A DNA stretch of 64,000 nt from Escherichia coli (GTDB lineage Bacteria > Pseudomonadota > Gammaproteobacteria > Enterobacterales > Enterobacteriaceae). Location of the stretch: the NCBI RefSeq assembly GCF_003334305.1, contig NZ_QOWS01000014.1, one strand, 5' to 3'. This document shows positions 1 through 64,000 of this stretch, piece after piece. Positions within the stretch are counted from its first letter, which is position 1. Every line of letters starts with the position of its first letter. The notes under the pieces were generated by a model that saw nothing but the letters and a program-made list of their open reading frames with translations, ran no database searches and was not told the DNA's origin. Made by a program: the position numbers and the translations under genes.

Positions 1-4
1 TGTC

Positions 5-565
5 TCAAAACTGAAAGCGCATCCAGGCAAAGTACACATTGCCATTGTTGTAGGTACCCGGAATGTAGGTCATCTGAAAAGTCACTGGGCCATAACCCAC
101 GGAGGCCAATGGCAGTAGAACCGGGAGAGGGATGTAATTCCAGTTATCGCGTGCCGTTACGCCAGCGGTGAATCCCAGACCTAAATGAAAATTTTCATCC
201 GCCAGCGGTCGCCAGGTACTTTCCCATCCGTATCCGGCAATCGGTTCCCATTTGTTCCACGAGTCCTTAAATGCCATGGCATACAGGCCATGCCAGTTTC
301 CTTTTTCATCCCAACGCGACAGGCCAAAACCGCCACCCCACGGTCGCTCGTTATAGCGATCGGTTTTTTCTTTGTCGTAAGCGAAACGTGCATGCCAGGT
401 GATGGCAGGAATATATAAATCATAATGTTCAGGCTGTTGCCAGGTTTGTGCAATATTTTCTCTAAACGTTGTCATCCACTCATCTGCGTTAGCAAAAACT
501 TTACCAACGCTGATTAACTGAATAAAAACAAAGGAAAAGATAGCGACATATTTACTCACGTTCAT
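5..565 (-). CDS. pagP: lipid A palmitoyltransferase PagP
   Basis: ORF 5..589 (-); protein [12 protein letters not shown]...FAWMRFQF recognised as PagP; start trimmed to the ATG giving MNVSKY (the ORF-track start is an upstream TTG). Confidence 0.9.
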
Positions 566-1153
566 TTGTGACCATAAAACATTTATCAAAAATCTACTAC
601 TAGCATAGCAAAGCTACAATTAACATAACCTTAATAGACCCAACATAAAGAATAATCTGAATAGCTGCTCTATTTATTTCCGCTTGTTCAAGTTAAATAT
701 TTCCGCGCATCGATTAAAGATGATGCGTCGTTTTCTGCGATGGGAATAGTCAAAAAAGAAAAACCAAGTCTTTTTTGATGACAAAATGCAATCAAGGAAA
801 AATTATTTTATTTTTTAACTAGATACAACAATCATCTTAACGAAGTATATAATATAAATCGTCAACCTATGCTCATGTTAGATTATTTTTTGAGCGCACA
901 GCCGCAGCTAACACCATTGCAATTAACAAATTTGCATCAATCCACCATCAATTTACACACATTATTATGTGATAATTGCCAACCGCTAAATATGCGTTTT
1001 GTTATCTATGTATAAAAACAGCAACTTCAATGTCTTAATGGCAGTTTTTCTTGATTTTAATCAGCATTCATCGCCAATTTATTGGGCATATTTTTTCCTT
1101 AAGCTTTAGGAATTTTTTATTATTTACTTTGGGGCCTGGAGACAGGAAAAATT

Positions 1154-2539
1154 ATGCTGACATTCATTGAACTCCTTATTGGGGTTGTGGTTATTGTGGG
1201 TGTAGCTCGCTACATCATTAAAGGGTATTCCGCCACTGGTGTGTTATTTGTCGGTGGCCTGTTATTGCTGATTATCAGTGCCATTATGGGGCACAAAGTG
1301 TTACCGTCCAGCCAGGCTTCAACAGGCTACAGCGCCACGGATATCGTTGAATACGTTAAAATATTACTAATGAGCCGCGGCGGCGACCTCGGCATGATGA
1401 TTATGATGCTGTGTGGATTTGCCGCTTACATGACCCATATCGGCGCGAATGATATGGTGGTCAAGCTGGCGTCAAAACCATTGCAGTATATTAACTCCCC
1501 TTACCTGCTGATGATTGCCGCCTATTTTGTCGCCTGTCTGATGTCTCTGGCCGTCTCTTCCGCAACCGGTCTGGGTGTTTTGCTGATGGCAACCCTATTT
1601 CCGGTGATGGTAAACGTTGGTATCAGTCGTGGCGCAGCTGCTGCCATTTGTGCCTCCCCGGCGGCGATTATTCTCGCACCGACTTCAGGGGATGTGGTGC
1701 TGGCGGCGCAAGCTTCCGAAATGTCGCTGATTGACTTCGCCTTCAAAACGACGCTGCCTATCTCAATTGCTGCAATTATCGGCATGGCGATCGCCCACTT
1801 CTTCTGGCAACGTTATCTGGATAAAAAAGAGCACATCTCTCATGAAATGTTAGATGTCAGTGAAATCACCACCACTGCTCCTGCGTTTTATGCCATTTTG
1901 CCGTTCACGCCGATCATCGGTGTACTGATTTTTGACGGTAAATGGGGTCCGCAATTACACATCATCACTATTCTGGTGATTTGTATGCTGATTGCCTCCA
2001 TTCTGGAGTTCCTCCGCAGCTTTAATACCCAGAAAGTTTTCTCTGGTCTGGAAGTGGCTTATCGCGGAATGGCAGATGCGTTTGCTAACGTGGTGATGCT
2101 GCTGGTTGCCGCTGGGGTATTCGCTCAGGGGCTTAGCACCATCGGCTTTATTCAAAGTCTGATTTCTATCGCTACCTCGTTTGGTTCGGCGAGTATCATC
2201 CTGATGCTGGTATTGGTGATTCTGACCATGCTGGCGGCAGTCACGACCGGTTCAGGCAATGCGCCGTTTTATGCGTTTGTTGAGATGATCCCGAAACTGG
2301 CGCACTCTTCCGGCATTAACCCGGCGTATTTGACTATCCCGATGCTGCAGGCGTCAAACCTGGGCCGTACCCTTTCGCCCGTTTCTGGCGTAGTCGTTGC
2401 GGTTGCCGGGATGGCGAAGATCTCGCCGTTTGAAGTCGTAAAACGCACCTCGGTACCGGTGCTTGTTGGTTTGGTGATTGTTATCGTTGCTACAGAGCTG
2501 ATGGTGCCAGGAACGGCAGCAGCGGTCACAGGCAAGTAA
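1154..2539 (+). CDS. dcuC: anaerobic C4-dicarboxylate transporter DcuC
   Basis: 461-aa polytopic membrane ORF, N-terminus MLTFIELLIGVVVIVG; length matches DcuC. Confidence 0.9.
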   Translation: MLTFIELLIGVVVIVGVARYIIKGYSATGVLFVGGLLLLIISAIMGHKVLPSSQASTGYSATDIVEYVKILLMSRGGDLGMMIMMLCGFAAYMTHIGANDMVVKLASKPLQYINSPYLLMIAAYFVACLMSLAVSSATGLGVLLMATLFPVMVNVGISRGAAAAICASPAAIILAPTSGDVVLAAQASEMSLIDFAFKTTLPISIAAIIGMAIAHFFWQRYLDKKEHISHEMLDVSEITTTAPAFYAILPFTPIIGVLIFDGKWGPQLHIITILVICMLIASILEFLRSFNTQKVFSGLEVAYRGMADAFANVVMLLVAAGVFAQGLSTIGFIQSLISIATSFGSASIILMLVLVILTMLAAVTTGSGNAPFYAFVEMIPKLAHSSGINPAYLTIPMLQASNLGRTLSPVSGVVVAVAGMAKISPFEVVKRTSVPVLVGLVIVIVATELMVPGTAAAVTGK

Positions 2540-2579
2540 ATAGTAATGCCGGAGGCAAGTTTCCTCCGGCTTTATCATG

Positions 2580-3260
2580 TCACCCACTGTGGTATATGCG
2601 TTGCGGTCTGCCAACTTTGCCGTGAACAATTTCAGCAATAATCAGATGGCGGCTGGCGCAATATTCAAGATAACGCCTGGCAGTGGTGCGACTGATGGTC
2701 AGTGCCTGCGCCACCGTTTCTGCCGTATGTTGCACACCAGGCTCTTTAAACAGTTTTCGCACCGCGTTTAGCGTCAAGGGATCAATGCCAGTCGGCAGTT
2801 CGTCTTTAGGTTCACCGCGAGCATAGGCATTAAACATCTCATCAATTTGCTTCTGGCTGGCGCTATCAATACTTTCCAGCATATGTTTACGCTGGCGGAA
2901 ACGGGTTAGCGTTTGCCCCAGCCGTTCATAGGCAATGGGCTTAATGAGATAATCAAATACACCACAACGTACGGCTTCAGACACCGTTTCCATATCGCTG
3001 GCTGCAGTGGTAAACACCACGTCGCCGGGATAATGCGCCTGCACCAGTTCATGCAATAAATTAATCCCTCTGCCGTCAGGAAGATAGTTATCGAGCAAGA
3101 TTAGCCCCGGCTTAAAACGCTCGATCATCATTCGGGCCTGCGCCAGGTTTCCCGCCAGTAATATCTGACTGAATCCGGGAATGTGACGAATATATTCCGC
3201 ATGCATCTCTGCCAGCGGCGTTTCGTCCTCAACGATCAATAGGGTTAATGGAGCTGTCAT
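2580..3260 (-). CDS. dpiA: two-component response regulator DpiA (CitB)
   Basis: 226-aa ORF, receiver domain (LIVEDE) plus C-terminal HTH; overlaps dpiB 3' end by 32 bp. Confidence 0.9.
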   Translation of the reverse strand: MTAPLTLLIVEDETPLAEMHAEYIRHIPGFSQILLAGNLAQARMMIERFKPGLILLDNYLPDGRGINLLHELVQAHYPGDVVFTTAASDMETVSEAVRCGVFDYLIKPIAYERLGQTLTRFRQRKHMLESIDSASQKQIDEMFNAYARGEPKDELPTGIDPLTLNAVRKLFKEPGVQHTAETVAQALTISRTTARRYLEYCASRHLIIAEIVHGKVGRPQRIYHSG

Positions 3261-4887
3261 TAGGTTTCACTTTCGGAATATAGATTGAAAACAAGGTACC
3301 GCAGGGATCATTATCTTCGAGAGTGATAACACCACCGCAGCGCGTTACGTAGCTGGCAATCAAGTACAACCCAATGCCATGTTCACCGGGCTCGTCAGCA
3401 CGCGTACTGACCCCCTGCTCAAATATTTTGTCTCGTAGAGACTCTGGAACGCCGCAGCCCTGATCGGCGACTTCAATCACCACATCATCGCCTTCATCGC
3501 TGAGGAATAATTCAACGATCTTGTTTCCTTCATCGCTACGCAGGCTGGCTTCGAAGGCGTTATCAAGTAAATTGCCCACAATGGCTGCAAACTCGGTGCT
3601 ATCCAGTCCTGGCGGCAGTTGCGAAAGCTGGCTACCGGGGACAATGATCATTTTTAGCCCCAGTTCCCGGGCGCGCTGCACTTTACCAAAAAGCAGCCCC
3701 GCCACCTGGCGATCGGCAAACGCCTCACGCAGGCTGTCAATAAGCTGTTGCTGGGCCTGAGACTCCCCCTGCACCATCGCCAGCACGCGATCATACTCTT
3801 TCATCTGCAACAGACCATTGAGCGTCGACATCCAATTGAGATGCTCGTGTCGCAATGTACGAAGGCTCTCGACGTATTGTTTTATTTGCGTCAGTTGCGC
3901 ATTGAGGGTGGAAATTTCGTCTTTACTACGAAAGCTGATAATGGCCCCCAGCAAATCATCACCTGAACGAATAGCTTCCCGATTGGCAATAACGCTCAGA
4001 CCGTTAAAGTTAGCCACCACATCCTGACGTTTTTCATCAATCTGTTCGGTAAAGAAATCGGCGGGCCTGACCACTTCAGCAATGGGTTTACCCAACCATT
4101 GCCGTCCGGGAGAGCTCAGCCCCAGCATCTTTCTTGCGTTACGATTGATGGCGGTAATGTAACCATGCGGATCCACCGCAATCAGCCCTTCATAAACCGA
4201 ACTAAACAGCGCCTCTTGCTGACGGACCACGCGTGCGATTTGCTTTGGCTCCATGCCCATCATTTGCCGACGGATATGCGCTGCCAGGAACCACGACAGC
4301 AACATCAGAATCCCTAACAGCACGACAAACACGCCTGCCATCGGTAATAAAAACTCAGCCCGCCAGCTATCGATTTTACTCACCAGGTAGCCAATCGACA
4401 CCACGCCGATGACTTTTCCATCGTCATCAAAGATTGGCGTTTTGGCGCGCATCGCCATCCCCATTGACCCTTTCCCGGTAATGAAGTAGCTCTCCCCTTT
4501 CTCCAGCGCGCCCTGTTTGGTGAACTGCATAGGATAACCAATTTTCTCCGGATTAGGATGGTAAAGGCGGATCGAGTGCCGGTCCCCAATCACCACATAA
4601 TCAAAATCGGTATCTCTTTGTAATTTGTTAGCGATGGTCGCCAGCCGTTTGTAGTCACGCGTTTTCACCGCAGAGATGACACTGTCATTGGAGGCAATAA
4701 TTTTCGCCTGATTCATTGCCATGTCGCGTACATGAAGCGTTAAATAGTCCTCAAAACTGGCCGTAAAATATTGCGCCAGGGCTGCAATGACAAATATTGA
4801 GAACACCAGAATCAGCAAAAAGATACGCAGCGGAAATGCCAGTCTTTGGAAAAATGCAAACTGTTTATTCTCGTTAAGCTGCAACAT
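3229..4887 (-). CDS. dpiB: sensor histidine kinase DpiB (CitA), citrate sensing
   Basis: ORF 3229..4947 (-); start trimmed to the ATG giving MLQLNENKQFAFF (552 aa); two TM segments, PAS-like periplasmic domain, HATPase C-terminus. Confidence 0.88.
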   Translation of the reverse strand: MLQLNENKQFAFFQRLAFPLRIFLLILVFSIFVIAALAQYFTASFEDYLTLHVRDMAMNQAKIIASNDSVISAVKTRDYKRLATIANKLQRDTDFDYVVIGDRHSIRLYHPNPEKIGYPMQFTKQGALEKGESYFITGKGSMGMAMRAKTPIFDDDGKVIGVVSIGYLVSKIDSWRAEFLLPMAGVFVVLLGILMLLSWFLAAHIRRQMMGMEPKQIARVVRQQEALFSSVYEGLIAVDPHGYITAINRNARKMLGLSSPGRQWLGKPIAEVVRPADFFTEQIDEKRQDVVANFNGLSVIANREAIRSGDDLLGAIISFRSKDEISTLNAQLTQIKQYVESLRTLRHEHLNWMSTLNGLLQMKEYDRVLAMVQGESQAQQQLIDSLREAFADRQVAGLLFGKVQRARELGLKMIIVPGSQLSQLPPGLDSTEFAAIVGNLLDNAFEASLRSDEGNKIVELFLSDEGDDVVIEVADQGCGVPESLRDKIFEQGVSTRADEPGEHGIGLYLIASYVTRCGGVITLEDNDPCGTLFSIYIPKVKPNDSSINPIDR

Positions 4888-5266
4888 TGTTTTCCTTGCG
4901 GGTTGTCCCGAGCCTCTTTGACGGATGTAATTAAAATGTTGAATCAAAATACATAGATATTAATTATGATCGTGGCAAATTTTATTCATTAAATCAATTA
5001 AATCACTTAAACCTGCTGGTCATTTCGTAATTACATTAATTAAAAAACTTAAAACCATTAAATAAATAAAAAACCACTAACTCTATGTGAAATAAATCAA
5101 AATTTCACGCCGAAATACTCCTTAGGATGTATAGCGAAAGGAGAAAAAGATATACCTCGATCACCCCCCTTTCTCCCAAGTGAAAATAAAAGGTTATCAG
5201 TTTGCAACATTGAACAACATTCGTTGCAAATCGATAACAACATGCACCTTCAGGATACTATTTATT

Positions 5267-6325
5267 ATGTTCGGCAATGATATTTTCACCCGCGTAAAAC
5301 GTTCAGAAAATAAAAAAATGGCGGAAATCGCCCAATTCCTGCATGAAAATGATTTGAGCGTTGACACCACAGTCGAAGTATTTATTACCGTAACCCGCGA
5401 TGAAAAGCTTATCGCGTGCGGTGGAATTGCCGGAAATATTATTAAATGCGTTGCTATCAGTGAATCCGTTCGCGGTGAAGGACTGGCGCTGACATTAGCC
5501 ACTGAACTGATAAACCTCGCCTATGAGCGGCACAGCACGCATCTGTTTATTTATACCAAAACCGAATACGAGGCGCTGTTCCGCCAGTGCGGTTTTTCCA
5601 CGCTGACCAGCGTACCCGGCGTGATGGTGCTGATGGAAAACAGCGCCACGCGGCTGAAACGCTATGCCGAATCGCTGAAAAAATTTCGTCATCCAGGGAA
5701 CAAGATTGGCTGCATTGTGATGAACGCCAATCCCTTCACGAATGGTCACCGTTATCTGATTCAACAAGCTGCGGCACAGTGCAACTGGTTGCATCTGTTT
5801 TTAGTCAAAGAAGATTCTTCACGCTTCCCCTATGAAGACCGGTTGGATCTGGTGTTAAAAGGCACCGCCGATATTCCACGCCTGACTGTGCATCGCGGCT
5901 CCGAATACATCATCTCCCGCGCTACGTTCCCTTGCTACTTCATTAAAGAACAGAGCGTCATTAACCATTGTTACACCGAAATTGATCTGAAGATTTTCCG
6001 TCAGTACCTCGCTCCCGCGCTGGGTGTAACTCACCGCTTTGTCGGTACTGAACCCTTTTGTCGCGTTACCGCCCAGTACAACCAGGATATGCGCTACTGG
6101 CTGGAAACGCCGACTATCTCCGCACCGCCCATCGAACTGGTTGAAATTGAGCGGCTGCGTTACCAGGAGATGCCGATATCCGCTTCCCGGGTACGTCAAC
6201 TGCTGGCGAAAAACGATCTCACGGCTATCGCGCCGCTGGTCCCTGCAGTCACGCTGCATTATTTGCAGAACCTGCTTGAGCACTCCCGCCAGGACGCGGC
6301 AGCTCGTCAAAAGACCCCCGCATGA
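5267..6325 (+). CDS. citC: [citrate (pro-3S)-lyase] ligase CitC
   Basis: ORF 5180..6325; start trimmed to ATG at 5267 (MFGNDIFTRVK..., 352 aa); first gene of the citCDEFXG operon. Confidence 0.9.
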   Translation: MFGNDIFTRVKRSENKKMAEIAQFLHENDLSVDTTVEVFITVTRDEKLIACGGIAGNIIKCVAISESVRGEGLALTLATELINLAYERHSTHLFIYTKTEYEALFRQCGFSTLTSVPGVMVLMENSATRLKRYAESLKKFRHPGNKIGCIVMNANPFTNGHRYLIQQAAAQCNWLHLFLVKEDSSRFPYEDRLDLVLKGTADIPRLTVHRGSEYIISRATFPCYFIKEQSVINHCYTEIDLKIFRQYLAPALGVTHRFVGTEPFCRVTAQYNQDMRYWLETPTISAPPIELVEIERLRYQEMPISASRVRQLLAKNDLTAIAPLVPAVTLHYLQNLLEHSRQDAAARQKTPA

Positions 6326-6339
6326 GAAACAGGTGAAAA

Positions 6340-6636
6340 ATGAAAATAAACCAGCCCGCCGTTGCAGGCACCCTTGAGTCTGGGGATGTGATGATACGCA
6401 TCGCCCCACTCGATACGCAGGATATCGACCTGCAAATCAATAGCAGCGTTGAGAAACAGTTTGGCGATGCAATTCGCACCACCATTCTGGACGTTCTCGC
6501 CCGCTACAACGTGCGCGGCGTACAGCTGAATGTCGATGACAAAGGCGCACTGGACTGCATTTTACGTGCACGACTGGAAGCCCTGCTGGCACGCGCCAGC
6601 GGTATCCCGGCTCTGCCATGGGAGGATTGCCAATGA
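6340..6636 (+). CDS. citD: citrate lyase acyl carrier protein (gamma subunit) CitD
   Basis: 98-aa [27 protein letters not shown]; operon context. Confidence 0.92.
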
Positions 6637-7541
6637 TTTCCGCTTCGCTGCAACAACGTAAAACTCGCACCCGCCGCAGCATGTTGTTTGTGCCTGGTGC
6701 CAATGCCGCGATGGTCAGCAACTCCTTCATCTACCCGGCTGATGCCCTGATGTTTGACCTCGAAGACTCCGTAGCATTGCGTGAAAAAGACACCGCCCGC
6801 CGCATGGTTTACCACGCGCTGCAACATCCGCTGTATCGCGATATTGAAACCATTGTGCGTGTCAACGCGCTGGATTCCGAATGGGGTGTCAACGACCTGG
6901 AAGCCGTCGTTCGCGGTGGTGCGGACGTTGTGCGTCTGCCGAAAACCGATACCGCTCAGGATGTTCTGGATATCGAAAAAGAGATCCTGCGTATCGAAAA
7001 AGCCTGTGGTCGTGAACCCGGCAGCACCGGCCTGCTGGCGGCGATTGAATCTCCGCTGGGCATTACCCGCGCAGTGGAAATCGCTCACGCTTCCGAGCGT
7101 TTGATCGGTATCGCCCTCGGTGCAGAAGACTATGTGCGCAACCTGCGTACAGAACGCTCCCCGGAAGGAACTGAACTGCTGTTCGCACGCTGTTCCATTT
7201 TGCAGGCCGCGCGCTCTGCGGGTATTCAGGCGTTCGATACCGTCTATTCCGACGCTAACAACGAAGCCGGATTCCTGCAAGAAGCCGCCCACATCAAACA
7301 GCTGGGCTTTGACGGCAAATCGCTGATCAACCCGCGTCAGATTGATCTGTTGCACAACCTCTACGCACCAACCCAGAAAGAAGTGGATCACGCCCGCCGC
7401 GTCGTAGAAGCCGCTGAAGCCGCCGCTCGCGAAGGCCTCGGCGTGGTTTCCCTGAACGGCAAGATGGTGGACGGTCCGGTTATCGATCGCGCCCGTCTGG
7501 TGCTCTCTCGTGCAGAACTTTCCGGCATCCGCGAAGAATAA
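6633..7541 (+). CDS. citE: citrate lyase beta subunit (citryl-ACP lyase) CitE
   Basis: ORF 6618..7541; ATG at 6633 overlaps the citD stop (ATGA); GGAGG RBS upstream; [22 protein letters not shown]. Confidence 0.9.
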
Positions 7542-7551
7542 GGCAATCAAA

Positions 7552-9084
7552 ATGACGCAGAAAATTGAACAATCTCAACGACAAGAACGGGTAGCGGCCT
7601 GGAATCGTCGCGCTGAATGCGATCTTGCCGCTTTCCAGAACTCGCCAAAGCAAACCTACCAGGCTGAAAAAGCGCGCGATCGCAAACTGTGCGCCAACCT
7701 GGAAGAAGCGATTCGTCGCTCTGGTTTACAGGACGGCATGACGGTTTCCTTCCATCACGCTTTCCGTGGCGGTGACCTGACCGTCAATATGGTGATGGAC
7801 GTCATCGCGAAGATGGGCTTTAAAAACCTGACCCTGGCGTCCAGCTCCCTGAGTGATTGCCATGCGCCGTTGGTAGAACACATTCGCCAGGGCGTGGTTA
7901 CCCGCATTTATACCTCCGGCCTGCGCGGTCCACTGGCGGAAGAGATCTCCCGTGGTCTGCTGGCAGAACCGGTGCAAATCCACTCTCACGGCGGTCGCGT
8001 GCATCTGGTACAGAGCGGCGAACTGAATATCGACGTGGCTTTCCTCGGCGTCCCGTCCTGCGATGAATTCGGTAATGCCAACGGCTACACCGGTAAAGCC
8101 TGCTGCGGCTCCCTCGGCTATGCAATGGTTGATGCCGACAACGCAAAGCAGGTCGTGATGCTTACCGAAGAACTGCTGCCTTATCCGCATAATCCGGCAA
8201 GCATTGAGCAAGATCAGGTTGATTTGATCGTCAAAGTTGACCGCGTTGGCGATGCTGCAAAAATCGGCGCTGGCGCGACCCGTATGACCACTAACCCGCG
8301 CGAACTGCTTATTGCCCGTAGCGCTGCGGATGTGATTGTCAACTCAGGCTACTTCAAAGAAGGTTTCTCCATGCAAACCGGCACCGGCGGCGCATCGCTG
8401 GCGGTAACCCGTTTCCTGGAAGACAAAATGCGTAGCCGCGATATTCGCGCCGACTTCGCCCTTGGCGGTATTACCGCGACGATGGTTGACCTGCACGAAA
8501 AAGGTCTGATCCGCAAACTGCTGGATGTGCAGAGCTTTGACAGCCATGCTGCGCAATCGCTGGCCCGTAACCCCAATCACATCGAAATCAGCGCCAACCA
8601 GTACGCTAACTGGGGTTCGAAAGGCGCATCGGTTGATCGTCTCGACGTGGTGGTACTGAGCGCGCTGGAAATTGACACCCAGTTCAACGTTAACGTGCTG
8701 ACCGGCTCTGACGGCGTACTGCGTGGTGCTTCCGGTGGTCACTGCGATACCGCGATTGCCTCTGCGCTTTCCATCATCGTCGCGCCGCTGGTACGCGGTC
8801 GTATTCCGACTCTGGTGGATAACGTGCTGACCTGCATCACCCCGGGCTCCAGTGTCGATATTCTGGTCACAGACCACGGTATCGCAGTTAACCCGGCACG
8901 TCCGGAACTGGCAGAACGTCTGCAGGAAGCGGGCATTAAAGTGGTTTCCATTGAGTGGCTGCGCGAACGTGCGCGTCTGCTGACCGGTGAACCACAGCCG
9001 ATTGAATTCACCGACCGCGTCGTTGCCGTTGTGCGTTACCGCGATGGCTCGGTGATCGATGTTGTGCATCAGGTGAAGGAATAA
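7552..9084 (+). CDS. citF: citrate lyase alpha subunit (citrate CoA-transferase) CitF
   Basis: ORF 7510..9084; start trimmed to ATG at 7552 (MTQKIEQSQRQERVAAW, 510 aa). Confidence 0.9.
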   Translation: MTQKIEQSQRQERVAAWNRRAECDLAAFQNSPKQTYQAEKARDRKLCANLEEAIRRSGLQDGMTVSFHHAFRGGDLTVNMVMDVIAKMGFKNLTLASSSLSDCHAPLVEHIRQGVVTRIYTSGLRGPLAEEISRGLLAEPVQIHSHGGRVHLVQSGELNIDVAFLGVPSCDEFGNANGYTGKACCGSLGYAMVDADNAKQVVMLTEELLPYPHNPASIEQDQVDLIVKVDRVGDAAKIGAGATRMTTNPRELLIARSAADVIVNSGYFKEGFSMQTGTGGASLAVTRFLEDKMRSRDIRADFALGGITATMVDLHEKGLIRKLLDVQSFDSHAAQSLARNPNHIEISANQYANWGSKGASVDRLDVVVLSALEIDTQFNVNVLTGSDGVLRGASGGHCDTAIASALSIIVAPLVRGRIPTLVDNVLTCITPGSSVDILVTDHGIAVNPARPELAERLQEAGIKVVSIEWLRERARLLTGEPQPIEFTDRVVAVVRYRDGSVIDVVHQVKE

Positions 9085-9087
9085 GCC

Positions 9088-10492
<1,405 letters not shown>

Positions 10493-10542
10493 TTATTTAA
10501 GCACTTGATAAATTTGAAAATATTAATTTTCGGAGAACCCGT

Positions 10543-12006
10543 ATGTCTTTAGCAAAAGATAATATATGGAAACTATTGGCCCCACTGGTGGTGATGGGTG
10601 TCATGTTTCTTATCCCTGTCCCCGACGGTATGCCACCACAGGCATGGCATTACTTCGCTGTGTTTGTGGCAATGATTGTCGGCATGATCCTCGAGCCAAT
10701 TCCGGCAACAGCGATCAGTTTTATTGCGGTTACTATTTGCGTTATTGGCAGTAATTACCTGCTCTTTGATGCCAAAGAATTAGCTGACCCAGCGTTTAAT
10801 GCGCAAAAACAGGCGCTGAAATGGGGTCTGGCTGGTTTTTCCAGCACCACGGTATGGCTGGTATTTGGCGCATTTATTTTTGCATTAGGGTATGAAGTTT
10901 CCGGGTTAGGTCGTCGCATTGCCCTTTTCCTGGTGAAATTCATGGGCAAACGCACGCTGACGTTGGGTTATGCGATTGTCATTATCGACATTCTGCTGGC
11001 ACCGTTTACACCGTCCAACACCGCGCGTACCGGGGGTACGGTTTTTCCGGTCATTAAAAACCTGCCGCCGTTGTTTAAATCATTCCCCAACGATCCGTCC
11101 GCGCGTCGTATTGGCGGCTATTTGATGTGGATGATGGTCATTAGTACCAGTCTGAGTTCGTCCATGTTTGTCACCGGTGCGGCACCAAACGTGCTGGGTC
11201 TGGAGTTCGTCAGCAAAATTGCCGGTATCCAGATTAGCTGGTTGCAGTGGTTCCTCTGCTTCCTGCCGGTTGGGGTTATCTTGCTTATCATTGCGCCGTG
11301 GCTTTCCTACGTGCTGTACAAACCGGAAATCACACACAGTGAAGAAGTGGCAACCTGGGCGGGTGATGAACTGAAAACCATGGGTGCGCTGACACGCAGA
11401 GAGTGGACACTGATTGGCCTTGTATTGCTCAGCTTAGGTTTGTGGGTTTTTGGCAGTGAAGTCATTAATGCTACTGCAGTTGGTCTGCTGGCAGTTTCGC
11501 TAATGCTGGCCCTGCACGTTGTGCCTTGGAAAGATATTACCCGCTATAACAGCGCATGGAACACGCTGGTCAACCTGGCAACTCTGGTTGTGATGGCTAA
11601 CGGCCTGACTCGTTCTGGCTTTATTGACTGGTTCGCCGGTACCATGAGTACGCACCTGGAAGGATTCTCACCAAACGCAACGGTGATTGTACTGGTTCTG
11701 GTGTTCTACTTTGCACACTACCTGTTTGCCAGCCTGTCTGCGCACACCGCAACCATGCTGCCGGTTATTCTGGCCGTCGGTAAAGGTATTCCGGGCGTAC
11801 CAATGGAACAACTGTGTATCCTGCTGGTGCTGTCTATCGGTATCATGGGCTGTCTGACGCCGTATGCAACCGGTCCTGGGGTGATTATTTACGGCTGTGG
11901 CTATGTGAAATCAAAAGATTACTGGCGTCTTGGCGCAATCTTCGGGGTGATTTACATCTCTATGTTGCTGTTGGTTGGCTGGCCGATTCTCGCCATGTGG
12001 AACTAA
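10543..12006 (+). CDS. citT: citrate:succinate antiporter CitT
   Basis: 487-aa polytopic membrane ORF MSLAKDNIWKLLAPLVVMG; downstream of citG. Confidence 0.9.
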   Translation: MSLAKDNIWKLLAPLVVMGVMFLIPVPDGMPPQAWHYFAVFVAMIVGMILEPIPATAISFIAVTICVIGSNYLLFDAKELADPAFNAQKQALKWGLAGFSSTTVWLVFGAFIFALGYEVSGLGRRIALFLVKFMGKRTLTLGYAIVIIDILLAPFTPSNTARTGGTVFPVIKNLPPLFKSFPNDPSARRIGGYLMWMMVISTSLSSSMFVTGAAPNVLGLEFVSKIAGIQISWLQWFLCFLPVGVILLIIAPWLSYVLYKPEITHSEEVATWAGDELKTMGALTRREWTLIGLVLLSLGLWVFGSEVINATAVGLLAVSLMLALHVVPWKDITRYNSAWNTLVNLATLVVMANGLTRSGFIDWFAGTMSTHLEGFSPNATVIVLVLVFYFAHYLFASLSAHTATMLPVILAVGKGIPGVPMEQLCILLVLSIGIMGCLTPYATGPGVIIYGCGYVKSKDYWRLGAIFGVIYISMLLLVGWPILAMWN

Positions 12007-12037
12007 TACGTTCGCCAAACGCTGAATAAATCATCAC

Positions 12038-12072
12038 GCCCGCCAGGTTAGCCCACCTGGCGGGCTTTTTTA
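12038..12072 (+). terminator. rho-independent terminator after citT
   Basis: GC-rich inverted repeat gcccgccaggt...acctggcgggc followed by a T-run, ~30 bp after the citT stop. Confidence 0.7.
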
Positions 12073-12119
12073 TGATTTAATAGATAGTATTCAGTGTATG
12101 TATGAGTTCCACACCCATT

Positions 12120-12926
12120 ATGAAAGCATTCTGGCGTAACGCCGCGTTGCTCGCGGTTTCTCTGCTTCCCTTCTCTTCTGCCAACGCCGTAGCGTTGCAG
12201 GCAAAACAGTATGGCGATTTTGATCGCTATGTCCTGGCCCTCTCCTGGCAAACCGGATTTTGCCAGAGTCAACACGATCGAAATCGTAACGAACGAGATG
12301 AATGTCGCCTGCAAACCGAAACGACCAACAAAGCTGATTTTCTGACCGTACATGGTCTGTGGCCAGGATTGCCTAAATCGGTTGCTGCCCGTGGTGTTGA
12401 TGAACGCCGCTGGATGCGCTTCGGTTGCGCTACTCGCCCAATCCCGAATCTACCAGAAGCACGCGCCAGCCGAATGTGTTCATCGCCGGAAACCGGGTTA
12501 TCACTGGAAACGGCCGCTAAACTAAGTGAAGTCATGCCAGGAGCTGGCGGACGTTCCTGCCTGCAACGCTACGAATATGCCAAACACGGTGCCTGCTTTG
12601 GTTTTGATCCGGACGCATACTTCGGTACGATGGTACGCCTGAATCAAGAAATTAAAGAGAGCGAAGCCGGAAAATTCCTTGCGGATAATTACGGTAAAAC
12701 AGTGAGCCGCCGTGACTTTGACGCCGCCTTTGCCAAAAGCTGGGGAAAAGAGAACGTGAAAGCAGTTAAGCTAACGTGCCAGGGTAACCCTGCGTATTTG
12801 ACTGAAATTCAGATCTCGATCAAAGCTGACGCCATCAACGCTCCGCTTTCTGCAAACTCATTCTTGCCACAACCACACCCAGGCAACTGTGGCAAAACCT
12901 TTGTGATTGATAAAGTGGGTTATTAA
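12120..12926 (+). CDS. rna: periplasmic ribonuclease I (RNase T2 family)
   Basis: ORF 12102..12926; start trimmed to ATG at 12120 (MKAFWRNAALLAVSLLPFSSANA signal peptide, 268 aa). Confidence 0.9.
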   Translation: MKAFWRNAALLAVSLLPFSSANAVALQAKQYGDFDRYVLALSWQTGFCQSQHDRNRNERDECRLQTETTNKADFLTVHGLWPGLPKSVAARGVDERRWMRFGCATRPIPNLPEARASRMCSSPETGLSLETAAKLSEVMPGAGGRSCLQRYEYAKHGACFGFDPDAYFGTMVRLNQEIKESEAGKFLADNYGKTVSRRDFDAAFAKSWGKENVKAVKLTCQGNPAYLTEIQISIKADAINAPLSANSFLPQPHPGNCGKTFVIDKVGY

Positions 12927-13072
12927 TCATCTGATTTACAAAACACGCTAATTCGTCTTCCATAAACCGTGACGATTAAGAATTATACATAATGCGCTGC
13001 ATTGAGGAATTCCCTGAATGTGACGCAAATCACTTCAAAGAGTGAGCAACAGTCAGTATCATCATGTGAGTT

Positions 13073-13107
13073 AAACCCTCGCCGCCTGACGGTGAGGGTT
13101 TTCTTTT
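13073..13107 (+). terminator. hairpin plus T-tract in the rna-rnk intergenic region
   Basis: aaccctcgccg...cggtgagggtt inverted repeat followed by ttcttttggg; coordinates approximate. Confidence 0.5.
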
Positions 13108-13155
13108 GGGTATGTTTATCTGCGACACTCGCAGTACCGACGACATGGAGTAAAA

Positions 13156-13566
13156 ATGTCCAGACCAACTATCATCATTAACGACCTGGATGCCGAACGC
13201 ATCGATATTCTGCTGGAGCAACCCGCCTATGCTGGTTTGCCAATCGCCGACGCGTTAAACGCAGAGTTGGATCGCGCCCAAATGTGTTCGCCAGAAGAGA
13301 TGCCACACGACGTGGTGACAATGAACAGCCGGGTTAAATTCCGCAATCTTAGCGATGGCGAAGTGCGTGTGCGCACGCTGGTGTATCCGGCAAAAATGAC
13401 CGATAGCAATACTCAGCTTTCCGTTATGGCTCCGGTAGGTGCCGCACTGCTGGGGCTGCGCGTTGGCGATTCCATTCACTGGGAACTTCCGGGCGGCGTT
13501 GCAACCCACCTTGAAGTGCTGGAACTCGAATACCAGCCAGAAGCTGCTGGCGACTACCTGCTTTAA
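13156..13566 (+). CDS. rnk: regulator of nucleoside diphosphate kinase Rnk (GreA/GreB-like)
   Basis: 136-aa [23 protein letters not shown]. Confidence 0.9.
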
Positions 13567-13703
13567 TCCCATCTGCACAAGCGATAACTCGCTTTGCCCA
13601 GAGGATGCACTCGCATCCTCTTTACGCAAAATCAGCAATTTTTCCTGGTTCTCACTGTTCACTTTTGCTGCAAAATTATTCCGTTTCGTTTGTGGGAATA
13701 ACC

Positions 13704-13793
13704 ATGGCAGAAGCATTTTACATCCTGATAGGATTTCTGATTATGGCGGCGATTATCGTCATGGCTGTCCTTTACCTCGAAAACCACTCCTGA
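13704..13793 (+). CDS. candidate small membrane protein (29 aa, single predicted TM helix); hypothetical
   Basis: ATG at 13704 in frame with track ORF 13605..13793; MAEAFYILIGFLIMAAIIVMAVLYLENHS; weak GGGAA RBS-like motif upstream; ends 3 bp from the convergent ybdR stop. Confidence 0.3.
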   Translation: MAEAFYILIGFLIMAAIIVMAVLYLENHS

Positions 13794-13796
13794 CGA

Positions 13797-15035
13797 TCAT
13801 ATTGTTCCCCCCGGCATCGCATTCACCAGACCTGAAACCGCCTTCTGCGCCGCCTCTGCGCTTTGTGCACCGGGTACCAGAATCACCTTACGGCACTCCT
13901 CTTCACGTTTTTCGAAAATCTCATATCCCCGGGCGGCCTCTTCAAACGGCATATAGTGGGTAACAATTTCTTCTGGTTTCAGTAATCCTTTCTCAATTAA
14001 CGGTAATAATTCTCCCAGCCATGCGTGAACGTGGGTCTGTCCCATTTTAAACGTCAACCCTTTATCAAAGGCGTCGCCAAACAGGAAACCGTGAATAAAT
14101 CCAGCGTAGACGCCCGGTACGCTAACAATGCCGCCACGCCTGACCGCCGCAATACACTGGCGCAACGCTTTACCGCTGCTGCCCTCCAGTTTCAGGTTAG
14201 TCAGCACCGTTTCCGTGGTGCTGCCTTTCGCTTCAAAACCGACGGCGTCTATTACTGCATCCACGCCCCGGTGACCTGCCGTTTGTTCAATAATTGACTG
14301 TGCCGGATCGCTATCTTCATCGAAATTAATCGGGATCGCGCCGTAGCGGTCAGCGGCGAAACGCAAGCGGTAGGGATGATGATCAACAACAAAAATCTGT
14401 TCCGCACCGAGCAACCGTGCACAGGCGATTGTCAACAATCCCACTGGACCGGCACCATAGACTGCAACGCTTGAACCTTGTTGGATCTGCGCATTTTTTG
14501 CTGCCTGCCATGCCGTTGGCAGAATATCAGAAAGGAAAAGGGCTTTATCATCTGAAAGCAAAGGCGGTACTTTAAACGGCCCCACATTCTCTTTAGGGAC
14601 GCGGACATATTCCGCCTGTCCACCAGGAACGCCACCATACAGGTGACTATAACCAAACAATGCCGCGGGAGCTGGTATCTGTTTTTTATTGAGCGCAGCG
14701 CCTTTACCCGCATTGGTATTTTCGCAGGCGGCATATTGCTGCATTCGACAGAAAAAACAGTCGCCACAAGCAATGACAAACGGAATTACCACCCGGTCGC
14801 CTTTTTGCAAATTTTTTACGTCCTTTCCGGTTTCAACGACTTCCCCCATAAATTCATGACCAAAAATATCGCCATGTTTAACCTGGGGTATTTTGCCTCG
14901 ATAAAGATGGAGGTCAGAGCCACAGATCGCCGTTGCCGTAATACGCAGAATAATATCATCTGCCTGTTCAATGCCCGGATCGGGAACATTTTCTACCTGA
15001 ACGTGATGTGGGCCGTGATAAGTCAATGCTTTCAT
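13797..15035 (-). CDS. ybdR: Zn-dependent alcohol/threonine dehydrogenase-family oxidoreductase YbdR
   Basis: 412-aa [24 protein letters not shown]; GHEFMGEVV Zn-ADH motif. Confidence 0.88.
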
Positions 15036-15255
15036 GCAACCTCCAGAGACAGTTCAAAAAAGAGTCAGTCTTTAAGGGTAGCTATCACAGCGGGAAAACG
15101 GGCGGTACCGCAGGTTTTGGGAGAATTCCTGGTGTTCAGTGAGAATATATTAATCACAGAAACCGTTCGTAAGGAAAAAGAACCAGACAAATATCAGGGA
15201 TAAATATTATAATCATGGCGAATGATTTGTTCATGATTAACAGGGAGAAAGGGTT

Positions 15256-15684
15256 ATGTATAAGACAATCATTATGCCAGTTGATGTATTTGAAATGGAA
15301 TTGAGCGACAAAGCTGTTCGCCACGCTGAATTCCTCGCCCAGGATGACGGAGTTATTCATCTACTTCACGTACTACCCGGGTCAGCCAGCCTGAGCCTGC
15401 ACCGTTTTGCCGCTGATGTGCGTCGTTTTGAAGAGCATCTGCAACATGAAGCAGAAGAACGTCTGCAAACGATGGTCAGCCACTTCACCATCGATCCTTC
15501 CCGCATTAAACAACATGTCCGTTTTGGTAGCGTGCGGGATGAAGTCAATGAGTTGGCAGAAGAACTGGGGGCTGATGTTGTAGTTATTGGTTCTCGCAAC
15601 CCATCGATTTCGACCCATCTGTTAGGTTCTAACGCCTCGAGCGTGATCCGCCATGCCAATCTGCCGGTGCTGGTTGTGCGTTAA
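15256..15684 (+). CDS. uspG: universal stress protein G (UspG/YbdQ)
   Basis: 142-aa [31 protein letters not shown]. Confidence 0.9.
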
Positions 15685-15703
15685 TTGCCAGAATAAATAT
15701 CCC

Positions 15704-15737
15704 GCCCTGCCCGGAGCCATCCCGGCAGGGCTTTTTA
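15704..15737 (+). terminator. rho-independent terminator after uspG
   Basis: gccctgcccgg/cccggcagggc stem followed by TTTTT. Confidence 0.7.
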
Positions 15738-15744
15738 ATGCCAT

Positions 15745-15776
15745 AAAAAAGCCGCCAGGTTTGACCCCGGCGGCTA
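15745..15776 (-). terminator. rho-independent terminator after ahpF
   Basis: minus strand reads agccgccgggg...cctggcggc followed by a T-run, just past the ahpF stop. Confidence 0.6.
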
Positions 15777-15804
15777 AGCAATTGCAGGTGAATCTTACTT
15801 CTTC

Positions 15805-17370
15805 TTATGCAGTTTTGGTGCGAATCAGGTAGTCAAAAGCACTCAGAGAGGCTTTGGCACCTTCGCCAGTGGCGATGATGATCTGCTTGTACGGAACCGT
15901 CGTACAGTCACCCGCTGCGAATACGCCTTTGACGTTGGTTTCGCATTTCGCATCAATGATAATCTCACCCATGCGGTTACGTTCGACTGCGCCTTCCAGC
16001 CAGTTGGTGTTCGGCAGCAGACCAATCTGGACGAAAATACCGGCCAGTTCGATGTTGTGAATATCGCCGCTGACACGATCTCGATATTCCAGACCAACGA
16101 CTTTGCTGCCGTCGCCTTTCACTTCCGTGGTTTGCGCATTCAGAATAATGTCGACGTTTTTCAGGCTGCGCAGTTTGTCCTGCAGAACCTGGTCGGCTTT
16201 CATTTCTGGCGCAAATTCGAGCAGCGTTACGTGCTCAACGATACCCGCCAGGTCAATTGCCGCTTCCACGCCGGAGTTACCGCCGCCGATAACCGCTACG
16301 CGTTTGCCTTTAAACAGCGGGCCGTCGCAGTGCGGGCAGTAGGTCACGCCTTTGGTGCGATACTGATCTTCGCCAGGAACGTTCATGTTGCGCCATTTTG
16401 CACCGGTCGCCACGATAATGCTGCGTGCTTTCAGTACCGCGCCAGAAGCTGTTTCAATCTGATGCAGACCACCTTCAACTGCTGCTGGGATCAGTTTGCT
16501 GGCGCTCTGGCTGTCGATCACATCAACGTCGTATTCATCAACGTGAACTTTCAGTGCGCCTGCCAGCTTCTGCCCTTCAGTCTTCGGTACAGAAATGTAG
16601 TTTTCGATATCAACGGTATCGAGGATCTGACCACCAAAACGTTCGCCCATCAGACCGGTACGGATGCCTTTACGTGCGGAGTAAATTGCTGCAGCTGCAC
16701 CCGCCGGGCCGGAACCAACGATTAATACGTCATAAGCATCACGCTTGTTCAGCTCTTCTGCCGCACGTTTTTCCGCGCCCGTATCAATTTTGGCAACGAT
16801 TTCAGTCAACGTCATGCGGCCCTGACCAAACTCTTTCCCGTTTACGAACACTGCCGGAACGCCCATCACGTTGCGATCGGTGATTTCGTTCTGGAAGGTG
16901 CCGCCGTCAATTGCAGTGTGCTTGATGCGCGGGTTCAGTACGCTCATCAGGTTCAGCGCCTGCACCACGTCCGGGCAGTTATGGCAAGAGAGCGAGTAAT
17001 AGGTTTCGAATTCAAAATCACCGTCAATATGGCGAATCTGCTCCAGCAGAGACTGCGCTTCTTTCGACGGATGACCACCGGTCCATAGCAACGCCAGTAC
17101 CAGCGAGGTGAACTCGTGGCCCAGCGGGGAGCCTGCAAAACGTGGCCCCTGGTTGGAACCTGGGTTGGTGATCAGGAAAGACGGCTTACGCACCGGCAAG
17201 CTGTTATCTTCTTTAAAGGTGACTTTGTCTGACAGTTCTGCGATTTCAGCCAACAGTTCCTTGATTTCTGCCGATTTAGCGCTGTCATCCAGCGTGGCAA
17301 TTAACTCAACAGGCTTGGTCAATTTCTCAAGGTAAGCCTTGAGTTGAGTTTTCATATTTGTGTCGAGCAT
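15805..17370 (-). CDS. ahpF: alkyl hydroperoxide reductase subunit F
   Basis: ORF 15805..17400; start trimmed to the ATG giving [17 protein letters not shown] (521 aa); AGGAGA RBS. Confidence 0.93.
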
Positions 17371-17540
17371 GTTTATCTCCTGGGCTTTAAACATCATCAT
17401 GCAAGCGGCCTCTGCGGCTACCTGGATGCAGCTTGCATCATGGTGCGGGGAAGAAAATCGGGTGCCGCAGCACCCGAAGAATTAGGTGAATTTCCGAAGT
17501 ATTTCGCGCCGGAGTTGGTAGCGCGAAAGACGAAGGAAAT

Positions 17541-18104
17541 TTAGATTTTACCAACCAGGTCCAGAGACGGAGCCAGAGTTGCTTCACCTTCTTTCCATTT
17601 AGCCGGGCAAACTTCACCTGGGTGAGAAGCTACGTACTGTGCTGCTTTGATTTTACGCAGCAGGTCAGACGCGTCACGGCCAATGCCTTCAGCGGTAACT
17701 TCGATTGCCTGGATGATACCCTGCGGGTCAACAACGAAGGTCGCACGGTCAGCCAGACCTTCATCTTCACGCATGTTGTCGAAGTTACGGGTCAGGGCGC
17801 CAGTCGGGTCGCCGATCATCGCATATTTGATTTTAGCGATGGTTTCAGAGCTGCTGTGCCATGCTTTGTGGGTGAAGTGAGTATCGGTAGATACTGCGTA
17901 TACGTCTACGCCCAGTTTCTGCAGTTCTTCGTAGTGGTCAGCAACGTCACCCAGTTCGGTCGGGCATACGAAAGTAAAGTCAGCCGGGTAGAAGAAGAAG
18001 ACGCTCCAGCGGCCTTCGGTATCTTTTTCGGTGATTTCGATGAATTCGCCGTTTTTGAATGCCTGGTTTTTAAAAGGTTTAATTTTGGTGTTAATCAAGG
18101 ACAT
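17541..18104 (-). CDS. ahpC: alkyl hydroperoxide reductase subunit C (peroxiredoxin)
   Basis: 187-aa [26 protein letters not shown]. Confidence 0.95.
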
Positions 18105-18475
18105 CTATACTTCCTCCGTGTTTTCGATGAGATGTAAGGTAACCAATTTTTGCCGATTCGGCTAATGCGTTTCCATTATCAAATCGATAAGTTTTACCTT
18201 ACAACCTTCGTAAGACAACTTTGTGAACTTTGCACCGCCAGCGGCGATAAAAAGTAAAATGGCCCCCTTTCCAGGTGACCGTGTAATCTGAACTACCCTT
18301 TGGTATCTTCAGCGCCTGCCTGCAGGCTGAGGTGTTGCCCTTACAAATGCAACAACGACATGGATTACAACACCCTCATAAACAAAGGGCAATCACCTGA
18401 TCTAAGCTCTTACCTATGACAGTGATAGGTTATGCCTTTTACTCGACTTTTGCACTGACTGAAAAGGACAAATTA
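18105..18475. promoter_or_regulatory. ahpC / dsbG divergent control region (expected OxyR-regulated ahpC promoter)
   Basis: 370-bp intergenic region between divergently transcribed ahpC and dsbG; the OxyR site is placed from knowledge of the K-12 locus, not from a motif found here. Confidence 0.4.
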
Positions 18476-19222
18476 ATGTTAAAAAAGATACTTTTACTGG
18501 CTCTGCTTCCTGCAATCGCCTTCGCAGAGGAACTTCCTTCCCCAGTAAAAGCGATTGAAAAACAGGGCATTACAATCATCAAAACGTTCGATGCCCCCGG
18601 AGGAATGAAAGGTTATCTCGGAAAGTATCAGGATATGGGCGTCACCATCTACCTGACTCCCGATGGTAAGCACGCTATCTCTGGTTACATGTACAACGAG
18701 AAAGGTGAAAACCTGAGTAACACACTTATCGAAAAAGAAATTTACGCACCAGCCGGACGCGAAATGTGGCAACGGATGGAACAATCCCACTGGCTCCTCG
18801 ACGGTAAAAAAGATGCGCCGGTCATTGTCTACGTGTTCACCGATCCGTTCTGCCCATATTGTAAACAGTTCTGGCAGCAGGCGCGCCCGTGGGTAGATTC
18901 TGGCAAAGTGCAATTAAGAACATTGTTGGTTGGGGTTATCAAGCCAGAAAGCCCGGCGACAGCAGCGGCAATTCTTGCCTCCAAAGATCCCGCAAAAACC
19001 TGGCAAGAATATGAATCCTCTGGTGGCAAGCTTAAGCTAAACGTGCCTGCAAACGTAAGTACAGAACAAATGAAAGTGTTAAGCGCCAACGAGAAACTCA
19101 TGGACGATCTGGGGGCAAATGTCACACCAGCTATCTATTACATGAGTAAGGAAAATACGCTGCAACAGGCCGTGGGGTTGCCCGATCAGAAAACGCTTAA
19201 TATCATTATGGGGAATAAATAA
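18476..19222 (+). CDS. dsbG: periplasmic disulfide isomerase/chaperone DsbG
   Basis: ORF 18416..19222; start trimmed to ATG at 18476 ([17 protein letters not shown] signal peptide, 248 aa); CPYC active site. Confidence 0.9.
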
Positions 19223-19234
19223 AAGATAATTCAT

Positions 19235-19270
19235 GGATGGTTGAAATACATCCCTGCTTTTCAACCATCC
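19235..19270 (+). terminator. perfect 12-bp-stem hairpin after dsbG (putative terminator, no clear U-tract)
   Basis: ggatggttgaaa...tttcaaccatcc inverted repeat ~13 bp after the dsbG stop. Confidence 0.4.
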
Positions 19271-19430
19271 TAAAAAAGCATGAATTGCTCGCTCTGCCCT
19301 AAGTGGCTATGCTATTTTAGAAAAACTTAATCCTGAGTTAAGCAAAAAAATATAATCAATAAAAATATATACGCAAAAAACATTGATTAAGTGAATATAC
19401 CATGGAAGAAAAATATAACCGGAGTAGTGT

Positions 19431-20333
19431 ATGGCCAATCTCTACGACTTGAAAAAGTTCGACTTAAACCTTCTTGTCATATTTGAGTGTATTTACCAGC
19501 ATTTAAGCATTAGCAAAGCTGCTGAATCACTATATATCACCCCATCAGCCGTGAGCCAGTCGTTACAACGCTTACGTGCGCAATTTAATGACCCTTTATT
19601 CATTCGCTCAGGAAAAGGTATCGCGCCGACGACAACAGGGTTGAATCTGCATCACCATCTTGAGAAAAACCTCAAAGGCCTTGAACAAACAATTAATATA
19701 GTCAATAAGTCCGAACTAAAGAAAAACTTTATTATCTACGGCCCTCAGCTCATTTCTTGCTCTAATAATAGTATGCTGATCCGCTGCCTACGGCAAGATG
19801 CCTCTGTCGAGATTGAGTGCCATGATATCCTCATGTCAGCAGAGAATGCTGAAGAACTGTTGGTTCACCGCAAAGCCGATCTGGTGATCACCCAAATGCC
19901 AGTGATCAGCCGTTCCGTCATTTGCATGCCATTGCATACAATTCGCAATACTCTAATTTGTAGTAATAAGCATCCGCGAATTACTGACAATAGCACTTAT
20001 GAACAAATTATGGCAGAAGAGTTCACCCAATTAATATCCAAATCAGCAGGAGTTGATGATATTCAAATGGAAATAGACGAGAAGTTTATGAATCGCAAAA
20101 TTTCATTTCGTGGTTCCTCTTTGCTGACAATCATTAATAGCATTGCAGTTACAGATTTACTGGGAATAGTCCCCTATGAACTTTATAATTCCTACCGTGA
20201 CTTTCTTAATTTAAAAGAGATAAAACTAGAACATCCGTTACCTTCAATAAAGCTTTACATTTCCTATAATAAATCTTCTTTAAATAATTTGGTGTTCTCC
20301 CGATTTATTGACCGTCTAAATGAGAGTTTTTGA
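19431..20333 (+). CDS. ybdO: LysR-family transcriptional regulator YbdO
   Basis: 300-aa ORF with N-terminal HTH (LSISKAAESLYITPSAVSQSLQRLR); markedly AT-rich coding region. Confidence 0.85.
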   Translation: MANLYDLKKFDLNLLVIFECIYQHLSISKAAESLYITPSAVSQSLQRLRAQFNDPLFIRSGKGIAPTTTGLNLHHHLEKNLKGLEQTINIVNKSELKKNFIIYGPQLISCSNNSMLIRCLRQDASVEIECHDILMSAENAEELLVHRKADLVITQMPVISRSVICMPLHTIRNTLICSNKHPRITDNSTYEQIMAEEFTQLISKSAGVDDIQMEIDEKFMNRKISFRGSSLLTIINSIAVTDLLGIVPYELYNSYRDFLNLKEIKLEHPLPSIKLYISYNKSSLNNLVFSRFIDRLNESF

Positions 20334-20479
20334 TATATAACTACAGACAGCTACTATAACTTTCATCTATTTATTCACAGCGCGAATGAAAAATAAAACA
20401 CTCTGCTTTGCAGTGTTTACTTTATAATTAACAGACTTATCTCACTGATCACCCTGTAACGTTCAGAGAGCGTCTTCAG

Positions 20480-21700
20480 ATGTCTATTTATAAAATTCCT
20501 CTTCCGCTCAATATTCTGGAAGCTGCACGAGAGCGTATTACCTGGACACTCAACACCCTACCCCGCGTTTGTGTCTCATTTTCTGGCGGCAAAGACTCTG
20601 GTTTAATGCTGCATCTGACAGCCGAACTTGCCCGACAAATGGGCAAAAAAATCTGCGTTTTGTTTATCGACTGGGAGGCGCAATTCTCTTGCACCATTAA
20701 CTATGTTCAGTCCCTGCGCGAGTTGTACACCGATGTCATCGAAGAGTTTTACTGGGTTGCGCTCCCGCTTACGACGCAAAATTCCCTTTCACAATACCAA
20801 CCCGAATGGCAGTGCTGGGAACCTGATGTCGAATGGGTGCGTCAGCCCCCGCAAGATGCGATAACCGATCCTGACTTTTTCTGCTTTTACCAGCCAGGCA
20901 TGACCTTCGAACAATTTGTACGTGAGTTTGCCGAATGGTTTTCACAAAAACGTCCGGCGGCGATGATGATCGGCATCCGTGCGGATGAGTCCTACAACCG
21001 TTTTGTCGCCATCGCCAGTTTAAATAAACAACGTTTTGCCGACGATAAACCATGGACTACGGCCGCACCAGGCGGTCATAGCTGGTACATTTACCCCATT
21101 TACGACTGGAAAGTGGCTGATATCTGGACCTGGTATGCAAATCATCAAAGTCTCTGCAACCCACTGTATAACCTAATGTATCAGGCAGGCGTTCCTCTGC
21201 GTCATATGCGAATTTGCGAACCTTTTGGCCCGGAGCAACGACAAGGATTATGGCTCTATCACGTTATCGAACCGGATCGCTGGGCTGCTATGTGCGCACG
21301 AGTCAGCGGGGTAAAAAGTGGCGGCATTTACGCCGGACATGATAATCATTTCTATGGGCATCGGAAAATCCTCAAGCCAGAACATTTAGACTGGCAAGAA
21401 TATGCATTATTGCTGCTCAATAGCATGCCGGAAAAAACAGCTGAGCATTACCGCAATAAAATCGCCATTTATTTGCACTGGTATCAGAAAAAAGGCATCG
21501 AGGTTCCACAAACCCAGCAAGGGGACATTGGCGCGAAAGATATCCCCTCCTGGCGGCGGATATGCAAAGTTTTACTCAATAACGATTACTGGTGTCGGGC
21601 ATTATCATTTAGTCCTACGAAAGCGAAGAACTATCAGCGTTATAACGAACGGATAAAAGGAAAACGTCAGGAATGGGGGATACTATGCAACAACGATTAA
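20480..21700 (+). CDS. ybdN: PAPS-reductase-like (DUF3440) protein YbdN, IbrA homolog
   Basis: 406-aa ORF; N-terminal SGGKDS PP-loop motif (VCVSFSGGKDSGLMLHL). Confidence 0.85.
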   Translation: MSIYKIPLPLNILEAARERITWTLNTLPRVCVSFSGGKDSGLMLHLTAELARQMGKKICVLFIDWEAQFSCTINYVQSLRELYTDVIEEFYWVALPLTTQNSLSQYQPEWQCWEPDVEWVRQPPQDAITDPDFFCFYQPGMTFEQFVREFAEWFSQKRPAAMMIGIRADESYNRFVAIASLNKQRFADDKPWTTAAPGGHSWYIYPIYDWKVADIWTWYANHQSLCNPLYNLMYQAGVPLRHMRICEPFGPEQRQGLWLYHVIEPDRWAAMCARVSGVKSGGIYAGHDNHFYGHRKILKPEHLDWQEYALLLLNSMPEKTAEHYRNKIAIYLHWYQKKGIEVPQTQQGDIGAKDIPSWRRICKVLLNNDYWCRALSFSPTKAKNYQRYNERIKGKRQEWGILCNND

Positions 21701-22302
21701 CGCAGGATTTAACGCAATTTCTCGCCAGCTTGCCGGAAGATGATCGCATCAAAGCGATTAATGAAATCCGCATGGCGATCCATCAGGTTAGCCCCTTTCG
21801 TGAAGAGCCAGTGGATTGCGTTCTGTGGGTTAAAAACAGCCAACTTATGCCTAATGATTACAACCCAAACAACGTGGCACCACCCGAAAAAAAACTGCTG
21901 AAAAAATCCATTGAAATAGATGGTTTTACCCAACCCATTGTGGTCACGCATACGGATAAAAATGCCCTGGAAATCGTGGATGGTTTTCACCGCCATGAAA
22001 TTGGTAAAGGCTCATCATCATTAAAATTACGCTTAAAAGGTTATTTGCCGGTGACCTGTCTGGAAGGTACGCGTAATCAACGCATCGCCGCGACTATTCG
22101 TCATAATCGCGCTCGTGGACGCCATCAAATCACCGCCATGTCGGAAATCGTCCGTGAACTTAGCCAGTTGGGATGGGACGATAATAAAATTGGCAAAGAG
22201 CTAGGAATGGACAGCGACGAAGTGCTGCGCCTGAAGCAAATTAACGGCCTGCAAGAGCTGTTTGCCGACCGTCAATATTCCCGCGCCTGGACGGTTAAAT
22301 AA
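21673..22302 (+). CDS. ybdM: ParB/Srx-like nuclease-domain protein YbdM, IbrB homolog
   Basis: 209-aa ORF overlapping the ybdN 3' end by 28 bp. Confidence 0.85.
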   Translation: MGDTMQQRLTQDLTQFLASLPEDDRIKAINEIRMAIHQVSPFREEPVDCVLWVKNSQLMPNDYNPNNVAPPEKKLLKKSIEIDGFTQPIVVTHTDKNALEIVDGFHRHEIGKGSSSLKLRLKGYLPVTCLEGTRNQRIAATIRHNRARGRHQITAMSEIVRELSQLGWDDNKIGKELGMDSDEVLRLKQINGLQELFADRQYSRAWTVK

Positions 22303-23463
22303 CTAAAGCTGGCGCAGGCGTTCAGCTGCTGCCAGCAACGTCGATTCCTTCTTGGCAAAACAGAGACGAATCAGTTTATGTGGGAAGGGATCGGCGCAAA
22401 ACACCGACAGCGGAATCGCCGCTACGCCGTGCTCCTGCGTCAGCCACTGGCAAAACTCAACATCATCCAGGGTAGAAACCTCGCTGTAATCCACCAGCAA
22501 AAAGTATGTACCTTCACACGGTAAAATCTCCAGCCGGCTTTCATTTAAAGCATTCACCAGAATATCGCGCTTCTGGCGATAAAAGTCCGGTAACGCAAGA
22601 TAATGCTCAGGTTCTGCACGTAGCATATCAGCAAGCGCCAGCTGTGCCGGGGTATTCACCGAAAAGGTCAGATACTGATGTACCTTGCGAATTTCGGCGC
22701 TGATGGGCGCTGGCGCAACACAATAACCCACTTTCCAGCCGGTCATATGATAGGTCTTGCCAAATGAAGAAACCGCCACTGCCCGCTCACGCAGCTGCGG
22801 ATGCGCCAGCACACTGGCATGGCCCTGTTGTGAAAAGTTGATGTGCTCGTAGACTTCATCGCTAATGACAAAAATCTCGTGCCCGGCGATCGCCTGCCAC
22901 AAAGCGGCGAAATCAGCCTGCTGCCAGACAGTTGCACTGGGGTTATGCGGAGTGTTGAGGATCACCAGTCTGGTGCGCTCGCTTAATAATGCGGCAAATT
23001 CCTGCCAGTCAACGCGAAAATGCGGTGGTTGCAGTGCCATACGCTTCACTATTCCCCCAGAAAGCGCGATGGCGGGGGAGTAACTGTCATAGCTGGGATC
23101 AAAACAAATCACTTCATCGCCATTGCGCACCAGTGCGGTAATCGCCGCGTATAACGCTTCCGTCGCCCCTGCCGTTACGGTGATATCGCTATCGGCATCT
23201 GGTTGATAGCCATACAAACGTTCCGTTTTCTGAGCAATCGCCTCGCGCAAGGCCTGCACGCCGGTCATGGGCGCGTATTGGTTTGCCCCCTGGGCAACGT
23301 GGTACGCCAGCCGCTCCTGTAAATAGCGCGGACCATCAAAATCAGGAAAGCCTTGCGACAGGTTAATCGCCTGGTGTTGCTGCGCCAGCGCGCTCATCTG
23401 GGTGAAAATAGTGGTGCCAAGTTGTGGAAGTTTGCTTTGTGGAATCAGAGGGTTATTTGTCAT
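22303..23463 (-). CDS. ybdL: PLP-dependent methionine aminotransferase YbdL
   Basis: 386-aa class-I aminotransferase ORF MTNNPLIPQSKLPQLGTTIF. Confidence 0.88.
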   Translation of the reverse strand: MTNNPLIPQSKLPQLGTTIFTQMSALAQQHQAINLSQGFPDFDGPRYLQERLAYHVAQGANQYAPMTGVQALREAIAQKTERLYGYQPDADSDITVTAGATEALYAAITALVRNGDEVICFDPSYDSYSPAIALSGGIVKRMALQPPHFRVDWQEFAALLSERTRLVILNTPHNPSATVWQQADFAALWQAIAGHEIFVISDEVYEHINFSQQGHASVLAHPQLRERAVAVSSFGKTYHMTGWKVGYCVAPAPISAEIRKVHQYLTFSVNTPAQLALADMLRAEPEHYLALPDFYRQKRDILVNALNESRLEILPCEGTYFLLVDYSEVSTLDDVEFCQWLTQEHGVAAIPLSVFCADPFPHKLIRLCFAKKESTLLAAAERLRQL

Positions 23464-23571
23464 TTTTATTGTACCTGACGAAGTTGCGTGTTGAAGGCAC
23501 TATAACACGATGCTAGTATTTGGCAATCAAGACGTTTAGATGTCTAAATAAAACAATAAGGACAACACAAC

Positions 23572-24660
23572 ATGCCTCACAATCCTATCCGCGTGGTCGT
23601 CGGCCCGGCTAACTACTTTTCACATCCAGGAAGTTTCAATCACCTGCACGATTTTTTCACTGATGAACAACTTTCTCGCGCGGTGTGGATCTACGGCAAA
23701 CGCGCCATTGCTGCGGCGCAAACCAAACTTCCGCCAGCGTTTGGACTTCCAGGGGCAAAGCATATTTTGTTTCGTGGTCATTGCAGCGAAAGCGATGTAC
23801 AGCAACTGGCGGCTGAGTCCGGTGACGATCGCAGCGTGGTGATTGGCGTCGGCGGCGGCGCACTGCTCGACACCGCGAAAGCCCTCGCCCGCCGTCTCGG
23901 TCTGCCATTTGTTGCCGCTCCGACGATCGCCGCCACCTGCGCAGCCTGGACACCGCTCTCCGTCTGGTATAACGATGCCGGACAGGCGCTGCATTATGAG
24001 ATTTTCGACGACGCCAATTTTATGGTGCTGGTGGAACCGGAGATTATCCTCAATGCACCGCAACAATATCTGCTGGCGGGGATCGGTGACACGCTGGCGA
24101 AATGGTATGAAGCGGTGGTGCTGGCTCCGCAACCAGAAACGTTGCCGCTAACCGTGCGACTGGGGATCAATAATGCGCAGGCCATTCGCGACGTATTGTT
24201 AAACAGTAGCGAACAGGCGCTGAGCGATCAGCAAAATCAACAGTTAACGCAATCATTTTGCGATGTGGTGGATGCTATTATTGCTGGTGGTGGGATGGTC
24301 GGTGGTCTGGGCGATCGTTTTACGCGTGTGGCGGCGGCTCATGCCGTGCATAACGGTCTGACTGTCCTGCCGCAAACCGAGAAATTTCTCCACGGCACCA
24401 AAGTCGCTTATGGCATTCTGGTACAAAGCGCCTTGCTGGGTCAGGATGATGTGCTGGCGCAATTAACCGGGGCGTATCAGCGTTTTCATCTGCCGACCAC
24501 GCTGGCGGAGCTGGAAGTGGATATCAATAATCATGCGGAGATCGACAAAGTGATTACCCACACCCTGCGTCCGGTGGAATCCATTCATTACCTGCCAGTC
24601 ACGCTGACACCAGATACGTTGCGTGCAGCGTTCGAAAAAGTGGAATCGTTTAAAGCCTGA
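23572..24660 (+). CDS. ybdH: iron-containing alcohol/glycerol-dehydrogenase-family oxidoreductase YbdH (HcxA)
   Basis: 362-aa ORF MPHNPIRVVVGPANYFSHPGS. Confidence 0.85.
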   Translation: MPHNPIRVVVGPANYFSHPGSFNHLHDFFTDEQLSRAVWIYGKRAIAAAQTKLPPAFGLPGAKHILFRGHCSESDVQQLAAESGDDRSVVIGVGGGALLDTAKALARRLGLPFVAAPTIAATCAAWTPLSVWYNDAGQALHYEIFDDANFMVLVEPEIILNAPQQYLLAGIGDTLAKWYEAVVLAPQPETLPLTVRLGINNAQAIRDVLLNSSEQALSDQQNQQLTQSFCDVVDAIIAGGGMVGGLGDRFTRVAAAHAVHNGLTVLPQTEKFLHGTKVAYGILVQSALLGQDDVLAQLTGAYQRFHLPTTLAELEVDINNHAEIDKVITHTLRPVESIHYLPVTLTPDTLRAAFEKVESFKA

Positions 24661-24669
24661 CGTGCAAAT

Positions 24670-24867
24670 TTAGCAGCAGCGCGCGCCGCCTTTTCCACCG
24701 TAGCGCGCGTCCTGCCGCTCACGGAAAAACTCTTCGTAGGTCATCGGCGTTTGATCGGGATGGTTAACCCGCATATGTTCGACATAGTTGTCGTAATCAG
24801 GCATACCAATCATCAGCTTCGCCGCCTGACCTAAATATTTTCCGGCTTTTGCCAGTGAATCAAACAT
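24670..24867 (-). CDS. ybdD: DUF466 small protein YbdD (cstA-associated)
   Basis: 65-aa [35 protein letters not shown] downstream of cstA on the same strand. Confidence 0.85.
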
Positions 24868-24900
24868 CTTGGCCTCCGCTAACCATGTTGCTGAAAGAGT

Positions 24901-24934
24901 GCCGGATGCGGCGTGAACGCCTTATCCGGCCTAC
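24901..24934. repeat. REP (repetitive extragenic palindromic) element
   Basis: gccggatgcggcgtgaacgccttatccggcctac; near-identical copy at 46834..46867. Confidence 0.8.
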
Positions 24935-24954
24935 AAATGCTATCAACGCGCTCG

Positions 24955-25046
24955 GTCAGTCCCCTCGCCCCATCGGGGAGAGGGTTAGGGTGAGGAGGAA
25001 CCCTCGGCACTATGCCAACATTCGCCAACATCCCCCCTCACTCTGA
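24955..25046. repeat. GC-rich imperfect-palindrome intergenic repeat (second copy at 32370..32472)
   Basis: gtcccctcgccccatcggggagagggttagggtgagg matches the reverse complement of cccctcaccctaaccctctccccaaaggggcgaggggac at 32433..32472. Confidence 0.6.
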
Positions 25047-25048
25047 CT

Positions 25049-27154
25049 TTAGTGTGCGCCTTTTGCCTGCGCCACGATCTCCTCGACATTTTCCGGCATT
25101 GGCTCATACGGCGTTTCTTTCGCCGTTGGCTTCGGATCTTTCAATGCCGCCAGTGCCGTCTTAATCGAGAACAGCGCCAGAACCACCACGACCACCATAA
25201 AGAAGATGGTTAACCCGGCATCCAGACGGTTGTTGAACACCAGTTGCGCCAGCTGTGACTCAGTATACTGCGACGGAATATTGCCGCTGTCGATCATTGC
25301 CTGGAACTTATTAGCAATGGCCAGGAAGCCGACTTTCGCATCCGGGCTAAACGCTTTCTGCCAGCCTGCGGTCAGGGTACAAATCAGCAGCCAGGCCGTT
25401 GGTACCAGCGCCACCCAGGCGTAACGTTGACGTTTCATCTTGAACAACACCACGGCACAGAGCATCAGCGCCATCCCTGCCAGCATCTGGTTGGCAATAC
25501 CAAACAGCGGCCACAGAGTGTTAATGCCGCCCAGCGGATCGACCACGCCCTGATGGAGGAAGTAGCCCCACGCCAGTACGCACAGCGCTGTTGCCAGCAG
25601 GTTAGCAGGCAGTGAATCGGTCCGCTTCAGGCCCGGAGAAACCACGCCCAGCAGATCCTGCAACATAAAGCGCGCAGCACGCGTACCCGCATCTACCGCC
25701 GTCAGAATAAACAGAGCTTCAAACAGAATGGCGAAGTGATACCAGAACGCCACATCCATCATACCACCCAGCGCACCGTGCAGGATGTAAGCCATCCCCA
25801 CCGCCAGCGTCGGCGCACCGCCCGCACGGGAAATGATCGACTGTTCACCCACTTCGCTGGCAATCTGGTTGAGCGTATCTGGTGTAATGCTAAAGCCCCA
25901 GCTACTCACCACCTGCGCGGCAGAAGCGACTACATCCGCCGTCCCTGCCGGAGCCAGCACCGCCATTGGGCTGTTCATGGCAAAATACACGCCCGGATCG
26001 ATGATACAGGCAGAAACCAGCGCCATAATCGCCACGAAGGATTCCATCAACATCCCACCGTAGCCGATAAAGCACGCCTGCCCTTCGTTCGCCAGCATCT
26101 TCGGCGTGGTGCCGGAAGAGATCAGCGCATGGAAGCCAGACACCGCACCACAGGCGATGGTGATAAACAGGAACGGGAACAGGTTACCGGTCCATACCGG
26201 GCCAGTGCCATCGACAAATTTGGTCAGCGCAGGCATGGTCAGCGTCGGGCGCATAATCAAAATGCCTACCGCCAGACCGACGATAGTCCCGATTTTCAGG
26301 AAGGTCGAGAGATAGTCACGCGGGGCCAGCAGTAACCACACCGGCAGCACCGCCGCCACAAAACCGTAACCCACCAGCATCCAGGTCAACTGCACGCCGG
26401 TAAAGTCAAAGTACGGTGCCCAGGTCGGACTTTCTGCCACCCAGCCGCCAGAGATAATGGCGAAAATCAGGAATACCAGACCGATGACCGACACTTCGCC
26501 AATACGCCCCGGACGCAGATAGCGCAGGTAGATCCCCATAAACAGCGCCAGCGGAATGGTGAACGCAACGGTATATGTTCCCCACGGGCTATGAGTCAGG
26601 GCTTTCACCACGATCATCGCCAGCACTGCAAGGATAATGACCATGATCATAAAGCAGGCCACCAGCGCTATCACCCCGGCGGTTGGCCCCATCTCTTCTT
26701 TGACCAGCTCACCCAGCGATCGACCGTCACGGCGCGTAGAAACAAACAGCACCATGAAATCCTGCACCGCACCGGCGAGAACCACCCCGGCGAGCAGCCA
26801 GATCATCCCTGGCAGGTAACCCATTTGCGCCGCCAGTACCGGCCCAACCAACGGACCTGCTCCGGCAATGGCCGCAAAATGGTGACCGAACAGCACTTTC
26901 TTGTCCGTCGGCACATAGTCCAGCCCGTCGTTATGGCGCACCGCTGGCGTCATACGCGTCGGGTCAACCGCCAGCACATTTTTGGCGATATACAGCCCAT
27001 AAAAACGGTAAGCGATCAGATAGATACAGACCGACGCCACCACAATCCACAGCGCGTTGATCTGTTCCCCACGATTTAAAGCAATGTATCCCAGAGCAAA
27101 TGCTCCCATTACAGAGAGCACTGTCCAGACGAGGTATTTCCCTGATTTGTTCAT
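25049..27154 (-). CDS. cstA: carbon starvation protein A (peptide/pyruvate transporter family)
   Basis: 701-aa polytopic membrane ORF MNKSGKYLVWTVLSVMGAFALGYIAL. Confidence 0.93.
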   Translation of the reverse strand: MNKSGKYLVWTVLSVMGAFALGYIALNRGEQINALWIVVASVCIYLIAYRFYGLYIAKNVLAVDPTRMTPAVRHNDGLDYVPTDKKVLFGHHFAAIAGAGPLVGPVLAAQMGYLPGMIWLLAGVVLAGAVQDFMVLFVSTRRDGRSLGELVKEEMGPTAGVIALVACFMIMVIILAVLAMIVVKALTHSPWGTYTVAFTIPLALFMGIYLRYLRPGRIGEVSVIGLVFLIFAIISGGWVAESPTWAPYFDFTGVQLTWMLVGYGFVAAVLPVWLLLAPRDYLSTFLKIGTIVGLAVGILIMRPTLTMPALTKFVDGTGPVWTGNLFPFLFITIACGAVSGFHALISSGTTPKMLANEGQACFIGYGGMLMESFVAIMALVSACIIDPGVYFAMNSPMAVLAPAGTADVVASAAQVVSSWGFSITPDTLNQIASEVGEQSIISRAGGAPTLAVGMAYILHGALGGMMDVAFWYHFAILFEALFILTAVDAGTRAARFMLQDLLGVVSPGLKRTDSLPANLLATALCVLAWGYFLHQGVVDPLGGINTLWPLFGIANQMLAGMALMLCAVVLFKMKRQRYAWVALVPTAWLLICTLTAGWQKAFSPDAKVGFLAIANKFQAMIDSGNIPSQYTESQLAQLVFNNRLDAGLTIFFMVVVVVLALFSIKTALAALKDPKPTAKETPYEPMPENVEEIVAQAKGAH

Positions 27155-27334
27155 AGTTGTTATCCGTGTGCGTGTCCATAGATATGTTACATTTTGTTTC
27201 TATAACATCTTTGTACGATTTAACAACACGGTAACCATGTAAATCGGAGTTGAAACCAATATTTAACTTAACAATGTTAACTCGATCACTCCGTTAACCG
27301 AGTTTTCCTGCAATCTCATTTAATTCTGTCGGGC

Positions 27335-28496
<1,162 letters not shown>

Positions 28497-28497
<1 letters not shown>

Positions 28498-29354
28498 TAT
28501 TTCACCTCGCGGGAGAGTAGCTTCCACCAGGCGTCGATGGTCGGGTTTTTCGCCAGCATGACAAAGTCGATATCACCATGCACTTTGCGCCAGCGCGCCG
28601 CCAGCGCCATCATGCGCACCGAATCCAGACCGTAGTCGATCAGGTTGTCGTCATCGAACGGTTCATCGGACTCGTCCAGCAACGGCAGGATAACCTCACG
28701 CAGCGCCGCTTTGCTGGCGGGGACAGGTGCTGGCAGTAATTCTTCAGTCATCACCACCCGGCCAGACCGCCCGGCCACATATTTCAGCGACATCAAATGC
28801 TCGTCACGGCTGAAATCGGCCAGCGCATCCGCCACCATAAACGGTTTAATATCGCGCATAAATGCGTCGGTTGCGGTGGTCATACAGCCAATGTGGGCAT
28901 ATACCCCGGTAATAATCAGCTGGTTACGTCCACTCTCTTTGAGCATTTGCTCCAGCGGAGAACGATGAAACGCGCTGTAGCGCCACTTCACCAGCACCGT
29001 GTCGTCGGCATCTGGCGTCAGGCGATCCACCACCTTTTGCTGTTCCGGCGAACGGGTCAGGCCCGGCCCCCACATATCATTCAACAGCGCCCGATCTTCA
29101 TCGCTCTGCTCTTTCGGCTGGGCGGTGTAATAAACCGGGATATTGTGCTGTTTGCAGTAGTCGCGCAGCGCAGCAATATTCGCGATCACCTGCTCCATCA
29201 TCGGGCAGTTCTCGCCCCAGAAGCTGACAAAATAGTCCTGCATATCATGGATTAACAACGCGGCACGTTGCGGTTCAAAGGCCCAGTCAACTTTATTCTT
29301 AGGGATATCGTGAGACTCCGGCAGTGCGTAAGCCTGTAATTTTGGAATAGCCAT
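28497..29354 (-). CDS. entB: isochorismatase / aryl carrier protein EntB
   Basis: 285-aa ORF MAIPKLQAYALPESHDIPKNKVDW. Confidence 0.93.
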
Positions 29355-29367
29355 CGTGTTCTCTCCT

Positions 29368-30978
29368 TCAGGCTGATGCGCGTGACGCCAGCCACTGACG
29401 TAATTGTTTTTTATCGACTTTCCCGACCGCCGTCAGCGGAAGTGAATCTACACACTCCACGCGATCCGGTAATTTAAATTCGGCAATACCCTGTTCACGC
29501 AGGAAACGACGCACCTGCACCGCGCGCAGCGGCTCTTTTACCACCAGATAAGCGCAGCTTTTTTCGCCCATCAGCTCATCTTCCATGCTCACCAGTGCGG
29601 CGTAGATCACCGCCGGGTGGCGCAGCAGCAGGTTTTCGATCTCTTCGGCAGCGATCTTCTCACCGCCACGGTTGATCTGATCTTTCTCGCGCCCCTGCAC
29701 GGTGATGTACCCCTCTGGATCAATAGAGATCAGATCGCCGGAACAGTAAAAACCGTTGGCATCAAAGGCACTGGCATTGTGCTGCGGACTTTTGTAATAA
29801 CCGCGGAAGGTGTACGGCCCGCGCGTCATCAGGCGTCCAACTTCCCCTTGCGGCAGTGGATTTCCTTCAGCATCAGCAACCCATACTTCATCGTCCGGAC
29901 ACATTGGGTAACCCTGGGTATGGATAATTTTCTCCGCGCTATCATCAAGTCGGGTGTAGTTCACCAGCCCTTCCGCCATGCCAAACACCTGCTGCAACAG
30001 GCAGCCAATCTCAGCGGGAATACGCGCCGCAAGGGTGGCTGAAAGACGTGCGCCGCCGACCTGTAACAGTTTCAGCGAGGCAAGCTGCGCCCGGCTTTCA
30101 CCTTCGGTCAGCGCCTGCAACCACAGGCTGACTGCCGGTGGCACCAGCGCGGTGACGTTCACCTGATGTTTTTCAATCAATGGGAAGCAAAGCGTGGCGC
30201 TGGGATCGGCCGCCAGAACAACCGTTCCTCCGGCAAGAAAGACGCCCAGCGATCCCGGCGAACTCATGGCGTAGTTATGAGCCGCCGGGATCGCGCACAG
30301 GTAGCGTGTCTGTTGTGTGAACTGACAAATCTCGACGCTACGACGCACGCTGTAGTAGTAGTCGTTATGAGTGCGCGGGATCAGTTTCGGTGTGCCGGTG
30401 GTGCCGCCGGAAAGCTGGAAATAGGCCACTTCATCAGCAGGTGATGGCGTGGCAGTAAAATCCTCAGCCGGATGGTTAATCGCATCCTGCAAGTTATGCT
30501 CACCGCTGTCGTTGTGCAGTTGCACCACGCGAATGGAGGAATGTTCTGTGACGAAAGTATTGAGGAAATCATCCCCGCTAAACAGCGCATGTTGGCGATC
30601 GGCAATCAGCAATGCGGGTTCAATCTGGCTGGCATAGGCGTTCAGTTCACTACGCTGATGGCTGAACAGCGCCAGCACCGGCGCAACGCCCAGTTTCAGC
30701 AGCGCGAAAAAGGTAATATACAATTCAGCGACGTTACCCAGTTGTACCAGCGCGGTTTCACCAGGTTTAATGCCCTGACGGCGTAAACTACACGCGAGGT
30801 TATCCGCCGCCTGATTCAGCTCCCGGTAACTCAACTGTCGCTCGCCGTCGATAACCGCGATGCTGTCACTCGCAGCGTGGCGAGTCAGAATGTCGGTCAG
30901 CGGCAAATCCTGCCAGTAGCCTTTTTCCCGATAGCGACGGGCAAACTCTTCCGGCCAGCGGGTGAATGGAATGCTCAT
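29368..30978 (-). CDS. entE: 2,3-dihydroxybenzoate-AMP ligase EntE
   Basis: 536-aa adenylate-forming enzyme [25 protein letters not shown]. Confidence 0.93.
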
Positions 30979-30987
30979 CCTCGCTCC

Positions 30988-32163
30988 TTAATGCAATCCA
31001 AAAACGTTCAACATGGTAGAAAGTTTGACGCCTGTTTCGCGCCACTCACCCAACGGTGACGACGCAGGCACAATCCCCGCTCCGGCAAACAGACGCACCT
31101 GATTTTCCCGCAGCTTCGCGCAGCGGATGGTCACCACCCATTCGCCGTTACCTTCGCTGTCACACCAACCCACAATGCCGCCAAACAGTTCGCGGTCGAA
31201 TGGCTCCAGTTCAGCAATAACCTGGGTCGCGGCCTGATGCGGGAAACCGCTCAGCGCGGGGGTTGGATGCAGCAGACAGGCCAGAGTCAGTGCGTTTTCT
31301 TGCGAATTCGCTTTACCTTCAAAGGGAGTTGCGAGATGCCACAGCGTCGGCGTGGTAATCAATTGTGGAGAGGAGGGAACGTGTAACTCACTACTGCGTT
31401 CGCGCAGTACCTCTTTCATCGCCTGAGTCACCAGTTCATGTTCATGGCGATCTTTTTCTGACGCCAGCAGACGATTACCCGCTTCGCGATCGAGCACTTC
31501 ATCCGGCTGACGACGCGCGGAACCGGCTAACGGAATGGAGCTAAAACGCTCGCCGTCTTTACGTAGCAGCAGTTCCGGGCTGGCCCCCAGCAGGACGCCA
31601 CCATCAGCCAGCGGGACATGGAAGTTGTAACTAACCGGGTTTTGCGCAATCAACCGTTCCAGCAATACGCCACTATCAATGGCGGCGTCAGTGGTGATAT
31701 CAATCAATCGTGACAACACCACTTTGTCGACCTGCGGCGTGGCGGTAAGTGCGGCGGCGCGGGCAACCATCTGTTCAAACGTGGTTTGTTCAGGAATTGC
31801 CTGGCGTTCCACCACGTTCAGCGACTGGCTGCGGGTAAAACGGCGGGCTGAGGTCTGTTTTTCCTGGCGGGAGAACGACTGCCAGGATTCGGGAATATAC
31901 AGCGACGAAGGCTGACGTGGATCGAAGGGAATCGCCCCGACCATCACCGGATTTTTGATGCCCTGCGCTTTGGCATCGGCAAACAGCGCGGCGAGTTTTT
32001 GCTGGAAGGGACTGTCGGGCGAATCCCCGTTCACAGCCGGTTCATCGAAGCGGGCGAAACATCCTGACGTCGTAAAACTGCGGTACGGCGACATAAAGAA
32101 AAAGCGATTGGGCGCAAGTGTTGCCATGGTCTGCTGTACTTCCTCAGCCAGTGACGTATCCAT
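30988..32163 (-). CDS. entC: isochorismate synthase EntC
   Basis: ORF 30988..32175; start trimmed to the ATG giving [24 protein letters not shown] (391 aa). Confidence 0.92.
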
Positions 32164-32176
32164 ATCATCCTCCACA

Positions 32177-32214
32177 AAATGATAAAGGCTTTAATAATGA
32201 TTATCATTTATATT
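32177..32214. promoter_or_regulatory. Fur box(es) in the entC promoter (entC-fepB divergent region)
   Basis: aaatgataaaggctttaataatgattatcatttatatt contains the Fur consensus-like core ataatgattatcatt 14-50 bp upstream of entC. Confidence 0.75.
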
Positions 32215-32369
32215 TTCGGTCGCTAACCTAAAAGCAAACGCGCACTATGTCAACTCTTGAGGTAACGCAATCTGCAACTCGGGGTTGCATCTGGTTGTGG
32301 TTACAATAAAAATGAGAAGCATTATTGATGGATTCGCATAAGCGCAATGTGATGTCCTGCGCCGTTCTG

Positions 32370-32472
32370 CCCCCTCTCCCTTCCAGGGTGAGGGCTGGGG
32401 TGAGGGTTAATGTTCGCACCAGTGCTGGCTGTTCCCCTCACCCTAACCCTCTCCCCAAAGGGGCGAGGGGAC
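32370..32472. repeat. GC-rich palindromic intergenic repeat in the fepB leader (same family as 24955..25046)
   Basis: ccccctctcccttccagggtgagggctggggtgagggtta ... cccctcaccctaaccctctccccaaaggggcgaggggac; internal inverted repeats. Confidence 0.6.
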
Positions 32473-32537
32473 GGATTGTGCGCTTTGTCGAATTTGTCAT
32501 TACGCCCTTAACCTTATTAATAACAGGAAGCTGATTT

Positions 32538-33494
32538 GTGAGACTCGCCCCGCTCTACCGCAACGCCCTTCTATTAACAGGACTTTTACTTTCAGGAATA
32601 GCCGCAGTTCAGGCCGCTGACTGGCCGCGTCAGATTACTGACAGCCGTGGCACACATACACTGGAAAGCCAGCCGCAGCGTATTGTTTCCACCAGCGTCA
32701 CCCTGACCGGCTCACTGCTGGCGATTGATGCTCCGGTGATCGCCAGCGGCGCGACCACGCCGAATAACCGCGTCGCGGATGACCAGGGCTTTTTACGCCA
32801 GTGGAGCAAGGTGGCGAAAGAACGCAAACTGCAACGGCTCTATATCGGCGAACCGAGCGCCGAAGCCGTTGCCGCGCAAATGCCGGATCTGATTTTAATT
32901 AGCGCAACCGGCGGGGATTCGGCGCTGGCACTGTATGATCAGCTTTCCACCATCGCCCCGACATTAATCATCAATTACGACGACAAAAGCTGGCAGTCGC
33001 TGTTAACGCAGCTTGGCGAAATTACCGGGCATGAGAAACAAGCGGCAGAGCGGATTGCACAGTTTGATAAGCAACTGGCAGCGGCGAAAGAGCAAATCAA
33101 ATTACCGCCGCAGCCGGTCACTGCCATTGTCTATACCGCCGCTGCACACAGTGCCAATCTCTGGACGCCGGAATCAGCACAAGGGCAGATGCTGGAACAA
33201 CTCGGCTTTACGCTGGCGAAGTTGCCCGCAGGGTTAAACGCCAGCCAAAGCCAGGGCAAACGCCATGACATCATTCAGCTTGGTGGGGAAAATCTGGCTG
33301 CTGGGTTAAATGGCGAGTCACTATTCCTGTTCGCCGGTGATCAGAAAGATGCCGATGCGATTTATGCCAATCCACTGCTCGCGCACCTGCCCGCAGTACA
33401 AAACAAGCAGGTTTATGCGCTGGGAACCGAGACGTTCCGCCTGGATTACTACAGCGCCATGCAAGTGCTGGAACGACTTAAGGCGCTGTTTTAA
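32538..33494 (+). CDS. fepB: ferric enterobactin periplasmic binding protein FepB
   Basis: 318-aa ORF with GTG start, [26 protein letters not shown] signal peptide. Confidence 0.92.
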
Positions 33495-33497
33495 GCA

Positions 33498-34748
33498 TTA
33501 ACTGTCAGACGCTGTCACCTGCGGCGGCGTCTGGCGAAAACGTCGCAACTCCACCAGCACCAGCAATAACAACACGCCGATAATCAACAAACCAAAACCG
33601 CTCGCGCTTGCGGAAGCAACCGGTGTCATCATCGCGCCCAAACCACCCAGCAGCGCCGCGCCTATGGCATCGCCCGTCACGTTCTGCGCCGTCCACAAAC
33701 CGTTAATCCGCCCTAACATCGCTTCCGGGGTTTGCGTTTGCAGCATTGTATATTGCAGCAACGAACTAACCGCGCTCAGCCAGCCGAACAGCGCCAGACA
33801 AACCACGCCTAAAATCCACATCGGCATCAGGCCAAACAGACCAATGGCGAGGAACGATCCCAGCGTGGAGAGCAGCATCAATAACCCTGGTCGCGCACTA
33901 TGTGCCAGCTTCCCGCTGGTTAACGCACCAATAGCCGCGCCGAGCGGGATCGCCGCGTAGAGAAAACCAATCTGTGCCGCTGACATCTGCCAGTTGTCAG
34001 CCAGCGCCGGATACAGTACCCGCACCGCGCTCGCCATCGTCAATAAACCACCCAGCAGCGCAATCCCGCCCACCAGCGGGCTGGCAAGCAGAAAACGAAA
34101 TCCTGCCAGTAATGATTTCAACGGATGCTCACGCGGCTGCGGTGGCGGTGGCAACGCCGGAAGGCTTAACAACGGTAGCAAGGTAATAAACGTGCCCGCC
34201 GCCGCCAGCCCGTAGTTCCAGGCTACGCCACCGGTCGCCAGCAATAAACCGCCAATCATGGGCGAAATCACCGACCCCAGACGCACGGTCAACATGGTGA
34301 TCGCCCCGGCCTGCATTAAGTTTTCACGCCCTACCAGTGCTGGTGTCGCCGCCAATAGCGCCGTAACGCCAAGCGATGCGAAAAAACCATCCCATAAACC
34401 AAGTAAATAGATTGCCAGCAATGACGGCTCCGGCAGCAGTGCATTAAGGCACAGTCCAATGAAGCCAATGCCACAGGTGCCGCGCGCCAGCAAAATCACT
34501 TTTTTGCGCTCATAGCGATCCGCCAGCACACCGCCAACCATCAGGCCAACAAACATCGCGCCGCCGGTCAGCGTCACCGAAAGCCCCACCTGCCAGGTAG
34601 AATGCGTCATCATCTGGATCTGCACCGGCACCGCGACGCCGAGCAAACCCAGAGACACAATTGAGATAAAACGAGCGAGGAATACTGCGCGAAACGCCGG
34701 GTGCGTTTTCAACAGGCTGAGGTTAAGCAGCCAGGATTGTTTATTCAT
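33498..34748 (-). CDS. entS: enterobactin exporter EntS (MFS)
   Basis: 416-aa 12-[32 protein letters not shown]. Confidence 0.92.
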
Positions 34749-34821
34749 TACAATGCCTTGCCATCAAATATTTTAAATACCTATTCTTAGGCTGCACATG
34801 CTAACATATCCAAATAAGATC

Positions 34822-34846
34822 GATAACGATAATTAATTTCATTATC
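34822..34846. promoter_or_regulatory. Fur box in the entS / fepD divergent promoter region
   Basis: gataacgataattaatttcattatc immediately upstream of fepD. Confidence 0.75.
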
Positions 34847-34858
34847 ATGGAAGTTCGT

Positions 34859-35863
34859 ATGTCTGGTTCTGTTGCCGTGACACGCGCCATTGCCGTGCCC
34901 GGATTGCTGTTATTACTGATTATCGCGACGGCATTAAGCCTGCTCATTGGGGCAAAATCACTCCCCGCTTCCGTAGTGCTGGAGGCCTTCTCCGGCACCT
35001 GCCAGAGCGCCGACTGCACCATCGTGCTCGACGCGCGTCTGCCGCGTACCCTTGCCGGTTTACTGGCAGGCGGCGCGCTTGGCCTTGCCGGGGCGTTAAT
35101 GCAAACCCTCACCCGTAACCCACTTGCCGACCCCGGCTTGCTTGGCGTGAACGCCGGAGCCAGCTTTGCCATTGTGCTGGGTGCGGCGCTGTTTGGTTAC
35201 TCTTCCGCACAGGAACAACTGGCGATGGCCTTCGCCGGGGCGCTGGTGGCCTCGTTGATTGTTGCCTTTACCGGCAGCCAGGGCGGCGGGCAGTTAAGTC
35301 CGGTGCGTTTAACCCTGGCGGGCGTGGCGCTGGCGGCGGTGCTGGAAGGACTGACCAGCGGCATCGCCCTGCTTAATCCTGACGTCTACGATCAACTGCG
35401 TTTCTGGCAAGCCGGTTCGCTGGATATTCGCAATCTACATACCTTAAAAGTGGTGCTGATCCCGGTTCTGATCGCCGGAGCAACTGCGCTATTACTGAGT
35501 CGCGCGCTGAACAGTTTGAGCCTCGGCAGTGACACCGCGACGGCGCTGGGCAGTCGCGTGGCGCGCACACAGTTAATTGGTCTGCTGGCGATTACCGTGC
35601 TTTGTGGTAGTGCGACAGCGGTAGTTGGCCCGATTGCCTTTATTGGCCTGATGATGCCGCATATGGCGCGTTGGCTGGTGGGTGCCGATCATCGCTGGTC
35701 GCTGCCCGTCACGCTACTCGCCACCCCTGCCCTGCTGCTGTTTGCCGATATCATCGGGCGGGTGATTGTGCCCGGCGAGTTGCGCGTTTCTGTGGTCAGT
35801 GCGTTTATTGGTGCACCGGTGCTGATCTTCCTCGTGCGACGTAAAACGCGAGGTGGTGCATGA
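34859..35863 (+). CDS. fepD: ferric enterobactin ABC transporter permease FepD
   Basis: ORF 34847..35863; start trimmed to ATG at 34859 (MSGSVAVTRAIAVPGLLLLL, 334 aa). Confidence 0.9.
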   Translation: MSGSVAVTRAIAVPGLLLLLIIATALSLLIGAKSLPASVVLEAFSGTCQSADCTIVLDARLPRTLAGLLAGGALGLAGALMQTLTRNPLADPGLLGVNAGASFAIVLGAALFGYSSAQEQLAMAFAGALVASLIVAFTGSQGGGQLSPVRLTLAGVALAAVLEGLTSGIALLNPDVYDQLRFWQAGSLDIRNLHTLKVVLIPVLIAGATALLLSRALNSLSLGSDTATALGSRVARTQLIGLLAITVLCGSATAVVGPIAFIGLMMPHMARWLVGADHRWSLPVTLLATPALLLFADIIGRVIVPGELRVSVVSAFIGAPVLIFLVRRKTRGGA

Positions 35864-36852
35864 TTTACGTCTCTCGCCGATTACTCATCACCTGTTTGCT
35901 GCTTATTTCCGCCTGTGTGGTTGCAGGTATCTGGGGATTACGCAGCGGTGCCGTCACGCTGGAAACCTCGCAGGTATTCGCCGCGCTGATGGGCGATGCG
36001 CCGCGCAGTATGACGATGGTGGTCACCGAATGGCGTTTACCACGCGTGCTGATGGCGCTGTTGATTGGCGCGGCACTGGGCGTCAGCGGTGCGATTTTTC
36101 AGTCGCTGATGCGTAACCCGCTCGGCAGCCCTGACGTAATGGGCTTTAACACCGGGGCGTGGAGCGGCGTGCTGGTGGCGATGGTGCTGTTTGGTCAGGA
36201 CCTGACGGCTATCGCGCTGGCAGCAATGGTGGGCGGCATTGTCACTTCTCTGTTGGTCTGGCTGCTCGCCTGGCGTAACGGTATCGACACCTTTCGGTTG
36301 ATTATTATCGGCATCGGCGTTCGCGCCATGCTGGTGGCCTTTAATACCTGGCTGTTGCTGAAAGCGTCTTTAGAAACGGCGCTAACAGCGGGTTTGTGGA
36401 ATGCCGGATCGCTCAATGGCCTGACGTGGGCAAAAACTTCGCCTTCCGCACCCATCATTATATTGATGCTCATTGCCGCCGCCTTGCTGGTGCGGCGAAT
36501 GCGCTTGCTGGAGATGGGCGATGATACCGCCTGCGCGCTGGGCGTCAGCGTCGAGCGTTCGCGTCTGTTAATGATGCTGGTTGCAGTGGTGCTTACCGCT
36601 GCGGCAACGGCGCTTGCCGGGCCGATTTCCTTTATTGCTTTAGTCGCGCCGCACATTGCCCGACGCATTAGCGGCACCGCTCGCTGGGGGCTGACCCAGG
36701 CGGCGCTGTGCGGAGCGCTGTTACTGCTGGCGGCCGATCTCTGCGCCCAACAACTGTTTATGCCGTATCAACTTCCGGTTGGCGTCGTTACCGTCAGCCT
36801 CGGCGGTATTTACCTTATCGTCTTGTTAATTCAGGAGTCTCGCAAAAAATGA
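35860..36852 (+). CDS. fepG: ferric enterobactin ABC transporter permease FepG
   Basis: 330-aa ORF overlapping the fepD stop. Confidence 0.92.
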   Translation: MIYVSRRLLITCLLLISACVVAGIWGLRSGAVTLETSQVFAALMGDAPRSMTMVVTEWRLPRVLMALLIGAALGVSGAIFQSLMRNPLGSPDVMGFNTGAWSGVLVAMVLFGQDLTAIALAAMVGGIVTSLLVWLLAWRNGIDTFRLIIIGIGVRAMLVAFNTWLLLKASLETALTAGLWNAGSLNGLTWAKTSPSAPIIILMLIAAALLVRRMRLLEMGDDTACALGVSVERSRLLMMLVAVVLTAAATALAGPISFIALVAPHIARRISGTARWGLTQAALCGALLLLAADLCAQQLFMPYQLPVGVVTVSLGGIYLIVLLIQESRKK

Positions 36853-37664
36853 CCGAATCAGTAGCCCGTTTGCGCGGCGAACAGTTAACCCTGGGATATG
36901 GCAAATATACCGTTGCGGAAAATCTGACTGTAGAAATTCCTGATGGTCACTTCACGGCAATTATCGGACCAAATGGCTGTGGTAAATCCACGTTACTGCG
37001 TACCTTAAGCCGCCTGATGACGCCTGCTCACGGGCATGTCTGGCTGGATGGCGAGCACATTCAACATTACGCCAGTAAAGAAGTTGCACGCCGGATTGGT
37101 CTGTTGGCGCAAAATGCTACCACGCCGGGCGATATCACCGTGCAGGAGCTGGTGGCGCGTGGACGTTATCCGCATCAACCGCTGTTTACCCGCTGGCGCA
37201 AAGAGGATGAAGAAGCGGTAACGAAAGCGATGCAGGCCACGGGAATAACTCATCTGGCAGATCAAAGCGTGGATACCCTTTCTGGCGGACAACGCCAGCG
37301 AGCGTGGATCGCGATGGTGCTGGCCCAGGAAACGGCAATTATGCTGCTCGACGAACCCACGACCTGGCTGGATATCAGTCATCAGATTGATCTACTGGAA
37401 CTGTTAAGCGAACTGAACCGCGAGAAAGGCTATACCCTGGCGGCGGTGCTGCACGATCTTAATCAGGCCTGTCGTTACGCCAGCCATTTGATTGCATTGC
37501 GGGAAGGGAAAATTGTTGCTCAGGGAGCGCCGAAGGAGATTGTCACTGCTGAACTGATTGAGCGCATTTATGGTCTGCGATGCATGATCATTGACGATCC
37601 GGTAGCCGGAACGCCGCTTGTGGTGCCGCTCGGACGAACGGCACCTTCAACCGCAAATAGTTAA
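36849..37664 (+). CDS. fepC: ferric enterobactin ABC transporter ATPase FepC
   Basis: ORF 36708..37664; start trimmed to ATG at 36849 overlapping the fepG stop (MTESVARLRGEQLTLGYG, 271 aa); Walker A GPNGCGKST. Confidence 0.92.
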   Translation: MTESVARLRGEQLTLGYGKYTVAENLTVEIPDGHFTAIIGPNGCGKSTLLRTLSRLMTPAHGHVWLDGEHIQHYASKEVARRIGLLAQNATTPGDITVQELVARGRYPHQPLFTRWRKEDEEAVTKAMQATGITHLADQSVDTLSGGQRQRAWIAMVLAQETAIMLLDEPTTWLDISHQIDLLELLSELNREKGYTLAAVLHDLNQACRYASHLIALREGKIVAQGAPKEIVTAELIERIYGLRCMIIDDPVAGTPLVVPLGRTAPSTANS

Positions 37665-38794
37665 ACTAAGTGGTCTGCCATCATGGCATCCTGTTTTCTG
37701 GATGCCATCGCATAGCGCAATAACACGCTACCACAAGCCACCATCCCGCCGATCAGCGCGGAAAGGATCACAATAATCGCCTTACCCGGACCGTCTTTTT
37801 TCACTGGCAATGACGGGCTTAACTGATATTTAAACGGCGTAAAATTCACATCGTTGATATTTGCTTTTGTTAACTGCTCAACAAGATACTGACGATTACG
37901 TAATTCACCGTTCAGTTCCGCAACGTCAGTGACCGCTTTTTCAATTTCCAGTTTGCGTTCAATACCGTCTGCGCCGAGAGAAATAGAGAAATCGGGGTCA
38001 TCTTTAACGGCCTGACCATTACTGTATACGGGCTTTTTAATTCCCGCCGCGTTGGCAATGTCGAGTGAATAATTGAGGCGCTGAATGTTTGCATCAAGTT
38101 GATTTTTCGTTTTAATGCGATCCTGAGCCAGTTTTTCTTTTTCAAACTGGGTTTTGATCTCCAGTTTATTACGGACGTTTTCTATCGACTCTTTCACCAC
38201 CAACGCAGAGATATAATCGATATACCCGCTCAAAACGGTCTGCGCCTCTTTACTGGTTGGCGCGGTAAAACTTAGCGTCCAGGAGGTATACAGTGACGGT
38301 TCATCTTTTTTCTTACTGGCATTGTCATCAACCGCTTTCATTTTTTCGCTCAATGCAACAATAGCGCGATGCAAATCCAGTTCATCGATTTTCGCCTCTT
38401 TTAATTGGTCCATCACATAAGGTGATGAACGCAGGTACTCTTCCAGCAAGCTAACAGACTGAAACTTCTTGATAAACAGGTTAAATGCACCGCCACGGTC
38501 GATATTAACATCGAGATCAAGAACGCGGAGTTTGGTAAAGGTTTTCTCCAGGTCCTGCCACTGAATGGCTTCGGCGGGAGTAATAACGGCTGAGCTGGTC
38601 CATTTTTGCGGCAGGATGAAAGAGATCAGTAAACCTGCGCAGGCAAATGCAAAAACGACCGCCATGACCGTTTTTTTGGCCCGCCATAAAACTTCGATTA
38701 GATTAAGTAAATCAATTTCATTATTACTGGGCGACGCCAGAGGATACTCAGAAAAATGAGCGTCACTTCCCTGTTTAATATTCAATGATGACAT
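37661..38794 (-). CDS. fepE: polysaccharide co-polymerase (Wzz-like) FepE
   Basis: 377-aa ORF MSSLNIKQGSDAHFSEYPLASPSNNEIDLL; 3' end overlaps the convergent fepC by 4 bp. Confidence 0.9.
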   Translation of the reverse strand: MSSLNIKQGSDAHFSEYPLASPSNNEIDLLNLIEVLWRAKKTVMAVVFAFACAGLLISFILPQKWTSSAVITPAEAIQWQDLEKTFTKLRVLDLDVNIDRGGAFNLFIKKFQSVSLLEEYLRSSPYVMDQLKEAKIDELDLHRAIVALSEKMKAVDDNASKKKDEPSLYTSWTLSFTAPTSKEAQTVLSGYIDYISALVVKESIENVRNKLEIKTQFEKEKLAQDRIKTKNQLDANIQRLNYSLDIANAAGIKKPVYSNGQAVKDDPDFSISLGADGIERKLEIEKAVTDVAELNGELRNRQYLVEQLTKANINDVNFTPFKYQLSPSLPVKKDGPGKAIIVILSALIGGMVACGSVLLRYAMASRKQDAMMADHLV

Positions 38795-38960
38795 GGGGTA
38801 TAACCTGAAAATGAGTCCAATAGGGGAAAATCTCCACGGCGCTCACTTTACCAGTTGGTGAGAATTATCCGAAGCTGAAGTTTGTAAATTCCTTCCACTG
38901 AATGCAACATTCACTCTATTTAAGAGAAATAACTAGCAAACTTATAAACTAAATAAATGA

Positions 38961-38994
38961 TTAACCCATAATTATTTCCTATAATTATGGGTTA
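38961..38994. promoter_or_regulatory. perfect 14-bp-arm AT-rich palindrome between entF and fepE (entF terminator hairpin and/or fepE operator)
   Basis: ttaacccataatta-tttcc-taattatgggttaa located 16-50 bp downstream of the entF stop. Confidence 0.45.
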
Positions 38995-39009
38995 ATAGAT
39001 AATGTTAAT

Positions 39010-42000
39010 TTACCTGTTTAGCGTTGCGCGAATAATCGGCCCAATTTTTTCAAACGCCCCTGGAGAGATAATATCCACATGCGCACAATCCTGACGATAG
39101 ATATCCAGCTCCGCAATCCACGGCGACCAGGCGCGTTCGGGGCTCATACCTTCCTGAAGCGTGCGTTCAGCAACAAACAGCGTCGCTTTACCATCAAACG
39201 GTACGCTATGAGCAGTCGTCAGCAGGCGCACAGCATCAGCGTAGTTGCCTTCAATGGTGGTAAACAACTCCGTTGAAGTACTTCCCTGCTGTGCAGCCAG
39301 GAAGGCCTCGCGCTCGCGGTTAATCTCCGCCAGCACTTCCGGGTCCAGACCATTAGCTTCTTTTTCCTGCCAGTTTTGCGTTTCTGGCGGCCAGGTATCC
39401 AGCAAGCCAAGAAATGCCACCTGTTCGCCACGGGCACGCAGTCGCGCCGCAATACCCTGCACCAGCGTACCGCCAAGGGAATACCCCAGCAGGTAATAAG
39501 GGCCGTGCGGTTGTTGCTCAAGTAACGTTGCCAGATGCGCTTCGCAGACTTCATCCAGGTTTGTCGCTGTCTGCATGGGTCCATGAGGGCGCGGCGACTG
39601 AATGCCAATAATCGACCATTGTGGATCGAGATAACGCGAGAGCACGCTAAACTGCCAGGCAAAACCGGATGCCGGATGGAAACAAAACAGCGTCGGGCCA
39701 TTACCTTCACGCAACGGCAGAATGGTTTCGAATCCCATGCGCCGGGAGCTGTCCTCTTCACCATCAATAATCGTTGCCAGTTTGGCGACGGTTGACGCGA
39801 CCATCACCTGCCCCGGCGTCACCTGACGAGCAAACTGTCGACTTAACTGCGCTGCCAGTTTCATTGCCAGTAGCGAATGACCGCCCAGCGCAAAGAAATC
39901 AGCATCGGCATCCTGCACGTCACAACCCAGCAACGACGCGAATGCCGCGGCGATAATCTTTTCACTGCCCGCTTTCGGTGCACGTCCCGACGCTTGTGTC
40001 TTCAGTTCAGGCAACGGTAAGGCTTTGCGATCCAGCTTGCCGTTGGCGCTAAGAGGTAACTGTGGAAGTTGCAGCAGAACCACCGGCACCATATGCGGCG
40101 GCAATGTTTCGCGAAGCTGTGCCTGTAATGCGCTGGTATCCAACGGCAGACCTGATTGCGACACCAGATAGCCCACCAACTGACGCGCATCACCACCGGT
40201 GGCTGCCGCCAGGTTAATCACACAGGCGTGGGTAACGGCTTGTTTGACATCCGGCAGCGCCTGCATCACGCGATCGATTTCGCCCAGTTCGATACGCTGC
40301 CCGCGAATTTTTAGCTGATCGTCACTGCGCCCGAGGTACTCCACCGCGCCGTTATCCAGCCAGCGGGCGACGTCTCCGGTACGATACATCCGTTCACCTG
40401 GGGCAAAAGGATCGGCAATAAAACGGCTGGCGGTCAGATCGGGTCGTCCAAGATACCCCTGCGCCAGTTGGATGCCGGTGAGATAGAGATCACCCGCCAC
40501 ACCCGGCGGCACCGGATGCATCATCGCATCAAGAATACGCAGACCCGTATTCCATACCGGATAACCAATCGGCACACTGCTGCCGCGCACCTGTGCCAGT
40601 TCCTCGCCAAAAGCCGGATACCAGCTGACATCTACCGCCGCTTCCGTCGGGCCATACAGGTTATGCAACGGCGCGCCGGTTAACTGTTGCCATTCGCGGC
40701 ATAAATCAGCCGGTAAGGCCTCACCACTACAGAAAACCTGTTTCAACGTCGCGCAATTCTGGCGAGCGGTTTGCGGCGTCAGCGATGCAACAAATGCCGC
40801 CAGCATCGACGGCACAAAGTGCGTGGTCGTTACGCCATATTCGGCAAAGAATTGCTGCATAGCGAGCGGGTCACGGTGCGCTTCCGGTTCAGCCATCACC
40901 AGTTTTGCCCCTGCGATAAACGGCCAGAAAAACTCCCACACCGAGACATCAAAACTGCACGGCGTTTTTTGGGCAACGACATCTTCGCCTGTAAGCGGGT
41001 AGTGATTTTGCATCCATAACAGGCGGTTAACGATAGCCGTCTGCCCGACCATTACACCTTTCGGCCTGCCGGTGGAGCCAGAGGTAAAGATGATATAAGC
41101 CGTGTGGTGCGGTTGTGAAAGTTGCAGCGGCGCACTGCCCTGGGGGGTAAGCGGGGCGTTATAGCAAAGGCTTGTTAAATTGGGAACATCGCTAAAGCGC
41201 GGCAGTTGATCGTCGGTGGTAATTAACAGCGACGGACGCGCATCTTCCAGCATCATTTTCAGGCGATCGTCCGGATAGCCGGTATCCAGCGGTAGCCAGG
41301 CCGCGCCAGCTTCAACTATTGCATGGAGTGCCAGGGTCAAAAAGACCGAGCGCGGTAGTGCCACCGCCACGCTGTCCCCTGGTTTAACGCCGCGCTCACG
41401 CAGCAGATTCGCCAGCGCCACCACCTGCTCGCGCATTTCCCGATAGCTGAACAGGTAACGCGCATCTGCCAGCGCCGGAGCATCCGGTGTTTTTGCCGCT
41501 TGTTCTGCCACCAGCGCGCTCAGCGTGGTTTCTGGAATCTCAACCTGAGTGGCGTTGATCTGCGCCAGCTGCGCATACTCACCTGGCAGCATAATATCGA
41601 CATCGCCGCACAACAGCGCCGGATCCGCGGCGAACTGGGCAATCAGCATTTTCAGGCGTTCAGCATGCTGGATTAACGTTGGCTCATCGTAACGCTGTTT
41701 ATTGGCGAGGATCTCAATACTCAAATCACCGTGTTCATCCGGGAACAGGGCCAGTTCAAGGTCATTAACCGGACCGGTTGCCAGGGTATGGGTTTGCGTC
41801 TGAACACCAGGAATATCCAGTTGGTAATCAAATACCTTGATATTGAGTACCGGACCGAACAGCGGTTCCTCTCCTGCCGCTCGCCCGCTGTCACGGACAA
41901 TTTGTTCGGCATCGTAACGTTGATGACGACGCATTTTTTTCAGTTGTGCTGCCAGTCGGGTTGCCAGTTCCGGCAGCGTTTCTTGCGCCGCAATGTGAAT

Positions 42001-42891
42001 ACCCAACGGTAAAACGTTGAGCACGGGTCCGCTAGCCGTCAGCGCCGCCGAGCCCAGTCGACGCATAAAGATAAATCCGGCGGCATAGTCCATGCGATTG
42101 CACAATCGCCCCAGCCACAAGGCTGCCAGCGCAAGGGCTAAATCGGTACGCTGCACACCTGAAAGTTGCGTAGCCAGCTGGCGGAATTCCCCGTCGGTAA
42201 ATTCCAGTTTCAGGCGCAGAATATCTGCCGAAGCGCTGCGCCTCGCTAAAGGTGCCGGAGAAAGTGACGCGGGCGGCGGCAGTTGACGACGCTGTTCTGC
42301 CCAGAATGCCGCATCACGCTGCCAGGCTTCGCTTTCGCGGTATTGCTGGTACTCTTCCACTACATCAGCGAAAGGCGTAAACGGCGAAGCAGGCGTTGGT
42401 TCGCCACGCAGCCATGTGCAGTAAATATTGGCGATCTGGCGAGTAATGGCCGGGAAACTGAAGCCATCGACCAGCAAATGGTGATAACGCTGATACCAGT
42501 ACCAGCGGTTATCCGCAACATGTATCAGCTGATGAAAGACCAGTGGTTTACCGCTATCGACGCGCAAATCTTGTTGCAAATCCGCCAGCATTAATGCCTG
42601 CGCAGTACCGTGCGGATCAATATTGGTTCGCAGGTCGATAATTTCTGGCAGTTCGAATATCAGCGCATCATCGACCCACTGCCAGACTTCGCCGTTATCT
42701 TCCGTAAAACGCATCCGCAACGTATCTGCTTGCGCTAGTCCGACAACCACCGCGCGGGCCAGTAATGGCGCATCAACATCTCCAGTTAACTCAACGTAAT
42801 GCGCCACGCTCCAGGCGGAGGGTAAATCCGACAGTTTTTCTGCCATCCAGATGCCGGGCTGTGCGGCGACCAAAGGTAAATGCTGGCTCAT
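39010..42891 (-). CDS. entF: enterobactin NRPS EntF (C-A-PCP-TE, serine-activating)
   Basis: ORF 39010..43029; start trimmed to the ATG giving MSQHLPLVAAQPGIWMAEKL (1293 aa); start overlaps the ybdZ stop (ATGA). Confidence 0.93.
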   Translation of the reverse strand: MSQHLPLVAAQPGIWMAEKLSDLPSAWSVAHYVELTGDVDAPLLARAVVVGLAQADTLRMRFTEDNGEVWQWVDDALIFELPEIIDLRTNIDPHGTAQALMLADLQQDLRVDSGKPLVFHQLIHVADNRWYWYQRYHHLLVDGFSFPAITRQIANIYCTWLRGEPTPASPFTPFADVVEEYQQYRESEAWQRDAAFWAEQRRQLPPPASLSPAPLARRSASADILRLKLEFTDGEFRQLATQLSGVQRTDLALALAALWLGRLCNRMDYAAGFIFMRRLGSAALTASGPVLNVLPLGIHIAAQETLPELATRLAAQLKKMRRHQRYDAEQIVRDSGRAAGEEPLFGPVLNIKVFDYQLDIPGVQTQTHTLATGPVNDLELALFPDEHGDLSIEILANKQRYDEPTLIQHAERLKMLIAQFAADPALLCGDVDIMLPGEYAQLAQINATQVEIPETTLSALVAEQAAKTPDAPALADARYLFSYREMREQVVALANLLRERGVKPGDSVAVALPRSVFLTLALHAIVEAGAAWLPLDTGYPDDRLKMMLEDARPSLLITTDDQLPRFSDVPNLTSLCYNAPLTPQGSAPLQLSQPHHTAYIIFTSGSTGRPKGVMVGQTAIVNRLLWMQNHYPLTGEDVVAQKTPCSFDVSVWEFFWPFIAGAKLVMAEPEAHRDPLAMQQFFAEYGVTTTHFVPSMLAAFVASLTPQTARQNCATLKQVFCSGEALPADLCREWQQLTGAPLHNLYGPTEAAVDVSWYPAFGEELAQVRGSSVPIGYPVWNTGLRILDAMMHPVPPGVAGDLYLTGIQLAQGYLGRPDLTASRFIADPFAPGERMYRTGDVARWLDNGAVEYLGRSDDQLKIRGQRIELGEIDRVMQALPDVKQAVTHACVINLAAATGGDARQLVGYLVSQSGLPLDTSALQAQLRETLPPHMVPVVLLQLPQLPLSANGKLDRKALPLPELKTQASGRAPKAGSEKIIAAAFASLLGCDVQDADADFFALGGHSLLAMKLAAQLSRQFARQVTPGQVMVASTVAKLATIIDGEEDSSRRMGFETILPLREGNGPTLFCFHPASGFAWQFSVLSRYLDPQWSIIGIQSPRPHGPMQTATNLDEVCEAHLATLLEQQPHGPYYLLGYSLGGTLVQGIAARLRARGEQVAFLGLLDTWPPETQNWQEKEANGLDPEVLAEINREREAFLAAQQGSTSTELFTTIEGNYADAVRLLTTAHSVPFDGKATLFVAERTLQEGMSPERAWSPWIAELDIYRQDCAHVDIISPGAFEKIGPIIRATLNR

Positions 42892-43106
42892 TGTGCCTCC
42901 TGCAACTGGGTGAAATTGGCCGGTGTCAGAGTACGCCAGTGGACTTCCAGCCACTGCTGGCAGGACGCCTGTGACTGCGGCTGACACACAATGTCCCAGC
43001 CTGCCGGTAAGGCGCATTGTTGCGGCCACAGACTGAATTGCCCCTGCGCATTGCGCAAAATGTAAAACGCTCCCTGTGGATCATCGAAGGGATTACTGAA
43101 TGCCAT
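42888..43106 (-). CDS. ybdZ: MbtH-like protein YbdZ
   Basis: ORF 42888..43112; ATG at 43104-43106 gives MAFSNPFDDPQGAFYILRNAQGQFSLWP (72 aa). Confidence 0.9.
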   Translation of the reverse strand: MAFSNPFDDPQGAFYILRNAQGQFSLWPQQCALPAGWDIVCQPQSQASCQQWLEVHWRTLTPANFTQLQEAQ

Positions 43107-43108
43107 AT

Positions 43109-44233
43109 TCAACTCCTGTCATGGAAAAGTGGTTGCCAGAGGTCGATTAGCCCCTGCATCAAGCCACCGCGCCAACAAAGCGCATCATGTCCGCCGTCAA
43201 CCTGACGCCAGAAAATGGATTCTTTTATGGGGTGTAATTGCGCATACAGCGCCTGATTGGCCCGCATAATCATCGGCTCGCGAATACCCGCTTCCAGCAC
43301 AATGCGCAGACCTTCGGCGCTAACTTCACCAGCTTTAAGCTTTTCAAGTAACACGCCCTCTTGCTGCCCGCCCCGATGCGGCCACCAGTACGATCCTGAC
43401 TGGCTTAATACACAGCCAAAGCGTTCAGGCCAGTGCAGTCCGGCATACAGCGCGGAAAGTCCACCAAAACTCTGCCCGGCGACCACGGTGCGATCGGCGC
43501 GATCGCTAAAAGGGGCAATAGCTTTCACCAGGGGTAATAACTCTTGCTGTACTGCCAGCCAGAAATCCGCATTACACGGCAGTTCGTGAGCGCGGTGCGT
43601 AGTGTCGATAGCGTCGATCAACACATACACGGCGGGAGGAAGTTGCTGACGATGGGTCAACGAAGTCAGCACAGGCCAGACAGGCATACTCTGCGCCCAA
43701 AATTCGCCATCGAGCAAAACTGCCAGCGGGCGTTCTCCTGCTGTTGCATCGCCAGTGGTAAAAATCCATACACGGCGTGAATTTTTCAACCGTTCACTTT
43801 TCCAGATAATTTCTTTGGCAGGCGTTTCTGGCGCTTGCGGACAATCCCATCCCGGTTGCAGAGGCGCTTGCGGCATTTCGAGTGCAGAAACAGCGTGCCC
43901 TCGCCCGCCTTTCCAGCTTTGTGGATTCAGCGGATCGGCTATTGCCTGGGGTAATAGTTTTCGCCAGCCTTCACGTAATTCGAGGCGATCGGGGGATGGT
44001 GCAGAAAAAATGTCATCGCGTTCGGTGGGAATAAAACAGTAGCTGCCGCGCCAGTTGGCATTGAGTTGTGTCGTCCACTGCCAGACGTTGGTGCCTGCAA
44101 TTCGCTGCATCGACTGGGGCTGGCTGTTCTGATGGTGATCGGTCACACCAGTGATGTAGACCCATACGCGCTTTATCGTCGAGTATTCTTCAGAACCTTG
44201 GGGATCACGCCACCAGAAAGTGACCTCAAACAT
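43109..44233 (-). CDS. fes: enterobactin esterase Fes
   Basis: ORF 43109..44311; start placed at the ATG giving MFEVTFWWRDPQG (374 aa); the frame stays open 26 codons further up to a GTG at 44311. Confidence 0.8.
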   Translation of the reverse strand: MFEVTFWWRDPQGSEEYSTIKRVWVYITGVTDHHQNSQPQSMQRIAGTNVWQWTTQLNANWRGSYCFIPTERDDIFSAPSPDRLELREGWRKLLPQAIADPLNPQSWKGGRGHAVSALEMPQAPLQPGWDCPQAPETPAKEIIWKSERLKNSRRVWIFTTGDATAGERPLAVLLDGEFWAQSMPVWPVLTSLTHRQQLPPAVYVLIDAIDTTHRAHELPCNADFWLAVQQELLPLVKAIAPFSDRADRTVVAGQSFGGLSALYAGLHWPERFGCVLSQSGSYWWPHRGGQQEGVLLEKLKAGEVSAEGLRIVLEAGIREPMIMRANQALYAQLHPIKESIFWRQVDGGHDALCWRGGLMQGLIDLWQPLFHDRS

Positions 44234-44360
44234 TTCGTCATTCAGACGCTGCCATTCCGGGCCATGTTTCGACTGCCACCAGCTCTCACTTCCTACTTTT
44301 AACGCCGTCACACCATAACCCCATGTTTACTGTGCAATTTTTCATTGATTGCAGAAATAT

Positions 44361-44400
44361 ATTGATAATATTATTGATAACTATTTGCATTTGCAATAGC
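44361..44400. promoter_or_regulatory. overlapping Fur boxes of the bidirectional fes / fepA promoter
   Basis: attgataatattattgataactatttgcatttgcaatagc; tandem GATAAT-type repeats. Confidence 0.75.
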
Positions 44401-44553
44401 GTAATGGCGCGCCGTGGGAAGCGCGGACATTAATTAACCAACTGCACTGCGTGTCTTTCAGGATCAAAGGTTTTCGCGGTAGCGGGATGCGTCGTGTTGA
44501 TGACGACCATGCCCGACAGTTGCAATTCGTGGCAAAAATGCAGGAATAAAACA

Positions 44554-46794
44554 ATGAACAAGAAGATTCATTCCCTGGCCTTGTTGGTCAATCTGGGGAT
44601 TTATGGGGTAGCGCAGGCACAAGAGCCGACCGATACTCCTGTTTCACATGACGATACTATTGTCGTTACCGCCGCCGAGCAGAACTTGCAGGCACCTGGC
44701 GTTTCGACCATCACCGCAGATGAAATCCGCAAAAACCCAGTTGCCCGCGATGTGTCGGAGATCATCCGTACCATGCCAGGCGTTAACCTGACCGGTAACT
44801 CCACCAGTGGTCAGCGTGGTAATAACCGCCAGATTGATATTCGCGGCATGGGTCCGGAAAACACGCTGATTTTGATTGACGGCAAGCCAGTAAGCAGCCG
44901 TAATTCGGTGCGTCAGGGCTGGCGTGGTGAGCGCGATACCCGTGGTGATACCTCCTGGGTGCCACCTGAAATGATTGAACGTATTGAAGTTCTGCGTGGT
45001 CCGGCAGCTGCGCGTTATGGCAACGGCGCGGCGGGCGGCGTGGTTAACATCATTACCAAAAAAGGCAGTGGTGAGTGGCACGGCTCCTGGGATGCTTATT
45101 TCAATGCGCCAGAACATAAAGAGGAAGGTGCCACCAAACGTACCAACTTCAGCCTGACCGGTCCGCTGGGCGACGAATTCAGCTTCCGCTTGTATGGCAA
45201 CCTCGACAAAACCCAGGCTGACGCGTGGGATATCAACCAGGGCCATCAGTCCGCGCGTGCCGGAACGTATGCCACGACGTTACCAGCCGGGCGCGAAGGG
45301 GTGATCAACAAAGATATTAATGGCGTGGTGCGCTGGGACTTCGCGCCTCTGCAATCACTCGAACTGGAAGCGGGTTACAGCCGCCAGGGTAACCTGTATG
45401 CGGGCGATACCCAGAACACCAACTCTGACGCTTACACTCGCTCGAAATATGGCGATGAAACCAACCGCCTGTATCGCCAGAACTACTCGCTGACCTGGAA
45501 CGGTGGCTGGGATAACGGCGTGACCACCAGCAACTGGGTGCAGTACGAACACACCCGTAACTCGCGTATTCCGGAAGGTCTGGCGGGCGGTACCGAAGGG
45601 AAATTTAACGAAAAAGCGACACAGGATTTCGTCGATATCGATCTTGATGACGTGATGCTGCACAGCGAAGTTAACCTGCCGATTGATTTCCTCGTTAACC
45701 AGACGCTGACGCTGGGTACGGAGTGGAATCAGCAACGGATGAAGGACTTGAGTTCCAATACCCAGGCGCTGACCGGGGCGAACACCGGCGGCGCTATTGA
45801 TGGTGTGAGTGCCACCGACCGTAGCCCGTATTCAAAAGCAGAAATTTTCTCGCTGTTTGCCGAAAACAACATGGAGCTGACTGACAGCACCATCGTAACG
45901 CCGGGGCTGCGTTTCGATCATCACAGTATTGTCGGCAATAACTGGAGCCCGGCGCTGAACATATCGCAAGGTTTAGGCGATGACTTCACGCTCAAAATGG
46001 GCATTGCCCGTGCTTATAAAGCACCGAGCCTGTACCAGACTAACCCGAACTACATTCTCTACAGTAAAGGTCAGGGTTGCTATGCCAGCGCGGGCGGCTG
46101 CTATCTGCAAGGTAACGATGACCTGAAAGCAGAAACCAGCATCAACAAAGAGATTGGTCTGGAGTTCAAACGCGACGGCTGGCTGGCGGGCGTCACCTGG
46201 TTCCGTAACGATTATCGCAATAAGATTGAAGCGGGCTATGTGGCTGTAGGGCAAAACGCAGTCGGCACCGATCTCTATCAGTGGGATAACGTGCCGAAAG
46301 CAGTGGTTGAAGGTCTGGAAGGATCGTTAAACGTACCAGTTAGCGAAACGGTGATGTGGACCAATAACATCACTTATATGCTGAAGAGTGAAAACAAAAC
46401 CACGGGCGACCGTTTGTCGATCATCCCGGAGTACACGTTGAACTCAACGCTGAGCTGGCAGGCGCGGGAAGATTTGTCGATGCAAACGACCTTCACCTGG
46501 TACGGTAAGCAGCAGCCGAAAAAATACAACTACAAAGGTCAGCCAGCGGTTGGCCCGGAAACCAAAGAAATCAGTCCTTACAGCATTGTGGGTCTGAGCG
46601 CGACCTGGGATGTGACGAAGAATGTCAGTCTGACCGGCGGCGTGGACAACCTGTTCGACAAACGTTTGTGGCGTGCGGGTAATGCCCAGACCACGGGCGA
46701 TCTGGCAGGGGCCAACTATATCGCGGGTGCCGGGGCGTATACCTATAACGAGCCGGGACGTACGTGGTACATGAGCGTAAACACTCACTTCTGA
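44554..46794 (+). CDS. fepA: TonB-dependent ferric enterobactin outer-membrane receptor FepA
   Basis: ORF 44494..46794; start trimmed to ATG at 44554 (MNKKIHSLALLVNLGIYGVAQA signal peptide, 746 aa); TonB box DTIVVTA; C-terminal F. Confidence 0.93.
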   Translation: MNKKIHSLALLVNLGIYGVAQAQEPTDTPVSHDDTIVVTAAEQNLQAPGVSTITADEIRKNPVARDVSEIIRTMPGVNLTGNSTSGQRGNNRQIDIRGMGPENTLILIDGKPVSSRNSVRQGWRGERDTRGDTSWVPPEMIERIEVLRGPAAARYGNGAAGGVVNIITKKGSGEWHGSWDAYFNAPEHKEEGATKRTNFSLTGPLGDEFSFRLYGNLDKTQADAWDINQGHQSARAGTYATTLPAGREGVINKDINGVVRWDFAPLQSLELEAGYSRQGNLYAGDTQNTNSDAYTRSKYGDETNRLYRQNYSLTWNGGWDNGVTTSNWVQYEHTRNSRIPEGLAGGTEGKFNEKATQDFVDIDLDDVMLHSEVNLPIDFLVNQTLTLGTEWNQQRMKDLSSNTQALTGANTGGAIDGVSATDRSPYSKAEIFSLFAENNMELTDSTIVTPGLRFDHHSIVGNNWSPALNISQGLGDDFTLKMGIARAYKAPSLYQTNPNYILYSKGQGCYASAGGCYLQGNDDLKAETSINKEIGLEFKRDGWLAGVTWFRNDYRNKIEAGYVAVGQNAVGTDLYQWDNVPKAVVEGLEGSLNVPVSETVMWTNNITYMLKSENKTTGDRLSIIPEYTLNSTLSWQAREDLSMQTTFTWYGKQQPKKYNYKGQPAVGPETKEISPYSIVGLSATWDVTKNVSLTGGVDNLFDKRLWRAGNAQTTGDLAGANYIAGAGAYTYNEPGRTWYMSVNTHF

Positions 46795-46833
46795 TGCTAA
46801 CGTCAGATTGTTGACAAAGTGCGCGTCGTTCAT

Positions 46834-46931
46834 GCCGGATGCGGCGTGAACGCCTTATCCGGCCTACAAAAATCTTGCCAATTCAATATATTGCAGGACC
46901 ATGTAGGCCTGATAAGCGTAGCGCATCAGGC
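46834..46931. repeat. BIME-like pair of inverted REP elements downstream of fepA
   Basis: gccggatgcggcgtgaacgccttatccggcctac (46834..46867) and inverted gtaggcctgataagcgtagcgcatcaggc (46893..46931). Confidence 0.8.
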
Positions 46932-46968
46932 AGTTTAGCGTTTGTCATCAGTCTCTAATATGGTCGAC

Positions 46969-47589
46969 ATGAAAACTACGCATACCTCCCTCCCCTTTGC
47001 CGGACATACGCTGCATTTTGTTGAGTTCGATCCGGCGAATTTTTGTGAGCAGGATTTACTCTGGCTGCCGCATTACGCGCAACTGCAACACGCTGGACGG
47101 AAGCGCAAAGCCGAACATTTAGCCGGGCGGATCGCTGCAATTTATGCGCTGCGGGAATATGGCTATAAATGTGTGCCCGCAATCGGCGAGCTACGCCAAC
47201 CGGTGTGGCCTGCGGAGGTATACGGCAGTATTAGCCACTGCGGGGCTACGGCATTGGCCGTGGTTTCCCGTCAACCGATTGGCGTTGATATCGAAGAAAT
47301 TTTTTCTGCGCAAACAGCGACCGAATTGACAGACAACATTATTACACCAGCAGAACACGAGCGACTCGCAGACTGCGGTTTAGCCTTTTCTCTGGCGCTG
47401 ACACTGGCATTTTCCGCCAAAGAGAGCGCATTTAAGGCAAGTGAGATCCAAACTGATGCAGGTTTTCTGGACTATCAGATAATTAGCTGGAATAAACAGC
47501 AGGTCATCATTCATCGTGAGAATGAGATGTTTGCTGTGCACTGGCAGATAAAAGAAAAAATAGTCATAACTCTGTGCCAACACGATTAA
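46969..47589 (+). CDS. entD: 4'-phosphopantetheinyl transferase EntD
   Basis: ORF 46942..47589 (track start is TTG); start placed at the ATG giving MKTTHTSLPFAGHTLHFVEF; an in-frame ATG 9 bp upstream (MVDMKTT) is an alternative. Confidence 0.85.
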   Translation: MKTTHTSLPFAGHTLHFVEFDPANFCEQDLLWLPHYAQLQHAGRKRKAEHLAGRIAAIYALREYGYKCVPAIGELRQPVWPAEVYGSISHCGATALAVVSRQPIGVDIEEIFSAQTATELTDNIITPAEHERLADCGLAFSLALTLAFSAKESAFKASEIQTDAGFLDYQIISWNKQQVIIHRENEMFAVHWQIKEKIVITLCQHD

Positions 47590-47710
47590 TTGACAACATC
47601 TGGTACGATTCGCCCGCAGCCATCACTGACCGCGGGCGAAAGTGTAAAGCAGGTGCCTTACCACTCTGACCTGACAACCGGATATGCGGGGATTGCTCCC
47701 CGCACAACGG

Positions 47711-47863
47711 CTACTTCTTCGGTTCGTAAGCGAGAACAGCCTTAAACTCAATATTACGTTCCTTTACGGTGAACTCACACAGCGAGTCTCCGACCAGAAG
47801 CGTAAATCCCAGTACCGTCAAACACAGCACTATGACTGCCACAAGGGCATATTTCGTCAGCAT
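47711..47863 (-). CDS. hokE: Hok-family type I toxin (copy 1)
   Basis: 50-aa [50 protein letters not shown]; the frame is open a further 33 codons upstream to an ATG at 47962 (MKPQEIF...). Confidence 0.85.
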
Positions 47864-47939
47864 GTTTATATTGCCTCCATGCGAAGAAGGGACTACCATC
47901 CGAGTTGTTGAGGCTCGGAGTGGCAGCCCCAGGATTGAT

Positions 47940-48010
47940 AGAAATATCTCCTGGGGCTTCATCTTTCCAGACCTCAGAGTTAACCTGAAACCGGAAAGCT
48001 TCAGGCACCC
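47940..48010 (+). ncRNA. candidate Sok-like antisense RNA, copy 1 (position inferred)
   Basis: placed antisense to the mok-like start/RBS region by analogy with hok/sok architecture; stem-loop cctgaaaccggaaagcttcagg on this strand; no promoter verified. Confidence 0.25.
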
Positions 48011-48213
48011 GCCGTTATCTTACCCTTCCTCAACAAAATAGCTGTTTATTTATACAGTGAATCCTGTTTCGGACTTCTGTCGGCAAAACTCATCATTGCT
48101 CTTAAAACGAAATCGCCCGCAGCCATCACTGACCGCGGGCGAAAGTGTAAAGCAGGTGCCTTACCATCCTGACCTGACAACCGGATATGCGGGGATTGCT
48201 CCCCGCACAACGG

Positions 48214-48366
48214 CTACTTCTTCGGTTCGTAAGCGAGAACAACCTTAAACTCAATATTACGTTCCTTTACGGTGAACTCACACAGCGAATCCCCGACCAG
48301 AAGCGTAAATCCCAGCACCGTTAAACACAGCACTATGACTGCCGCAAGGGCATATTTCGTCAGCAT
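48214..48366 (-). CDS. Hok-family type I toxin (copy 2)
   Basis: 50-aa [50 protein letters not shown]; 2 aa substitutions relative to copy 1 (V8A, A42V). Confidence 0.85.
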
Positions 48367-48466
48367 GTTTATATTGCCTCCATGCGAAGAAGGGACTACC
48401 ATCCAAATTGTTCAGGTTTGGGTAGGTAGCCCCAGGGTTGATAGAAATATCGTCCTGGGGCTTCAT
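48278..48466 (-). CDS. mok-like overlapping leader ORF (copy 2), out of frame with hok
   Basis: 62-codon ORF starting MKPQDD at the position homologous to the copy-1 MKPQ start, ending inside hok in another frame, as in the canonical mok/hok arrangement. Confidence 0.3.
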
Positions 48467-48514
48467 CTTTCCAGACCTCAGAGTAAACCTGAAACCGGAA
48501 AGCTTCAGGCACCC
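48444..48514 (+). ncRNA. candidate Sok-like antisense RNA, copy 2 (position inferred)
   Basis: homologous position to the copy-1 candidate. Confidence 0.2.
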
Positions 48515-48798
48515 GCAGTTATCTTACCCTTGCTTAGCAAAATAGCTGTTTATTTATACAGTAAGTCCTGTTTCGGACTTCTCACTCCCCATTTGATCAA
48601 CTGAAGCTGAACCCGTTTTTTTCTGCATGCCTCAATCGTCAAAATTCTTCGCCACCAGCCAGCCGTGCCATAACTTGTCACATTGCAAAAGTAGCCAAAT
48701 TGCTTCAGTCACCATCACCAAAAAAAGAAACATTCCAGAACTTCCGCATCTCGCCCAGCCGCTCCGACTTCTATACTGAATAGAAAACGCCAACTTAA

Positions 48799-49926
<1,128 letters not shown>

Positions 49927-49991
49927 GTAGGGAATTGCCTTACAGAAGAATATCCCTGACAATGGTGTTTTAACTTACATTTAACAATGTT

Positions 49992-50240
49992 ATGAAACAC
50001 CCTTTAGAAACCTTGACTACCGCAGCAGGCATTTTGCTGATGGCTTTCCTCTCTTGCCTGCTGCTGCCCGCCCCCGCACTGGGGCTGACGCTGGCACAAA
50101 AACTGGTGACCATGTTCCATCTGATGGATCTTAGCCAGCTTTACACTTTATTGTTTTGTCTGTGGTTTTTAGTGCTGGGCGCTATTGAGTATTTTGTTCT
50201 GCGCTTTATCTGGCGACGCTGGTTCTCGCTGGCGGATTAA
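49992..50240 (+). CDS. ybdJ: small inner-membrane protein YbdJ
   Basis: 82-aa ORF with two hydrophobic segments, [25 protein letters not shown]. Confidence 0.8.
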
Positions 50241-50304
50241 ACGTCGATTATCGCCGTACTTCGCGGCATACTTTGCTTATTCTCCTTCGCCTAAAGGAAC
50301 GTTT

Positions 50305-50673
50305 ATGGATAAGCAATCACTGCACGAAACGGCGAAACGCCTGGCCCTTGAGTTACACTTTGTCGAGCTTTGCTGGCCTTTTGGCCCGGAGTTCGATGTT
50401 TTTAAAATTGGCGGCAAAATTTTTATGCTGTCGTCGAAGCTGCGCGGCGTCCCCTTTATCAATCTGAAGTCCGATCCACAAAAATCCCTGTTAAATCAGC
50501 AGATATACCCGAGCATTAAGCCAGGGTATCACATGAATAAAAAGCACTGGATTTCGGTGTATCCCGGCGAGGAAATCTCCGAAGCGTTACTTCGCGATCT
50601 GATCAACGATTCGTGGAATCTGGTGGTTGATGGTCTGGCTAAACGCGATCAAAAAAGAGTGCGTCCAGGCTAA
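50305..50673 (+). CDS. ybdF: uncharacterised protein YbdF (DUF419 family)
   Basis: ORF 50185..50673; start trimmed to ATG at 50305 with AAAGGAA RBS ([21 protein letters not shown], 122 aa). Confidence 0.85.
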
Positions 50674-50766
50674 AGCGGAAATCTATAGCGCATTTTTCTC
50701 GCTTACCATTTCTCGTTGAACCTTGTAATCTGCTGGCACGCAAAATTACTTTCACATGGAGTCTTT

Positions 50767-51420
50767 ATGGATATCATTTCTGTCGCCTTAAAGCGTCATT
50801 CCACTAAGGCATTTGATGCCAGTAAAAAACTTACCCCGGAACAGGCCGAGCAGATCAAAACTCTCCTGCAATACAGCCCATCCAGCACCAACTCCTAGCC
50901 GTGGCATTTTATTGTTGCCAGCACGGAAGAAGGTAAAGCGCGTGTTGCCAAATCCGCTGCCGGTAATTATGTGTTCAACGAACGTAAAATACTTGATGCC
51001 TCGCACGTCGTGGTGTTCTGTGCAAAAACCGCGATGGACGATGCCTGGCTGAAGCTGGTTGTTGACCAGGAAGATGCTGATGGCCGCTTTGCCACGCCGG
51101 AAGCGAAAGCCGCGAACGATAAAGGTCGCAAGTTCTTCGCTGATATGCACCGTAAAGATCTGCATGATGATGCAGAGTGGATGGCAAAACAGGTTTATCT
51201 CAACGTCGGTAACTTCCTGCTCGGCGTGGCGGCGCTGGGTCTGGACGCGGTACCCATCGAAGGTTTTGACGCCGCCATCCTCGATGCAGAATTTGGTCTG
51301 AAAGAGAAAGGCTACACCAGTCTGGTGGTTGTTCCGGTAGGTCATCACAGCGTTGAAGATTTTAACGCTACGCTGCCGAAATCACGTCTGCCGCAAAACA
51401 TCACCTTAACCGAAGTGTAA
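50767..51420 (+). pseudogene. nfsB: oxygen-insensitive NAD(P)H nitroreductase NfsB with in-frame amber codon at codon 44
   Basis: a 218-codon frame otherwise colinear with NfsB ([43 protein letters not shown] - TAG - [16 protein letters not shown]...NITLTEV); TAG at 50896..50898 where Gln (CAG) is expected. Confidence 0.85.
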
Positions 51421-51479
51421 TGCTCTCTTGCCGGGCATCTGCCCGGCTATTTCCCCTCAGATTCTCCTGATTTGCATAA

Positions 51480-52775
<1,296 letters not shown>

Positions 52776-52811
52776 TTAAAAAAACCGCTCTCATCGAATG
52801 GATGAGAGCGG
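52776..52811. terminator. bidirectional rho-independent terminator between ybdG and pheP
   Basis: perfect stem ccgctctcatc/gatgagagcgg flanked by an A-run (a T-run on the minus strand, so strongest for pheP) and a weaker T-tract on the plus side. Confidence 0.7.
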
Positions 52812-52842
52812 ACATCGTTTTGTCGGATGTAGCGTGAATGCC

Positions 52843-54219
52843 TTATTTCCGACGCAGCGTTTTAAATGCCACAAACAGGAATACAATCCACACCGGCAGC
52901 AGGATCGCTGACAAGCGCATATCATCCATCGTGCACATCAGCAGCAAAATCATGCCGAGGAAGGCAATGCAAAGATAGTTGCCGAACGGATAGAGCAGCG
53001 CCTTAAACTGTGTTTCACGCCCCTGACGTCGCATCGCTGCACGAAAACGCAGATGCGCCAGGCAGATCATAATCCAGTTCAACAGCAGCGTTGCTACCAC
53101 CAGCGCCATCAGCAGACCAAACGCTTTTTGCGGCAGCAGATAGTTGATTAATACCACCAGCGAAGTGATCGCTCCGGAAAGCATCAGCGAATTAATCGGC
53201 ACACCGCGACGGCTGACGCGAGTCAAAAACTTCGGCGCATTACCCTGCACAGAAAGGCCAAACAGCATGCGGCTGTTAGAGTAAACCCCGCTGTTATACA
53301 CTGACAGCGATGCTACCAGAATGACGAAGTTCAGCGCAGAAGCTACCACGTTGCTGTCGAGATTATGGAAAATCATCACAAACGGGCTACTGTTGGATTT
53401 CACTTCCACCCACGGATAGAGCGCCAGTAAAACCACCAGTGAGCCGATGTAAAACAGCAGGATGCGATACACCACCTGATTTACCGCTTTTGGAATGCTT
53501 TTTTCCGGATCGCGCGCTTCAGCGGCAGTAATCCCAATCAGCTCCAGACCGCCGAAGGAGAACATAATTACCGCCAGCGACAAAATCAGCCCATTCCAGC
53601 CGGTGGCAAAGAAACCACCGTAGCGCCAGAGGTTGTCGATACTGGCTTTCTCGCCGCCGTGACCAGAAAACAGCAGCCACAGGCCAAAGCCGATCATACC
53701 GATGATCGCCAGCACTTTAATCAGCGCAAACCAGAACTCGGTTTCACCATATAAGCGCACGTTCACCAGGTTAACGGCGTTGATGATAATAAAGAAGGCG
53801 GCAGCCCAAATCCACGTTGGAACATCCGGGAACCAGTACTGCATATAGATGCCCGCAGCGGTCAGCTCTGCCATTCCCACCAGCACGAACATTACCCAGT
53901 AGTTCCAGCCAGAGAGGAAGCCCGCAAACGGTCCCCAGTATTTATAGGCAAAGTGGGCAAATGAACCGGATACCGGCTCTTCGACCACCATCTCGCCAAG
54001 CTGGCGCATAATCAGGAAAGCGATGATCCCGGCGACGCCGTAGCCCAGCAATACAGCCGGACCCGCCATCTGAATCGCCGGGCCAATGCCAAGAAACAGA
54101 CCAGTACCAATTGCGCCACCCAGCGCAATCAGTTGAATATGACGGTTATGTAATCCGCGATGAAGCGTCGGCTCTTGATTCGACGCAGTATCTTCCGATA
54201 CGGTTGACGCGTTTTTCAC
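52843..54219 (-). CDS. pheP: phenylalanine-specific permease PheP (APC family)
   Basis: ORF 52843..54255; start placed at the GTG giving (M)KNASTVSEDTASNQEPTLHRGL (458 aa) with AGGGGAAAGG RBS. Confidence 0.9.
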   Translation of the reverse strand: MKNASTVSEDTASNQEPTLHRGLHNRHIQLIALGGAIGTGLFLGIGPAIQMAGPAVLLGYGVAGIIAFLIMRQLGEMVVEEPVSGSFAHFAYKYWGPFAGFLSGWNYWVMFVLVGMAELTAAGIYMQYWFPDVPTWIWAAAFFIIINAVNLVNVRLYGETEFWFALIKVLAIIGMIGFGLWLLFSGHGGEKASIDNLWRYGGFFATGWNGLILSLAVIMFSFGGLELIGITAAEARDPEKSIPKAVNQVVYRILLFYIGSLVVLLALYPWVEVKSNSSPFVMIFHNLDSNVVASALNFVILVASLSVYNSGVYSNSRMLFGLSVQGNAPKFLTRVSRRGVPINSLMLSGAITSLVVLINYLLPQKAFGLLMALVVATLLLNWIMICLAHLRFRAAMRRQGRETQFKALLYPFGNYLCIAFLGMILLLMCTMDDMRLSAILLPVWIVFLFVAFKTLRRK

Positions 54220-54320
54220 GCCTTTCCCCTGTGTGTCTTTTTTGTTGAGGGGCACCTTTTAACATTTAGTGCCCATCGTCGCAAGACACAATCCACACGG
54301 TTAAACGGGGTATCCTGCTT

Positions 54321-57300
54321 TTATTTCCGTACCCGATGTCGGTGCAGCCACATCAGCTTATACGCCGCCGGGATAATAAACAGCGACAGCAAAGGTGCGG
54401 TGATCATGCCGCCAATCATCGGCGCGGCAATCCGGCTCATCACCTCTGAACCAGCCCCCGTTCCCCACAGAATCGGCAGCAGACCGGCGATAATCACCGC
54501 CACCGTCATCGCTTTCGGGCGCACGCGCAGTACCGCGCCGTGATACAACGCCTCATCCAGCTTCTGCTCACTGAATGTTTGCGGATTATTCAACGACGGC
54601 TCGGCCTCTATGGCGTGACGTAAATACATCAGCATCACCACGCCAAATTCGGCGGCGACCCCGGCAAGGGCAATAAAGCCAGTACCCGTCGCCACAGAAA
54701 GATGAAAGCCCATCCACCACAGCAACCAGATGCCGCCCACCAGCGCAAACGGTACGCTGCTGATAATCAGCAACGCTTCGCCCACCCGACGGAATGCCAG
54801 ATACAACAGCACGAAGATGATCATCAGTGTCATCGGCACCATGAGTTTCAGCTTATGGTTGGCGCGCTCCAGTAGCTCGAACTGCCCGGAGAATGCCACG
54901 CTGGTGCCCGGTTTTAACTGCACTTTTTCAGCTATCGCTTTTTGCAAATCGTGAACCACCGACACCATGTCACGATCGCGGGCATCGATATAAATCCAGC
55001 TCGTCGGGCGCGCATTCTCGGTTTTCAGCATCGACGGTCCGGTAGAGACTTTAACGTCGGCCACGTCTGCCAGGGTGATTTGCTGCTTCATCGGCGTCAG
55101 GATCGGCAACTGGCGCAGTGCCTGCGGACTATCGCGCCAGCTTTGCGGATAACGCAGATTAATGGGATAACGGGCAATCCCTTCCACCGTTTCGCCAACC
55201 ATCGCCCCGCCCACCGTAGAAGTCACAAACAACTGCACATCCGCCACCGTCATACCGTAACGCGCGGCTTTTTCACGGTTAATCTCAACGTTGATATAGC
55301 GCCCACCTTCCAGACGCTCGGCAAGCGCAGAAGCCACACCTGGTACCGTTCGTGCCACCTCTTCAATTTGCTCCGCCATCGCGTCGATATCCGCCAGCAC
55401 AGTGCCGGAAACTTTAATTCCGATGGGGCTTTTAATGCCAGTCGAGAGCATATCGATACGGTTACGAATTGGCGGCACCCACAGATTCGCCAGCCCCGGC
55501 AGACGCACGGTGTTATCCAGTTCCTCAATGATTTTGTCCATCGTCATGCCTGGCCGCCACTGCTCCTGCGGCTTAAGCTGGATGGTCGTTTCTACCATCT
55601 CCAGCGGAGCAGAATCGGTGGCGGTTTCCGCTTTCCCGGTTTTCCCAAATACCCGCGCCACTTCAGGTACGCTCATAATTAGCTTGTCGGTTTTTTGCAG
55701 CATACTCGCCGCCTCTGCTGCGGAAATCCCCGGCAGCGTCGATGGCATATACAACAAGTCGCCTTCATTGATCTGCGGTAAAAATTCCCCGCCAACTTTA
55801 TTGAGCGGCCAGAGAACCGTCAGCACCGAAAGCGCCGCCACCAGCAGCGTGGTTTTCGGCCAGTGCAGTACTTTCAGCAACAGCGGATGATAAACACGAA
55901 TCAAAAAGCGATTGAGCGGGTTACTGCTTTCCGGCGGAATTTTGCCACGGATCCAGTAGCCCATCAGGATCGGGATCACTACGATCGCCAGCAGCGCCGC
56001 ACCCGCCATCGCATACGTTTTGGTGAACGCCAACGGGCCAAACAGACGCCCTTCCTGCCCTTCCAGGGTGAAGATCGGGATAAACGACAACGTGATAATC
56101 AGCAGACTGATAAATAGCGCCGGCCCCACTTCAACAGACGCATCGGTGATCACCTGCCAGCGCGTTTTATTATCCAGCGTGGCGTCAGGATGCTGGTGCT
56201 GCCACTCTTCCAGCCGTTTATGTGCATTTTCGATCATGACGATAGCGGCATCGACCATCGCCCCGACGGCAATCGCAATGCCGCCCAACGACATAATATT
56301 GGCATTCAGTCCCTGGAAGTGCATGACAATAAAAGCAATACACAACCCCAGCGGCAACGAAATAATCGCCACCAGCGCCGAGCGCACATGCCAGAGAAAC
56401 AGCGCACAGACTACCGCCACCACAATAAACTCTTCCAGCAACTTGCCGCTGAGGTTGTCGATGGCGCGGTCAATGAGCTGGCTGCGATCGTATGTTGTAA
56501 CTATCTCCACGCCTTCCGGCAGACTACTTTTCAGCGTTTCCAGTTTGTCCTTCACGGCGGCGATCACTTCTCGGGCGTTTTTGCCGGATCGCAGGATCAC
56601 CACCCCGCCCGCCACTTCACCTTCGCCATTCAGTTCGGCAATGCCCCGGCGCATCTCCGGGCCAATCTGGACCTTCGCAACATCACGCAGATAAACGGGC
56701 ACGCCATTTTCACTGGCTTTTAAAACGATGTGATTAAAGTCGTCGAGCGTTTGCAGATAGCCGCTGGCGCGCACCATATATTCCGCTTCCGCCAGTTCGA
56801 TCGACGAACCGCCCGCTTCCTGGTTTGAAGCATCCAGCGCGCTTTTTACTTCGGCTAGACTGATGCCATATTGCGCCAGGCGCTGGGGATCGATAACCAC
56901 CTGATACTCTTTCACCACGCCGCCCACCGACGCCACTTCCGCAACGTCAGGGATGGTTTTTAGCTCATATTTGAGAAACCAGTCCTGCAATGAGCGTAAA
57001 TCGGCCAGATCGTGCTTACCGCTGCGATCCACCAGTGCATATTCATAGATCCAGCCAACACCCGTGGCATCTGGTCCCAGCTCGGCGCTGACTCCCGCAG
57101 GCAGCTTACCCTGTACCTGGTTGAGGTACTCCAGCACCCGCGAACGCGCCCAGTACGGATCGGTACCATCTTCGAAAATGACATACACATAAGAGTCGCC
57201 AAACTGTGAGAAACCGCGCACAGTCTTCGCGCCAGGCACCGACAACATGGTGGTGGTTAGCGGATAAGTCACCTGATTTTCAACGATTTGCGGTGCCTGA

Positions 57301-57464
57301 CCGGGATAGCTGGTTTTAATAATCACCTGCACATCGGAGAGATCCGGCAGCGCATCCACTGGCGTGTTAATGATGGTCCAGGTGCCCCAGATGCTCAGAA
57401 ACAACGCGCCCATCAGCACCAAAAAACGGTTCGCCACCGAGCGACGAATAATCCATTCAATCAT
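54321..57464 (-). CDS. cusA: Cu(I)/Ag(I) RND efflux pump CusA
   Basis: 1047-aa [30 protein letters not shown]. Confidence 0.95.
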
Positions 57465-57475
57465 TGGTTATTCCC

Positions 57476-58699
57476 TCAATGCGCATTGGTAGCACTTTCA
57501 GAGCGCATCCGCTCCAGTGCGCCAGAAATATTGGCTTCGGAATCAATCAGGAACAGGCCGCTGGAAACCACCTTTTCACCTTCCTCCAGACCAGAGTGTA
57601 ACGCGGTGACGCCTTGCGATGCCTGGAAAACGGCAACGCGTTTCGGTACAAAGCGTCCGTCGGCATCAACGGTAATCACCCGCTGTTCGTTGCCGGTATC
57701 AATCAGCGCCTGTGACGGAATGAGCAGCATCGGTTCGCTGGCGGTATTGAGTTGCAACCAGGCGTTCATTCCCGGTTTTAGCGCCTCGTCGGCGTTGTCG
57801 ACTTCCAGACGCAGCTGCAGCGTGCGGGTCGCGGCATCCACGCCAGGTAGCAGCGTCCATTTGCGGATGGTGAGTGTTTTATCCGGTCGCGCCGGAACGG
57901 TGAGGGTAAACTGCGAGGCATCTTTCACCAGCCAGGCGATGGACTCCGGGATCGCAGCAGTGACCCACACCGGGTCCATACCCTGAATTTTCGCGACCAC
58001 GTTATCTTTGGCGATATTCATTCCCGCGCGCAGATCAAACGCGGTGATCACGCCATCAATGGGCGCTTTGAGCGTAAAGCGAGTCTGGATTTTTTGCGTG
58101 GCTATCAGGCGGCGAATATCCGCCTCCGGCATTCCCGCCAGTCGCAGCCGCTCAAGAATGCCTTCAGTCTGGGTCGCCGTACCGCCGGTTTCGCGCAGCA
58201 GTAAATACTCACTCTGCGCTTCCACCCAGTCAGGAATGGTCAGGTCGAGAAGCGGTGTGCCCTTTTGTACTTTATCGCCCACGGTAAGCGGATACACCTT
58301 GTCGATAAACCCGGCAGCGCGAGCCTGCACAATGGCATACTGATACTCGTTGTAACTGACATTCGCCGGGAAACTCTGGGCAAAAGTCAGCGGCCCGCGC
58401 GTGACGGTAGCCGTTTTCACCCCCAGATTCTGCGTCTGAGTCGGGTCAATGCGCACACCAGACGCAGAACTCTCTTCATCGGCATATTTCGGCACCAGAT
58501 CCATATCCATAAACGGCGATTTACCTGGTTTATCGAACCGCGTATTGGGGTACATCGGGTCGTACCAGAATAAGATTTTACGTTCTGCGGTCGACGTTTT
58601 TTCTGCGGGTGGTTCAGCCTTTGCAAACCAGGTAAAACCTGCCGCAGAAATAATACCGCCCGCGATCATGCTGCCGATAATAAGCGCGATTTTTTTCAT
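57476..58699 (-). CDS. cusB: Cu(I)/Ag(I) efflux membrane fusion protein CusB
   Basis: 407-aa ORF MKKIALIIGSMIAGGIISAAGFTWF. Confidence 0.93.
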   Translation of the reverse strand: MKKIALIIGSMIAGGIISAAGFTWFAKAEPPAEKTSTAERKILFWYDPMYPNTRFDKPGKSPFMDMDLVPKYADEESSASGVRIDPTQTQNLGVKTATVTRGPLTFAQSFPANVSYNEYQYAIVQARAAGFIDKVYPLTVGDKVQKGTPLLDLTIPDWVEAQSEYLLLRETGGTATQTEGILERLRLAGMPEADIRRLIATQKIQTRFTLKAPIDGVITAFDLRAGMNIAKDNVVAKIQGMDPVWVTAAIPESIAWLVKDASQFTLTVPARPDKTLTIRKWTLLPGVDAATRTLQLRLEVDNADEALKPGMNAWLQLNTASEPMLLIPSQALIDTGNEQRVITVDADGRFVPKRVAVFQASQGVTALHSGLEEGEKVVSSGLFLIDSEANISGALERMRSESATNAH

Positions 58700-58714
58700 C
58701 TCATTAAACCTGGG

Positions 58715-59047
58715 TTACTGGCTGACTTTAATATCCTGTAATAAAGAAAGGTTGCCCTGCTGGACAAAATTAAACGCCACTTTGTCGCCGGTTTTAATTT
58801 CACTCATTTTCGTCTGCGGGGTGATGGTAAAGCGCATGGTCATCTCCGGCCAGTTCACAGCAGCAATCGGATCGTGATGGATGGTGATTTTTTTGCTTTC
58901 CAGATCAATACCCTTTACCTCGCCAGTGGCACTAATAACCTGTGGTTGTGCTTCGCTCATGGTTTCATGATGATGTTCGTTAGCCTGGGCATTAAAGCCA
59001 ATAACGGTAAACAGACTGAACATTGCGACTTGCAGTGCTTTTTTCAT
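58715..59047 (-). CDS. cusF: periplasmic Cu(I)/Ag(I) metallochaperone CusF
   Basis: 110-aa ORF MKKALQVAMFSLFTVIGFNAQA... Confidence 0.93.
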   Translation of the reverse strand: MKKALQVAMFSLFTVIGFNAQANEHHHETMSEAQPQVISATGEVKGIDLESKKITIHHDPIAAVNWPEMTMRFTITPQTKMSEIKTGDKVAFNFVQQGNLSLLQDIKVSQ

Positions 59048-59070
59048 TTATTCTCTCCTGGAGTTAAAAG

Positions 59071-60453
59071 TTATTGCTGCCAACCGCCACCAAGTGCGGT
59101 ATATAAAGAAATTTCGTTAACCTGACGGGCATAATTCAGGTCAAGTAAAGTTTGTCGGGTTGCAAATAACGAACGTTCGGCATCCAGCACTTCCAGATAA
59201 CTTACTGCGCCGTGCTGATATAATGCCCGCGCCCGTTGCAAAGTAATTTGCAGCGATGCCAGATAACGCTGCTGGGCGCTAATTTGATCGTTCAGGCTTT
59301 GACGTAATGCCAGCGCATCTGCCACTTCTTTAAAGGCGTTCTGGATTTTCTGTTCATAATTCACTACCGACTGCTGCTGGCGAATTTCGGCGATATCCAG
59401 ATTGGCCTGGTTGCGTCCGGCATTAAAAATGGGGATCTCAATTTTAGGAATAAAATTCCACATCCCGCTGCTGGCGTTAAATAATGACGACAGATCGCTG
59501 CTGACGGTTGATATTCCGCTGGTCAGGCTTATAGATGGGAAAAATGCCGCGCGTGCGGCCCCAATATTGGCATTAGCCGCCATTAACGCGTGTTCAGCTT
59601 CCATAATATCCGGGCGCTGCAATAAGATTTGCGACGACAAGCCCGCCGGTAATTTAACGCTTTGCAGGCTGTCGCTGTTTACTGTCTGCGCTTGCGGCAG
59701 CTTGCCGTAGCTTCCCAGCAACAGTTGCAATGCATTATTCGCCTGCGCCAGTTCCCCCTGACGTTTAGCGATGTCGCTGCGGGTACTTTCTATCACCCCG
59801 CGAGCCTGTTCCAGCGCCAGAACATTACTGCTACCTGTCAACAGTTGTTTTTCGACAAACGCATATGACTGCTGATAATTACGCAGCGTTTCTTCAGCTA
59901 TTTGCAATTGCGCATACGCCAGTTGCTGATTGAAATAGCTTTGCGCGACATTAGAAACCAGCAGAATATGCACCGCGCGCTGAGCTTCCTCAGTGGCTAA
60001 ATAATTTTGGCGCTCGGCTTCGCTCATGTTCTTTAAGCGACCGAAAAAATCGAGGTCAAAGCTGGCGTTAAGGCCGGTCGAAAACTCCCGTGTCGTGGCG
60101 GTATTCCCTTTAAGATTACCGCTCCAACTGCCGCTGCCCTCGCCATTGAGCTGTGGGTAGCGGTCGGCATCGGTCAGACGATATTGCGCCCGCGCTTCCT
60201 GCACTTTCAGCGTCGCCATGCGCAAATCCCGGTTATTCACCAGCGCCTCGCTAATCAGCGTCTTTACCTGATTATCAACAAAAAAGGTGCGCCAGCCCGC
60301 GTTCTGGTAGTTATCTGCTGCGTTAACCAAGCCGTTCTGGCTGAGTGAGAACTGCTGCGGCACGGGCATTGCCGGACGCTGATAATCCGGTGCCAGTGAA
60401 CAACCGGTTAGCGCAAGGGCCACACAAAATGGCAGAAGTTTACAAGGAGACAT
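59071..60453 (-). CDS. cusC: Cu(I)/Ag(I) efflux outer-membrane factor CusC
   Basis: 460-aa ORF, lipoprotein signal MSPCKLLPFCVALALTGCSLAPD. Confidence 0.92.
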   Translation of the reverse strand: MSPCKLLPFCVALALTGCSLAPDYQRPAMPVPQQFSLSQNGLVNAADNYQNAGWRTFFVDNQVKTLISEALVNNRDLRMATLKVQEARAQYRLTDADRYPQLNGEGSGSWSGNLKGNTATTREFSTGLNASFDLDFFGRLKNMSEAERQNYLATEEAQRAVHILLVSNVAQSYFNQQLAYAQLQIAEETLRNYQQSYAFVEKQLLTGSSNVLALEQARGVIESTRSDIAKRQGELAQANNALQLLLGSYGKLPQAQTVNSDSLQSVKLPAGLSSQILLQRPDIMEAEHALMAANANIGAARAAFFPSISLTSGISTVSSDLSSLFNASSGMWNFIPKIEIPIFNAGRNQANLDIAEIRQQQSVVNYEQKIQNAFKEVADALALRQSLNDQISAQQRYLASLQITLQRARALYQHGAVSYLEVLDAERSLFATRQTLLDLNYARQVNEISLYTALGGGWQQ

Positions 60454-60522
60454 AGGCTCATAATTTCTGGTGATTTTATACCGCCAACTTTACTCGCCAG
60501 GCTCTGATTTTCCGGTGACAGG

Positions 60523-60544
60523 AAAATGACAAAATTGTCATTTT
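60523..60544. promoter_or_regulatory. CusR box in the cusC / cusR divergent promoter region
   Basis: perfect palindrome AAAATGACAAAATTGTCATTTT, matching the CusR binding consensus as I recall it. Confidence 0.8.
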
Positions 60545-60609
60545 GCCAATAAGCGATTGCCATCTGATCCCGCTACTCTAGAATTGCCCGGGCAACATGC
60601 GGAGGAAAA

Positions 60610-61293
60610 ATGAAACTGTTGATTGTCGAAGATGAAAAGAAAACCGGAGAATACTTGACCAAAGGGTTAACCGAAGCCGGTTTTGTGGTCGATTTGGCCG
60701 ACAACGGGCTGAATGGCTACCATCTGGCGATGACCGGTGATTATGATCTGATAATCCTCGATATTATGCTGCCGGACGTGAACGGCTGGGATATCGTGCG
60801 CATGTTACGCTCCGCCAATAAAGGGATGCCGATTCTGTTGCTTACCGCGCTTGGCACCATTGAACATCGCGTCAAGGGGCTGGAGTTGGGGGCAGATGAC
60901 TACCTGATGAAACCATTCGCTTTTGCTGAACTGCTGGCGCGGGTGCGCACTCTCCTGCGGCGCGGGGCGGCGGTAATTATCGAAAGTCAGTTTCAGGTTG
61001 CCGACCTGATGGTCGATCTCGTCAGCCGCAAAGTCACCCGCAGCGGCACGCGCATCACTCTGACCAGTAAAGAGTTTACTCTGCTGGAGTTTTTTCTCCG
61101 CCATCAGGGCGAAGTGCTGCCCCGCTCGCTTATCGCCTCGCAGGTGTGGGACATGAATTTCGACAGCGACACTAACGCCATTGATGTGGCGGTGAAGCGG
61201 CTACGCGGCAAAATCGACAACGACTTTGAGCCGAAGCTGATTCAGACCGTGCGCGGCGTGGGCTATATGCTTGAGGTGCCGGATGGTCAGTAA
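60610..61293 (+). CDS. cusR: copper-responsive OmpR-family response regulator CusR
   Basis: 227-aa [28 protein letters not shown]; GGAGGA RBS. Confidence 0.93.
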
Positions 61294-62731
61294 GCCATTT
61301 CAGCGCCCGTTTTCGCTGGCAACCCGTCTGACCTTTTTTATCAGCCTGGCCACCATCGCGGCGTTTTTCGCCTTTGCATGGATCATGATCCACTCAGTGA
61401 AAGTGCATTTTGCCGAGCAGGATATTAATGATTTAAAAGAAATTAGCGCCACCCTTGAACGGGTACTTAATCATCCTGACGAGACGCAAGCCCGACGCTT
61501 AATGACGCTGGAAGATATCGTCAGTGGTTATTCCAACGTGTTGATTTCCCTGGCAGATAGCCACGGCAAAACGGTGTATCACTCCCCCGGTGCGCCGGAT
61601 ATCCGCGAGTTTACGCGTGACGCCATACCCGATAAAGACGCGCGGGGCGGTGAGGTGTATCTCCTTTCCGGCCCGACGATGATGATGCCAGGCCACGGTC
61701 ACGGGCATATGGAACACAGCAACTGGCGGATGATTAACTTGCCGGTTGGCCCGTTGGTGGACGGCAAACCGATTTATACGCTCTACATCGCGCTTTCGAT
61801 CGATTTTCATCTTCATTACATAAATGATTTGATGAATAAACTTATTATGACCGCATCTGTCATCAGCATCCTGATCGTCTTTATCGTGCTATTGGCGGTA
61901 CATAAAGGTCACGCGCCGATCCGCAGCGTCAGCCGTCAAATCCAGAATATCACCTCGAAAGATCTCGACGTTCGCCTTGACCCGCAGACCGTGCCCATTG
62001 AGCTGGAACAGCTGGTACTGTCGTTCAACCATATGATCGAGCGTATTGAGGATGTCTTTACCCGCCAGTCCAATTTCTCAGCGGATATCGCTCACGAAAT
62101 TCGCACGCCGATTACCAATCTCATCACGCAAACGGAAATCGCCCTCAGCCAGTCTCGCAGCCAGAAGGAGCTGGAAGATGTGCTCTACTCTAATCTCGAA
62201 GAGCTGACGCGAATGGCGAAAATGGTCAGCGATATGCTGTTTCTCGCTCAGGCCGATAACAACCAGCTAATCCCCGAAAAGAAAATGCTCAACCTGGCGG
62301 ATGAAGTCGGCAAAGTGTTCGATTTTTTCGAGGCGTTAGCGGAAGATCGCGGCGTGGAGTTGCGGTTTGTTGGCGACAAATGTCAGGTTGCGGGCGATCC
62401 GCTGATGCTGCGTCGGGCGTTAAGCAACCTGCTTTCTAATGCCCTGCGTTATACGCCACCCAGTGAGGCTATTGTAGTGCGCTGCCAGACGGTCAATCAT
62501 CAGGTGCAAGTTTCCGTCGAAAACCCCGGTACGCCCATTGCGCCCGAGCACTTACCGCGATTGTTTGACCGTTTCTATCGCGTTGACCCTTCCCGCCAGC
62601 GAAAAGGTGAAGGTAGCGGTATTGGGCTGGCGATAGTGAAATCGATTGTTGTCGCGCATAAAGGCACGGTTGCGGTAACGTCAGATGCGCGGGGGACAAG
62701 GTTTGTGATTATGCTGCCGGAGAGAGAGTGA
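61283..62731 (+). CDS. cusS: copper/silver sensor histidine kinase CusS
   Basis: ORF 61271..62731 (track start is TTG); ATG at 61283 gives [22 protein letters not shown]; overlaps the cusR 3' end by 11 bp. Confidence 0.9.
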
Positions 62732-63467
62732 TTATTAAGTTCAAATTCAGGGCGTGGTGCATCACCTCCTGGTATTGTTGATCAACAAATTAGAGAAAAA
62801 CTTATTAAACATATGAAATATCGAAGGCTTTTATTTTTCAAAGTTTCACGAGATGTTTGTATATGAAACTTAGTTAAATCTGTGTTTCTTCCAATTGTAG
62901 ATCACAATGCCCTTTCTAAATTTTCATCGTTATAAACAAGCCATCTATCATATAAAGCAATGAATAATTTAATCGCGATTAATCATCATTAATTGTTATA
63001 TTATTCACTCAATCTATTTATCAAGTGAATTTGATAAATTCCTAATTTAAAATATCCACTATTGAGCCAGTATTTAACAACGTTAAGATGTGCAATGTGC
63101 AGATCATGTTATCAGGGTGGAGCGGTAGCATATATTTCTTATGCAATCATTCATTTTAATAATGTTAATTGGATTATTTATTGCTGTGAATAAAAATATA
63201 TTATGAATATTGGTTTAACTTTGCGTTTTTGTTACTCGTTGTGATATGCGTACCTGTCCTGAATAACGCCAAGAAACAAGAGGTTGAGCTTGTGATTATT
63301 TTTTTGACTGAACAGACACCCGTTTCTGTAAAGTAATATTTAAACAAAATTCTCACATAACCATAGCATTTTCTGTTCCTTCCCTAATAACGTCTGAAGT
63401 CGTCCCGCTTATCACATTATCCGCAGTTGTACGGTACGGATCATTATTCATTTTACCGGAGGTTGCT
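62732..63467. other. AT-rich ORF-free spacer between cusS and the vgrG-like gene
   Basis: ~735 bp of strongly AT-rich sequence with no ORF of 60 codons or more on either strand; sharp compositional contrast with flanking genes. Confidence 0.6.
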
Positions 63468-64000
63468 ATGTCAACCGGATTACGTTTCACACTGGAAGTG
63501 GACGGCCTGCCGCCGGATGCTTTTGCGGTGGTTTCCTTTCATCTGAACCAGTCACTCTCTTCGCTCTTTTCCCTCGATCTCTCCCTGGTCAGCCAGCAGT
63601 TTCTCTCCCTTGAATTTGCGCAGGTGCTGGACAAAATGGCCTACCTGACGATATGGCAGGGCGATGAAGTACAGCGCCGGGTGAAAGGCGTGGTGACCTG
63701 GTTTGAACTCGGGGAGAACGACAAAAACCAGATGCTGTACAGCATGAAGGTGCACCCGCCGCTGTGGCGTGCCGGTCTGCGCCAGAACTTCCGTATCTTC
63801 CAGAACGAGGACATCAAAAGCATCCTCGGCACGATGTTGCAGGAAAACGGGGTGACCGAATGGAGTCCGCTGTTCAGCGAGCCGCATCCTTCCCGTGAGT
63901 TTTGTGTCCAGTACGGTGAGACTGATTACGATTTCCTGTGCCGGATGGCGGCGGAGGAAGGCATCTTCTTTTATGAGGAGCACGCGCAAAAAAGTACCGA
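63468..64000 (+). CDS. vgrG: VgrG-like type VI secretion spike protein, N-terminal part only (runs off the window)
   Basis: ATG at 63468 preceded by GGAGG RBS; translation MSTGLRFTLEVDGLPPDAFAVVSFHLNQSLSSLFSLDLSLVSQQFLSLEFAQVLDK... is a typical VgrG N-terminus; not on the ORF track because there is no stop within the window. Confidence 0.75.
   Translation, partial: MSTGLRFTLEVDGLPPDAFAVVSFHLNQSLSSLFSLDLSLVSQQFLSLEFAQVLDKMAYLTIWQGDEVQRRVKGVVTWFELGENDKNQMLYSMKVHPPLWRAGLRQNFRIFQNEDIKSILGTMLQENGVTEWSPLFSEPHPSREFCVQYGETDYDFLCRMAAEEGIFFYEEHAQKST

Follow-up and report, generated by a model that had tools for sequence, protein, structure and literature searches.

A recent premature amber codon in nfsB of an Escherichia coli clone from an orangutan, accompanied by a substitution in NfsA and probably a second step of nitrofuran resistance

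Introduction

Nitrofurans are prodrugs that are activated by the oxygen-insensitive nitroreductases NfsA, the major enzyme, and NfsB, the minor one, which turn compounds such as nitrofurantoin, nitrofurazone and furazolidone into toxic products by reduction. Resistance is acquired stepwise by loss of function, usually of nfsA and then of nfsB (PMC8767348; bioRxiv 10.1101/2024.01.25.577238). In a UK validation set, mutants in nfsB only were susceptible (MIC 4-32 mg/L) and mutants in nfsA only were borderline (16-64 mg/L, with one at 256); double mutants are resistant, whereas the loss of nfsB alone confers little resistance, and an isolate with an interrupted nfsA that also carried NfsB W46R displayed a MIC above 512 mg/L (Wan et al., 2021; PMC8767348). 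Both genes are non-essential and weakly constrained (PMC8767348), and loss-of-function alleles of nfsA or nfsB are present in 5.4% of the urinary isolates susceptible to nitrofurantoin, a condition termed 'pre-resistant' (bioRxiv 10.1101/2024.01.25.577238).

Several described alleles are close to the one reported in this work, an amber codon in place of Gln44 of NfsB (Q44*). An NfsB truncated at Glu54 (Sorlozano-Puerto et al., 2020; PMC7558542) and the 'nonsense' class of nfsB alleles (PMC8767348) are, like Q44*, single-base nonsense changes leaving an N-terminal fragment, with the same expected loss of the minor nitrofuran-activating reductase and likewise paired with a change in nfsA. They differ in position and source, as they lie at other codons and come from human urinary isolates, whereas Q44* lies at codon 44 of an orangutan commensal and is known from the genotype alone. 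The same codon is affected in NfsB Gln44His, which was scored as deleterious and came from an isolate that was less susceptible to nitrofurantoin and had changes in NfsA as well (PMC7558542); however, Gln44His is a substitution in a full-length protein, while in Q44* the loss is complete irrespective of the role of Gln44. The null phenotype can also be reached at this locus in another way, by the interruption of nfsB with IS1 or IS5, as in strains ST540 and ETEC4085; these are insertions, whereas Q44* is a point mutation that a single base change can revert. Regarding nfsA, the change G154E is resistance-associated, with a MIC of 64 mg/L for the single mutant, and G154W has also been seen (Wan et al., 2021; PMC8767348); Gly154Glu was furthermore scored as deleterious (Sorlozano-Puerto et al., 2020; PMC7558542). 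The strain studied here has G154R at this same residue, with an effect that would be comparable. Neither Q44* (or Gln44stop) of NfsB in the searchable literature, nor G154R of NfsA in the searchable literature and supplements, was found under its name.

In this work, we characterized the nfsB locus within a 64-kb stretch of E. coli DNA (hereafter the window), for which an initial annotation made from the sequence alone had proposed an amber interruption of the gene. We compared the locus with complete genomes and wider public data, and extended the analysis to the companion loci nfsA and ribE and to the genes of potential suppressor tRNAs. As the companion loci lie beyond the window, they were read from the chromosome of strain A7 (NZ_CP028767.1), which belongs to the same clone.

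Results

The nfsB frame is intact except for one amber codon

The nfsB frame of the window starts with ATG at 50767, meets an in-frame TAG at 50896-50898 and ends with TAA at 51418-51420; its translation begins with MDIIS, ends with TLTEV* and has a stop as codon 44, in exact agreement with the coordinates and description given by the initial annotation (Table 1). In comparison with the intact gene of E. coli HS, 1 of 654 nucleotides differs, namely T instead of C at 50896, which converts CAG into TAG. Over the whole 654 nt compared, no secondary decay was found inside nfsB, and the 93 nt upstream are unchanged, consistent with the proposal of a single C-to-T transition with no other damage; the only other difference from HS near the gene lies 2 nt beyond the stop codon. 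An uninterrupted frame for the 217-aa NfsB is absent, so that the list of open reading frames shows the gene in two parts, a short N-terminal ORF reaching 50898 and a GTG ORF at 50971-51420, and the locus constitutes an nfsB pseudogene.

The identity of the gene is supported by its context and by its protein. A 951-bp query around the frame matched nfsB, between ybdF and ybdG, in 5,404 of 5,426 complete E. coli genomes, and the chromosomal order ybdK-ybdJ-ybdF-nfsB-ybdG-pheP is kept, according to the ORFs of the window and the annotations of A7 and HS. With Gln44 restored, the protein scored 383.4 bits against the NCBIfam equivalog NF008275 (curated cutoff of 227 bits), with residues 1-217 aligned on model positions 1-217, and a phmmer comparison of the repaired 217-aa NfsB with the PDB chains of E. 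coli NfsB (1DS7, 1ICR and others) likewise covered residues 1-217 (E=1.9e-142). Since the repaired protein is full-length in both comparisons, the 174 residues downstream of the amber codon belong to normal NfsB, which the stop interrupts; the alternative that this protein naturally lacks those residues is therefore ruled out.

Table 1. Coordinates of the features discussed, given as window positions unless an accession is stated.
Feature	Position	Strand	Evidence or remark
ybdF-nfsB intergenic region (nfsB promoter and leader), unchanged	50674..50766	+	93 nt, same as E. coli HS
nfsB (oxygen-insensitive NAD(P)H nitroreductase) frame, pseudogene by internal stop	50767..51420	+	Sequence, PGAP, NF008275, PDB 1DS7
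43-aa N-terminal fragment, coding part	50767..50895	+	Sole product expected from normal termination
Premature amber TAG, codon 44, wild type Gln	50896..50898	+	Mutated base 50896 C->T; next base C (TAG-C)
Residual in-frame GTG ORF, 149 aa, NfsB residues 69-217	50971..51420	+	ORF list
GC-rich inverted repeat GCCGGGC-ATCT-GCCCGGC, putative terminator	51430..51447	+	Read from sequence, directly 3' of nfsB stop
nfsA, G460A (GGG->AGG), G154R	NZ_CP028767.1 1675209-1675931 (L003:20210-20932), outside window		A7 vs K-12 NfsA

As for the flanking signals, a scan for sigma-70 consensus promoters around nfsB gave no match and thus does not define the position of the promoter, and the inverted repeat that follows the gene was not called in a terminator scan, its T-run being too short. 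In the neighbouring ybdF (window 50305-50673), which is annotated as intact (WP_000360936.1), the protein differs from that of HS by P18H (50357) and E45K (50437), in addition to several synonymous sites in the gene.

Translation of the interrupted frame stops at codon 44, in line with the proposal that a 43-aa fragment is the leftover product. This product covers only positions 1-43 of the 217 of NF008275, and presumably lacks most of the FMN-binding and dimer-forming elements. The GTG ORF matches model positions 70-217; no Shine-Dalgarno-like sequence was found upstream of it. Neither its expression nor its function should be expected, and the corresponding polypeptide, devoid of the N-terminal FMN-phosphate ligands, would be inactive.

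The amber codon is present in separate assemblies of the clone

The window and E. coli strain A7, which comes from orangutan faeces in the USA (NZ_CP028767.1), represent one clone: the window is the reverse complement of approximately positions 1378892-1442891 of that record, in which PGAP already labels nfsB a pseudogene ("internal stop"). The two sequences are separate assemblies, and TAG is present in both. Furthermore, it was found in the draft GCA_002476345.1, which is 100% identical to the window over 6.1 kb in a contig seen in 4 samples, and in the Logan assembly of read set SRR1815431, which was made independently of the depositors and is 100% identical over 5.4 kb in a contig seen in 5 samples.

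One could argue that the true base is C, with nfsB intact and the T a sequencing or assembly error, and the RefSeq A7 record is indeed not error-free: relative to the window, the region at 27230-32771 (entH/entB/entE/entC/fepB) displays clustered multi-base indels (1-18 bp) together with 4 SNPs, and fepB, entE and entH are called frameshifted in that record. As all three are full-length ORFs in the window, the window is the cleaner assembly of the clone, and the 'pseudogenes' of the enterobactin cluster in RefSeq A7 look like assembly errors of that record. The error class visible in RefSeq A7 consists, however, of indels and not of substitutions, and T is found at 50896 in four assemblies or read-derived contigs, namely the window, RefSeq A7, the draft and the SRR1815431 assembly, the identity extending over 5.4-6.1 kb. 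An assembly error at this position was therefore rejected, and the probability that the base call is wrong is very small.

Some other differences and features of these assemblies were observed. The hlyE gene is annotated as frameshifted in RefSeq A7 (NZ_CP028767.1 2081640-2082550; L024:41641-42551), which, given the indel errors of the ent cluster, may be an assembly artefact as well. The interval between entD and ybdK contains two tandem copies of the hokE toxin-antitoxin region with about 95% identity (window 47610-48078 and 48113-48582), and here the window departs from RefSeq A7 only by a TC/CT swap at 47664-47665, in the first copy. Finally, there are 4 mismatches to RefSeq A7 in the last 18 bases of the window (63983-64000), upstream of the cusS/vgrG side, and a region of divergence between the two assemblies may have its edge here.

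Suppression and readthrough of the amber codon

A stop codon may be harmless to the gene if it is decoded, either by a suppressor tRNA or by efficient readthrough, with Gln inserted at codon 44 and nfsB still functional. A TAG followed by C is a weak termination context, and in suppressor-free E. coli the usual reader of UAG is the near-cognate tRNA-Gln; since the lost codon is itself a Gln codon, any readthrough product would be exact wild-type NfsB. Conversely, natural UAG readthrough is typically about 1% or less, far below wild-type expression. The check for amber suppressors such as glnV/supE suggested by the initial annotation was carried out on the A7 chromosome with a negative outcome: the anticodons are CTG in glnV/glnX, TTG in glnU/glnW and GTA in tyrT/tyrV, and a CUA anticodon is absent from all of these tRNA-Gln and tRNA-Tyr genes, to which the search was confined. 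No tRNA gene was found in the 64-kb window. Suppression of the supE and supF type was thus rejected for glnV/glnX and tyrT/tyrV, whose anticodons are wild type, and we consider it extremely improbable that nfsB is still functional by decoding of the amber codon.

A related proposal is that Q44* acts as a leaky hypomorph, in which readthrough by tRNA-Gln at TAG-C would supply a low level of wild-type NfsB, as a tuned and revertible 'dimmer' state. If true, such a state might explain the recurrence of CAG->TAG at codon 44 in many lineages that is described below, but we regard it as very improbable. Apart from trace readthrough, Q44* is almost certainly a genuine null allele.

Q44* is recent in the A7 clone and recurrent in the species

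A 61-nt probe centred on the mutation had a perfect match in 1 of the 5,397 complete E. coli genomes carrying the site, that of A7. Relatives 99.9% identical over 24 kb (A28, TUM1887, H15 and DETEC-E601) are devoid of Q44*, so the mutation can be placed on a short terminal branch. The lesion had been attributed to a 'recent selective or laboratory event'; its recent origin is well supported by these results, whereas positive support for the laboratory part was lacking.

In public sequence data at large, 87 contigs have a call for exactly the 43-aa product. All ten loci retrieved with this product have TAG at codon 44, and their nfsB sequences are 0, 0, 1, 1, 8, 10, 12, 13, 14 and 15 nt away from that of the window, with flanks diverging by up to 3%. 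The change CAG->TAG at codon 44 is therefore found in at least 8 distinct nfsB backgrounds, which constitutes homoplasy and indicates that the C->T transition arose repeatedly in unrelated lineages.

Of the 60 one-step nonsense changes possible in nfsB, 13 are transitions, and the products of the other transitions considered were called on similar numbers of contigs (Q35* on 49, W46* on 190, W94* on 52, Q101* on 35, W138* on 267 and Q142* on 17). An exceptional hotspot at codon 44 was accordingly rejected, the 87 contigs of Q44* being mid-range within 17-267. A hotspot due to 5-methylcytosine at Dcm sites was also rejected as the origin of the recurrence, as the mutated C lies in TCC-CAG-CCG and not in CCWGG, and the Dcm sites of nfsB are at nt 278 and 300. 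Given that the frequency of Q44* is ordinary, its recurrence alone is no proof of selection at codon 44, and among the numerous null alleles that make up the nfsB spectrum Q44* is nothing unusual. Within the same spectrum, IS1 (IS1A) or IS5 splits nfsB in ST540 and ETEC4085 (NZ_CP007390.1 and NZ_CP122634.1), strains that are 99.8% identical to the window over the 951-bp nfsB region.

The companion loci nfsA and ribE

The initial annotation had suggested inspecting nfsA and ribE for companion resistance mutations, and the inspection was positive for nfsA. The gene is annotated as intact in A7, with 240 aa, but its product is set apart from NfsA of K-12 by G154R, a substitution of the same glycine as in the known resistance change G154E. 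Of 5,215 complete genomes, A7 alone gave a perfect match to a 61-nt nfsA probe, a count that refers to the haplotype, as the probe also spans a synonymous site. The exact NfsA G154R protein is present on 17 public contigs. One of these derives from read set SRR1815431, where the flanks are the same as in A7 and which also carries nfsB Q44*; another (L016) has G154R in a second background, with flanks different at 18 of 3,723 positions, which makes G154R recurrent as well. G154R lowers the score against the NfsA equivalog model by 4.5 bits. By extrapolation from G154E and G154W, the substitution may inactivate NfsA.

Conversely, no lesion was found in ribE, an optional third determinant for which an in-frame deletion or a substitution would be the companion change. 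The gene is annotated as ribH in A7 and encodes the wild-type RibE/RibH protein WP_001021161.1, which is the RibE of the susceptible strain ATCC 25922 (Wan et al., 2021; PMC8767348). With regard to a two-step genotype, A7 thus carries the Q44* lesion in nfsB and a full-length nfsA with G154R.

Discussion

Taken together, our results make it quite probable that Q44* is a recent and genuine loss-of-function allele of nfsB that represents the second step of a two-step nitrofuran resistance chosen by drug exposure. According to the proposed course of events, nfsA would have been altered first, by the G154R change that is private to the A7 lineage among complete genomes, and the nfsB stop would have followed, giving the two-step genotype. 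By the C->T transition, Gln44 (CAG) became an amber codon, which ends translation after 43 of the 217 residues and prevents the formation of an active FMN-dependent NfsB dimer. Exposure of the host or of its surroundings to nitrofurans would be the selective agent, and from the genotype the strain is predicted to be phenotypically resistant. In particular, resistance to nitrofurantoin is expected should G154R inactivate NfsA; otherwise, the strain would correspond to a 'pre-resistant' one.

The main alternative is neutral decay, in which a dispensable nfsB acquired a stop by chance on the terminal branch, unrelated to nitrofurans, with NfsA G154R as a harmless polymorphism. The weak constraint on these non-essential genes and the loss-of-function alleles found among susceptible urinary isolates, both referred to in the Introduction (PMC8767348; bioRxiv 10.1101/2024.01.25.577238), agree with such decay, as do the similar counts in public data of all the transition nonsense products tested in nfsB, and the host, an animal from a zoo or from the wild for which no history of drug use is on record. 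Conversely, two rare changes, neither of which is shared by any other of more than 5,200 complete genomes, coincide in one pathway and in one clone, and the change in nfsA affects a residue known for resistance and recurs in another background. The finding of two private changes in both genes of the pathway, one of them at a known residue, favours selection, and we thus lean moderately towards selection by nitrofuran exposure over coincidence, neutral decay being an unlikely explanation for the whole.

A laboratory origin has also to be considered, in which the stop would have been acquired by a reference stock while it was stored or passaged, and not in the animal. ECOR7 is a phylogroup A strain from an orangutan in the USA (PMC6001069), and A7 may be this pre-1984 reference isolate; host and country are compatible, and this identity is more probable than the hypomorph reading of Q44*. 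If A7 is the widely distributed ECOR7, all sequenced copies could share one stock, which would explain the identical contigs in several samples. Nevertheless, the identity of A7 with ECOR7 is putative, no ordinary laboratory condition selects for the loss of nfsB, and storage would hardly account for a second hit in the pathway, nfsA G154R, which makes the laboratory origin a very improbable one. In the literature searched, neither nitrofuran data for ECOR7 nor a resistance phenotype under CP028767 or strain A7 was found. Should A7 be ECOR7, and with Q44* as the second step of nitrofuran resistance, a complete two-step resistance genotype would have been present in a zoo-animal commensal of the pre-1984 era.

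Lesions of the type of Q44* are known, nfsB is well understood, and the allele is both flagged in RefSeq already and present in many public assemblies; what our analysis adds is modest, namely its pairing with nfsA G154R and the independent origins of Q44* in several lineages. The understanding of the mechanism of resistance is unchanged, and the finding contributes a small data point on nitrofuran-resistance genotypes in animal commensals. In practical terms, the strain and its derived stocks are predicted to be devoid of NfsB, with their susceptibility to nitrofurantoin and nitrofurazone affected, particularly if NfsA G154R is inactive; the loss of NfsB would also affect the activation of nitroaromatic prodrugs (CB1954 and metronidazole-type compounds) in NfsB-based assays, as well as the use of this strain as a 'wild-type' reference.

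What the first reader, a model, noticed from the sequence alone, without database searches (positions are those of the whole stretch)
62732..63467. 735-bp AT-rich ORF-free leader in front of vgrG
The spacer between cusS and vgrG is much more AT-rich than the surrounding genes and has no ORF of 60 codons or more on either strand. Regions like this in front of horizontally acquired genes are typical H-NS-silenced promoter regions and may also hold the island junction or a small RNA. It marks a compositional discontinuity at the core/accessory boundary.
Basis: seen in the sequence. Interest (0 to 1): 0.35.

Follow-up and report, generated by a model that had tools for sequence, protein, structure and literature searches.

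The report
AT-rich silent leader of vgrG island
The AT-rich gap between cusS and vgrG is real but ordinary: it is the upstream control region of an accessory type VI secretion toxin island, most likely kept silent by the nucleoid protein H-NS, and it holds no detectable small RNA or protein gene.

Summary
Window 62732-63467 (736 bp) lies between the cusS stop and the vgrG ATG (63468). It has 31.6% GC against 51.9% for the window, the lowest of all 736-bp windows. Its longest ORF is 51 aa, which is what this base composition gives by chance.

The whole spacer is accessory DNA. K-12 has a 149-bp cusS-nfrB spacer, and divergence starts 24 nt inside cusS (62708). 52% of complete E. coli genomes carry the island junction and 43% the empty site.

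The spacer is modular:
- 246 bp found only at the cusS site.
- A 154-bp module (62978-63131) shared by three vgrG-Rhs island types, ending in the invariant 20-mer TATCAGGGTGGRGCGGTAGC.
- About 300 bp shared only with the RhsE/yncH island leader (about 80% identity).
- A ribosome-binding region kept nearly identical along with vgrG.

The K-12 paralogous leader is H-NS-bound in published ChIP-seq and SELEX data and binds RpoD holoenzyme. In EHEC the operon's upstream start site is silent.

I found no Rfam match, terminator, stable RNA fold or conserved peptide. The promoter itself remains unmapped.

Verdict: an H-NS-silenced regulatory leader of an orphan T6SS island. It is a new member of a known kind and of low to moderate interest.

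The parts
61283..62731 (+). cusS (Cu/Ag sensor kinase), 482 aa. It is 94-100% identical to K-12 up to position 62707.
   Evidence: NCBIfam NF007345, 987 bits, full length. RefSeq annotation in the 100%-identical strain E2865. Per-100-column identity to K-12.
62708..62731 (+). Variant cusS tail (...VIMLPERE* against ...VITLPA* in K-12). This is where the window first departs from K-12. It is homologous at the protein level but differs at successive third codon positions, as if it arrived with the island from a divergent donor.
   Evidence: Direct reading of K-12 against the window and the MAFFT alignment.
62732..62977 (.). cusS-site-specific AT-rich segment (246 bp, GC 0.305). It is present only next to cusS. 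It is about 74% identical in the NRZ96052a variant, partly deleted in O157:H7, and absent from the yncH and ansP islands.
   Evidence: 38% identity, i.e. unalignable, against the RhsE leader; 2847 genomes, always beside cusS.
62978..63131 (+). Conserved portable module (154 bp, GC 0.299) shared by three vgrG-Rhs island types: the cusS site, the yncH/RhsE site, and the ansP-site ETEC1738/E1V33/E. whittamii type. Homology with the third type stops abruptly at its 3' end. It is a candidate promoter/operator cassette.
   Evidence: Alignments A1 and A3. Sliding identity 0.88-0.95 over 63015-63134. Window vs ETEC1738: upstream flank z = 20, downstream flank z = -0.1.
63027..63041 (.). Palindrome GAATTT-GAT-AAATTC, with arms conserved and centre variable among variants. 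It contains TTGATAAATT (63031-63040), one mismatch from the H-NS high-affinity motif TCGATAAATT.
   Evidence: Motif from PMC2094087. A one-mismatch hit is not enriched on its own: 19 found against 15 expected in the window.
63074..63086 (.). Palindrome TTAAC-AAC-GTTAA, with arms conserved and centre variable. The CGTTAAGAT part is also kept in S. electus.
63110..63129 (+). Invariant GC-rich 20-mer TATCAGGGTGGAGCGGTAGC at the 3' edge of the module. It is identical (apart from the R position) in every variant, is present in 4740 of 5426 E. coli genomes at 1-3 copies each, and is never under an annotated feature.
63109..63136 (+). Candidate sigma-70 promoter TTATCA-16-TATATT, kept in the RhsG and RhsE leaders. 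Its -10 is lost in the ansP-type and S. electus versions, so the assignment is uncertain. It would give a 5' UTR of about 325 nt.
63132..63433 (+). Leader segment shared only with the RhsE/yncH island (about 62-90% identity in 40-column windows across this segment). It is the putative long 5' UTR or a second regulatory region. It contains a second promoter candidate, TTGACT-19-TAAAGT (63304-63334).
   Evidence: No excess RNA stability (z = +1.38).
63434..63467 (+). Ribosome-binding region: GGAGG at 63458-63462, 5 nt before the ATG. From about here downstream the cusS-site and yncH-site copies become 95-100% identical.
   Evidence: The 12 nt before the ATG are also identical upstream of vgrG3 in the Sakai main cluster.
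63468..64000 (+). 5' part of vgrG (T6SS spike protein), cut by the window end. It is the first gene of the vgrG / DcrB-like / Rhs toxin / immunity island that ends with ISEc1 before nfrB.
   Evidence: TIGR01646 and TIGR03361. Island gene content in the identical strain E2865.

Best explanation
The spacer is the non-coding upstream control region of an orphan type VI secretion cargo island: vgrG, a DcrB/DUF1795-like chaperone gene, an Rhs toxin, its immunity gene, orphan toxin fragments and ISEc1. This is the 'vgrG1 / S-loop 44 / RhsG-side' island, inserted directly after cusS. It belongs entirely to the island. It most likely works as an AT-rich platform that H-NS coats, keeping the promoter or promoters of the vgrG-rhs operon off under ordinary growth. 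Within it, a 154-bp conserved module (62978-63131) probably carries the promoter and operator sites, and the roughly 300 nt between that module and the ribosome-binding site are transcribed as a long 5' leader. Shown here: the composition, island membership, population distribution, modular conservation, and absence of recognisable RNA or protein genes. Inferred: H-NS occupancy (from the K-12 paralogue), silence of the upstream promoter (from EHEC data on a 95%-identical allele), and the positions of the promoter and 5' UTR.
For: Composition and ORF content. Island membership and junctions: K-12 has a 149-bp cusS-nfrB spacer, divergence starts at 62708, and K-12 homology resumes after ISEc1 in E2865. 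The locus is accessory: 2847 island-type against 2327 empty-site genomes. The paralogous leader upstream of rhsE in K-12 (about 80% identical) lies in an H-NS-bound region by ChIP-seq (PMC10294691 Table 1) and carries an H-NS SELEX site plus an RpoD-holoenzyme SELEX peak (PMC3946193 Table 3). [quoted passage not shown] The T6SS of EHEC is H-NS-repressed (PMC5363993 and PMC13141884). Modular conservation points to a cis-regulatory cassette: the module is kept in front of different downstream genes. The module also holds a conserved near-consensus H-NS nucleation motif.
Against: There are no H-NS occupancy or start-site data for this exact allele. The two elements experimentally localised in the K-12 paralogue are not conserved in the window. 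The predicted TTGACT-17-TATTAC promoter is broken here by an 11-bp deletion between the hexamers, and the PhoB box is also lost. No single sigma-70 promoter is conserved in all variants, and promoter-like sites are not denser than background. The H-NS motif hit is not statistically unusual, and TpA steps are slightly below expectation for the base composition (72 against 85 +/- 6). The leader is much less conserved (about 80%) than the adjoining vgrG 5' kilobase (97-99.9%), so most of it is under weak constraint. Replacing the vgrG1 promoter in EDL933 did not give VgrG1 or RhsF protein (PMC13141884), so transcriptional silencing cannot be the whole story.
Confidence: 0.7

Rival explanations
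1. The 154-bp module with its invariant GC-rich 20-mer is the operator or promoter for a dedicated, still unidentified regulator (activator, counter-silencer or alternative sigma factor). That regulator would switch on T6SS cargo islands in Escherichia, with H-NS only as the backdrop. This adds to the best explanation rather than excluding it.
For: The 20-mer is invariant in variants whose surrounding module is only about 74% identical and whose downstream DNA is unrelated. Two palindromes keep their arms while their centres vary. The module sits in front of different cargo gene sets. It is present in 87% of E. coli genomes. There is precedent in P. aeruginosa, where orphan vgrG islands share an RpoN/Sfa2 promoter motif (PMC8855297).
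Against: No copy of the motif occurs in the main T6SS cluster of Sakai: the best match is 14/20, equal to shuffles. By hand alignment to the sigma-54 consensus (recalled, not scored with a tool), the match is poor: GGGTGG against TGGCAC at -24. The GATC next to the motif is not conserved. Only a handful of independent variants exist, and two sets were found by searching for the motif itself, which biases its apparent invariance. The S. electus copy is not next to recognisable T6SS genes.
Confidence: 0.25
2. The module is mainly a recombination arm. It would be a conserved left flank that, together with the conserved vgrG or Rhs core on the right, lets different cargo sets be swapped in by homologous recombination, with no regulatory role required.
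For: Homology between island types ends sharply at the module's 3' edge. The NRZ96052a leader is a mosaic of RhsG-like and RhsE-like parts. The vgrG 5' kilobase is homogenised between loci. The locus also undergoes IS-mediated rearrangements.
Against: Recombination arms need no invariant 20-mer and no palindromes with conserved arms. The module is short for efficient RecA-dependent exchange at 74-80% identity. No recombinase gene is adjacent.
Confidence: 0.15
3. The spacer encodes a small RNA or a small protein or leader peptide, for example the ORF MCRSCYQGGAVAY... that runs through the invariant motif.
For: The reading frame through the motif is open in the window, RhsE, ETEC1738 and S. electus versions. 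The two substitutions between the RhsG and RhsE types in that stretch are synonymous. A post-transcriptional block on vgrG1 has been proposed (PMC13141884).
Against: Rfam gives nothing above noise: the best hits are 19 and 18 bits against gathering scores of 40 and 46. No intrinsic terminator was found. There is no excess folding energy on either strand. In E. whittamii the ORF's ATG is AGG and a stop comes earlier, while the DNA motif is intact. The C-terminal part of the ORF differs completely between variants. No NCBIfam hit exists for any spacer ORF.
Confidence: 0.06
4. The spacer is functionless decayed DNA that happens to be AT-rich, and vgrG is transcribed from elsewhere or not at all.
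For: Most of the leader is weakly conserved. The first 246 bp are dispensable, being partly deleted in O157. The operon is silent in every data set found.
Against: The module is conserved across island types whose flanks are unalignable. RpoD holoenzyme binds the paralogous spacer in vitro. cusS and vgrG are separated by 736 bp with no alternative promoter position.
Confidence: 0.08

Closest known systems
The yncH-rhsE intergenic region of E. coli K-12 (leader of the RhsE/vgrE island; vgrG2/z2262 side in EHEC)
   Same: It is a true paralogue. Window 63015-63415 aligns at about 80% identity, with the same module and the same invariant 20-mer. It is AT-rich, H-NS-bound, and carries an RpoD-holoenzyme SELEX peak.
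   Different: It sits at a different chromosomal site. Its first ~330 bp are unrelated to the window's first 246 bp. In K-12, vgrG is deleted and the leader is fused to the rhsE pseudogene. The K-12 PhoB box and the predicted TTGACT-17-TATTAC promoter are not conserved in the window.
h3R, the hcp3-vgrG3 intergenic regulatory region of the EHEC main T6SS cluster (PMC13141884)
   Same: It is a non-coding region directly upstream of a vgrG gene that limits VgrG production in an H-NS-repressed system. The same paper reports that swapping the vgrG1 promoter, which is this locus, did not yield protein.
   Different: There is no sequence homology apart from 12 nt at the ribosome-binding site. h3R is about 210 bp, follows hcp3, and contains a terminator; no terminator is found here.
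Xenogeneic silencing by H-NS at AT-rich promoter regions of acquired islands (for example proU-type high-affinity sites, PMC2094087)
   Same: It is AT-rich, accessory and transcriptionally silent. It holds a conserved near-consensus nucleation motif, and its homologue is bound in vivo.
   Different: Occupancy on this allele is untested. The downstream genes are not AT-rich (vgrG is 55% GC), so any silencing would have to act at the leader rather than across the island.
RpoN/Sfa2-dependent promoters shared by the P. aeruginosa H2-T6SS and its orphan vgrG islands (PMC8855297)
   Same: The concept matches: a short conserved motif upstream of dispersed vgrG cargo islands. The 20-mer has GG-N10-GC spacing.
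   Different: The -24/-12 consensus is not matched (hand alignment to the consensus as I recall it), and the motif is absent from the main cluster of Sakai. I do not file it here.

Membership tests
H-NS-silenced (xenogeneic silencing) promoter region | Markedly more AT-rich than the host genome | tested here: met
   GC 0.316 against 0.519, the lowest of 1266 windows.
H-NS-silenced (xenogeneic silencing) promoter region | Lies in horizontally acquired or accessory DNA | tested here: met
   Absent from K-12. Junctions mapped. 2847 island-type against 2327 empty-site genomes.
H-NS-silenced (xenogeneic silencing) promoter region | H-NS occupancy in vivo or in vitro | not testable with these tools
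   Indirect only: the ~80%-identical K-12 paralogue is H-NS-bound by ChIP-seq (flag in PMC10294691 Table 1) and by SELEX (PMC3946193).
H-NS-silenced (xenogeneic silencing) promoter region | Downstream genes silent in wild type and derepressed without H-NS | not testable with these tools
   Silence is documented for the O157 allele. Derepression in an hns mutant is reported for the EHEC T6SS in general, not for this operon.
H-NS-silenced (xenogeneic silencing) promoter region | High-affinity nucleation motif tCG(t/a)T(a/t)AATT | tested here: inconclusive
   One 1-mismatch site at 63031-63040, conserved among variants. Such sites are not enriched: 19 against 15 expected in the window.
Orphan vgrG-Rhs T6SS cargo island (Rhs element, 'vgrG1' / S-loop 44 type) | vgrG followed by a DUF1795/DcrB-like chaperone gene, Rhs toxin, immunity gene, orphan toxin fragments and an H-repeat (ISEc1) element | tested here: met
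   VgrG N-terminus in the window. The rest is read from the RefSeq annotation of strain E2865, which matches the 737-nt query (the spacer plus the first base of vgrG) at 100%.
Orphan vgrG-Rhs T6SS cargo island (Rhs element, 'vgrG1' / S-loop 44 type) | Located away from the main T6SS structural cluster | tested here: met
   It lies between cusS and nfrB. In Sakai the main cluster is at aspV.
Small RNA gene | Match to a described RNA family | tested here: not met
   Rfam 15 in E-value mode: the best hits are 19.4 and 18.2 bits against gathering scores of 40 and 46.
Small RNA gene | Intrinsic terminator or unusually stable fold | tested here: not met
   0 terminator-like sites. Fold z-scores +1.38, -0.64 and -1.00.
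Sigma-54 promoter | TGGCAC-N5-TTGCW consensus at -24/-12 | tested here: not met
   The GG-N10-GC spacing is present, but the -24 element reads GGGTGG and the -12 element TAGCR. This was hand inspection sequences against the consensus recalled from memory, matching about 5 of 9 key positions.
Upstream ORF / leader peptide | Start codon and reading frame conserved in all homologues | tested here: not met
   The ATG is AGG and a stop comes earlier in E. whittamii. The C-terminal parts are unrelated between variants.
Core/island junction inside the spacer | Homology to the empty site ends within 62732-63467 | tested here: not met
   Homology to K-12 ends at 62707, inside cusS. The whole spacer is island-side.

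The most novel reading that the evidence does not exclude
The 154-bp module (62978-63131), ending in the invariant 20-mer TATCAGGGTGGRGCGGTAGC, may be a dedicated and so far undescribed cis-regulatory cassette of Escherichia T6SS cargo islands. It would be read by an unknown regulator, or act at the start of the transcript. That could explain why these orphan vgrG-Rhs operons stay off even when H-NS is removed or the promoter is replaced.
Probability: 0.2. Interest if true: 0.55.

Novelty: new member of a known kind. Interest (0 to 1): 0.27.

Why it matters
Orphan vgrG-Rhs islands supply much of the toxin repertoire of E. coli, including EHEC, yet nobody has been able to switch them on in the laboratory and their native promoters are unmapped. 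This analysis gives precise island boundaries and shows which ~150 bp are conserved while the rest of the leader drifts. It also shows that the elements mapped in the K-12 paralogue are not shared. Together these narrow where to look for the control elements. Beyond that, the finding is an ordinary example of an AT-rich, H-NS-type silenced leader.

Tried and rejected
- **Small RNA:** the Rfam E-value search, terminator scan and folding z-scores on both strands were all negative.
- **Small protein or uORF:** the frame through the invariant motif is open in four variants, but the start is lost and the ORF truncated in E. whittamii. No family hits were found.
- **Single conserved sigma-70 promoter:** a PWM scan across five leader variants found four positionally conserved weak candidates but no clear one, and no enrichment over background.
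- **Shared operator with the main T6SS cluster:** no motif copy in 48 kb of the Sakai cluster; the best match is 14/20, equal to shuffles.
- **Sigma-54 promoter:** the spacing fits but the consensus does not (hand inspection against the consensus recalled from memory).
- **Dam/Fur-type control as in sci1 (recalled, not looked up):** the GATC beside the motif is absent in the ansP-type and S. electus versions. Fur boxes were not formally scored.
- **Phage association:** the single viral-collection hit is an E. coli yncH-RhsE leader at a contig edge.
- **Wider phylogeny:** the genome-collection scan found only E. whittamii, Escherichia sp. E1V33 and S. electus. About one chance hit is expected for this 20-mer. 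The S. electus flanks share only ~25 collinear nt (z = 4.9 against one variant, not significant against the others) and its neighbours are not recognisable T6SS genes.
- **H140 as a clue to the native boundary:** it is an IS903B-mediated deletion.
- **Wang, Zhao & Hill 1998 (original RhsG/vgrG description):** not held in the library.

Full report
**Observation**

The cusS stop codon is at 62729-62731 and the vgrG ATG at 63468-63470, so the spacer is 62732-63467, 736 bp. I first misread the ATG as 63469, and exposed the error. CusS is full length (NF007345, 987 bits). The downstream ORF is a VgrG N-terminus (TIGR01646, 128 bits against a cut-off of 121.8) cut by the window end.

Spacer GC is 0.316 against 0.519 for the window. 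That is the lowest of 1266 windows of that size, while cusS is 0.523 and the vgrG fragment 0.550. The longest ORF on either strand is 51 aa. That equals the mean of 1000 shuffles (51 +/- 15 aa), so 'ORF-free' adds nothing beyond composition.

**Where it belongs**

In K-12 the cusS-nfrB spacer is 149 bp. In strain E2865, which matches the 737-nt query (the spacer plus the first base of vgrG) at 100%, cusS is followed by the 736-bp spacer and then vgrG, a DcrB-related gene, a 4.7-kb Rhs toxin, an immunity gene, orphan fragments, ISEc1 and nfrB.

K-12 and the window are 94-100% identical through cusS until 62707 and then diverge. The last codons still encode V-I-(T/M)-L-P but differ at successive third positions. 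The sequence breakpoint is therefore 24 nt inside cusS, and the structural insertion point is at the stop codon. K-12 homology resumes at CAAACGGCAAC after ISEc1, which is the same point where K-12 matches restart in island carriers.

The island-type junction is present in 2847 of 5426 complete genomes, always next to cusS. The uninterrupted K-12-type junction is present in 2327. The spacer is therefore accessory DNA.

**Anatomy**

Comparison with other loci shows that the spacer is modular.

- **Positions 62732-62977** occur only at the cusS site. They are about 74% identical in the NRZ96052a variant and partly deleted in O157:H7.
- **From about 62978** the sequence is homologous to the leader of the vgrG-RhsE island at yncH, about 80% identical overall. 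K-12 retains that leader fused to the rhsE pseudogene.
- **A third island type at ansP** (ETEC1738, Escherichia sp. E1V33, E. whittamii) shares only 62978-63131, at about 74% identity. There the module precedes two extra genes before vgrG, or other genes. Window against ETEC1738 gives z = 20 for the upstream flank and z = -0.1 for the downstream flank, so the module ends sharply.
- **At the module's 3' edge** lies TATCAGGGTGGRGCGGTAGC (63110-63129). It is invariant in all variants and present in 4740 of 5426 genomes without any annotation.
- **Two palindromes**, GAATTT-GAT-AAATTC (63027-63041) and TTAAC-AAC-GTTAA (63074-63086), keep their arms while their centres vary.

The leader is much less conserved than the gene it precedes. 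The vgrG 5' kilobase is 97-99.9% identical between the two loci. High identity begins only about 35 nt before the ATG.

**Function: evidence from homologues and the literature**

- The yncH-rhsE spacer of K-12 carries an RpoD-holoenzyme SELEX peak and an H-NS SELEX site (PMC3946193 Table 3).
- A PhoB ChIP-seq peak at 1527862 in that leader is flagged as lying in an H-NS-bound region according to the Kahramanoglou 2011 ChIP-seq (PMC10294691 Table 1).
- In EHEC this island is the vgrG1 (z0707) orphan locus, S-loop 44 in Sakai (PMC7216683, PMC5363993, PMC12981562).
- z0706 had no reads in 10 of 11 conditions (PMC4048457).
- Swapping the vgrG1 promoter in EDL933 did not yield VgrG1 or RhsF, and the authors suggest an additional post-transcriptional block (PMC13141884).

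These data support an H-NS-type silenced regulatory leader. They concern a paralogue (about 80% identical) or the O157 allele (about 95% identical), not this exact sequence.

**Caveats on the promoter**

The K-12 predicted promoter TTGACT-17-TATTAC is disrupted in the window by an 11-bp deletion between the hexamers, and the PhoB box is also not conserved.

A PWM scan found four positionally conserved but weak sigma-70 candidates: TTATCA-16-TATATT at 63109-63136, TTGAGC-16-TAAGAT at 63062-63089, GTGAAT-17-TAAAAT at 63025-63053, and TTGACT-19-TAAAGT at 63304-63334. Their density is not above background. The -10 of the first is lost in the ansP-type and S. electus versions, whereas its 'spacer', the 20-mer, is invariant. 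That is the opposite of what a plain promoter predicts.

The conserved TTGATAAATT is one mismatch from the H-NS nucleation motif (PMC2094087). Such hits are not enriched: 19 were found against 15 expected.

**Alternatives tested**

- **Small RNA:** no Rfam match, no terminator, and no excess folding energy on either strand.
- **Peptide:** the frame through the 20-mer is open in four variants, but the ATG is AGG and a stop comes earlier in E. whittamii, and no family hits exist.
- **Shared operator with the main T6SS cluster:** absent from 48 kb of the Sakai cluster.
- **Sigma-54 promoter:** the spacing fits but the consensus does not (hand inspection against the consensus as I recall it).
- **Beyond Escherichia:** only Superficieibacter electus carries the 20-mer. 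About one chance hit is expected, its flanks share only about 25 collinear nt, and its neighbours are not recognisable T6SS genes. I give this little weight.

**Verdict**

The object is a new member of a known kind. The one unexplained feature is the sharply bounded 154-bp module with its invariant GC-rich 20-mer. Its role as operator, start-of-transcript element or recombination arm cannot be settled without experiments.

Noticed in passing
window 63434-64000; L007 9440-10480: The first ~1 kb of vgrG is 97-99.9% identical between the cusS-site and yncH-site islands, while the leaders are ~80% and the vgrG 3' ends ~48% identical. High identity starts ~35 nt before the ATG. This looks like gene conversion or homogenisation of the vgrG 5' half between paralogous loci.
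   Followed up: partly
L006 9001-9743 (strain NRZ96052a): This cusS-site leader is a mosaic. Its cusS-proximal part resembles the window (74%), but its core is closer to the RhsE-type leader (87%) than to the window (81%), and its vgrG is 99.9% identical to the RhsE-side vgrG over the first kilobase. That indicates recombination between the two loci.
   Followed up: partly
L004 3154-3890 (K-12 yncH-rhsE spacer): K-12 keeps the paralogous leader even though vgrG is deleted, and the leader is fused directly to the rhsE pseudogene. The published PhoB ChIP-seq site (CATGACATTTTTCTGATA) and the predicted TTGACT-17-TATTAC promoter lie in it, and both are lost in the window's version.
   Followed up: yes
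window 62708-62731: The CusS C-terminus differs between island carriers (...VIMLPERE*, 482 aa) and K-12 (...VITLPA*, 480 aa), and a third tail (...MIKLPEKG*) occurs in NRZ96052a. Whether the tail matters for the kinase is unknown.
   Followed up: no
L008 5387-6140; L013 7033-8033: Two strains have lost the island by IS-mediated deletion starting in or just before the spacer. IS1 follows spacer position 386 and removes everything up to ybcH. IS903B follows 8 nt past the cusS stop and removes everything up to envY.
   Followed up: partly
L009 6403-7286 (ETEC1738); L012 6262-7145: The ansP-site island type has two extra genes between the module and vgrG. One is a 176-aa protein with no Pfam or NCBIfam hit. 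The other is a 118-aa protein with a sub-threshold hit to a putative T6SS immunity periplasmic lipoprotein (NF045617, 30.9 bits against a cut-off of 43). They may be an effector/immunity pair.
   Followed up: partly
window 63098-63196 (+): A small ORF, MCRSCYQGGAVAYISYAIIHFNNVNWIIYCCE, runs through the invariant 20-mer. The frame is open in four variants, but the start is lost in E. whittamii and the tails are unrelated.
   Followed up: yes
window 590-1153: The only other stretch of the window as AT-rich as the spacer (GC about 0.32) is the divergent intergenic region between pagP (5-589, minus strand) and dcuC (1154-2539, plus strand). I identified both genes from their translations, not with a tool. 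The dcuC/pagP spacer is flagged as an H-NS site in the RpoD SELEX table (PMC3946193).
   Followed up: partly
window ~4550-5600 and ~19650-20750: Two further moderately AT-rich patches (GC about 0.36-0.38 over 737 bp) were seen in the composition scan and not examined.
   Followed up: no
L010 3860-3879 (Superficieibacter electus): The invariant 20-mer, plus about 25 collinear upstream nucleotides, occurs in an intergenic region between small ORFs of unknown function. This lies downstream of a hydrolase-methyltransferase fusion gene, with no vgrG within 3.8 kb.
   Followed up: partly

Follow-up and report, generated by a model that had tools for sequence, protein, structure and literature searches.

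The vgrG start at the window edge

The window, i.e., the whole 64,000-nucleotide stretch of Escherichia coli DNA analysed here, runs at its 3' end from cusS across an AT-rich leader and into the 5' part of a vgrG gene, with the following features, given in order of position:

61283-62731, plus strand: cusS, the core gene that borders the island (annotated at 18552-20000 of the strain A7 locus, L003)
62705-62731, plus strand: left junction of the island, from an alignment of K-12, the window and strain E29, and common to O157 Sakai
62732-63467, plus strand: AT-rich untranslated leader, 31.7% GC against 52% for the whole window
63458-63462, plus strand: Shine-Dalgarno GGAGG, 5 bases 5' of the ATG, read directly from the sequence
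63468-64000, plus strand: vgrG (tssI), 5' end with the first 177 of 633 codons, including a gp27-like (Phage_GPD) domain
63983-63989, plus strand: four clustered substitutions relative to strain A7 (mismatch positions), where a paralog-like vgrG tract starts

The vgrG start codon is the ATG at 63468, from which 177 codons run without a stop up to the end of the window, and the first 533 bp of the island (63468-64000) are all that the window contains. A preliminary description of this DNA had reported an ORF with a strong ribosome-binding site and a textbook VgrG N-terminus that runs out of the window at this point, and both parts of that claim are borne out: GGAGG lies at the expected place, and the Pfam family Phage_GPD matches residues 29-174 of the 177-aa product (E = 5.1e-41, window translation). 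The annotated 633-aa VgrG of strain E29 starts with exactly these 177 residues, from which the VgrG of strain A7 differs at one position and that of O157 Sakai (ECs_0607) at four. The full-length E29-type protein, whose first 177 aa are those of the window, scores 626 bits against TIGR03361 (cut-off 186) and 442 bits against TIGR01646 (cut-off 122), and in the PDB it matches the VgrG1 structures 4MTK and 4UHV (E ~ 1e-94). Judged by sequence, the ORF at the window end is a genuine T6SS spike gene (vgrG), and very probably the start of vgrG1 (vgrGO1), the spike gene of an orphan T6SS effector island between cusS and nfrB.

An alignment with K-12 and E29 puts the left border at ~62705: from there on, in the final ~8 codons of cusS, the window no longer follows K-12, and these codons come from island DNA, the last ten protein letters of CusS in the window standing where K-12 has ...RFVITLPA*. 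This insertion junction in the cusS 3' end, which assigns the window to the cusS-nfrB island, is identical in E29 and Sakai. The cusS stop ends at 62731 and 736 bp separate cusS from vgrG, in agreement with the 0.7 kb first estimated; the adjacency of nfrB and cusS in K-12, given in the preliminary description, also proved correct, the two genes lying 149 bp apart in MG1655. Whereas the left junction was read in the window, the right one was read only in relatives: in E29, K-12 identity returns ~130 bp upstream of nfrB, right after ISEc1, and the island measures ~10.9 kb, in place of ~25 bp of K-12 sequence.

The vgrG promoter presumably sits in the 736-bp leader. A promoter consensus scan of the leader returned three promoter-like sites against 3.8 expected, i.e., chance level, a terminator scan of the same segment found none, and an Rfam scan of positions 62000-64000 (E <= 1) gave no family match and two sub-threshold chance hits. 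The leader is a predicted H-NS target, and its AT-richness makes silencing plausible. In O157 Sakai, ~16 unrelated bases replace ~158 bp of the leader (window 62755-62912), a length difference of ~143 bp.

Content and frequency of the cusS-nfrB island

No exact match to the window was found among 5426 complete E. coli genomes, and the content downstream of the window was read from five relatives, namely E29, A7, H15, A28 and O157:H7 Sakai. Strain A7 (NZ_CP028767.1) has the closest backbone and departs from the final 21,269 bp of the window at 6 positions, while E29 gives the best match to the last 1269 bp (1 mismatch) but has diverged further in its backbone (99.3% identity).

All five relatives show one gene order: cusS, vgrG, a DcrB-related gene, an Rhs gene, small ORFs, ISEc1 and nfrB. 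In each of them vgrG is full-length (1902 bp, 633 aa) and directly followed by the DcrB-related gene, the 153-aa product of which belongs to Pfam DcrB (a family once named DUF1795; E = 1.7e-27) and matches the chaperones EagT6 and PA0094 in the PDB (E = 1e-5). The Rhs protein begins with a class I prePAAR (prePAAR_I), a split PAAR_motif and DUF6531, and continues with YD repeats and the Rhs core; its gene is intact in H15, E29 and Sakai (1599-1616 aa) and annotated as frameshifted in A7 and A28. This ~1600-aa Rhs gene is followed by a small ORF or a pair of them and, in some cases, by displaced Rhs fragments with small ORFs of their own. As anticipated in the preliminary description, vgrG thus heads a toxin/immunity cassette in these relatives, comprising a chaperone, a PAAR-Rhs toxin and immunity genes. 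Among the downstream features that it had listed, PAAR/Rhs and the immunity ORFs are there, but the adaptor is of the DcrB/DUF1795 (Eag) kind and not DUF4123 or DUF2345. A C-terminal extension of VgrG was also on that list, and a toxic one is absent from the full-length relative, which consists of gp27-like, gp5-like and short beta-helical C-terminal parts, its last 73 residues (561-633) matching PDB 3WIT, the C-terminal domain of the O157 VgrG1. Beyond the island, the phage N4 adsorption / c-di-GMP-activated glycosyltransferase gene nfrB carries a pseudogene annotation in the two nearest genomes, with an internal stop in A7 (L003 30613-32850) and a frameshift in E29 (L001 30954-33153).

The cusS-flanking content was compared across the 5426 complete genomes, as the preliminary description had advised. 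The leader with the vgrG 5' end (at least 80% coverage) occurs in 2391 of them (~44%) and the uninterrupted K-12-type cusS-nfrB junction, i.e., the empty site, in 2327, which describes a common presence/absence polymorphism rather than something peculiar to this strain. Likewise, eagR with the rhs 5' segment (at least 80% coverage) was detected in 2141 genomes, with a median of one place per genome. The view that the strain carries different, probably acquired DNA next to cusS therefore holds in so far as this is an accessory island that K-12 lacks, but not as a distinction of the strain.

The feature is indeed ordinary and already known, being neither new nor strain-specific. In the survey of Jackson et al. 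(2009; PMC2935791), the 11 Rhs positions conserved in E. coli include nfrB/cusS as position 4, the sole one with a clade IV core. The flanking genes are the same here, and the displaced downstream tips fit the C-terminal displacement model of that study; the survey covered 20 strains, whereas the present frequency comes from 5426 genomes, and there is no other substantive difference. In EHEC EDL933/Sakai, the genes are named vgrG1 (z0707/ECs_0607), eagR (z0706/ECs_0606) and rhsF (z0705/ECs_0605; PMC7216683 among the sources), and a displaced metallopeptidase-4 fragment is rhsG (z0702). The Sakai order, cusS (ECs_0608), vgrG (ECs_0607), ECs_0606, Rhs (ECs_0605), an Rhs fragment, ISEc1 and nfrB, shares with the other relatives the site, the cusS 3'-end junction and the succession of genes through ISEc1 and nfrB. 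The E29 VgrG, equal to the window over 177 residues, is 97% identical to the Sakai VgrG over 633 aa; besides the leader length, the differences from the O157 island are that the C-terminal Rhs tips vary between strains and that the window vgrG takes a paralog-type central tract from 63983 on.

Functional data on such modules come from Ma et al. (2017; Environ Microbiol 19:345), who according to later accounts (PMC6730261, PMC7216683, bioRxiv 10.1101/2024.03.05.583533) found vgrGO1 and eagR to be necessary for delivering Rhs-CT toxins; these toxins are described as including restriction-endonuclease-3 type, MafB19 deaminase, AHH and MTPase4 (PMC6730261, bioRxiv 10.1101/2024.03.05.583533). As summarized there, the modules likewise consist of vgrG, then a DUF1795 eagR, then a PAAR-Rhs gene with interchangeable C-terminal toxins, and the experimentally confirmed Rhs-CT3 is of the same domain class as the Tox-REase-3 tip of E29. 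That vgrGO1 is the cusS-locus vgrG is indicated indirectly, by the shared architecture, by the 98-99% identity to VgrGO1 that the preprint gives for the protein of its 'vgrG1' island (bioRxiv 10.1101/2024.03.05.583533), and by the median of one eagR-rhs place per genome. As for the apparatus, the published sources disagree: O157 VgrGs are said to resemble T6SS-2 VgrGs (PMC7216683), whereas the preprint instead credits VgrGO1 to T6SS1 (bioRxiv 10.1101/2024.03.05.583533).

At larger distance, the island of the relatives resembles effectors with a class I prePAAR and an Eag chaperone (EagT6-Tse6 of Pseudomonas and Rhs effectors, e.g., Serratia Rhs1 and P. protegens RhsA), with which it has in common the prePAAR, the split PAAR, the Rhs cage and, immediately upstream, a gene for a DUF1795 chaperone. 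The sequence similarity is only distant (the chaperone matches EagT6 at E = 1e-5), and we deal here with an orphan island, not a core cluster.

Rhs cargo, core T6SS and the mosaic vgrG

The variable C-terminal toxin starts after the DPxGL core boundary. In E29 this tip is a Tox-REase-3 domain (E = 6e-36), whereas H15 and A28 share a ~140-aa tip after DPLGL, together with a 236-aa downstream ORF (H15 at L009 18560-19712; A28 segment in L010). Sequence searches of Pfam, NCBIfam and the PDB matched neither this tip nor the 236-aa ORF; the pair occurs as a single copy in 159 of the 5426 complete genomes, and it may constitute a candidate uncharacterised toxin/immunity pair. A single-sequence AlphaFold2 model of the tip was unusable (pLDDT 37). 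For E29, A7 and H15, searches with the putative immunity ORFs returned no match in NCBIfam or the PDB. Both H15 and A28 have a main rhs gene plus a displaced core fragment; in A7, the frameshifted rhs core joins a short 35-residue tip that sits on the downstream displaced fragment in H15/A28, and the main tip and the 236-aa ORF of those two strains are missing. The A7 arrangement looks like a recombinant of the kind expected under the C-terminal displacement model (Jackson et al., 2009).

In a spread sample of genomes, the annotation of the module's Rhs protein varies between restriction-endonuclease-fold toxin, zincin-like metallopeptidase toxin and generic RHS protein. Several tip classes, namely Tox-REase-3, metallopeptidase-4, MafB19 deaminase and AHH, are already characterised at the module or attributed to it, which makes the prospect of novel effectors modest. 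The initial idea that the cargo is where novel effectors are most likely was right about the variability of the tips, but has to be toned down accordingly. Since the tips vary even between near-identical strains, the cargo of the strain under study cannot be deduced from its relatives.

A complete T6SS cluster lies at 947-972 kb in A7, from the dnaQ-aspV region to fadE and ~400 kb from the cusS island. The scan for core genes, which covered the aspV-fadE region, recovered tssA-C, tssE-H and tssJ-M (tssL under the annotation icmH/DotU) with two hcp genes, and the cluster also has tagH, vasI, a 713-aa VgrG and an Rhs element. We considered Hill's RhsG element as the identity of the cusS island and set it aside, as RhsG maps near min 5, which would be the dnaQ-fadE site. 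RhsG and RhsH make up one subfamily.

The VgrG of this cluster and that of the cusS locus (A7/E29) are 93-95% identical over residues 1-529 and unrelated beyond. This agrees with a spike body common to both loci and a C-terminus specific to each, which, by analogy with established T6SS biology, would select the cognate PAAR-Rhs protein. The two paralogs also appear to have exchanged sequence. The substitutions at 63983-63989 are the sole differences between the window and A7 in that region, and they mark where the divergence of E29 from A7 begins (locus coordinates 21252 to 22569); over residues ~173-475, the E29 VgrG equals the A7 cluster VgrG wherever the A7 cusS-locus VgrG deviates from the cluster copy. 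This mosaic tract suggests gene conversion between vgrG paralogs. Given such a paralog-type tract, the 177 residues of the window cannot by themselves tell which VgrG is encoded, and it is the flanking cusS and leader that do.

A mechanism can be proposed from the established biology of the VgrG, EagR and PAAR-Rhs families. Going by the relatives, the island would encode the 633-aa VgrG, EagR, a ~1600-aa class I prePAAR-PAAR-Rhs protein and a small cognate immunity protein, and the immunity gene would often be followed by displaced Rhs-tip/immunity modules, then ISEc1 (H-repeat) and nfrB. The YD-repeat cage of Rhs would enclose the variable C-terminal toxin, EagR would shield or stabilise the N-terminal transmembrane helices of Rhs, and the PAAR domain would cap the VgrG trimer and so dock the Rhs cage, with the specificity of this pairing set by the locus-specific VgrG C-terminus. 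A core T6SS from another locus would then fire the loaded spike (in A7, the nearest genome, the aspV/dnaQ-fadE cluster ~400 kb off), and the toxin tip would kill neighbours that lack the immunity protein. For the window strain, expression, secretion and cargo of the island are inferred, while the identity of the gene, the borders of the island, its architecture in relatives, its frequency and the core T6SS of the nearest genome rest on observation.

Other readings of the locus deserve mention. The ORF could be a truncated vgrG remnant that ends soon past the window edge, as the window alone ends within it and in some genomes the downstream module survives only in pieces (e.g., hits that span 4-41% of the eagR-rhs query); this is very unlikely in view of the full 1902-bp gene in five of five relatives, and of eagR with the rhs 5' end in 2141 of the 2391 junction-bearing genomes. 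Harder still to credit is a baseplate hub (gpD/gp27) of a prophage or other contractile-tail element rather than of a T6SS: the matched Pfam family is indeed named 'Phage tail baseplate hub (GPD)', but the full-length relative passes both T6SS-specific models far above their cut-offs, its best PDB matches are T6SS VgrG1 proteins, and among the neighbouring genes of the relatives there are eagR and PAAR-Rhs but none of phage type.

A more serious alternative, although we still consider it unlikely, is that the island is present but inert, either because rhs is a pseudogene or a recombinational deletion derivative or because the operon is silenced, via the AT-rich leader or post-transcriptionally, so that vgrG would be at most a spare spike. 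The leader is only 28-30% GC, A28 also has an rhs annotated as frameshifted, and the closest genome, A7, combines its frameshifted rhs with the 35-residue tip and the loss of the main tip and the 236-aa ORF. In EHEC, a 2026 study could detect neither VgrG1 nor RhsF even after the vgrG1 promoter had been swapped, and its authors propose additional negative regulation. However, rhs is intact in H15, E29 and Sakai, the A7 frameshift need not apply to the window strain since the A7 assembly has many small indels elsewhere relative to the window, and delivery that depends on vgrGO1 and eagR is credited to Ma et al. (2017) by reviews and a preprint.

With vgrG1 of the orphan effector island as the preferred reading, the window edge belongs to a published and very common E. 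coli island for interbacterial competition, and is of little consequence except for annotation. In that respect the gain is a precise call, with the boundary in the cusS stop region, vgrG1/vgrGO1 as the gene, and eagR, a PAAR-Rhs toxin, immunity genes and ISEc1 expected downstream. What novelty remains would be in the cargo beyond the window: we hold it to be improbable that the DNA past 64000 brings an uncharacterised Rhs toxin/immunity pair (e.g., of the H15/A28 type), or that the mosaic vgrG keeps the orphan spike compatible with the apparatus. If the latter were true, the gene would illustrate how orphan spikes stay compatible with the firing apparatus.

Other loci in the window

Elsewhere in the window, nfsB (50767-51420, plus strand) has an in-frame stop at codon 44 (…STNS*PW…), which is common to A7 and annotated there as an 'internal stop'. 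By its sequence, the gene for the oxygen-insensitive nitroreductase is thus present as a null allele, and lesions of this type are linked to nitrofuran resistance.

Across 42.9 kb, just 4 SNPs separate the window from A7 (L008), but there are 13 small indels between the two, all of which fall within 5.5 kb of enterobactin genes (window 27237-32771; entH/entE/entC/fepB). They comprise 8-bp and 4-bp duplications, two single-base insertions and A7 deletions of up to ~18 bp per cluster, for a net deletion in A7 relative to the window, and fepB, entE and entH are annotated as frameshifted in A7. Either the mutations cluster oddly here, or the A7 assembly has a local problem.

Finally, two hok-type (hokE/mokC) type I toxin loci lie in tandem at window positions 47610-48078 and 48113-48582, with ~95% mutual identity, and are annotated as two hokE genes in the relatives.
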